Assembly: GCA_027460535.1 (NCBI GenBank)
Contig: JAPZAR010000034.1
Location: 1-32,000 of the forward strand
Reading direction: 5' to 3'
Source: Candidatus Methanoperedens sp.
GTDB taxonomy: Archaea; Halobacteriota; Methanosarcinia; Methanosarcinales; Methanoperedenaceae
Length of the DNA: 32,000 nucleotides
Every line of letters begins with the position of its first letter. Position 1 is the first letter of the stretch. A program made the translations under genes and the position numbers. Below the pieces are notes generated by a model. It did no database searches, had not been told where the DNA came from, and saw nothing but the letters and a program-made list of their open reading frames with translations. Below, piece after piece: positions 1-32,000 of this stretch.

Positions 1-133
1 CGGATGGCTGGAAAGGTACTTCAGTTTCCTGACCGCAGTCTGCGCAAGTTGCTTTGTGCATCTCTCTTGGACCGCTTGGCCTGAAACCGCCGCCTCTTCC
101 GCCTCGGAAGCCGCCTCTTCTATCGTCGCCCAT
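1..133 (-). CDS. Small Arg/Gly-rich zinc-ribbon protein, CxxC-x17-CxxC family (N-terminal part only; gene runs off the left edge)
   Basis: Not in the ORF track because it is truncated. Reverse-strand ATG at 133 with AGGAG about 9 nt upstream. Translates MGDDRRGGFRGGRGGGFRPSGPREMHKATCADCGQETEVPFQPS. The RGG-rich N-terminus, then C-x2-C and EVPF.P, matches my memory of this small-protein family. Confidence 0.6.
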   Translation of the reverse strand, partial: MGDDRRGGFRGGRGGGFRPSGPREMHKATCADCGQETEVPFQPS

Positions 134-156
134 ATTTATATATCTCCTTAGTTCCT

Positions 157-387
157 TTAATTCGCTTCATCAAGCGCTGCGATTGCGAATTTTCGCATTA
201 CACGCTCAATTTTGATCTTGACTTTGTCGCCAACTTTCGTGCCGGGCACAAAAATCACAAAGCCCTGGATGCGCGCGATACCATCTCCTTCTCTGGCGAT
301 GCCCTCGATTGTGACGTCGTGGACTCCACCTGTAGAGACTGGAGCATTTTTATCTTCTTCTGTAAACAATTTATTTCCTCTGTTCAT
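157..387 (-). CDS. TRAM-domain small RNA-binding protein
   Basis: 76 aa. The stretch HDVTIEGIAREGDGIARIQGFVIFVPGTKVGDKVKIKIERV is the typical stand-alone archaeal TRAM (OB-like) domain. It lies 23 nt upstream of the zinc-ribbon gene on the same strand. Confidence 0.85.
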   Translation of the reverse strand: MNRGNKLFTEEDKNAPVSTGGVHDVTIEGIAREGDGIARIQGFVIFVPGTKVGDKVKIKIERVMRKFAIAALDEAN

Positions 388-489
388 TTAATCAATCAAC
401 TAAAAAAAGCACACACAGACACGGGATAATCCCAGGCTCTATTAGTTACTTAATAAGCCAACTGACAGGACCTAAGAACAATCTATTTG

Positions 490-497
490 TATATAAA
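490..497 (-). promoter_or_regulatory. Candidate TATA box (TTTATATA on minus strand) for the TRAM/zinc-ribbon operon
   Basis: This is the only strong TATA-like element upstream of the TRAM start, about 100 nt from the ATG. It would imply a 5' UTR of roughly 80 nt. No SD-like motif sits directly before the ATG. Confidence 0.3.
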
Positions 498-651
498 TTC
501 TTGCCCGGGCCGTTGGATAAGATTTTAAAAAATTTCGAAAACCGTGGATAGCTGGATAATGGACAGCGTTTCCATATTTTTAAGATACTGATCTCCCATC
601 CCATGCCTGCCCATCCCTCCTTTCAACAATAAATATTGTTTTTCTTTCTCA

Positions 652-1017
652 TTATTTTCCGTAAACCTCATCAGGATCAAATAATTTTTCACCAATTACC
701 TTACCTTCGATCGTCCTGTAGAAACACGACCTGTAGCCTGTATGGCACGCGCCGCCAATCTGCTCCACTTTAAGAAGAACCGCATCTGCATCGCAATCTA
801 TCAGTATTTCATGCACGATCTGTTCATGACCAGAACTCTCTCCTTTCTTCCAGAGTTTGCGCCTGGATCTGCTCCAGTAGAATGCTCTTTTTGTCTCTAT
901 GGTCTTGTTGAGCGCCTCTTCATCCATGTACGCTACCATGAGAACCTCGCCTGTCTCATAATCCTGGGCAATTGCTGTGATCAGACCGTCTTCAAATTTT
1001 AAATCCCTGGTGTTCAT
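652..1017 (-). CDS. hisI: Phosphoribosyl-AMP cyclohydrolase
   Basis: 121 aa. The blocks [44 protein letters not shown] and [27 protein letters not shown] are the conserved HisI core, including the Cys and His ligands. Confidence 0.93.
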
Positions 1018-1165
1018 ATACCACTCTGGATAATCTGAAAGCTTAATAATTTATCCAAAACTTCGCTGTCATAACGGTAATTTAAATATAATTTTTCAAA
1101 ATTTAAGAATGAACGAAACCCTTAAAGCAGATTGATAACAATTTATTTTAATAGAGTGACGTGGA

Positions 1166-1507
1166 ATGAAATCTCTGTCCCAGGCCAAGAATCTAGGCGG
1201 CATAGGTTCTATACTTATTCTACTGTTTATAGTTCCGTATGCGGGTATTATCTTCAGTGTAGCCGGATTTATCCTCGTCCTTGTGGCGGTTAAAGATATT
1301 TCAGATGCGTTAGCCGACAAATCCATTTTTAACAACATGATCAACGCTGTTATTCTGTCCATAATAGGAATTGTGGCCGGGTTCGTGATCATGCTCGCAA
1401 GCCTTTTCCCGTTTTTCAGAGAAATTTCGTTGCCATTCGATTCGTCCGGCAATCCTCAGACTGTAGCATTCTTCTCGATACCTGATGATATCTCACAATC
1501 TTCGTAG
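1166..1507 (+). CDS. Small integral membrane protein (DUF996-like)
   Basis: 113 aa. N-terminal LSQAKNLGGIGSILILL, then three hydrophobic helices, resembling archaeal DUF996 proteins. The antisense ORF 1096..1452 has an implausible composition. Confidence 0.6.
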   Translation: MKSLSQAKNLGGIGSILILLFIVPYAGIIFSVAGFILVLVAVKDISDALADKSIFNNMINAVILSIIGIVAGFVIMLASLFPFFREISLPFDSSGNPQTVAFFSIPDDISQSS

Positions 1508-1514
1508 TGCTGCC

Positions 1515-2672
1515 TTAATCTTTCAGCGCCGCAGCTATACAATCTTCGGTACTTGCCAGCATACTCTTAACGCCGCAAAGATTAGGCACATACTTAAGTG
1601 CCTTTCCCGAATTTACCATAATGCATTTGAACCTTTCACTTGCGGGAGAGACGACCATGCAGGTATCGCAAAAAACCTTTGCACCGCTTTTCTCAAGGCG
1701 CTTTATCAATTCCGGATGCCTTTTCTTCATTGCGCGCGAGGTGCAGATCCATACCTCTTTTTTCACTTTTTTCCCGTTCAAGAGACTTTCTAGACGCTCA
1801 AGCTCTTCAATACTGCTGTGGGGGCATCCGAAGGCTATCAAATCCGGATTGCCGGATGAATAGACCTCTTTAATCTGTCTTTCCTCGATAACGATACTCT
1901 CGCCGGGAGACCCGTACTTGCCGGCCTCTGGTGTCACCCCCTTAACATGGTATATTGCCACGGAACCGGAGGCTGCCATCGCAGCCCCAAGGGATTTAAG
2001 CTCATCTTTTGTTGGGTGGGATACGAGTTCGAAGAGCGGTACTTTATCTGCGACCATCTCGCCGATGATATAGCCCAGGGCTCCGTAATCCGAATCATGA
2101 AGGCTTGCCTTCACCCTGATCAAAACATCTGGTTTTCTATTCTCGTCCAGGTGAAAACCGTAATTCGGCGTCTTCCCTATCAACGCTGCAGAAAGCGCAC
2201 TCGGTCCCCCTTCCCTGTTGGTGCGCGCCCCGATAACGGAATTGGCGTATGAGATAGCCGAGGATTCACTCCATGCCACGTGGTCGCCAAATGATGCAAG
2301 GTTATCAAAGATTTGATATGGGGTGCAGGAGCATTCGGTTCTAACCCCGAGCGCCTCATAAGCCCTGATAATTTCCTCTTGCTTTTCTGCAAAGTCCTCG
2401 CTTATACCCATCTCTTTCCAGCATTCCAGATCCATCCCGGCAGGATTCAGGATCGAAGGCACGGCGACTTTTCCCTTCAAATCCGATATCCACTCAAGAC
2501 CTGCGTCGCCTATGGTCTTGTACGAAACACCGGCGATCTGTGCGCTTTTAATGGGGATAAGCCTGTCCGCGCCGTAAATATTGCCGAGTGCCGCGAGAAT
2601 CTCAATGGCCTTCTGGTATGTGGGGCCGTGCTCTCCATCGAGAAGCTTTTCTTCGTCAGTCGTGAGGTACAT
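1515..2672 (-). CDS. Aconitase-X (DUF521) catalytic subunit; probable phosphomevalonate dehydratase large subunit
   Basis: 385 aa. MYLTTDEEKLLDGEHGPTYQKAIEILAALGNIYGADRLIPIKSAQIAGVSYKTIGDAGLEW and CSCTPYQ are typical of the AcnX type-II large subunit. It is co-oriented with UbiD/UbiX homologues. Confidence 0.8.
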   Translation of the reverse strand: MYLTTDEEKLLDGEHGPTYQKAIEILAALGNIYGADRLIPIKSAQIAGVSYKTIGDAGLEWISDLKGKVAVPSILNPAGMDLECWKEMGISEDFAEKQEEIIRAYEALGVRTECSCTPYQIFDNLASFGDHVAWSESSAISYANSVIGARTNREGGPSALSAALIGKTPNYGFHLDENRKPDVLIRVKASLHDSDYGALGYIIGEMVADKVPLFELVSHPTKDELKSLGAAMAASGSVAIYHVKGVTPEAGKYGSPGESIVIEERQIKEVYSSGNPDLIAFGCPHSSIEELERLESLLNGKKVKKEVWICTSRAMKKRHPELIKRLEKSGAKVFCDTCMVVSPASERFKCIMVNSGKALKYVPNLCGVKSMLASTEDCIAAALKD

Positions 2673-2772
2673 CTAAACCTCCAGCCTATATTTTGGGTAA
2701 TTCGGATCGAATATAATTGGTTTTTTCGTACGTTCTCCCATTAAGAGATTGATTATGAACATTTTCAACATT

Positions 2773-3123
2773 TCATCTGCCGATTTTCATTTCAAAAAGA
2801 AGTGCCTGAGTATTATTTTTCAAATCTGGAAGCTTGTTTGTTGTTACATCCCATACGATCTCAAAATTTATTCCAAAATATTCATGCGTTAGAATATCTC
2901 TTAATCCAGCTATCTTTTTCCATTCGATGTCCTGTTTTTTATGCTTAATCTCATCAGGAATATTCTTGACAGCCTCACCAATTACTTCCAGATTTTTCAA
3001 AACGCCATCCTGTATTAATTCATCTTTAAGGAAGTCCTCATAAGACATATTCTGGGTATATTTTTCAATTTTACGGATCGCCTCAAGAATATCTTTAAGA
3101 TATGCCTCATACGTGCGCTGCAT
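2773..3123 (-). CDS. hepT: HepT (DUF86) HEPN-family toxin
   Basis: 116 aa. The R-x4-H-x-Y motif is present as RDILTHEY. It overlaps the upstream MntA gene by 17 nt. Confidence 0.9.
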   Translation of the reverse strand: MQRTYEAYLKDILEAIRKIEKYTQNMSYEDFLKDELIQDGVLKNLEVIGEAVKNIPDEIKHKKQDIEWKKIAGLRDILTHEYFGINFEIVWDVTTNKLPDLKNNTQALLFEMKIGR

Positions 3124-3427
3124 ATTTCACGCTCCCGAGAATATATGGCTTTAAATCCGGTTTGATTGCATCATGCATCACGAGATCAACCTTGCATTTG
3201 AACAGGTCTTCTAAGAAGAATTTTAAGTCCATGTAATTGTCAAATGTTGTTTTGCCTATTTCAAATTCTACAAGGATGTCTATATCACTTGTGGGTTTTT
3301 GTTCGTTTTTGATGTATGAACCGAATAATCCGATTCTTTTTACGCCGTATTTTTTAATTTTGGCTTTATTTTCTTCGAGTTTTGATAAGATATTTTTATA
3401 AGTTAACATTTTAATTTCCATTTCCAT
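3107..3427 (-). CDS. mntA: MntA minimal nucleotidyltransferase antitoxin
   Basis: 106 aa. The stretch GLFGSYIKNEQKPTSDIDILVEF carries the G-S-x(n)-D-x-D MNT motif. It is paired with HepT. Confidence 0.9.
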   Translation of the reverse strand: MEMEIKMLTYKNILSKLEENKAKIKKYGVKRIGLFGSYIKNEQKPTSDIDILVEFEIGKTTFDNYMDLKFFLEDLFKCKVDLVMHDAIKPDLKPYILGSVKYAAHV

Positions 3428-3527
3428 AGGAAAATCATTCTATTGTGTCTGATCCATCCTGTTTTCGCGAAGATAATTGTTATGTGCTTTGCAATTTTTC
3501 ACCAGAGGACATCATCTGCGTTAGTGT

Positions 3528-4325
3528 TTACTTCCCAAATTGGTTTACATATTCCTTCTTGTCCTGTTTTCCAATCCATATAACTTCTAAACGCTGGTAT
3601 AATAAGCTTCCATATATCCCACAGATTTTTATAGATTGATTATTATTTGTCAAAGTTGATTCCAAGTAAGTAAAAATTCTATCGACGAATAAACCAGTTT
3701 CTTTCAAATGGTTACCGTGGAATTTTACCACATCATCTATTAGAATGGCATTGCCGTTTGATTTTGTTGTGTATCCAGATTTATCACTAAAGTAACAAAT
3801 GGTATCGCCAGGCACTCTTAATCCAGATGAAAAATGACACGATTCGGTTCTTATGTCATTCAAAGATTTATAGGTGGTATAACTCATTATAATTCTGGTT
3901 AATGGTCCTGGGAGAGCATAAGTTTCAACTCTTGCGATTAATTTAGACATTGTTTCAGGCAAATTTTTCTTTGGGAAGATGTTCATGAGGATTTTTGCGA
4001 TATGATCATTAATACTATAAAATTCATTCAGAATTGCTTCAAAAATAGCTGTCATCAATTTCGAATGTACTGGATTAACAAATCCTTCCCTTTCTAAGAT
4101 TTCCTTTTCTTCAAGCTGAATTTTTCCAATCTCGTTAAAGTGCTTCCACAAAAGATCTATCTTTTCAAAGCGTGATTCGATTGAATGCAGTAATGAAAAT
4201 GTCTGATAACTAATTGAATATTCATCATTATTAAAAACACGAAATCGTGTTAACGAAGACCAGTTTGAAGGAGAATAATATAACAAAAATTTTCCTTTTG
4301 GTTTGTTTTCTTTTTCATTTGGCAT
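3528..4325 (-). CDS. Hypothetical protein with a candidate HEPN-like Rx4H motif
   Basis: 265 aa, long clean ORF in an AT-rich islet. A helical region (HSKLMTAIFEAILNEFYSINDHIAKIL) precedes NDIRTESCHF. I verified R159-x4-H164 at nt 3834..3851. No family is recognised. Confidence 0.6.
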   Translation of the reverse strand: MPNEKENKPKGKFLLYYSPSNWSSLTRFRVFNNDEYSISYQTFSLLHSIESRFEKIDLLWKHFNEIGKIQLEEKEILEREGFVNPVHSKLMTAIFEAILNEFYSINDHIAKILMNIFPKKNLPETMSKLIARVETYALPGPLTRIIMSYTTYKSLNDIRTESCHFSSGLRVPGDTICYFSDKSGYTTKSNGNAILIDDVVKFHGNHLKETGLFVDRIFTYLESTLTNNNQSIKICGIYGSLLYQRLEVIWIGKQDKKEYVNQFGK

Positions 4326-4387
4326 TTTTTCACATCATGAACTTTATCTTTCTCTTTTCTTTTCAGTTTGGTCTTTTTAGACAGTGT

Positions 4388-5653
4388 TCATATGCTTTTT
4401 ATCTCCGGCCTCTTCGCCCTCTCGAACTTCCACTTCTTGCTCAGATCCATCGTGGCATCTATACCTACCTTTGTCCCGATGCCGTTTTCTGAACGTGGAT
4501 CAAGCGTGCTTCCCCTCACTTCGGGGTAAATGTATATGTCCTCATCGCCCTTAACGCGGGTCGCGATCGCGAACTCGATATCATTAGGGTCGAAAATATC
4601 AATGTCATCATCCACCACAACAACGTGTTTTAAGCTCTTGTGAACCGCGAACGCGGCATCAATGGCTTTCTTTGCCTCTTCGTCATTGTTCTTATGGATC
4701 TGCACGGCTGCATGGAAATAGCAGCATCCTCCCGGGGTGAGGACCACGTTCCTGACATCAGACACTTTTTTTATTTCTGAGTATATCAAAGGCTCATAAG
4801 GAACCCCCATGAGAATATGATGCTCGCCTCCTGCAGGCAGGAGAGCATGATAAATGGGATCATGTCTGCACATCATTTTTGTGAGATAGATGACGGGCTG
4901 TTTCCTGATGATATCAAAGGTACCGCTGATATCTACAAACGGTCCTTCATCCGCAAGTTCAGTAGGATGTATATATCCTTCGAGCACGATCTCGGCGTGA
5001 GGCACTTTGATGCCGTTCTCGCACTTAAATAACTCGATAGGTCTGCCCGAGAGGGCTGAGGCGTAATTGAATTCCTTTCCCTCCGGCACGCGCGTTGAGA
5101 CCGCGAACAAAGTCACTGGATCGATGCCTATGACGATGGCGACTGGAAGCGCTTCGCCCTTCTCAGATGCTTTCCTGTAAAGGTTGTAGGTATGGCGAAA
5201 TTCAACAAGGCGCGCGGCGAGTTTGTCCTTACCTATAACCCTTAACCTGTGGATGGAGGCATTCATCACTCCATCGTATTCGGAAACAATGACACCGGAG
5301 GTGATGTAAGGGGCCCCGTCACCTTCAAAATGGGTAAGTATGGGAAGCTTCGAGAGGTCGGGTTCTTCTACAACCTCTCTTGCAGGCGAATCATGAACAA
5401 TCTTTATTTTTCCATCCATATCGCGTGAAGAAAGGTATCTTATTATATTCTCGGGGGAAACACCCAGTGCGTTCGCAAGCAATTCCCTTGAACCGAGAAG
5501 ATTCATTATGACCTTTGAGCCATTGACATTGGTAAACAGGGTCGGCTCCTTCCCGACTGAGGCCGAAACCTCAAAGTGCGGGGAGAGGGGTTTACTGACC
5601 TCCGTAATTTTCTCTTCCGATCTCAGCTGCTCTATGAATCCCCTGAAACTCAT
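4388..5653 (-). CDS. UbiD-family (prFMN-dependent) decarboxylase; probable anhydromevalonate-phosphate decarboxylase
   Basis: 421 aa with UbiD-like sequence throughout (FIEQLRSEEKITEVSKP, GAPYITSGVIV, GGCCYFHAAVQI). It overlaps ubiX by 4 nt. The AMPD assignment is inferred from clustering with AcnX. Confidence 0.85.
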   Translation of the reverse strand: MSFRGFIEQLRSEEKITEVSKPLSPHFEVSASVGKEPTLFTNVNGSKVIMNLLGSRELLANALGVSPENIIRYLSSRDMDGKIKIVHDSPAREVVEEPDLSKLPILTHFEGDGAPYITSGVIVSEYDGVMNASIHRLRVIGKDKLAARLVEFRHTYNLYRKASEKGEALPVAIVIGIDPVTLFAVSTRVPEGKEFNYASALSGRPIELFKCENGIKVPHAEIVLEGYIHPTELADEGPFVDISGTFDIIRKQPVIYLTKMMCRHDPIYHALLPAGGEHHILMGVPYEPLIYSEIKKVSDVRNVVLTPGGCCYFHAAVQIHKNNDEEAKKAIDAAFAVHKSLKHVVVVDDDIDIFDPNDIEFAIATRVKGDEDIYIYPEVRGSTLDPRSENGIGTKVGIDATMDLSKKWKFERAKRPEIKSI

Positions 5654-6213
5654 TCACGCCACCGTCTGTACAGGTTATGCTCGATTGCCAGGAGATCCAG
5701 GGCACGACCCGCCATGAAATCAATGATATCATCAATAGACTTAGGTTTTGGATAAAATGCCGGACAAGCTGCAAGGATTGATGCCCCCGCTTTTGCCGCC
5801 CTTCCCATGTTCTCGATATGGATCAAATTGAGGGGTGTTTCCCTTACCATCAGTACAAGAGGATGTTTTTCTTTCAGGCACACATCGGCTGCCCTTGATA
5901 TCAGCGTATCAGACATCCCGATCGCTATCGAAGCCAGAGTCTTCGTGCTGCACGGCGCCACTATCATGCCTCTTGACCTGTGAGAGCCGCTCGCTATGGG
6001 GGCAGTAAAATCATCATCGTCGTAAACATTATTGCTCAATTTCTCTACCTCTTGCATTGAAAAATCAGTTTCGATCTGAATGAGTTTTTTTGCAGATTCT
6101 GAGATGACCAGATGCGTCTCAAATTCTTTCATGTCTTTTAGAACTTCAAGAAGTCTTATGCCATACTGTACTCCCGAGGCACCGCTAATGCCTATAATTA
6201 TCTCATTATTCAT
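5650..6213 (-). CDS. ubiX: Flavin prenyltransferase UbiX
   Basis: 187 aa. The blocks IIGISGASGVQYGIRLLEVL, MIVAPCSTKTLASIA and PLVLMVRETPL are the UbiX/Pad1 flavoprotein signatures. Confidence 0.92.
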   Translation of the reverse strand: MNNEIIIGISGASGVQYGIRLLEVLKDMKEFETHLVISESAKKLIQIETDFSMQEVEKLSNNVYDDDDFTAPIASGSHRSRGMIVAPCSTKTLASIAIGMSDTLISRAADVCLKEKHPLVLMVRETPLNLIHIENMGRAAKAGASILAACPAFYPKPKSIDDIIDFMAGRALDLLAIEHNLYRRWRE

Positions 6214-6295
6214 GCAGTATAGTTGGTTTATTTGTTTGAATAGTTTTTGTCAAGCGATTGAATAGAATTAAATAATACCATTTCAATTACTTGGC

Positions 6296-6496
6296 ATGTA
6301 TCAGGTATTATATGATATTGCCCTGCGTTTTGGTATTGGTCTCATCCTGGGCGTTTCACTCCTGATATTAATTACTATAGTTGAGACGGCCTTCTATAAT
6401 CAAAGTAAACAGATACATTTGGCCGTTATCATTATACTTCTAGCGCTTATCATTTACGCCCTCGGGGATATCGCCATTGACATCTTACACATTTGA
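6296..6496 (+). CDS. Possible small two-TM membrane protein
   Basis: 66 aa with two clear hydrophobic helices. There is no SD. An AT-rich TATA-like stretch lies about 20-30 nt upstream, so it could be leaderless. Weak support. Confidence 0.35.
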   Translation: MYQVLYDIALRFGIGLILGVSLLILITIVETAFYNQSKQIHLAVIIILLALIIYALGDIAIDILHI

Positions 6497-6688
6497 TTTT
6501 TTCCTTCGGAATCTCCCGAAAATTTTTTTTAATCGGCTTTTCTTGGCACTTCTGACTTTGATCCTTAGATTTCCCCGTTTTGAGTTTATAACCATCTTGA
6601 ACATTGTATCATCAGGACAAGAATCAAGAAAACTCTTGATTTCCCCGGCTGCGGTTTCCTTATTAATTCCTGTAAACTCTATGCTCAT
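6485..6688 (-). CDS. Possible small protein with a basic tail
   Basis: 67 aa. GAAGGGG sits immediately upstream of the ATG. The composition is protein-like, with a Lys/Arg-rich C-terminus. No family is recognised. Confidence 0.35.
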   Translation of the reverse strand: MSIEFTGINKETAAGEIKSFLDSCPDDTMFKMVINSKRGNLRIKVRSAKKSRLKKIFGRFRRKKSNV

Positions 6689-6710
6689 ACCCCTTCAACT
6701 ACCATTGGAA

Positions 6711-6720
6711 TAAATATATA
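6711..6720 (+). promoter_or_regulatory. Candidate TATA box (TAAATATATA) for srp54
   Basis: It lies about 50 nt upstream of the srp54 ATG at 6768. The spacing is compatible with an archaeal promoter and a short leader. Confidence 0.3.
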
Positions 6721-6767
6721 TCCTTCTATTCCATACTAGAGCACGAATATCAAGGACAGCAGACTGT

Positions 6768-8087
6768 ATGGTACTGGATAAACTGGGCGATTCCCTTCAG
6801 GGCGCATTGAAAAAACTTGTCGGAGCGGGCAGGATTGATGAGAAGATAGTGGACGAGGCGGTCAAGGATATCCAGCGCGCGTTGCTCCAGGCCGATGTGA
6901 ATGTCAGGCTCGTGATGACATTATCCCAGAAGATAAAGCAGCGATCTCTGAAAGAAGAGCCACCAAGCGGAATGAACCCCAGGGAGCATGTCATTCGTAT
7001 CGTTTATCAGGAATTGATCAACATCCTCGGCAAAACATCAAATGTAAAGCTTGCCCCGCAGACTATAATGATGGTGGGCCTGCAGGGAAGCGGAAAAACA
7101 ACAACCACAGCGAAACTCGCCAGGTATTTTCAGAGGAAAGGATTAAGGACGGCTGTGGTCTGTGCTGATACGTTCAGACCGGGAGCATACGACCAGCTAA
7201 AAACATTGTGCGACCGTATGGGAATCTTTTTTTACGGAGAAAAGGATGTCAAGGATGCTATAGCTATAACGCAGCGAGGGTTGAAGGCTATTGAGAAATT
7301 TGATGTCAAAATAATAGATACGGCAGGAAGGCACGCCCTTGAGAAAGATTTGATAAAAGAAATGGAGGAGATCCACAATATTGCAAAGCCAGACCATAAG
7401 CTCCTGGTTATCGATGCTGCCATGGGGCAGCTTGCAAGCGACCAGGCGGCAGCATTTAACAAGTCTATCGGAATAACAGGCGTGGTCATAACAAAACTCG
7501 ACGGCACAGCTAAAGGAGGCGGTGCAATGTCCGCGGTCTCGGAGACCGATTCCGCAATTGCTTTTATCGGGATAGGTGAGACATCGGAAGACCTCGAAAA
7601 GTTCGAAGCGGACAGGTTCATTTCACGGCTTCTTGGAATGGGTGATATCAAATCACTTATCGAGAGAGCAGAAGAGACCCTGAAAAGTGAGGACTTGGAT
7701 GTGGAAAAGATGCTCAAGGGGAGATTTACCCTGATGGATATGTATAAACAAATGGAAGCAGTGAACAAGATGGGTCCTTTAAAACAGGTAATGCAAATGC
7801 TTCCAATGGGCAAGCTAGGGGTAAATGTGACCGAAGACATGTATAATGTGACTCAAGAAAAAATGAAAAGATACAAGTATATAATGGACTCAATGACCGA
7901 TAAGGAACTTGAGGAACCAAAACATATTAACAGTTCCCGGATCATACGGATAGCCCGCGGTTCGGGTACGAAATACGAGGAGGTACGAGAACTTCTGAAA
8001 TATCATAAAACAATGCAAAAAGCCTTAAGAGGCATGATGGGCAACAAATTTAATTTACAAAAAATGATGAAAAAATTTGGAATGTAG
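6768..8087 (+). CDS. srp54: Signal recognition particle protein SRP54
   Basis: 439 aa. It has an N domain and a G domain with [15 protein letters not shown] and TKLDG, then a Met-rich M domain ([25 protein letters not shown]). Confidence 0.97.
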
Positions 8088-8166
8088 TCATGAAGACTTG
8101 AAAAAAACTATATAGCAAAACAACTATTAAAATACATAAGCCGTAATTTCGCGAAGGAGGCTTAAA

Positions 8167-9342
8167 ATGGTCACAGATTTAAAAGCATTTGCAAAAACAG
8201 CAAAACCATCTGTTGCTGTAGTCGGGCTTGGTGGTGCTGGTTGTAATATTACGACATGGATCGCAGAAAAAGGAATAACTGGCGGCAGGATTATTGCAGC
8301 CAATACGGATGTTAACCATCTTTATGTCCAGAAAGCAGACAAATTGGTTCTTCTTGGAGAAAAACTGTGCAAAGGACATGGATGCGGGGGCTTTCCCGAA
8401 ATGGGAGCCCAGGCGACGAGAGAAAATGTTAATGAATTAAAAGCTGAGCTAGAAGGTGCAAATCTTGTATTCCTTGTAGCAGGATTGGGCGGTGGTACAG
8501 GTACAGGCGCCATGCCGGTAGCTGCTGAAATCACACGCGAACTGGGGGCTCTGACAATAGGATGCGTGACAATTCCATTCACTATTGAGATGGCAAGAAG
8601 AGAGAAAGCAAGAGAAGCCATTGAACTTCTGGCCAAATCCTGCGATTCGGTAGTTATAATAGATAACTCGAAATTAAGAGAAGTAGCAGGAAACCTCCCA
8701 TTAAAAGAGGCACTCAATGTTGCGAACGCACTTGTGGGAGCTTTTGTAAAGAATCTTACGGACACAATCACACAGCCAAGCCTTGTTAACCTTGACTATG
8801 CAGATCTTCGTGCAGTAATGGAACGTGGCGGGGTATCATCTATAGGGATAGGCGAAGCAGACGGGCAGAACAGGGTTGAGAAAGCAGTTGCGCAGGCTAT
8901 CAGCACACCGTTGCTTGATGTCCAGGATATATCCGAAAGCTATGGCGTGCTAGTGCACATCGTGGGCGGCGAAGACCTGACATTGGAAGAGGTCGCAGTC
9001 GCGGGCGAACTGATAATGGACAAAGTGCCCAATACCAAGAGGATCATCTGGGGCGCGAAAGTGGACAACACGCTGACAGGTGCGGTCAGGGTAATGGCAG
9101 TGCTGACAGGCGTTGAGAGCCCGTTCGTATCGGGAAAAGTGAAGGAAGTTGTGGTGGAGGCGCCGCCGGAACCCGAGATAGTAAGGCCAAAGGTGGAGCC
9201 TCCAAGGCCGAAGCCGGTTGTTAAAGTGGAACCACCGAAAGCGGAGACAAAGAAGGAAGAGAAGGGCACCAATTATATCTGGATCGTAGTTATCCTGATA
9301 ATAATATTGATCCTGCTCTGGTATTTCACGAGGACCGGTTGA
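8167..9342 (+). CDS. ftsZ: FtsZ-family GTPase with a Pro/Lys/Glu-rich linker and a C-terminal transmembrane helix
   Basis: 391 aa. GAAGGAGG RBS at 8153-8160. It carries VVGLGGAGCN, the tubulin signature GGGTGTG and the T7-loop NLDYADLRAVM. The tail is EAPPEPEIVRPKVEPPRPKPVVKVEPPKAETKKEEKG followed by YIWIVVILIIILILLWYF (nt 9274-9327). Confidence 0.9.
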   Translation: MVTDLKAFAKTAKPSVAVVGLGGAGCNITTWIAEKGITGGRIIAANTDVNHLYVQKADKLVLLGEKLCKGHGCGGFPEMGAQATRENVNELKAELEGANLVFLVAGLGGGTGTGAMPVAAEITRELGALTIGCVTIPFTIEMARREKAREAIELLAKSCDSVVIIDNSKLREVAGNLPLKEALNVANALVGAFVKNLTDTITQPSLVNLDYADLRAVMERGGVSSIGIGEADGQNRVEKAVAQAISTPLLDVQDISESYGVLVHIVGGEDLTLEEVAVAGELIMDKVPNTKRIIWGAKVDNTLTGAVRVMAVLTGVESPFVSGKVKEVVVEAPPEPEIVRPKVEPPRPKPVVKVEPPKAETKKEEKGTNYIWIVVILIIILILLWYFTRTG

Positions 9343-9377
9343 GGAACTGTCTTTCAAAATGGGCAAAAGATAGGTTA

Positions 9378-9412
9378 TTCCGGTCAAAACCGGAAACCTT
9401 TTCTATCTTTTT
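9378..9412 (+). terminator. Hairpin plus T-rich tract downstream of the ftsZ-like gene
   Basis: TTCCGG-tcaaaa-CCGGAA forms a 6-bp stem, followed by accttttctatcttttt. This suggests a terminator but is unproven. Confidence 0.3.
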
Positions 9413-9511
9413 CATAAAGGATTTTTTGGCTTAATTTTTCTTAGTTCATCTTAGTTATATTGTTCGCTTTCCTGCAAAACATTTATCAGGATTGCAAATA
9501 ACAGGGAAATC

Positions 9512-10552
9512 ATGAAGCTATTTGTTCCCTCGCCCGGGCACATCAGCAGCCTAAAAGAGCTATTGAAAGAAAAAGACAAGATATATTCCATATTCATGGC
9601 GGGATCTTCTGATTACATAGGAACGGGACGAAGCAACCTTGCCTCGCCCCAGCTCGAGGATATCAGGGCTCAGACCGAATACGCACACAAACACGGGGTC
9701 AAAATGGAACTGGTATTGAACTCAAGCTGCATGGGCGGACGCCAGCTCACGCCTGAAGGTTTCAGGATAAATCACTGGTATGTTGAGAAATTGGTGGATA
9801 TCGGGATTGACTCAATAGTTGTTGCTGATCCTTATCTCGTGGAGACGATTTCAAGGGATTTCGATGTTGATGTGGTGGTCTCGGTACTTGCTTTCGTTGA
9901 TTCACCGCAGAAAGCTGAATTTTATGAGGACCTTGGAGCAAAATCGATAGTCATAGATTCAAATGTTAACAGGCATTTCGATGTGCTCCACGCCATCCGG
10001 GATTCTGTGGATTGCGAATTAAAACTTCTTGTGAATGAGGGATGCCTTTACCGCTGTCCCTTCAGATATGCCCACTTTAATTTCTTTTCGCATGCTTTCG
10101 GTCCAGAGCCGCGGCCAAATGTGCTGGATGATTACTATTACTATAAATGCCTGGAATTGAGGATCACAAACCCTGAACTGATAATCAAATCCCCCTGGAT
10201 CAGACCGGAAGATATCAAGCTTTACAGGGATATTACTGACGTTTACAAGATAGGAGGGAGAACCCATTTTGTGGAGTGGATCCTGAACTGCGTGAATGCA
10301 TATCATAGCGAAAGTTATGATGGGAACCTGATGGATTTGCTGGACTGTCCCAAGGATTTAAAAGACCTGTTCTACATACCCAATAAAAGCCTTGATGGGG
10401 TCTTAGAGAAGCAGTGGAAAACCTGCAAAAAAGTATGCAATAAATGCGGCTATTGCAAAGTTCTTACAAAGAAGGTCACACAGGTATATGATAAAGGTGG
10501 GACAGAGCTTGAAACCCTTACACCCTGGGAAACATTCGCGGTGAAAGCATGA
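9512..10552 (+). CDS. Peptidase-U32-family protein (probable Fe-S enzyme rather than a protease)
   Basis: 346 aa with a TIM-barrel-like U32 core (YAHKHGVKMELVLN, DSIVVADPYL, LLVNEGCLYRCP). The C-terminal Cys cluster is CKKVCNKCGYC. Confidence 0.85.
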   Translation: MKLFVPSPGHISSLKELLKEKDKIYSIFMAGSSDYIGTGRSNLASPQLEDIRAQTEYAHKHGVKMELVLNSSCMGGRQLTPEGFRINHWYVEKLVDIGIDSIVVADPYLVETISRDFDVDVVVSVLAFVDSPQKAEFYEDLGAKSIVIDSNVNRHFDVLHAIRDSVDCELKLLVNEGCLYRCPFRYAHFNFFSHAFGPEPRPNVLDDYYYYKCLELRITNPELIIKSPWIRPEDIKLYRDITDVYKIGGRTHFVEWILNCVNAYHSESYDGNLMDLLDCPKDLKDLFYIPNKSLDGVLEKQWKTCKKVCNKCGYCKVLTKKVTQVYDKGGTELETLTPWETFAVKA

Positions 10553-10932
10553 GTACATCGGAACTTTTGAAAAACAGAGCTATGTTTGAAGAGAAATTGA
10601 GGAAATTGATCGGCAGGCCCATACTTTTGATAGAGCTTGATATGTTTGCGCTGCCCTGTGGGTGTGCCGGGATAACCGCGAACACAAGAGGGCTTGAGGT
10701 GGACGACCTTGAGGTGTTCGAGCCGCAGCTTTTGCCATATCTGCGGGAAATGGCGGCAAACCTTGAAGTTAAACCAACGGCGACATTCGCGCGCATCGTG
10801 CCGGGAAGTTCGATTGTGGCTTCGCTCAACTGGCGCACGCTCTGTACAAGGTGCTATCCAGATTTTGCACGAGGTGAGGGGAAGATGCCGAGACCTGATT
10901 TGTATCTGCTGCAGTTTGAGAGAAGGAAATAA
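10549..10932 (+). CDS. Hypothetical Cys-containing protein, translationally coupled to the U32 gene
   Basis: 127 aa. ATGA start/stop overlap with the U32 ORF. It contains PCGCAG and CTRCYP. The antisense ORF 10518..10838 is less plausible. Confidence 0.5.
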   Translation: MSTSELLKNRAMFEEKLRKLIGRPILLIELDMFALPCGCAGITANTRGLEVDDLEVFEPQLLPYLREMAANLEVKPTATFARIVPGSSIVASLNWRTLCTRCYPDFARGEGKMPRPDLYLLQFERRK

Positions 10933-10987
10933 TTTTCTGCCTCCGGAATTACCTATAATGCATAATAATGAATGGAACTTATGAATA

Positions 10988-12199
10988 TCATGCAGAAGGT
11001 TTTGATTGTTTGTGATAAAGCTTGTTTATATCTTGGGCAACTACTTCTAAAGCACGGGCACTTGGGTGTAATATTGGTGCAACTTCGAGATGTGATAAGC
11101 TATCTCGATAACTAATTCCAAATTCAAACATATTTTTATCCAGTTTTGTAATAATTTCTTTATTTACAAGCCAGTCGAGAAGTTCGTTCATTGAACAAGG
11201 AAATTTATCTCCATTGACTCTTATCTGTTCGCAACTCCAGTTCTTTTTCTTCTTGAAACCAAATTCTTGAATTTTTCTGTATGTTGGAGGGTCAATTTCA
11301 ATTGATTCTTCCTTCTTATTAGTCAAAATAGCTCTGCCACCAAGCCACTCATTGTATTTATTCTTAATAGCCGATTCTAAAGCCAAGTATACATAATGGT
11401 TTGAGACTGTGAAAAAGCAGTACCTAAAGTAGCCGAATATATACAGATATTTAGCGCAGCTGAAAACTCTCCTAACAGATTCTGGAACTGTTGGAATCAA
11501 TTGGATGTCAGCGACATGTGACTGAAGGTCTTCGAGAGTCAGCTTGGAAGGTTTACCGTCTTTGTACTTAACAAAATGTTCGAAAATCTTATCTTTAGCT
11601 ACAACTTCTAAAAACGGCAGGATGTTATCTCTTTTGAGACCGTAGAGAGTTTTAAAATCAATCTCATTTTCATTTTTAAATAGTTTTATTAAAGTGTCTT
11701 CTAGAATTAGGAAAATAACACTTAAGCTGTTAGCAAACTCATCTGGTCTTTTCAAAATATCAAACGGTGTAAGTTGTATATAAGAACGAGAGAAATCATC
11801 AAATGAAATTCCAACCATATTAAATTCCTTAGGTAGGTCTGAAACGCGCTCCGACTCATTCTTATTCAATCCAAATTTTTCTTGTAGAACTTGAACCAAT
11901 GATACTCTATTTTCTACATCAAATTGTCCCATGAATTCCACGGGGTTATCTCCAAATTTAGTAAAATCATATTTTATCAAGTAGCAAGCTTCATCTTTTA
12001 CATTCTTGTAAATGCTTGGGTCGATTTTTAGTTCTATACATTTTACAGCACATGGCAGTTTTGAGATAGCATTCCTTAAAGCCCTTTCATTTGGCGAAAT
12101 TTCATCAATCTGGCTAAAACGATACCTCACCTCATAGGACTTTTTAAGCCTATTGAATGCTTCATGGAATACTGATTGCAATTCTACGTTACTATTCAT
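10988..12199 (-). CDS. Hypothetical protein with a C-terminal HEPN-like (Rx4H) helical domain
   Basis: 403 aa, long ORF in an AT-rich islet. The C-terminal roughly 165 aa are helical (VPESVRRVFSCAKYLYIFGYF, YLALESAIKNKY) and end in YRDSLSHLE. I verified R365-x4-H370 at nt 11090..11107. The N-terminal 230 aa are unrecognised. Confidence 0.65.
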   Translation of the reverse strand: MNSNVELQSVFHEAFNRLKKSYEVRYRFSQIDEISPNERALRNAISKLPCAVKCIELKIDPSIYKNVKDEACYLIKYDFTKFGDNPVEFMGQFDVENRVSLVQVLQEKFGLNKNESERVSDLPKEFNMVGISFDDFSRSYIQLTPFDILKRPDEFANSLSVIFLILEDTLIKLFKNENEIDFKTLYGLKRDNILPFLEVVAKDKIFEHFVKYKDGKPSKLTLEDLQSHVADIQLIPTVPESVRRVFSCAKYLYIFGYFRYCFFTVSNHYVYLALESAIKNKYNEWLGGRAILTNKKEESIEIDPPTYRKIQEFGFKKKKNWSCEQIRVNGDKFPCSMNELLDWLVNKEIITKLDKNMFEFGISYRDSLSHLEVAPILHPSARALEVVAQDINKLYHKQSKPSA

Positions 12200-12294
12200 A
12201 ATTTGCTATCTGTGTATTTTATCAGATATAACGTATCTATCGATAAAGAGGAACAAATATAAGTTATATCAACTAATCAACCATCTTTACCTAC

Positions 12295-12672
12295 ATGCCA
12301 ATAAACGTCCACCTGCGAAACGTCAATGAAAAGCTGTACAGGCTTTTCAAAAGCGCCGCTGCGAAAAGAAGCGTAAGCCTGAGCAAAGCCTTCGAGGAAG
12401 CCATCAGCGCATGGGTATCGCGTTCAGAAGAAGCATCTGAAAAGCAGGCGGAAAACGACATAACCTACAAAAAAATGAAAAAGCAGTTGGAAAAGCGGTT
12501 CTCCGGCAAGTGCGTGGTCATTGCAGACGGTAAATTCCTCGGAGCAGAAGACTCGCTGGAAAATGCATGGGCGCTGGCTTCTCATTATGAAAATGCGGTG
12601 GTGACAAGAATTACAAGAAAGCCCATGCGTGCAAAGATACTTGGGAGCTCCCTGAGAATGGCCCCTGCATAA
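12295..12672 (+). CDS. Ribbon-helix-helix-like N-terminus fused to a DUF5678-like domain (antitoxin-like)
   Basis: 125 aa. INVHLRNVNEKLYRLFKSAAAKRSVSLSKAFEEAISAWV resembles RHH/VapB-type antitoxin N-termini. FSGKCVVIADGKFLGAEDSLENAWALA resembles DUF5678. Confidence 0.55.
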   Translation: MPINVHLRNVNEKLYRLFKSAAAKRSVSLSKAFEEAISAWVSRSEEASEKQAENDITYKKMKKQLEKRFSGKCVVIADGKFLGAEDSLENAWALASHYENAVVTRITRKPMRAKILGSSLRMAPA

Positions 12673-12690
12673 AGAAAAGAAACAAATTTT

Positions 12691-13251
12691 ATGGACATAA
12701 CCCCTCTTCTGACAACCTTCGGTCTCATCGCGCTCGCGGAGTTCGGCGATAAAACCCAGCTCACGGTGATCGCATTATCTGCAGGATACGACAGAGTAAA
12801 AGTTTTCTCCGCAGTTATGCTTGCTTTCATATTTGTGACAGGGCTTGGGGTAATCTTTGGAAAAGCATTATATCAAATCGTGAATCCTGAAATGATAAGG
12901 ATGGCAGCAGGTCTCCTGTTCGTGGCTTTTGGGATATGGATCTTTTTATCCAGAGATAAATGTGATGAAGCCAAGACCTTTCCGGTTAGAAATCCTTTTT
13001 TCTCAACGTTCAGCATGATTACCCTTGCCGAGATGGGGGATAAGACGCAGCTTTCCGCCATTACACTCTCGGCAAAATACGATTCACCGTATCTGGTTTT
13101 CATCGGAGCTGTCCTTGCCCTCGCATCCGTAAGCCTGCTGGGAATTATTCTTGGGAAAAAGCTGTGCGAAATAGCACCATTATCAAAAATAAAACTGGGC
13201 GCAGGGGCTTTATTTATATTCTTTGGATTGTTGTTTTTGGCCGGAGCCTGA
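12691..13251 (+). CDS. GDT1/TMEM165 (UPF0016) family cation (Mn2+/Ca2+) transporter
   Basis: 186 aa. It has two internal repeats, each with the E-x-G-D-K-T motif (LAEFGDKTQL and LAEMGDKTQL), and six hydrophobic helices. Confidence 0.9.
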   Translation: MDITPLLTTFGLIALAEFGDKTQLTVIALSAGYDRVKVFSAVMLAFIFVTGLGVIFGKALYQIVNPEMIRMAAGLLFVAFGIWIFLSRDKCDEAKTFPVRNPFFSTFSMITLAEMGDKTQLSAITLSAKYDSPYLVFIGAVLALASVSLLGIILGKKLCEIAPLSKIKLGAGALFIFFGLLFLAGA

Positions 13252-13338
13252 AATTCTTCAAAGAATGACTCACCCTGGCTTCCTGGCATTACAGGAACCT
13301 TTTTGTTATTAAAGAATAGTTAATCGCGTGGTGAGTTA

Positions 13339-13494
13339 ATGCAAAAATACCGATGCACGGTCTGCGGATACATATACGATCCCGAAATAGGAGACCCGCC
13401 GAGAGCCAACCCGGGAACTGCTTTTGAAGACCTGTCAGATGATTGGGTCTGCCCCGTATGTGGAGCGACCAAGGATATGTTCGAGAAGATATGA
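13339..13494 (+). CDS. Rubredoxin
   Basis: Missed by the ORF track at 51 aa. GGTGAG lies upstream of the ATG. Translates [51 protein letters not shown], with both CxxCG knuckles and a classic rubredoxin sequence. Confidence 0.9.
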
Positions 13495-13516
13495 ATTAAA
13501 CTGCATAGTCTGACCA

Positions 13517-14263
13517 TTATCTCAAATACATCCACTCATCGCCCCTGTATTTTTCACTGGCAAGCTCTTTAGCTCTATCTATCTCAATTTTGCTCCACCC
13601 GCCGAACTCCCAATCCTTCCCCTGCGTAAAAGCCTCAACAAGCGCCTCATAGACCTCCCTTTTCCCGGCATCGCAATGATTTACGATGCAAGTGACCCGC
13701 TCCTCCGCGTTCTGTATCATCTTATCGGTAATCTTCTGTTTGCTCACGTTCAGCACGCTGAACATGGTCGCAAGGTCAAGGTCATAAAGCAGAGTACCGT
13801 GCTGAAGCAATATCCCGCCCCGCCTTGTCTGAGCGCTCCCTGAAATTTTTTTGCCCCCTGCAAGGATATCGTTTATTGGGTTGAATTCTGCCGCGATACC
13901 CACCCGCTCAAGGCCTTTAACGAGCCAGCCGCAGATAATTCTATAAGACTCGATAATGTTCTTCGGGAACACAGTCGCCGGCACTATCACGCTGTATGTA
14001 ATCTCCCCATAATGGTCGTGATATACCGCCCCGCCTCCTGTCCACCGCCGGATGCAGTCAACACCCAGTTCCCTGCACACATCGAGGTTCACCTCATCCC
14101 TGATGCTCTGGAAATAGCCGATAGAGACGGCGCTCGGTTCCCATGTGTAAAATCTTATGGTTGGAGGGGATGAGCCGCTCCTTATGCCTTCACTTACCGC
14201 CTCATCCAGCGCCATATTCTGGTAGGCATCATATGTTTCCAGCTCCACGACCCTCCACTTCAT
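13517..14263 (-). CDS. lplA: Lipoate-protein ligase A, catalytic domain
   Basis: 248 aa. The blocks YQNMALDEAV, PTIRFYTWEPSAVSIGYFQ, RRWTGGGAVYHD and KKISGSAQTRRGGILLQHGTLL are typical of the BPL_LplA_LipB fold, including the lipoyl-AMP lysine region. Confidence 0.9.
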   Translation of the reverse strand: MKWRVVELETYDAYQNMALDEAVSEGIRSGSSPPTIRFYTWEPSAVSIGYFQSIRDEVNLDVCRELGVDCIRRWTGGGAVYHDHYGEITYSVIVPATVFPKNIIESYRIICGWLVKGLERVGIAAEFNPINDILAGGKKISGSAQTRRGGILLQHGTLLYDLDLATMFSVLNVSKQKITDKMIQNAEERVTCIVNHCDAGKREVYEALVEAFTQGKDWEFGGWSKIEIDRAKELASEKYRGDEWMYLR

Positions 14264-14541
14264 TGCAGCGCCTCTCTGATGACAAGGGCAAGTGATTCAG
14301 GACTGACACCTATCATCTGTACATCATTAGCCTCAGCGATCTCCTGGATTTTAGAAACAATGACCCCGACGCGGCTATTTTTTTTCATGCCGACCATGCT
14401 TGTCTCTATTTTTTCAAGCATATCCTCTGGATGCATGAAAAAATCGCCAGTGATCCTGAGCCTTTTGATATATTCATCGTATTCCACTTCCACTTTTACA
14501 AGCTTTCCTTCTTTGACCTTTTGCTTCGCAGATGAAATCAT
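14260..14541 (-). CDS. lplB: Lipoate-protein ligase accessory (C-terminal) domain protein
   Basis: 93 aa. KLVKVEVEYDEYIKRLRITGDFFMHPED matches the LplA C-terminal domain, encoded separately as in bipartite archaeal ligases. It overlaps lplA by 4 nt. Confidence 0.8.
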   Translation of the reverse strand: MISSAKQKVKEGKLVKVEVEYDEYIKRLRITGDFFMHPEDMLEKIETSMVGMKKNSRVGVIVSKIQEIAEANDVQMIGVSPESLALVIREALQ

Positions 14542-14603
14542 ATTTCAGAATCATCTTTAGATTCTCAAAAGACTTTATATCTTAGGTCTCAAAATGTTTA
14601 CCC

Positions 14604-15266
14604 ATGGATACCGTCTCACTTCGGCGCAGGGTAGAACGGCTCATACATACACATTCTCGAACATATATCCCTGATATCCGTGATTCCGGCTTCTCCTGCG
14701 CACGCTGCGGATGGTGCTGCAGGGAGAATTTCATGATAAGGATAACGCAGGATATCCTGCGTCCCTCAAATGCCATCTCGATTTTCCCCGATGACGTCAG
14801 GAGGATAATGAAAGGAACCGGATTGCTGTGGGATGATGTGGCCCAGCCTGATATCTATTCCTGCCTGTCTGTTGGGGAAAACATGCTGGCGATCGGCTGG
14901 ATACTGAGGCGCAATGATGCGGGAGACTGCATCTTCTACAGGAAAAACGCATGCACGATATACGAATGGCGCCCCATGATATGCAGGTGCTATCCGTTTT
15001 TTATGAATGAACGGGGGATCGAGGTCATGCGCTGCGAGGGGCTTGGCAATAAAATTATTGAACAGACCGCTCAGGAGATCGGGTATATTGTGAAGAGGTA
15101 TGAGATAAAAAAGCTGCAAAGTTACATCAGTATTATGGAACAGATCGGGGATATGATGGATCTTGCCAATCTATGCTCACTTCCACAAGATTACCCTGGC
15201 AGTGTTCCCGTCTACGATGGAGAGTCGATAATAGCGGCGACTGTGGAACGCAAAGTTAAAGCGTGA
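14604..15266 (+). CDS. YkgJ-family (UPF0153) cysteine-cluster protein
   Basis: 220 aa. It has the CARCGWCC motif (CxxCxxCC) and a later C-rich block, CTIYEWRPMICRCYPF. Confidence 0.8.
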   Translation: MDTVSLRRRVERLIHTHSRTYIPDIRDSGFSCARCGWCCRENFMIRITQDILRPSNAISIFPDDVRRIMKGTGLLWDDVAQPDIYSCLSVGENMLAIGWILRRNDAGDCIFYRKNACTIYEWRPMICRCYPFFMNERGIEVMRCEGLGNKIIEQTAQEIGYIVKRYEIKKLQSYISIMEQIGDMMDLANLCSLPQDYPGSVPVYDGESIIAATVERKVKA

Positions 15267-15462
15267 TTCTCGCATACTCAAGCGCTTTTTTCGCATCGTC
15301 GATATCGAGGTTGATTTGAATTTTATACTCTTTTAATAAGTCTATATATTCAGATATTGAAAGCCCCGCGATTTTCGCTCCAGGACCAAGACTGACTTTA
15401 CCGCGTTCATAAAGCTCGATCGATTTCATTTTCCTGCCTTCATCAATCAGCTCCCGCAGCAA
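15256..15462 (-). CDS. UPF0175-family antitoxin-like small protein
   Basis: 68 aa. IELYERGKVSLGPGAKIAGLSISEYIDLLKEYKIQIN matches the UPF0175 HTH-like core. Confidence 0.7.
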   Translation of the reverse strand: MLRELIDEGRKMKSIELYERGKVSLGPGAKIAGLSISEYIDLLKEYKIQINLDIDDAKKALEYARITL

Positions 15463-15469
15463 TATGCTG

Positions 15470-15688
15470 TCACAAAGACAGCTCCTTTTTCAACTTATCC
15501 CATTGAACATTTTCTCCTTTAAAAGATTCTTTTTTCAATTGTTCAATCTCCTCAAGTTCTGATTTAGAAACTTCTTCCTTCGGTATGATTATGTCTTCGA
15601 AAGTCTCAAGTTTTTTTCTTACCCTTACTATTTCTTTATATACCATTGCCAGCGAGACTTCATTTTTAGAAGATGATATTTCGGTCAT
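15470..15688 (-). CDS. Small acidic coiled-coil protein (antitoxin-like partner?)
   Basis: I prefer the ATG at 15688 (MTEISSSKNEVSLAMVYKEI, 72 aa) to the track's alternative start at 15739. It lies 7 nt upstream of the UPF0175 gene on the same strand. No family is recognised. Confidence 0.45.
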   Translation of the reverse strand: MTEISSSKNEVSLAMVYKEIVRVRKKLETFEDIIIPKEEVSKSELEEIEQLKKESFKGENVQWDKLKKELSL

Positions 15689-15773
15689 GTTCAATAATTG
15701 ACTTTCAAACGTTAAATTGTTTTCTTCCAATAAAATCACGGCTTCATAGAACAGGAGGTACTAAAAATATTAT

Positions 15774-15847
15774 GGGATAGCGCGGATTTGAACCGCGGTC
15801 TAAGCGTCCCAAACGCTCAAGGATGGACCAGGCTACCCTACTATCCC
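15774..15847 (-). tRNA. tRNA-Pro (anticodon UGG)
   Basis: The reverse complement is GGGATAGTAGGGTAGCCTGGTCCATCCTTGAGCGTTTGGGACGCTTAGACCGCGGTTCAAATCCGCGCTATCCC. It has a 7-bp acceptor stem, an AGCCTGGTCC D-loop, anticodon loop TT-TGG-GA and T-arm CGCGG-TTCAAAT-CCGCG. CCA is not encoded. Confidence 0.92.
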
Positions 15848-15903
15848 GTCGGGCGTCTAACTAACAGCCTGATAAGATAAAATCTTTACCCTCATTAAAG
15901 TAA

Positions 15904-16149
15904 TTATTCACGACATTTTTCTTTCATGCCCTGCTTTATGCCCCACGATGCCCACATCAAACCCAGTATGGCTATCACTGCCAGAAGCACGACCAGGATA
16001 ACGGCTATCTTTTGAAAAAGGCTGAATGAAGAAGCGAAGAATGCAACATAAATTATTGCAAAGATCAACCCGCCGAATAAAACTACTATGGATACAGCAA
16101 CTCTTGGCGCAAGTCCCGGCGGCACTTCCCGGCTTTCATTTTGGTTCAT
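15904..16149 (-). CDS. Small two-TM membrane protein
   Basis: 81 aa. Strong GGAGGTG RBS about 9 nt upstream of the ATG. It has two long hydrophobic helices. Confidence 0.6.
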   Translation of the reverse strand: MNQNESREVPPGLAPRVAVSIVVLFGGLIFAIIYVAFFASSFSLFQKIAVILVVLLAVIAILGLMWASWGIKQGMKEKCRE

Positions 16150-16364
16150 ATATTATGCACCTCCTGCCAATCGGATTTTTATGCAATATTATCCACCACT
16201 CTTGTACAATGAACATATTTCTAAAACAGTTTCGCTCCCCAATAAGATTATATGACGGCTGAAGGAGTAATAGTTTTCGATGTAGTTAGGGACCTTTCAA
16301 ATATACAACAAACCGCAGATAAACGCAGATTTGTTGCTCTTCAGAAGCGGGAGATGCATATTAC

Positions 16365-16395
16365 AAAAAATTATATGCAATTTTCAGTAATATAA
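16365..16395 (-). terminator. Conserved 3' module with an oligo-T run, copy 1
   Basis: It starts directly after the stop of ORF 16396..16887. The minus strand reads ttatattactgaAAATTGCATATAATTTTTT. It aligns in the same register with 17154..17184, with about 25 of 31 identities by my count. Confidence 0.5.
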
Positions 16396-16887
16396 TCAGG
16401 ACTCTGACGATGGCCTTTTTTCCCTCAGGCTTGCAATTGATTTTTCTATATTGGCTTTATATTCGTCTAAATAACGGACTTTGTTGATTGTACTTAAGGC
16501 TCTAATGCTTCTAATAAAACCTAACAAATAAAGTAATGTACTCATTATACCGATTACAAAGTTAAGAATTATTACAGAATACGAATTTAACATACCGATA
16601 TAACTATATCCCAAAGTTGTTAATGCGCCAGCAAGAGAGAAAAATACCAAAACCTGCAAAATTGAAGTCGAAACCAAATATGATAACTCTTGGGAATTCG
16701 AATATTTAGATATTTCTTGAAGCTCTGACTCAAGTTCTTCTATTCTTGCTGTTGCACTACTTCTTGACCATGCAGCAATCCAATTTTTGACGATGGGTGT
16801 AACCAGGTTTCCAATTACAGATAGCAAAACCGCACCTAAGAGGGATATTGCCCAGTTAATTTGGTTTAATAAATCGAACAAAGCCAT
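16396..16887 (-). CDS. Hypothetical small multi-TM protein with a coiled-coil segment
   Basis: 163 aa. GAGGAAGAG lies upstream of the ATG. It has an N-terminal TM helix, then ARIEELESELQEISKY, two or three further TM helices and a charged helical tail. It sits in an AT-rich islet. Confidence 0.6.
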   Translation of the reverse strand: MALFDLLNQINWAISLLGAVLLSVIGNLVTPIVKNWIAAWSRSSATARIEELESELQEISKYSNSQELSYLVSTSILQVLVFFSLAGALTTLGYSYIGMLNSYSVIILNFVIGIMSTLLYLLGFIRSIRALSTINKVRYLDEYKANIEKSIASLREKRPSSES

Positions 16888-16950
16888 AATCTCTTCCTCG
16901 ACATATGTATTACTTAAATTTCATATTAATAAACTTTTGGTTTCGATAAC

Positions 16951-17096
16951 GAAGGAAAAGGAAAAAAGAAGAATGTACCTGCTTTTTATTGCAGTGCGCC
17001 CTATAGAAACGGTCTATTTCTGCAGATAGGTAATAGGATGCTTTGCATAATAAAATCCAACTGAGACCCTTTATGCGAAGAAGGAAAAGGAAAAAA
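16951..17096. repeat. Perfect 17-nt direct repeat GAAGGAAAAGGAAAAAA (16951-16967 and 17080-17096), with a 10-nt inverted repeat spanning its second copy
   Basis: Read directly from the sequence. The inverted-repeat arms are GAAACGGTCT (17006-17015) and AGACCGTTTC (17099-17108). On the minus strand the direct repeats read TTTTTTCCTTTTCCTTC. Confidence 0.8.
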
Positions 17097-17153
17097 TGAG
17101 ACCGTTTCAAATCGTGTGGTGAATTGAGACTATCTTTAAGAAATGAATATTAA

Positions 17154-17184
17154 AAAAAATTATACGCAATTTCAAATAATAGAG
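17154..17184 (-). terminator. Conserved 3' module with an oligo-T run, copy 2
   Basis: It starts directly after the stop of ORF 17185..17985. The minus strand reads ctctattatttgAAATTGCGTATAATTTTTTTT. It is homologous to 16365..16395. Confidence 0.5.
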
Positions 17185-17985
17185 CTACTTCTTTATAGAT
17201 GGAAATTTAAATTTTAATTGATTTATAATTGCATCATATGATACTTCATACTCTGTTCTATAATCCGCTGGGTGAGGAATTTTTCGATTAATAATAGGAA
17301 TCTCAATATGAATATCAGTTTTTTCATTGTATGTATATTGATTAAAATAAGTTATATCTGTTATTGGTAATTTTAGAACATTTCCTATAAATAAACAGAA
17401 ACCAAAGGGATAGTGAATAAATTCAGAAAGTAAATAAAATCCTCCATTTTCCCATAGGCCGACAATTCCAGAATTGAATAAAATGAGTTCAGTAGTAAGA
17501 TACATATACACTGAAAAATCAAATGGAAAATTCTGTGAATCTTTTTGTAAAAGATAATCTTTCAAATCAGGATGAGCCAGTTGAAAATTATTTCCATTTC
17601 TTGAGCAAAATATCGCAATTACTTGCTTAAAGAAACGAAGAGGATGTACATCCTGTAGTATTATTTCAATAGGTTTTGGTTTTCCAAACATCCGATTATC
17701 TGATAAATTACCCCGCTTCATATTATTCGACAAAATCATAGTCCATTTTTTGTATTCTTCGCCATATAGATGACCTGTAATGTTATTACAGCTTGAACAC
17801 AGACTATAATTTCCTACACCTTTTTGCTTTAGCTTACCTTTTTTAAAATATTTTCCTTCTGTGAGCAAAGGAAGCGCTTGAAACTCTTGTGACCGAAAAA
17901 AATTGAATGCCTTCTGCGGAGGCGTATGTTCAAATGATAGTTTACTTTGTTTTCCACAAATACAACATGTACCATGTTTGCTCAT
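17185..17985 (-). CDS. Hypothetical protein with an N-terminal HNH-like (HNH_5-like) zinc-ribbon motif
   Basis: 266 aa. The stretch CCICGKQSKLSFEHTPPQKAF ... LCSSCNNITG follows the CxxC..EH..P...CxxCN pattern of beta-beta-alpha-Me nucleases. The spacing between halves is longer than I remember for the family. The C-terminal roughly 170 aa are unrecognised. Confidence 0.6.
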   Translation of the reverse strand: MSKHGTCCICGKQSKLSFEHTPPQKAFNFFRSQEFQALPLLTEGKYFKKGKLKQKGVGNYSLCSSCNNITGHLYGEEYKKWTMILSNNMKRGNLSDNRMFGKPKPIEIILQDVHPLRFFKQVIAIFCSRNGNNFQLAHPDLKDYLLQKDSQNFPFDFSVYMYLTTELILFNSGIVGLWENGGFYLLSEFIHYPFGFCLFIGNVLKLPITDITYFNQYTYNEKTDIHIEIPIINRKIPHPADYRTEYEVSYDAIINQLKFKFPSIKK

Positions 17986-18252
17986 AGATAATTATCTCAT
18001 TGACTTTGATATTCCTTGATGATAACAACCAACACTAATTGAAACGTCTCTATTCAAGAAATCGTTTCAATACATTTTGGTGAATACATAGCGTTTTTCG
18101 CATGATGTTTGGCCTGTGTGACAATATAGCTATAATAGCGATTTCTATCTTTTCAGGTTTCATTTTATCAATTCATGCTGAGGAGCTGATAAGTATAGCA
18201 TTCCTAGCCGTTGAAGCACCGGTAAATATCTGAACCCTCATGCAGAAAAATA

Positions 18253-20538
18253 TCATCCCTTGTACTCCCCGCTCACAACTTCCTTTATCCTGTCCGCTGT
18301 CTTTGGCCCCACAAGCCCGACCTCCATCAATTCCTCGCGCGATGCAGCCATGATTTTTTGCACACTTCCGAAATGAAGCAGCAAGTTCCTTGCCACCGCA
18401 GGCCCGATCTCAGGGAGCGAAGAGATAACGTATTCCTGTTGCTCCTTAAGCGTAAGCGATGTCTTCTTCCCGTGCAGGCTTATTTCTTTCTTTGTATCGC
18501 TCTGCTCCCTCTTTGCCATTATATGTATCAGCGCTGCAGTATCCTCCTCGTCCCTGCTGAAGATGATAGGCACCCCGAAATCAATGGCGATCGAGGCAAG
18601 CACCCCGCGTATTGAGTTGGGATGTATCTGCCTTGCAGTATAGAGCCCTTCGCCTTCAATTACGAGTACAGGCCTTTCAAATGTGCGCGCAAGGTCGGAT
18701 ATCTGCCCAAAAAGGTCCCTTCCATCCATCAGAGTACTCAGGAAATCTTCGGCTGTTTTTCTCTCGATACCGACGCGCTCACTTATCACATAGTCTCCAA
18801 CTTCGAGCGTCTTCAAAACGATCTCAGCGCCAAGTTTTTCAAGCGTTCGTGCCACGCGGGAACGGATCTCCCTCTGGTCAACGAAAATTCTTATTGGGGA
18901 GTTCTCTGGTTGTATGCTCCCCGGGAAATCCAGAAGATTTTTTTGCCCACCAATATCATCTTTCAACTCATTCGAACTGGAGTCTTCTTTTTTTCTTGAT
19001 TGGAGTTCAAAGTCGTAATCGAGGTCCTTCATAGCCCTCATCATATTTTTCTCTTTCCTGCTGCTTGTCCAGTGATACGCTTCATCCTTTGAACCTTTAG
19101 CCATCAGTATTACGACACGTCCGGCATGTTTTCGTCCAGTTCTTCCTTTTCGCTGAATGCTTCTGATCTCGGAAGGAACGGGTTCGAAAAAAACAACAAG
19201 ATCGGTTGCCGGGATATCCAGCCCTTCCTCTGCCACGGAGGTAGCGACAAGGGTATTGTATTCCCCGTCCTTGAATTTTTGAATGATATCGACCTGCTGT
19301 TTCTGCGTCAGGCCGGTATCCTTGTATTTGCTTGCCTGTCCCACAAACCTCACGGGTTTTATTCCAGGCACTTCTTTAAGGGATTCTGAAACAAGTTCGG
19401 CGGTATCTCTGTAATTGGTGAAAACAATTACCCTTGATTGCGGGTTCTCAAGGATTTGCTTTTCAACTAATTCCCTGACAAGATTCAGCTTCGGATTATT
19501 GCCATTGCATCCCGAGAGGTGGTGCACTGCCTGGCGCATGCTCAGGTCTTCCATCAGACGCTTGGCAGCTTTGCTCCCGCTTCTTGATAGCGCTTCATTC
19601 TCAAGCCTCTCAAAATATTTGGAGAGCGCAGAGACTCCCTGCGTTTCCGCGATTTCTATTGCATGGCTGACCTTGAAGATCTCGGCAAGGAGCGAGATCC
19701 CCTGATATATTTTCTGGTCAGGGAAAGAACGAAGCTGGGACTGCATCTTTGCCTGGAGTTCCAGCATTTCCCTTTTCGATAATCTTTTCTGGTAGGGAGA
19801 TATGAATTTAAGCTCATGTAATTTATTGAGTCTGTCAGAGAGGACTTTATCCATCAATTGTTTCAGTCCTTTGATCTCAACCGGAACCGGGACATATTTC
19901 CATTCGATATCCTTATCGAAGACATATGGTCTGACATCAGGGTCAGAATCCGTTCGCATCTCGACCGAAGTGATATGAAGGTTTGCACAGACTTCCTGTA
20001 TCCTTGCAGGGTCGCTGCCCGGACTTGCGGTTATTCCCAGAACCAGTGGTTCCTTATTCTGCTGCGCATATTTCTCCGCAATGTAAACATACGAGTAATC
20101 GCCTGTTGCCCTGTGCGCTTCGTCAAAAATTATGCATGAGACATTTTCAAGGTTTATTTTCTTTCCCAGGATATCATTCTCAATGACCTGAGGGGTTGAA
20201 ACCACTACCCTGGCATTTTCCCACATGGAGGATCGTTTCTCCGGCGGTGTGTTGCCGGTGAACAGGACTACTTCTTCCAGAGGTATATTGAGGGTATTTT
20301 TAAAAAAGGCGGCATGCTGTTCCACGAGAGGTTTTGTTGGGGAGAGAATAAGGACTTTTCCTCTGGAAAGCCGAGAGACTATTACAAGCAGGGCGATGAT
20401 GGTTTTCCCGAGCCCCGTCGGAAGGACGATGAGAGTGGATTTATTTATGGCTTCCCCTGCAAGAGATAGCTGATATAATCTCTGCTCGACTGTAGCTGGC
20501 TTAATAAGAGGGTGATTAATATACTGCGTATCGCTCAA
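18253..20538 (-). CDS. hef: Hef: helicase-associated endonuclease for fork-structured DNA (XPF/FANCM homologue)
   Basis: 761 aa. It has SF2 helicase motifs (PTGLGKT, DEAH, TASPG, QRKGRTGR). An ERCC4 nuclease domain follows (VDQRE, GDYVISERVGIERK), then a C-terminal tandem helix-hairpin-helix. Confidence 0.95.
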   Translation of the reverse strand: MSDTQYINHPLIKPATVEQRLYQLSLAGEAINKSTLIVLPTGLGKTIIALLVIVSRLSRGKVLILSPTKPLVEQHAAFFKNTLNIPLEEVVLFTGNTPPEKRSSMWENARVVVSTPQVIENDILGKKINLENVSCIIFDEAHRATGDYSYVYIAEKYAQQNKEPLVLGITASPGSDPARIQEVCANLHITSVEMRTDSDPDVRPYVFDKDIEWKYVPVPVEIKGLKQLMDKVLSDRLNKLHELKFISPYQKRLSKREMLELQAKMQSQLRSFPDQKIYQGISLLAEIFKVSHAIEIAETQGVSALSKYFERLENEALSRSGSKAAKRLMEDLSMRQAVHHLSGCNGNNPKLNLVRELVEKQILENPQSRVIVFTNYRDTAELVSESLKEVPGIKPVRFVGQASKYKDTGLTQKQQVDIIQKFKDGEYNTLVATSVAEEGLDIPATDLVVFFEPVPSEIRSIQRKGRTGRKHAGRVVILMAKGSKDEAYHWTSSRKEKNMMRAMKDLDYDFELQSRKKEDSSSNELKDDIGGQKNLLDFPGSIQPENSPIRIFVDQREIRSRVARTLEKLGAEIVLKTLEVGDYVISERVGIERKTAEDFLSTLMDGRDLFGQISDLARTFERPVLVIEGEGLYTARQIHPNSIRGVLASIAIDFGVPIIFSRDEEDTAALIHIMAKREQSDTKKEISLHGKKTSLTLKEQQEYVISSLPEIGPAVARNLLLHFGSVQKIMAASREELMEVGLVGPKTADRIKEVVSGEYKG

Positions 20539-20671
20539 ACAATGAATAAATATCCCATATGATTATAAATCTAATGTGTGCGGGGAGAAAGTAATAAAAC
20601 AAGTAAGAAAACTTAATATATCCAGAGCAAGATTAACCATGTACAATCATTATATCCGGAGGTGAAAAAGC

Positions 20672-20833
20672 ATGTGCAGTGTCGGAGACGCGTTCAATAT
20701 AGAAATAACAGCGCTGAATGCTAAATTCTACAAGTGCGGAGATTGCAGGAACGAGTTCAGAGGTGTCGGGAAAAAAGTATTGTGTCCATCCTGTCACTCT
20801 GGCAATGTGAGTCTCATGTTCAAAGAGGAATGA
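20672..20833 (+). CDS. Small zinc-ribbon protein
   Basis: Missed by the ORF track at 53 aa. GGAGGTGA RBS at 20659-20666. Translates MCSVGDAFNIEITALNAKFYKCGDCRNEFRGVGKKVLCPSCHSGNVSLMFKEE, with CxxC...CxxC. Its stop overlaps the next start (ATGA). Confidence 0.65.
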   Translation: MCSVGDAFNIEITALNAKFYKCGDCRNEFRGVGKKVLCPSCHSGNVSLMFKEE

Positions 20834-21291
20834 CCCCGCTGGATCACAATGAAATGCTCCTCCTGCGAGGAAAGGAGGGCACCTTAGGCATTGTCAAAGC
20901 AGGAGAAAACAGGCAATTTTTTCTCGAGACGGAAAGGGAAGAGATACTTCTGGCACTTGATCCGGAAGACCTGCTCGTAGCCTCCGGTTTTGGCGCAGAC
21001 GAGAAGACAATAAAAGGATTAAGATGCGTACTTTACATGATACGTGAGGTCGGTTCGCCTTTTATCGTCCTGCCAAAGAAACATCCTGCATCAAAACGTC
21101 TTAAGATCGTGGTCTCTGCCGGCGGCAGGACGCGAATAAGCTGTAGGATAATACCCGGAACACATCCTGAGCAGGATATTCTGTGCGGGTCTGACGAATT
21201 TGACGGCATCGAGATCTCGGGTGTAAAAGGCGGGGTTGAGTTCAGGAATCTTACTGGCGGTATGATAGAACGTATTCCCTTTGAAATTTAA
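20830..21291 (+). CDS. Conserved-looking hypothetical protein
   Basis: The start is re-set to ATG 20830 (MTPLDHNEM, 153 aa) because of the ATGA coupling with the zinc-ribbon gene. The track's 20734 start would overlap that gene. No family is recognised. Confidence 0.6.
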   Translation: MTPLDHNEMLLLRGKEGTLGIVKAGENRQFFLETEREEILLALDPEDLLVASGFGADEKTIKGLRCVLYMIREVGSPFIVLPKKHPASKRLKIVVSAGGRTRISCRIIPGTHPEQDILCGSDEFDGIEISGVKGGVEFRNLTGGMIERIPFEI

Positions 21292-21647
21292 CTCTTAACA
21301 GCCCGCTTTAACGCCTCAATGGAAGGCGGAGCCCCAACGAAAGCTGGCTTGCCGTTAATGAATATTGTAGGAACAGCATGGACCCCATAGAAAGCGGCTT
21401 TTGCAAGACCTTGTGGAGTCGCGGTTGAAAGTTCAATTACCTGTATCCCGGGCACCTGCTCTGCAACCTCCTTTGCCATAACGAGTGCTCGCGGGCAGTG
21501 GGGGCATGTGGGCGACGTGAATACTTCTATAACATCAGATGGCCTTGGGGCTTTGATCTCTTGCTGCCGCTTCAACAGTTCTTTAAGTTTTTTCTTCTTT
21601 ATCAGCGCAAGTTCATTATCTTCGGTCATGCCGGATAAACCTGTCAT
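21288..21647 (-). CDS. Thioredoxin/glutaredoxin-like protein
   Basis: 119 aa. It has a CPHC active site within VIEVFTSPTCPHCPRA and a cis-Pro region (HAVPTIFINGK). It also has a Lys-rich N-terminal extension. The start codon is uncertain. Confidence 0.85.
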   Translation of the reverse strand: MTGLSGMTEDNELALIKKKKLKELLKRQQEIKAPRPSDVIEVFTSPTCPHCPRALVMAKEVAEQVPGIQVIELSTATPQGLAKAAFYGVHAVPTIFINGKPAFVGAPPSIEALKRAVKS

Positions 21648-21776
21648 GCACCATACATTATTCCCATGATGTATTCCTTTCTATTATCAGGAGCAGGCTT
21701 ACGCTAACTGCCTTCTGGCTAATCAGGACATTCAGAAAAAAAATTGGATTGATATTGTTATAACTTTCCAGCCAAA

Positions 21777-21965
21777 TTATGCACAAGCTAATTGACAGCT
21801 CATGCAAAATTTCTTATGGTGCGAGCATTCAAATTCTACCAATTCAAAAAATAGGGGCGTTTGAACTATTTTCAGCTTGTTGTATTTTACGTAAAGCGTC
21901 TCTATCGCTTTTTCGGTAAAACCTGCCCTCAATAATTTCACTCTTTCTTCAGCGGTTTCTAACAT
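21777..21965 (-). CDS. Small hypothetical protein with a Cys/His-rich C-terminus
   Basis: 62 aa. Strong GGAGGG RBS 3 nt before the ATG. The C-terminus is CSHHKKFCMSCQLAC. No family is recognised. Confidence 0.5.
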   Translation of the reverse strand: MLETAEERVKLLRAGFTEKAIETLYVKYNKLKIVQTPLFFELVEFECSHHKKFCMSCQLACA

Positions 21966-22108
21966 TGTCCCTCCGGATATGTCGACCTTCTTAGTTGCAT
22001 GATATACATGTTCATAATGTATATAATACTAATCATAAGGTTAATAGTTTTCGATAATAAAACAGATAAAAGACATGGTAACAAATCGTTAATCTCGAAA
22101 TCTCAGCT

Positions 22109-22276
22109 TCAATCTTTTCTTATATGGACATCCATTTGATTGAAGGGTATTTCAATTCCTTCCTCTTGGAACCTGGTGAACATTTCTCTGAAAATCCAGT
22201 CCATGACAGGGTGGGATTTCCATTGATTGTCTTGATGATCCAATTGTCTGAAATATGTTTCTATGCATATCGCAAA
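22109..22276 (-). pseudogene. Relic of the C-terminus of an MscS-family mechanosensitive channel
   Basis: Hand translation of the minus strand gives ...QWKSHPVMDWIFREMFTRFQEEGIEIPFNQMDVHIRKD*, bounded upstream by an in-frame TAA. FxEEGIEIPFPQxxVH is the conserved MscS C-terminal beta-barrel signature. Only about 40-55 codons remain. Confidence 0.55.
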
Positions 22277-22318
22277 TTACTTATATGTTATAATCATTTG
22301 AGTGATGGAAGTGAAATA

Positions 22319-23161
22319 ATGAAAAAAATATTAATTCTTTTATTTATTGCGACGATATTATTCAGCGGCTGCGTTGGTGTAAAAACGGTGAAAATTGGCG
22401 ATAATATCTCTGTTGACTACATCGGGAGCATTCAGGATGGCAAGGTTTTTGATACATCGATTGAGCAAGTTGCAAAGGAAAATAATCTGTTATCTCCTGG
22501 GAGGGAATATACACCTTATAATTTTACGGTCGGAAAAGGAAAGGTCGTTAAGGGATTCGATGAGGGAGTGATTGGAATGAAAGTGGGAGAAACAAGAACC
22601 TTGACAATACCCCCTGAAAAGGGTTACGGCCCGATTGATCTAAGGAGGATCCAGGCTTACCCCGTTATACAGGTTGTGCCCTCAACATTCCCCAGGGTCA
22701 TAGAAATCCCCATCAGCCAATTCGAAAGTACATTCGGTACCGGACACAAGAAAGGTGATATAGTTTCTATCCCTAGGTCGGATACTAATATGACAGTCCA
22801 GAATATTTCTGAGAATGTATCATTATCCTATAATTTCAAAGTTGGGGAACAGATCCCATCGACAGGTGTCCCATGGAATACTACCGTGATTAAGGTGGAT
22901 GACAAAAATATTACGGTTGAATACAGCGTGAAGAAAAACCAGACATTCCAATTTGAGAACGTTCCATGGAACACTACAGTGATAGGAGTAACGAATGCGA
23001 ATATCACTCTCAGGCATAATCCAATTCCTGAAACAGATATCGAGACCATGTTTGGCCTGATGAAAGTCCGTTTTAATGAGACTTCCATAATAATGGACCA
23101 GAACAACCAACTAGCGGGAAAGACATTGGTCTTCAAAGTGACTCTGAAATCGATCAACTGA
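22319..23161 (+). CDS. Secreted lipobox-anchored FKBP-type peptidyl-prolyl isomerase with an enlarged insert domain
   Basis: The start is re-set to ATG 22319 (MKKILILLFIATILFSGC, a signal peptide plus lipobox). The FKBP core is VDYIGSIQDGKVFDTS, FTVGKGKVVKGFDEGVIGMKVGE and PPEKGYG. The last strand, LAGKTLVFKVTLKSI, comes only after an insert of roughly 160 aa. Confidence 0.85.
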   Translation: MKKILILLFIATILFSGCVGVKTVKIGDNISVDYIGSIQDGKVFDTSIEQVAKENNLLSPGREYTPYNFTVGKGKVVKGFDEGVIGMKVGETRTLTIPPEKGYGPIDLRRIQAYPVIQVVPSTFPRVIEIPISQFESTFGTGHKKGDIVSIPRSDTNMTVQNISENVSLSYNFKVGEQIPSTGVPWNTTVIKVDDKNITVEYSVKKNQTFQFENVPWNTTVIGVTNANITLRHNPIPETDIETMFGLMKVRFNETSIIMDQNNQLAGKTLVFKVTLKSIN

Positions 23162-23230
23162 AGGCGACTGGCCTTCAGTATTTATCTTTTTTCATTCACT
23201 TGAAAATCCGATTTTGATTTTTTCCAACAA

Positions 23231-24160
23231 TTATTTGTCAGCCATAAGATTTTCTATCAGGCTGATCTCCTTTTTGCCCCCGGCGTATATGGGAGTGATT
23301 TGATCGATAGCATCCGGTTTGATTGACAATATGTCGATCTTTCCATTGCTTATCGCCCCGCCGGCTTCTTTTATTATTTTTCCTATCGGATTTGCCTCGA
23401 ACAATAAGCGCAGTTTCCCTTTTTCTTTTCCCCGAAATCCGGGGTATGTGAACACCCCGCCCTTGTGGAGGATCTGGTGAATGTCTGCCACGAAAGAACC
23501 CGAAAACCGCAGCTTATAACCATCATTCTCAAGCCTCTCGATAAATCTCTTATGTTCGGGCAGGTAATCTTTTCGAAGGGCTCCGGGTGCATATATTTTT
23601 CCATCCGGTAGCTTGATATCTCTCTGGGTCAGGTTGAATGCGCCTTTTTCATCCATTGCAAAATCGTGCACGCCATTTCCGGTTGTGAGAGTCATTGTAG
23701 TCAGGGGACCATAGAGAATGTACATGGCAGCAAGCATGGTATTTCCGGGTTCAAGGACGTTACCCGGGTAAATCCCTATGATGGTTCCCACGGCGAGGTT
23801 TACATCTATTAAGGAAGAGCCGTCAAGAGGGTCGATAACAACGCCGAACTCGTTTCTCGCGTTTTCAATCTCGATAATATCAGGCTGCTCTTCTGTTGCG
23901 ATATAGCGTACTAACCTCGTTCTTTTTAATCCATTGATTAAGACTTCATCCGCCCATTTATCCAGGGCCACCTGCTCTTCTCCGTAGATATTCTTCGTTC
24001 CGGCTTTTGTATGGCCTCTCAGGAATCCGGTCTTAATGGTTTTCCCCTGTTCACTGAAGAAGAAGATTAACTCTGATAGCCTGGGGTTGGTATTATTTTG
24101 CAGAAGGAATTCTTTAAGGTTAATGCTCTCACCCTCTTTCTTGTTACGCATTTTAAGCAA
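23231..24160 (-). CDS. fbp: Class I fructose-1,6-bisphosphatase
   Basis: 309 aa. The blocks [32 protein letters not shown] and YTYPG fit class I FBPase. The start codon is uncertain between M1 and M4. Confidence 0.88.
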
Positions 24161-24298
24161 TCAGGCACTAAATAGTTATCGTTTGTGCACATGATTGATT
24201 TTCACAGCAAAAATAACAATTCTTAAGAACCGGGATGGACGCACATTTTTGACAGAAATTTTTGAAAAGTTTTATATCCTAATTGGGAATGTTGCTGC

Positions 24299-24676
24299 AT
24301 GAGAGGGCAAAAAATGTTACAAAAAGAAGAAAAAGTGGTTATGGTATTGCTTTCAATGGCTGCAATTTCATTGATAATTGGCTATTTCGGTTTTTCCTCA
24401 CAGATTCCTGCTTATTCGGAAGATTCAAAGATAGGTGAGAGGGTGTTTGTTGAGGGAACGATACTCTCAAAACAGAAAACAGGAACTGGCGACAACGTGA
24501 TCCTTACGATCTCAAATCTTAATATCAAGGTGTTCATAGGAAAAGAAAAAGGTGCCAAGGACGTATACGACTCTGTGAACAAGGGTGACAGGGTTAGAAT
24601 TACCGGTAAAGTCTCCGAGTATAAGAATGCCAGGGAAATCGTTGTTGAGACAGTTAAAGATGTAATAACATTGTAA
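24299..24676 (+). CDS. Membrane-anchored OB-fold protein
   Basis: 125 aa. An N-terminal TM helix is followed by GERVFVEGTILSKQKT ... GDRVRITGKVSEYKNAREIVV, typical of a tRNA_anti-like OB fold. The start codon is uncertain. Confidence 0.6.
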   Translation: MRGQKMLQKEEKVVMVLLSMAAISLIIGYFGFSSQIPAYSEDSKIGERVFVEGTILSKQKTGTGDNVILTISNLNIKVFIGKEKGAKDVYDSVNKGDRVRITGKVSEYKNAREIVVETVKDVITL

Positions 24677-24679
24677 TAC

Positions 24680-25336
24680 TCATTGTTCAGGCGGTTTCCG
24701 CGCCCTGAATAATGTGAGTGTGCCTATTATCGTCATATATCTGGCGGTTTCCTCGACCTGATCAAGACCTGCGTCGCGGAACATCCCCGGCAGCAGACCT
24801 TTTATGTTATCCGAAGCTTCCTCAAGCCTTCGGAAGATAAGGGATATGAGGGACATAAATACATTCTGAGGTTTCCCGATATCGGCAGCATGCAACTCCC
24901 CGCCAGGTTTGAGGACCCGGAAAATCTCCGTGAATGTGCGAATTTTGTCCTCCCGCGTAAGATGATGAAAAACGAGGCTTGAGAAAACACGGTCAAAATA
25001 GTTGTCCGGATATGTCAGTTCGAAAGCCATTCCTTCATCCAGGGCGATATCCAAACCTGTCACTTTGATTTTCGCACTGGCAATTTCAAGGATTTCTGGA
25101 TCGCCGTCAAGTCCTATAACTTCGGCTTCGGGATGAGCTCTCTTGATGAGTATAGTTAGAGTCCCAGTACCGCAACCCAGGTCAAGTACCCTGTGACCAT
25201 CCTTGATACATGCTTGCTCTACCAGACGGCGCTTGAAGGTGGATTCGCGCATGCCAAGCCGCATAGTGAGGTCATAGAGAGGTGTCAGCAGGTTGAACCT
25301 GAGGGCGGGGATGTATTTTGTGGGAGTTTGAGGCAT
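24680..25336 (-). CDS. Class I SAM-dependent methyltransferase
   Basis: 218 aa. Motif I is VLDLGCGTGTLT, followed by DGDPEIL, FDRVFSSLVFHHL and LKPGG. Confidence 0.85.
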   Translation of the reverse strand: MPQTPTKYIPALRFNLLTPLYDLTMRLGMRESTFKRRLVEQACIKDGHRVLDLGCGTGTLTILIKRAHPEAEVIGLDGDPEILEIASAKIKVTGLDIALDEGMAFELTYPDNYFDRVFSSLVFHHLTREDKIRTFTEIFRVLKPGGELHAADIGKPQNVFMSLISLIFRRLEEASDNIKGLLPGMFRDAGLDQVEETARYMTIIGTLTLFRARKPPEQ

Positions 25337-25370
25337 GGATTTACGGATAGAGAATTATAAAATTATTTTA

Positions 25371-25718
25371 TCAGAGGTTCTTATTTCTCCCAACCAGTAT
25401 TTTTATCTCTTTTTTCAATTCAGGAATATCTTTTCTTACGGTGTCCCAAACAGCATCCAAATCCACACCAAGATAATCATGGACCAGCTTATCTCTCATC
25501 CCAGCCATTTTCCTCCATGGTATATCCGGATATTTTTCTCTCATCTCGGTGGATACTCTTTTTGTGGCTTCCCCTACTATTTCAATCTGCCTTACGACAC
25601 CATCTTGAACCAGATTATTATCCATAAAATCGTCATAGTCCAGGTCTATGGTATATTCCTCGATTCGGGATATAGCATCCAGAATGTGTCTTAAATAAAC
25701 AATATCATCTTTCTTCAT
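25371..25718 (-). CDS. hepT: HepT (DUF86) HEPN-family toxin, second copy
   Basis: 115 aa. The R-x4-H-x-Y motif is present as RDKLVHDY. It overlaps the upstream MntA gene by 4 nt. Confidence 0.9.
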   Translation of the reverse strand: MKKDDIVYLRHILDAISRIEEYTIDLDYDDFMDNNLVQDGVVRQIEIVGEATKRVSTEMREKYPDIPWRKMAGMRDKLVHDYLGVDLDAVWDTVRKDIPELKKEIKILVGRNKNL

Positions 25719-25999
25719 TCGTAAATTACCTTCATCTCCTTTTTTATCCTGTCAATCAAGTAAGGACTAATGGACTTTTCAGTCAGCAAATCGACTTTCA
25801 TACCAAGTGCATCGGAGAGATCCTGCTCTATTCCCACGAGATCGAGCAGACTTTTCCTCTCTGAAAATTCGACAAGGATATCTATGTCGCTTTTTGGCCT
25901 CTCTTCGTCTGTTGCGTAAGAGCCAAAGATGGCTACCTTTTTTACGCCGTATTTTTTAATGAGAGAGATGATCTTTTTAAAGAGGGCTTCTTTGTTCAT
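25715..25999 (-). CDS. mntA: MntA minimal nucleotidyltransferase antitoxin, second copy
   Basis: 94 aa. The stretch AIFGSYATDEERPKSDIDILVEF carries the MNT motif. Confidence 0.9.
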   Translation of the reverse strand: MNKEALFKKIISLIKKYGVKKVAIFGSYATDEERPKSDIDILVEFSERKSLLDLVGIEQDLSDALGMKVDLLTEKSISPYLIDRIKKEMKVIYE

Positions 26000-26181
26000 T
26001 TTCCTTTACCGCCCTACAATGTTATCCATAAATTTTCATATCTGTTTCTTCAACTATTTAATAGTTAAATCGAATACTTCGCAATCAAGATTGGCATCGG
26101 AAGATGCGCCTATGTCTTTTTTCTTTAAGCCTCCTAATGAATAAGTATTCGGCTTCCTTTTCAATTGATTGGCATTGGCCA

Positions 26182-28461
26182 TTAAATTTTCTTCTCCCTT
26201 GCCGCCTTCAGCATCAGCTGCATCTCAGTCCTGGCTACCATCTCGCGCACAGCCTCCACTGCATCGATATTTGCAGAAATGCTCGTTATCCCAAGCTCCA
26301 CAAGTCTCTTAGCCACCTTGGGATTGCTCCCTGCCTGCCCGCAGATGCTGGTCTTTACGCCCGCCTTGTTGCACTCCACAATAACAAGCTCGATGAGTTT
26401 CATAATAGCAGGATGCATCTCATTATACAGATGCGCAACGTGCTCGTTGTTCCTGTCCACAGCAAGTGTGTATTGCGTGAGGTCGTTTGTGCCAAAGCTC
26501 ACGAAATCAAGACCTTCAGCTATGAACTGGTCGATTATAAGCGCTGCTGCAGGTATCTCCACCATTATACCAATATCGGTCTTGTTGAAATCTATCCCTC
26601 TTTCGCTCATGAATACCTTGGCCCTCCGCAGCTCCGAAGGATGCTGAACAAGGGGGATCATAATACCCATATTATTATAGCCGCGTTTGATCAATTCCTT
26701 GAATGCTCTCACCTCAAGCTCGAAGTGTTCGGTATCAATAAGATCGCGCCTGATGCCGCGGTAACCCAGCATAGGATTAGGCTCGATGGGTTCGCCTTCT
26801 CCGCCTTCCATTGCCCTGAACTCATCGGTGGGTGCGTCAAGTGTTCTTACCCAGACAGGTTTTGGATAGAATGCATCCACCACGGTCTGGATACGTGAGA
26901 CAAGTTCGTTGACATATTCATCGGCTTTCCCTTCCTTGATATACTGTTTGGGGTGCTTTGGAAGCCCGAGTATCATGTGCTCAATGCGCAGGAGCCCAAC
27001 GCCGTCAGCCTGAGTCTCCACAGCACGCTGGGTAGCTTCGGGAATGGAGACGTTCACTTTTACTTCTGTTGCGGTGATAGGTTTTTGTCTGGCAAAAGAT
27101 ACCGCCGTCTTCTCAGGCTGTGTAACATGTGCGGCAATCTCCTTCTTGCCTTCGAACACAAGCCCTTTCTCCCCATCCACCGTTATTTTCATGCCATCTG
27201 ACAATAACTGAGTTGCCTTTCGTGTTCCAACTACTGCGGGACAGCCCAGTTCCCGCGATACTATAGCTGCATGGCATGTCATGCCACCTTCATCTGTTAC
27301 GATCGCTGCGGCGCGTTTCATAGCCGGGACCATATCAGGCGTGGTCATGACAGCAACGAGAATGTCGCCCTCCTTGACCTTTCCAAGCTCGCTTGCATCA
27401 GAAACGAGTTTCGCCTCGCCATAAGCGATTCCCGGAGAAGCTCCCAACCCTTCAAGTATGGCCTGGGTTGCCAGTTTTTCTTTCGCTTCTTTTTTCTTCT
27501 TTATAGTGGTTATTGGCCTTGACTGGAGCATGTAGATTTCCTTGTTCTTTATCGCCCATTCCACATCCTGGGGGATGCCGTAAAGGTCCTCCACGACATC
27601 TCCGAGTTCAACGAGTTTCAATATCTCATCATCATCAAGCACCTTTGCGTTTTTCTTCTCTTCAGGCACAGGGAGCTCCACTGTTTTATCGGTTCTTGGG
27701 TCTCTGATGTGCATTATGTTTTTTATGGCAATTTTGCGCTCCAGGATTTTCTTATTGACTTTATCAATAACGTAATAGTCCGGGGAAACAGAGCCAGAGA
27801 CCACGCTCTCGCCGAGCCCCCATGCGCCTTCGATAATCGTCAGCGGTTCTCCAGTGGAAGGATGCGATGAGAACATTACCCCTGCTTTTTCTGCGTCGAC
27901 CATGAGCTGGATTACGGCACAGAGGTTCACTTTTCTGTGGTCAAAACCCTGTTTTACACGGTAATATATCGCCCGCGCCCCATATAGTGAAGCCCAGCAT
28001 TTCTTGACCGCTTCAACTACATTCGTTTCGCCTTTGATATTAAGAAACGTATCCTGCTGACCCGCGAAACTTGCATCGGGCAGGTCCTCAGCTGTGGCAC
28101 TTGACCTCACTGCCACAAAAACCTCGCTCCCTTCCCGTTTGCAAAGTTCCCTGTATCTTGCCCTGATGGTTTTTTCAATATCGGGAGGTATTTTTGCTCC
28201 CATAATTATTTTTTTTGCATTTTTCTCGGCTTCTCTCAGTATGGCAGCATCATCAACATTTACTTCGAGTGATTTGAAAAGTTCTTCATTGACCCCATTT
28301 TCATCGATGAATCGCCTGAAAGCCTGCGCTGTTACTGCAAATCCCCGCGGGACAGGAAGCTCAGCATGTAACATTTCCCCTAAACTTGCACCTTTGCCGC
28401 CCACTATCGCTATATCCTCTTTCCCAACCTCTTCGAGCCATACAACTGTGTCATTTACCAT
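26182..28461 (-). CDS. ppsA: Phosphoenolpyruvate synthase (pyruvate, water dikinase)
   Basis: 759 aa. It has an N-terminal ATP-grasp domain (VGGKGASLGEM), a phosphohistidine swivel domain (GGMTCHAAIVSRELG) and a C-terminal PEP-utilising TIM barrel (SFGTNDLTQY). Confidence 0.97.
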   Translation of the reverse strand: MVNDTVVWLEEVGKEDIAIVGGKGASLGEMLHAELPVPRGFAVTAQAFRRFIDENGVNEELFKSLEVNVDDAAILREAEKNAKKIIMGAKIPPDIEKTIRARYRELCKREGSEVFVAVRSSATAEDLPDASFAGQQDTFLNIKGETNVVEAVKKCWASLYGARAIYYRVKQGFDHRKVNLCAVIQLMVDAEKAGVMFSSHPSTGEPLTIIEGAWGLGESVVSGSVSPDYYVIDKVNKKILERKIAIKNIMHIRDPRTDKTVELPVPEEKKNAKVLDDDEILKLVELGDVVEDLYGIPQDVEWAIKNKEIYMLQSRPITTIKKKKEAKEKLATQAILEGLGASPGIAYGEAKLVSDASELGKVKEGDILVAVMTTPDMVPAMKRAAAIVTDEGGMTCHAAIVSRELGCPAVVGTRKATQLLSDGMKITVDGEKGLVFEGKKEIAAHVTQPEKTAVSFARQKPITATEVKVNVSIPEATQRAVETQADGVGLLRIEHMILGLPKHPKQYIKEGKADEYVNELVSRIQTVVDAFYPKPVWVRTLDAPTDEFRAMEGGEGEPIEPNPMLGYRGIRRDLIDTEHFELEVRAFKELIKRGYNNMGIMIPLVQHPSELRRAKVFMSERGIDFNKTDIGIMVEIPAAALIIDQFIAEGLDFVSFGTNDLTQYTLAVDRNNEHVAHLYNEMHPAIMKLIELVIVECNKAGVKTSICGQAGSNPKVAKRLVELGITSISANIDAVEAVREMVARTEMQLMLKAAREKKI

Positions 28462-28894
28462 ATTTTTTCTCCTTTAACGACTTTTGAATTTTATTGAGTT
28501 TTTTATCGTAACTTTCAATTGCTATTTTTACCAAGAAAGGCAGTTTTTCACGGGAAAAGCCAAATTCCTTTACAATATTTTCAAGAAAATAAACGTCGAT
28601 CTCCTTATGTTGTGCCCTCTCTACCCTGATTGCCTCGATCAAAGCCACTGTTTTAATAAAATTTTTCACAAACTCAAAGGTTGGTGTCACACTACCGTTT
28701 TCAATCCGCGATATAGATTCGCGGCGGAGATTCATTAATTCTCCAAGTTCTACCTGAGTCATATCATATCTCATCCTGTATTCACGTATCACGTCGCCTG
28801 AGTCAGAGTTCAGGATGATCTCAGATGCGATCTCCTTTTCAAAAGAAACCAGCCACTCCGGGATGTATAAAATGGTTTTAGATGCAGCCTTCAA
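28451..28894 (-). CDS. XRE-family helix-turn-helix protein
   Basis: 147 aa. MTQVELGELMNLRRESISRIENG is a Cro/C1-type HTH. Its 3' end overlaps the ppsA start by 11 nt. Confidence 0.75.
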   Translation of the reverse strand: MKAASKTILYIPEWLVSFEKEIASEIILNSDSGDVIREYRMRYDMTQVELGELMNLRRESISRIENGSVTPTFEFVKNFIKTVALIEAIRVERAQHKEIDVYFLENIVKEFGFSREKLPFLVKIAIESYDKKLNKIQKSLKEKKYGK

Positions 28895-29007
28895 CTATCC
28901 TCCAAATAAATGTTACATATTTAGTCACATTTATCATTTGCATTATGAGGCATGGTTATTATTTAAGAGTTTCTACCCTTTTTCATAAAATAACATGATT
29001 TATAGTG

Positions 29008-29619
29008 TCACATCTTTTTACGATTGCTCTTATGAACTTGAGAACTACCCTTCGACAATCTAATATTTTCATCCATGATCCCCCTGAATATCAGGTCCTT
29101 CTTAACTGCCTTCCTTGCTTCATCGAGTTGCTGTTCAAGCTCCTGTAGTTTTTCCCCCAGCGTTTCCATTTCAATATCTTTCTTTTCCAGTTCCTGTTCA
29201 AGATTTTTGATAGTAACTTCTTGCCGCTGTATTGTGTAAGCCATCTTTCCCTTTTTGCTTCGGTTCCCTTCAAGATACCCTGCCCTTGGCTTTTTCTTTT
29301 TTGTATCAGCAGGCTCGGAAACAGCTTTTCCTGGACGAGCGTTCAGGAAAGGTTTGTTTATATGCCTTCCTGATATCCTTTCTATAAAGAACATAGACTC
29401 TCCATGCTCTTGCGCTGAAAGCGTCCAGGTGGGTCCATTGTAGCGTTTTTCCTTATTCGCAAGTTCGAATAATTTTTTGGCAACGTCCCCGCTTATCCAG
29501 CCAAGGCTCTCATAGTAGTCAAGCAATCTTTGGAGGTTGTTATGGCCTACCCTCTCCAGCATAAAGAGAAGCCATTTACGCTGTAGGTATTTTGTGGAGT
29601 CGTCAAGTTCTTGCAGCAT
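29008..29619 (-). CDS. ArlD/E (FlaD/E)-domain protein with a basic linker and C-terminal coiled coil
   Basis: 203 aa. KWLLFMLERVGHNNLQRLLDYYESLGWISGDVAKKL ... EHGESMFFIERI matches my memory of the Arch_fla_DE domain. A KKKKPR linker follows, then a heptad-rich segment (TIKNLEQELEKKDIEMETLGEKLQELEQQLDEARKAV). Its ATG directly follows the stop of the actin-like gene. Confidence 0.65.
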   Translation of the reverse strand: MLQELDDSTKYLQRKWLLFMLERVGHNNLQRLLDYYESLGWISGDVAKKLFELANKEKRYNGPTWTLSAQEHGESMFFIERISGRHINKPFLNARPGKAVSEPADTKKKKPRAGYLEGNRSKKGKMAYTIQRQEVTIKNLEQELEKKDIEMETLGEKLQELEQQLDEARKAVKKDLIFRGIMDENIRLSKGSSQVHKSNRKKM

Positions 29620-30669
29620 TTACGTGGTTTGCCAGAACTCTTTCGGCATATCGATTGCCATCTTTAATGCACCAGCCGCGCCTCCGAACACCGGGTCCCG
29701 GGTTTTGAGGACCTTGCATCCCCCGATCAATTCCAGTTCATGTTCCAGGACAGTATCAAGATTTCTTATCTGGCTTCCTCCCCCTGCAATATATAAATTT
29801 GAGCGCAGCTCATCCTGGAATTCAGGATCGTAGGTTGATATAAGCCTGGAAATCCCGCTCACGATATCAGGCAATATGGATTCGCATGCCCTCCTCATCT
29901 CCTGTGTGATGGAAAGCTTCAGCACTGAGGCGGCTCTCGGCACTTCCACTATGATCTCCTCATCAGGATTGCCAACAAAAGAGTACTTCTCCTTCCACAA
30001 CCTGGCCATTTCCCGGGTGACCCTGAGCTTTGTATGGTTTTTTGTTACAAGCTTAACAAATTCCCTGTCTATGAAGTCGCCAGCTTTGGTGCTGCTTATC
30101 TGATCTTCCGGGTTCGGTCGCGCGCCATGCACCCTGCATAGATCCGTGGTAGCTGCCCCGATATCCACAATCAATGAATGTTCAAATTTTCCTAAATTGT
30201 ACGCAACACAGAGCGGTTCGCTCGCCACCATTATCCCATCAAAGAAATCTTTAGCCATTTCGGGTATGATTTTTTTATTTTGTACGCTTGCCTGGGCAGG
30301 GACTCCTATGATGGCATATTTTCTTACATCCCTATCCGCATTGACCGATCTGAGTACGAATTCGACTAATCCTTTAGCCGCCTCGATGCTCTTTCTCTGG
30401 ATTTTCAAAACCCCTCTCTCGATCGGCCTGTAAAGTTTGAGGGCATCTCTGTGCTTAAGTGCTTCTTCCCCGAAAAGGTGCTCCTTCTTTAAAAACTTAG
30501 ATGCCACCGCATCCTTTGGAGCGCCCACAATGCTCAGAATGCTGTTCTTCTTGCCGTCGCTCGTAGAGATAGCAGTGTGATTTGTACCCAGATCGATCCC
30601 TATGAATAGGTTCTTTTTCTCATTCACCCCTGATACATTCGATCTCCGGATTTTTTTCTTATATGCCAA
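29620..30669 (-). CDS. Actin-fold ATPase, MamK-like actin homologue
   Basis: The five actin/Hsp70-fold motifs are present: LFIGIDLGTNHT, IIGVPAQAS, LIVDIGAATTDL, LYIAGGGSQIRNL and DPVFGGAAGAL. Block-wise resemblance to MamK is described in the findings. I prefer the TTG start at 30669, with GAGGA 7 nt upstream. GTG 30627 is an alternative. The track's 30810 start adds an implausible AT-rich extension. Confidence 0.85.
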   Translation of the reverse strand: MAYKKKIRRSNVSGVNEKKNLFIGIDLGTNHTAISTSDGKKNSILSIVGAPKDAVASKFLKKEHLFGEEALKHRDALKLYRPIERGVLKIQRKSIEAAKGLVEFVLRSVNADRDVRKYAIIGVPAQASVQNKKIIPEMAKDFFDGIMVASEPLCVAYNLGKFEHSLIVDIGAATTDLCRVHGARPNPEDQISSTKAGDFIDREFVKLVTKNHTKLRVTREMARLWKEKYSFVGNPDEEIIVEVPRAASVLKLSITQEMRRACESILPDIVSGISRLISTYDPEFQDELRSNLYIAGGGSQIRNLDTVLEHELELIGGCKVLKTRDPVFGGAAGALKMAIDMPKEFWQTT

Positions 30670-30716
30670 ATTGTATTCCTCATTATTATAATGAACTAAG
30701 AAAAGTACACTCTGCT

Positions 30717-30727
30717 TAAATATATAG
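30717..30727 (-). promoter_or_regulatory. Candidate TATA box (CTATATATTTA on minus strand) for the actin-like operon
   Basis: It lies about 50 nt upstream of the proposed TTG start, in an AT-rich divergent intergenic region shared with the gene at 30876. Confidence 0.3.
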
Positions 30728-30875
30728 TTTACGTGACATAAGTCTCTTGCTGGATAATTTGAATCCTCAAACCCGGTTGGGCAGTTATAGACCGGAATAT
30801 TCATGAACAATTCCGAAATCTATATTAAGCAGGACTAAAAAACAGTATGCAGGATAGATAAGAAGTGCATTTCCA

Positions 30876-31250
30876 TTGAACACATATACCTTGTACAGAT
30901 ACATAGAATTTCTAATGTTTGCATTATATTTGATTTTCATTTTCTATTCTATTCAAATCTGGTTCTTATGGAAGGATATAGATAAAAACAAATTAACATT
31001 AAATACCTTTGTCAGTGATTCATTTTTTAAGAAAAATTGCCTTTATGTCTTCCTTTTCAGTATATTTTTTATGATCCATGAATTTTTTGAAGGGATAAGT
31101 CTCGCGGATTCCGTGGTATATTTTGAGTTTTTTGATATGCTTGCAGTTTTCGGGTTATTATTGTTCGCACATCAGTGGTATACGGTGTTAAAAGCATGCG
31201 CAAGTAAAAAATCTCTGCCAAAAGAGTTGATTGACTCTATCAAGCAGTAA
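30876..31250 (+). CDS. Hypothetical multi-TM membrane protein
   Basis: 124 aa with a non-ATG (TTG) start in the track. It has three or four hydrophobic helices and is very AT-rich. It is divergent from the actin-like operon. Start and reality are uncertain. Confidence 0.45.
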   Translation: MNTYTLYRYIEFLMFALYLIFIFYSIQIWFLWKDIDKNKLTLNTFVSDSFFKKNCLYVFLFSIFFMIHEFFEGISLADSVVYFEFFDMLAVFGLLLFAHQWYTVLKACASKKSLPKELIDSIKQ

Positions 31251-31335
31251 ATTGTTTTCAAAAGAAATTCCCCTTTGCATTCGGTACTTATTTATACAGG
31301 GCTCATAATAACAATAAGTCGGACTGATATCAAAA

Positions 31336-31983
31336 ATGATTATAGTCAGTGAAGACGAAGATGATAGCGACTCTAGTCCGTTGTTTTTTTTAAGGCAGCC
31401 AGTGCAGGAAAGCGTACTTAATATAACCCATGACTACCGGTATTTGAGGATGGGATATTATGTATCTGCTCATGCGGAAACCTTTGGAGTAGAAGTCACA
31501 CCAAGCTGTACGGAAATAATGGATGCATACCGGAATCCACTTTTGATCGAGAAAGCGAGAAGGAATGGGTTGCGAACCAATGGTTACAGGCTGATAACTA
31601 AGCCAAAGGATGATTTGGCCACCCCTGCCCTTTTATTCGCCGTAAATCCTTTTACGAACAACTCGATGAAAGTCGTGAAGTCAGGTTCAAGATTACCGGG
31701 CATTATAAAGAAAATGAGCTTTGACGCCAGGTTTCCTGTTTCACTGCATCCTCTCACTGGAGAAGTCCTGGAAATAATCCAGATGTTCGGGGAATCGAAT
31801 AACGATGAGACATCGGAATTTGCGAAGAAATTTTTTGAGGTATTCAATATTCCGATATGCAAGTTGGTCGTTCAGGTAGATGACGGACAGGTTGTTTTGA
31901 ATCACTGCGAACCTGCCATGAAAAAAGAAGTAAAGTGGGATATCGTGCATGAGAAAGTGCTCGAAATAAGAAGGAAAAATTAA
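31336..31983 (+). CDS. Hypothetical protein, possibly a RimK-like ATP-grasp N-terminal (RLAN) domain protein
   Basis: 215 aa. YRYLRMGYYVSAHAETFGVEVTPSCTEIMD resembles the RLAN signature (GYY.S.lAE..G..v.Ps) as I remember it. The assignment is tentative. Confidence 0.5.
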   Translation: MIIVSEDEDDSDSSPLFFLRQPVQESVLNITHDYRYLRMGYYVSAHAETFGVEVTPSCTEIMDAYRNPLLIEKARRNGLRTNGYRLITKPKDDLATPALLFAVNPFTNNSMKVVKSGSRLPGIIKKMSFDARFPVSLHPLTGEVLEIIQMFGESNNDETSEFAKKFFEVFNIPICKLVVQVDDGQVVLNHCEPAMKKEVKWDIVHEKVLEIRRKN

Positions 31984-32000
31984 CCGCCATTTCCATTTTC

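What the first reader, a model, noticed from the sequence alone, without database searches (positions are those of the whole stretch)
29008..30810. MamK-like actin gene abutting an ArlD/E(FlaD/E)-domain coiled-coil gene: a candidate undescribed archaeal cytoskeletal module
Seen in sequence:
- ORF 29620..30669 has all five actin-fold nucleotide-binding motifs.
- Its TAA stop (29620-29622) is followed directly by the ATG (29619) of a 203-aa ORF, so the two almost certainly form an operon.

From memory of Magnetospirillum MamK, similarity runs block by block across the whole length. Window sequence first, MamK second:
- LFIGIDLGTNHTAISTSDGKK vs LFLGIDLGTSHTAVMSSRGKK
- SIVGAPKD vs SVVGYPKD
- AIIGVPAQASVQNK vs AVIGVPARASAANK
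- MVASEPLCVAY vs VVSEPFMVGY
- LIVDIGAATTDLCRVHGARPNPEDQISSTKAGDF vs IIVDIGAGTTDICALKGTVPGPEDQVTLTKAGNY
- KEKYSFVG vs KEQFSFVG
- ACESILPDIV vs ACEALMPDII
- IAGGGSQIRNL vs FAGGGSRIRGL
- DPVFGGAAGALKMA vs DPTFDGCRGALRLA
This looks closer to MamK than to MreB, ParM or crenactin.

The partner protein has three parts. The first is an N-terminal domain matching the archaellum ArlD/E (FlaD/E) signature. The second is a Lys-rich linker, and the third is a coiled coil of about 50 aa.

Established knowledge: MamK organises magnetosome chains in bacteria. ArlC/D/E are archaellum-motor accessory proteins that dock the CheF/CheY switch.

No archaellum genes (arlB/F/G/H/I/J), chemotaxis genes or magnetosome genes occur in this window.

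Inference: an ArlD/E domain has been recruited as adaptor, nucleator or anchor for an actin-like filament in an archaeon. I am not aware of a description of this pairing.
Basis: partly seen in the sequence, partly recalled or inferred. Interest (0 to 1): 0.78.

Follow-up and report, generated by a model that had tools for sequence, protein, structure and literature searches.

The report
Archaeal MamK-like actin with ArlD/E-headed tether
A methane-oxidising archaeon (Candidatus Methanoperedens) carries a conserved two-gene unit: an actin-like filament protein of the bacterial MamK type and a coiled-coil partner whose head is a domain otherwise known only from the archaeal swimming motor, a pairing I found no description of and whose function is untested.

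Summary
On the minus strand, 29620-30669 encodes a 349-aa actin-fold protein. It matches NCBIfam MamK at E 1e-113 and 379.5 bits (cut-off 400), and MamK is its best solved-structure match (TM 0.88/0.95). MreB, salactin and ParM models score far lower. Its TAA stop abuts the ATG of a 203-aa protein (29008-29619). That protein has an N-terminal Arch_fla_DE domain (63 bits, cut-off 21), a disordered linker and an ~89-residue helix.

The window is core chromosome of Candidatus Methanoperedens, with no archaellum, chemotaxis or magnetosome genes nearby. The pair is adjacent in every Methanoperedens and ANME-2/Methanosarcinales locus recovered. In ANME-2 the partner grows to 1,657 aa but keeps both ends. 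One related lineage lacks the ArlD/E head yet keeps an ungapped ~60-aa C-terminal module. These actins form a clade with 100% bootstrap support inside the MamK family.

My reading is an actin filament plus a two-ended coiled-coil tether. The C-terminal module probably binds the filament, and the ArlD/E head probably binds an archaellum-base-type partner or another cargo. I found no description in the literature searched. I rate it a new variant of a known kind, moderately to highly interesting.

The parts
29620..30669 (-). MamK-family actin-like ATPase gene (349 aa, TTG start). The catalytic Glu (SEP motif, MamK E143 equivalent) and the phosphate-2 Asp (VDIG, MamK D161 equivalent) are present. 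The phosphate-2 loop reads DIGAATTD.
   Evidence: - NCBIfam MamK NF040964: E 1.2e-113, 379.5 bits.
- Pfam MreB_Mbl/Actin.
- PDB MamK 5LJW: E 8e-79 over the full length.
- AF2 model pLDDT 88; Foldseek top hit MamK 5LJV, TM 0.88/0.95, rmsd 1.7 A.
- Start codon fixed by alignment.
30670..30735 (-). Putative 5' region of the operon. It holds a GAGG Shine-Dalgarno-like motif (about 30678-30681, 7 nt before the TTG) and an A/T-rich TATA-like box (CTATATATTTAA, about 30716-30727). Inference only.
   Evidence: Read directly from the sequence. There is no experimental or comparative support. The sigma-70 scan does not apply to archaea.
29617..29622 (-). Stop/start junction TAA|ATG with 0-nt spacing, implying co-transcription and probably translational coupling.
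   Evidence: The spacing is 0-3 nt in seven Methanoperedens loci and 29-55 nt in ANME-2.
29008..29619 (-). Partner gene (203 aa): ArlD/E-headed coiled-coil protein.
   Evidence: - Pfam PF04659.
- 100% identical to a hypothetical protein of Candidatus Methanoperedens sp. (P0001).
- AF2 model pLDDT 78.5.
29368..29589 (-). Arch_fla_DE (ArlD/E, FlaD/E) domain, residues 11-84. Predicted as a four-helix globular head (helices 7-24, 26-39, 44-55, 69-82).
   Evidence: - PF04659: 63.2 bits against a cut-off of 21.
- AF2.
- The signature W-L-x-F-M-L-E-R-V-G-x-N-N-L...Y-Y-x-x-I-G-W-I...W-T-L-S-x-E-H...F-I-E is shared with canonical FlaD proteins.
- No solved-structure neighbour.
29281..29367 (-). Disordered linker, residues 85-113. 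It is Lys-rich here only. It ends in the conserved P-R-x-G-Y-L-E motif, which is repeated in ANME-2 partners.
   Evidence: pLDDT is below 50 for residues 92-96 and 101-110.
29050..29238 (-). Conserved C-terminal coiled-coil module, residues 128-190: (H/Q)R-x-(E/Q)-V-T-I-x-N-L-x-x-E-L-E ... 53 residues, ungapped ... N-(I/L/V)-(R/K)-(L/I). It lies within a single long helix (114-202).
   Evidence: - Invariant R, V, I, N, L, L, N with no gaps across Methanoperedens, ANME-2 and L007.
- pLDDT 85-95.
- A family-built HMM hits only ORFs downstream of the actin gene.
30876..31250 (+). Small predicted membrane protein (124 aa), divergent from the actin gene. It is a conserved neighbour in some Methanoperedens genomes. 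Membership of the module is doubtful.
   Evidence: It is 52-54% identical at the same position in L004, L005 and L013, and absent from ANME-2 loci. It has no Pfam family.

Best explanation
This is a chromosomal two-gene cytoskeletal operon of Methanoperedenaceae and ANME-2 archaea.

Gene 1 encodes a MamK-family actin-like ATPase that polymerises into filaments.

Gene 2 is translationally coupled to it. It encodes a dimeric coiled-coil tether with two functional ends:
- A length-invariant ~60-residue C-terminal module, which I propose attaches the tether to the actin filament. Known parallels are ParR to ParM, and the arcadin-2 C-terminus to crenactin.
- A pair of N-terminal ArlD/E heads on flexible linkers, which I propose dock onto the partner this domain normally contacts. 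That would be the cytoplasmic base of the archaellum (ArlH / switch complex / CheF) or a polar structure built from it.

The filament would then position, anchor or space that machinery. The length of the coiled coil would set the reach: about 13 nm in Methanoperedens and about 200 nm in ANME-2.

Shown here:
- family identity of both proteins;
- operon structure;
- conservation of the pair;
- conservation of both ends of the partner while its length varies eight-fold.

Inferred, not shown:
- polymerisation;
- which end binds actin;
- what the ArlD/E head binds.
For: Identity of the actin:
- MamK HMM 379.5 bits against 184 or less for any other family.
- MamK is the best PDB sequence match and the best fold match.
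- The catalytic E and D residues are conserved.
- A non-magnetotactic MamK-like protein forms filamentous structures when expressed in E. coli and in Magnetospirillum (bioRxiv 10.1101/817700).

Identity of the partner:
- PF04659 scores above its cut-off in the Methanoperedens partner and in the ANME-2/Methanosarcinales partners.

Linkage of the two genes:
- The stop and start codons abut.
- The pair is adjacent in all 5 Methanoperedens species representatives and in all 4 ANME-2/Methanosarcinales loci. The surrounding synteny differs in L011 and in ANME-2.
- The actins of partner-bearing genomes form a clade with 100% bootstrap support.

Two-ended tether:
- The ANME-2 partner is 1,657 aa. It has the same ArlD/E head and the same C-terminal module, separated by about 1,300 residues of coiled coil.
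- The C-terminal module is ungapped and has invariant residues.
- L007 keeps the module without the head.

Rate of change:
- The partner evolves faster than the actin (47-52% against 66-72% identity), as adaptors typically do.

The ArlD/E domain and the archaellum base:
- Methanoperedenaceae possess and regulate archaellum genes (PMC13046784).
- A cytoskeletal protein, CetZ1, is already known to affect assembly of the archaellum-base marker ArlD1 in Haloferax (PMC13644373).
- Salactin, described by its authors as closest to MamK, grows from the cell poles (PMC10746226).
Against: - No interaction was tested.
- The pair is never found inside an arl or che cluster. Canonical relatives of the domain sit in FlaC+D/E - ArlH - ArlI - ArlJ operons.
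- The domain order is inverted relative to canonical ArlD, where the domain lies at the C-terminal end in nearly all of the best 150 hits.
- The L007 lineage dispenses with the ArlD/E head. The Thermoplasmata relatives have a different head altogether. The head is therefore exchangeable and need not have kept its archaellar partner.
- I did not establish whether ANME-2 genomes carrying the pair have archaella.
- The window actin scores just below NCBI's MamK cut-off. It also has Ala for Gly in the phosphate-2 loop.
Confidence: 0.4

Rival explanations
1. The architecture is the same (actin filament plus two-ended coiled-coil tether), but the ArlD/E head has been exapted for a non-archaellar cargo. 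Candidates are storage granules (PHA or polyphosphate), chromosomes, or membrane-bound respiratory or electron-transfer complexes. The module would then be an organelle- or DNA-positioning system in the manner of MamK-MamJ or ParM-ParR.
For: - MamK's characterised role is organelle positioning.
- Salactin, described as closest to MamK, affects DNA partitioning (PMC10746226).
- The pair lies outside arl/che clusters.
- The head domain is exchangeable between lineages.
- In L004/L005 a multihaem-cytochrome-like gene is inserted just after the pair.
- Methanoperedenaceae use intracellular PHA (PMC13046784).
Against: - No cargo gene is conserved next to the pair.
- The only partners reported for the ArlD/E proteins in the papers read here are archaellar or chemotactic.
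- No DNA-binding fold was detected in the partner. Foldseek's best hit had E 1.8.
- The downstream HTH gene belongs with PEP synthase and is absent from ANME-2 loci.
Confidence: 0.3
2. The partner is not a cargo adaptor. It regulates or organises the filament itself, as a nucleator, capper, bundler or cross-linker. Comparable cases are arcadin-2 for crenactin and the coiled-coil Mad proteins of deep-branching magnetotactic bacteria. The ArlD/E head would then serve as an oligomerisation domain or an actin-binding domain.
For: - A dimeric coiled coil with two identical ends is a natural cross-linker.
- ANME-2 partners carry tandem short motifs (...ELDSFFGSLKKKP) in the disordered region. These loosely recall tandem WH2-type monomer-binding motifs.
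- Coiled-coil proteins cooperate with actin-like proteins in Desulfovibrio magneticus (PMC12748827, listed).
Against: - Keeping two different conserved ends across an eight-fold length range suggests two different binding partners rather than self-association.
- The WH2 resemblance is loose, with different spacing, and is absent from Methanoperedens.
- No test was possible.
Confidence: 0.2
3. The actin is an ordinary MreB-type cell-shape determinant, as many database records name it ('rod shape-determining protein'), and the neighbouring gene is unrelated.
For: The best Pfam hit is MreB_Mbl (4.5e-18). Source annotations of many homologues say MreB.
Against: - MreB-specific models score 44-56 bits against cut-offs of 293-366, whereas MamK scores 379.5.
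- PDB MreB gives E 9e-11 against MamK 8e-79.
- Archaea of this group lack the peptidoglycan elongasome that MreB guides (established knowledge).
- The adjacency is conserved across two families.
Confidence: 0.04
4. The pair is a mobile-element (plasmid, virus or Borg) ParM-like segregation cassette that happens to sit in the chromosome.
For: The operon has the same outline as ParMRC or AlfAB: an actin gene followed by a small adaptor gene.
Against: - The only match among 72,556 plasmid records is one 23%-identical MreB-type gene, and there is none among 50,697 phage records.
- GC content is normal.
- Housekeeping synteny (RimK/RLAN ... PEP synthase, FBPase, Hef, FtsZ, SRP54) is conserved between species.
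- No repeat or centromere-like array was looked for. This is a gap.
Confidence: 0.03

Closest known systems
MamK (magnetosome actin of magnetotactic bacteria; NCBIfam NF040964; PDB 5LJV/5LJW/5JYG)
   Same: - Same family by full-length HMM (379.5 bits) and by sequence (38.6% identity over 332 positions).
- Same predicted fold (TM 0.88/0.95).
- ATPase residues are conserved.
- It probably forms filaments that position something through an accessory protein.
   Different: - The host is an archaeon.
- There is no magnetosome gene cluster.
- The score is just under NCBI's family cut-off.
- It forms a separate clade with 100% bootstrap support together with the ANME-2 proteins.
- The accessory protein is unrelated to MamJ, MamY or McaA/B.
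ArlD / ArlCE (FlaD/FlaE) archaellum switch-complex proteins
   Same: It shares the Arch_fla_DE domain with a very similar sequence signature, and it also combines that domain with a coiled coil.
   Different: - The domain is at the N-terminus followed by the coiled coil. Canonical ArlD has a FlaC-type coiled coil first and the domain at the C-terminal end.
- The gene is not in an arl operon.
- It is always paired with an actin gene.
- The full-length family is tiny: about six 50%-identity clusters among 1.84 billion representatives.
Actin-plus-adaptor operons: ParM-ParR-parC, AlfA-AlfB, AlpC-AlpA, crenactin-arcadin-2
   Same: - The gene order is an actin-like ATPase followed by a small, fast-evolving partner.
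- The partner is expected to bind the filament through a short conserved C-terminal element.
   Different: - It is chromosomal and is not a plasmid or phage cassette.
- The partner is a coiled-coil tether with an archaellum-type head rather than a DNA-binding protein.
- No centromere has been identified.
Salactin and volactin (haloarchaeal actin homologues)
   Same: - They are archaeal actins of the Methanotecta.
- Its authors describe salactin as closest to MamK.
- Salactin filaments grow from the cell poles.
   Different: - The window protein scores only 29 bits on the salactin model (cut-off 400).
- Salactin has poor synteny and no reported partner gene (PMC10746226).
Coiled-coil/actin network of deep-branching magnetotactic bacteria (Mad proteins with MamK/Mad28)
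   Same: Coiled-coil proteins work together with MamK-type actins to organise a structure.
   Different: No sequence relationship to the partner described here was detected, and the host is bacterial and magnetotactic.

Membership tests
MamK family actin-like protein | Full-length match to the family HMM (NCBIfam NF040964) at or above the curated cut-off of 400 bits | tested here: inconclusive
   It scores 379.5 bits, E 1.2e-113, covering profile positions 1-328 of 335. That is 20 bits under the cut-off, but twice the score of the next family (BeeR, 184). A 68%-identical homologue (P0064) is named 'MamK family actin-like protein' by NCBI.
MamK family actin-like protein | Closest solved structure, by sequence and by fold, is MamK | tested here: met
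   - phmmer against PDB: 5LJW E 8.2e-79, BeeR 2.4e-31, MreB 8.6e-11.
- Foldseek: 5LJV_A E 4e-40, TM 0.88/0.95, rmsd 1.7 A.
MamK family actin-like protein | Conserved nucleotide-binding and hydrolysis residues (MamK E143 and D161 equivalents, five actin-fold motifs) | tested here: met
   The SEP Glu and VDIG Asp align with MamK E143 and D161. The motifs are invariant in the family alignment. One deviation: Ala for Gly in DIGA(G->A)TTD.
MamK family actin-like protein | Encoded within a magnetosome gene cluster (mamAB-type operon) of a magnetotactic organism | tested here: not met
   No mam genes were found in the window or in the flanks of syntenic contigs. Many bacterial family members, such as those of Planctomycetota, also lack this context.
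MamK family actin-like protein | Forms ATP-dependent double-stranded filaments | not testable with these tools
   This needs biochemistry or imaging. Position A278 (the non-polymerising A278D mutant) is Asp here, but that column varies across the whole family, so it is not informative.
ArlD/ArlE (FlaD/FlaE) archaellum switch proteins | Arch_fla_DE domain (PF04659) above the gathering score | tested here: met
   It scores 63.2 bits against a cut-off of 21, residues 11-84. ANME-2/Methanosarcinales partners score 37-41 bits.
ArlD/ArlE (FlaD/FlaE) archaellum switch proteins | Gene lies in the archaellum (arl/fla) operon next to arlH-arlI-arlJ | tested here: not met
   No arl genes lie within +-10 kb. 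A canonical relative (P0154) does sit in a FlaC+D/E - KaiC-like - T2SSE - T2SSF operon.
ArlD/ArlE (FlaD/FlaE) archaellum switch proteins | Canonical ArlD architecture: FlaC-type coiled coil at the N-terminus and the D/E domain at the C-terminal end | tested here: not met
   Here the domain is N-terminal and the coiled coil C-terminal. FlaC_arch scores only 16.4 bits against a cut-off of 27.8. In nearly all of the best 150 hits of the exhaustive search that lie outside this family, the domain ends at or near the protein's C-terminus.
ArlD/ArlE (FlaD/FlaE) archaellum switch proteins | Binds ArlH / the archaellum motor and CheF | not testable with these tools
   This is known for Haloferax ArlCDE (PMC7534055). 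Nothing could be computed here.
MreB (rod-shape-determining actin) | Match to MreB-specific models above the cut-off | tested here: not met
   PRK13927 scores 56.3 bits against 293, and TIGR00904 scores 44.2 against 365.75.
Salactin | Match to NF053533 above the cut-off | tested here: not met
   It scores 29.4 bits against 400.
ParM-type plasmid/phage segregation cassette | Located on a mobile replicon, with relatives on plasmids or phages | tested here: not met
   The context is core chromosome with conserved synteny. tblastn found only one 23%-identical MreB-type plasmid hit and no phage hit.
Actin-plus-adaptor operon (functional class, not a homology family) | Conserved adjacency of an actin-like gene with a faster-evolving partner gene on the same strand | tested here: met
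   The spacing is 0-3 nt in Methanoperedens and 29-55 nt in ANME-2. Identity to the window is 66-72% for the actin and 47-52% for the partner.
Actin-plus-adaptor operon (functional class, not a homology family) | Partner binds the filament directly | not testable with these tools

The most novel reading that the evidence does not exclude
This would be the first case of an archaeal actin cytoskeleton physically coupled to the motility or taxis apparatus. A MamK-type filament would be tethered through ArlD/E heads to archaellum motor bases (ArlH/CheF), setting the position, spacing or inheritance of archaella. The tether length would be tuned from about 13 nm in Methanoperedens to about 200 nm in ANME-2. 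A further possibility concerns the tandem EGY...ELxSFFxSLKK motifs of the ANME-2 tethers: they may be prokaryotic analogues of WH2-type actin-monomer-binding repeats, which would make the partner a nucleator as well.
Probability: 0.2. Interest if true: 0.85.

Novelty: new variant of a known kind. Interest (0 to 1): 0.62.

Why it matters
Very few archaeal actin systems have a known partner protein; crenactin with the arcadins is the main example. None of the papers I read links an actin to the archaellum domain family.

This module offers three things:
- a defined, conserved two-protein system in environmentally important methane oxidisers, for which enrichment cultures exist;
- a natural length series of one tether (200 to 1,657 residues) with both ends conserved, which is an unusually clean handle for asking what each end binds;
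- a possible route to the still unclear function of the many MamK-family actins in organisms that make no magnetosomes.

If the ArlD/E head does dock on the archaellum base, it would show how an archaeon places its motility machinery. If it does not, it would show that the domain is a portable interaction module with uses outside motility.

Tried and rejected
- **Complex prediction.** A read-through DNA reference failed because of the stop codon. No interface could be modelled.
- **Fold search of the partner model against PDB.** Nothing was significant; the best E was 1.8. The ArlD/E head has no detectable solved relative.
- **Profile of the C-terminal module against the 5.8-billion-protein index.** It returned only nine proteins, mostly fragments, two of them named as Methanoperedens or ANME-2. 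It did not even return the full-length family, so it says little about wider distribution.
- **MamK A278D, the non-polymerising mutant.** The window has Asp at that position, but the column varies (A/D/E/Q/N/T) across the family, including magnetotactic MamKs. It is not diagnostic.
- **A link to type IV filament ATPases.** T2SSE/PilB3-like and MinD/ParA-like genes lie near the pair in L015. T2SSE and KaiC-like genes lie near it in L007, and a KaiC-like gene in L006. None is conserved across loci, so I treat them as chance neighbours.
- **The downstream HTH_3 gene as a possible ParR-like DNA adaptor.** It overlaps PEP synthase, travels with it, and is absent from ANME-2 loci. Rejected.
- **The sigma-70 promoter and intrinsic-terminator scan.** It does not apply to an archaeon.
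- **All-archaea monophyly of the MamK-like actins.** Bootstrap support was only 26%. The tree is neighbour-joining, without an outgroup, and says nothing firm about the direction of transfer between bacteria and archaea.
- **Literature searches.** The term pairs MamK + Methanoperedens and Methanoperedens + MreB returned no paper. MamK + Methanosarcinales returned three unrelated papers. No listed paper contained PF04659 or Arch_fla_DE. The large ANME comparative-genomics paper and the 2026 Methanoperedenaceae review contain no text mention of actin, MreB, cytoskeleton or FlaD.


Full report
**1. What is in the sequence**

On the minus strand there are two abutting ORFs. The upstream one is open from 30810, but its real start is the TTG at 30669.
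- The initiator Met of ten homologues aligns with that codon.
- NCBI's own gene call on the source contig is 349 aa.
- A GAGG motif lies 7 nt upstream.

The TAA stop (29620-29622) is followed with no spacer by the ATG of a 203-aa ORF (29008-29619).

The window is core chromosome of Candidatus Methanoperedens. The 203-aa protein is 100% identical to a hypothetical protein of a Methanoperedens MAG. The rest of the window encodes HisI, AcnX, UbiD/UbiX, SRP54, FtsZ, LplA, tRNA-Pro, Hef, FBPase and PEP synthase. The GC content of the locus is ordinary.

**2. The actin**

Family-specific models rank it clearly:

| NCBIfam model | Bits | Cut-off | Note |
|---|---|---|---|
| MamK | 379.5 | 400 | E 1.2e-113, full length |
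| BeeR | 184 | 530 | |
| MreB (two models) | 56 and 44 | 293 and 366 | |
| Salactin | 29 | 400 | |

Other evidence agrees.
- Among solved structures, the best sequence match is Magnetospirillum MamK: E 8e-79, 38.6% identity over 332 positions. BeeR (2e-31) and MreB (9e-11) follow.
- An AlphaFold model (pLDDT 88) superposes on the MamK filament subunit 5LJV with TM 0.88/0.95 and rmsd 1.7 A.
- The hydrolytic Glu and the phosphate-2 Asp are conserved.
- One oddity is Ala for the otherwise invariant Gly in the phosphate-2 loop.
- There are no relatives on phages, and only one 23%-identical MreB-type gene among plasmid records.

The score sits just below NCBI's curated cut-off, so I describe it as a MamK-family (MamK-like) actin rather than an orthologue of magnetosomal MamK. 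It lacks the magnetosome context.

**3. The partner**

- Pfam Arch_fla_DE is significant: 63 bits against a cut-off of 21, residues 11-84.
- The sequence signature is shared almost word for word with canonical FlaD proteins.
- AlphaFold (pLDDT 78.5) gives a four-helix head (7-82), a disordered linker (about 88-112) and one long helix (114-202).
- Foldseek finds no solved relative.

I ran an exhaustive HMMER search of 1.84 billion representative proteins with the family profile.
- It returned 401 hits.
- Only about six clusters are full-length relatives.
- In nearly all the other listed hits, the domain sits at the C-terminal end of the protein. That is the canonical ArlD arrangement.
- One such relative lies in a FlaC+D/E - ArlH - ArlI - ArlJ operon.

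The architecture here is therefore inverted, the family is rare, and the gene lies outside any archaellum cluster.

**4. Conservation of the pair**

The scan of one genome per GTDB species, followed by HMM and BLAST analysis of the loci, gave these results.
- The actin is followed by the partner in all five Methanoperedens species representatives, with 0-3 nt spacing.
- The same holds in all four ANME-2/Methanosarcinales loci, with 29-55 nt spacing.
- Metagenome contigs agree.
- Within Methanoperedens the wider synteny is usually RLAN/RimK - [small membrane ORF] - actin - partner - [insert] - HTH - PEP synthase.
- L011 and the ANME-2 loci place the pair in other surroundings. The pair is therefore the conserved unit.

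Identity to the window:

| Gene | Identity to window |
|---|---|
| PEP synthase | 87-89% |
| Actin | 66-72% |
| Partner | 47-52% |

A bootstrapped neighbour-joining tree gives 100% support to the clade Methanoperedens + ANME-2 + L007. Monophyly of all archaeal sequences gets only 26%.

The next-closest sequences are from Planctomycetota (44-47%), Thermoplasmata (44%) and Poseidoniales. Magnetotactic Nitrospirota and Desulfamplus are at about 43%, and Magnetospirillum at 37-38%.

**5. Anatomy of the partner across lineages**

This is the most informative result.
- In ANME-2 the partner is a giant. L017 is 1,657 aa with no assembly gaps.
- It has the same ArlD/E head (41 bits).
- A disordered stretch of about 230 residues follows, carrying 2-3 copies of the motif ...DLVPVxEGYExFxELxSFFxSLKK....
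- About 1,300 residues of coiled coil come next.
- The same C-terminal module closes the protein.

Aligned across Methanoperedens, ANME-2 and L007, that module is ungapped. It has invariant R, V, I, N, L, L and, exactly 53 residues after the R, an invariant N.

In L007 the actin is 54% identical to the window's. Its 206-aa partner has no ArlD/E domain but keeps the module.

In the Thermoplasmata-type loci L008 and L020, the actin is followed by a ~615-aa protein. It has an unrelated head, a coiled coil and a weakly similar tail (...DLFxKIxxDNRxL...).

No comparable downstream partner was seen in bacterial loci.

Two conserved ends separated by a spacer that varies eight-fold in length is the signature of a tether with two different binding sites. 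Of the two ends, the C-terminal module tracks the actin clade most faithfully. It is therefore the better candidate for the actin-binding end. The head is exchangeable and is the better candidate for the cargo or anchor end.

**6. How it probably works**

The actin polymerises. This is inferred from family membership, intact catalytic residues, and the fact that a non-magnetotactic MamK-like protein forms filamentous structures in heterologous hosts (bioRxiv 10.1101/817700).

The partner is made in step with the actin through the abutting stop and start codons. It would dimerise through its long helix, attach to the filament by its C-terminal module, and present two ArlD/E heads on flexible linkers.

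The only documented partners of this domain family are the archaellum motor (via ArlH) and CheF (PMC7534055, PMC9126983). Several points make docking to the archaellum base or a polar structure my first choice (confidence about 0.4 for the whole chain):
- Methanoperedenaceae have and regulate archaellum genes (PMC13046784).
- Salactin, the related actin family, grows from the cell poles (PMC10746226).
- The tubulin-like CetZ1 already links a cytoskeletal protein to assembly of the archaellum-base marker ArlD1 (PMC13644373).

The main rival (0.3) keeps the architecture but gives the head a new cargo, such as granules, DNA or membrane complexes. This fits the gene's position outside arl clusters and the exchangeable head.

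A third reading (0.2) makes the partner a regulator, nucleator or cross-linker of the filament.

An ordinary MreB, a mobile ParM-type cassette and a chance adjacency are each contradicted by tests done here.

**7. Novelty**

NCBI's pipeline already labels some Methanoperedens homologues 'MamK family actin-like protein'. The salactin paper notes MamK-related actins in Methanotecta. The presence of MamK-like actins in archaea is therefore not new.

I found no paper that mentions the following:
- this clade;
- its obligatory partner;
- an actin-ArlD/E pairing;
- the giant ANME-2 tether.

The library holds only open-access papers and preprints, so absence there is not proof.

I class this as a new variant of a known kind, the actin-like filament plus adaptor. 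It has an unusual adaptor built from an archaellum domain.

**8. Limits**

Everything functional is inference from sequence and context.
- No interaction could be modelled.
- The tree is neighbour-joining without an outgroup.
- The taxonomy of L007 and L008 is unknown.
- Whether ANME-2 carriers of the pair have archaella was not established.
- Centromere-like repeats were not searched for.

Noticed in passing
L017:2691-7664, L015:7095-10562, L006:1321-5255 (ANME-2 partner genes): The ANME-2 partners are giant coiled-coil proteins (1,657 aa in L017). Between the ArlD/E head and the coiled coil they carry 2-3 tandem short motifs, '(E/D)DLVPVxEGYExF(D/N)EL(D/G)SFFxSLKK(K/T)P'. Methanoperedens keeps a single 'PREGYLEAH'. 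An amphipathic stretch followed by LKK loosely recalls WH2 actin-monomer-binding motifs.
   Followed up: partly
window 30151-30153 (codon of residue 173 of the actin): The phosphate-2 loop reads DIGAATTD, whereas all ten aligned homologues have DIGAGTTD. The same Ala is present in three assemblies of this organism (L001-L003). Its effect on nucleotide binding is unknown.
   Followed up: partly
window 30876-31250 (+): This 124-aa predicted membrane protein is divergent from the actin gene. It is 52-54% identical at the same position in L004, L005 and L013, but NCBI does not call it on this contig. It has no Pfam family and is absent from ANME-2 loci.
   Followed up: partly
L007:7076-8917 and L008:1806-3644 / L020:7215-9071: Other archaeal MamK-like actins are followed by different coiled-coil partners. 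L007 has a 206-aa coiled coil without an ArlD/E head but with the same C-terminal module, then a second coiled-coil protein and a membrane protein. The Thermoplasmata-type loci have a ~615-aa protein with an unrelated head and a weakly similar tail.
   Followed up: partly
L015:893-4494; L007:9886-12967; L006:6317-7081: Type IV filament-type ATPases (T2SSE/PilB3-like), a MinD/ParA-like ATPase and KaiC-like (ArlH-like) ATPases lie within 1-5 kb of the actin pair in three different lineages. None of them is conserved across loci.
   Followed up: partly
L004:11674-13032 and L005:9625-10983: A 452-aa protein with faint multihaem-cytochrome Pfam hits is inserted between the partner gene and the HTH/PEP-synthase genes in one Methanoperedens lineage. 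L013 also has an insert of about 1.5 kb at that position.
   Followed up: no
window 16001-18000: This is a low-GC patch (0.33 against 0.40-0.48 elsewhere). It holds two ORFs without any Pfam family (16396-16887 and 17185-17985, both minus strand), just beside tRNA-Pro (15773-15847). It may be a small integrated element.
   Followed up: no
window 2773-3427 and 25371-26000: There are two separate HepT-like / MNT-type nucleotidyltransferase (toxin-antitoxin type) gene pairs in one 32-kb window.
   Followed up: no
window 8167-9342 (+): An FtsZ gene (Tubulin plus FtsZ_C domains) lies about 20 kb from the actin operon, next to SRP54. There is no sign of linkage to the actin pair.
   Followed up: no
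window 28451-28894 (-): This is an HTH_3 (XRE-type) protein whose 3' end overlaps the start of PEP synthase. It is conserved with PEP synthase in Methanoperedens (70-74% identity). Its start is called differently by different pipelines (113 or 147 aa).
   Followed up: partly
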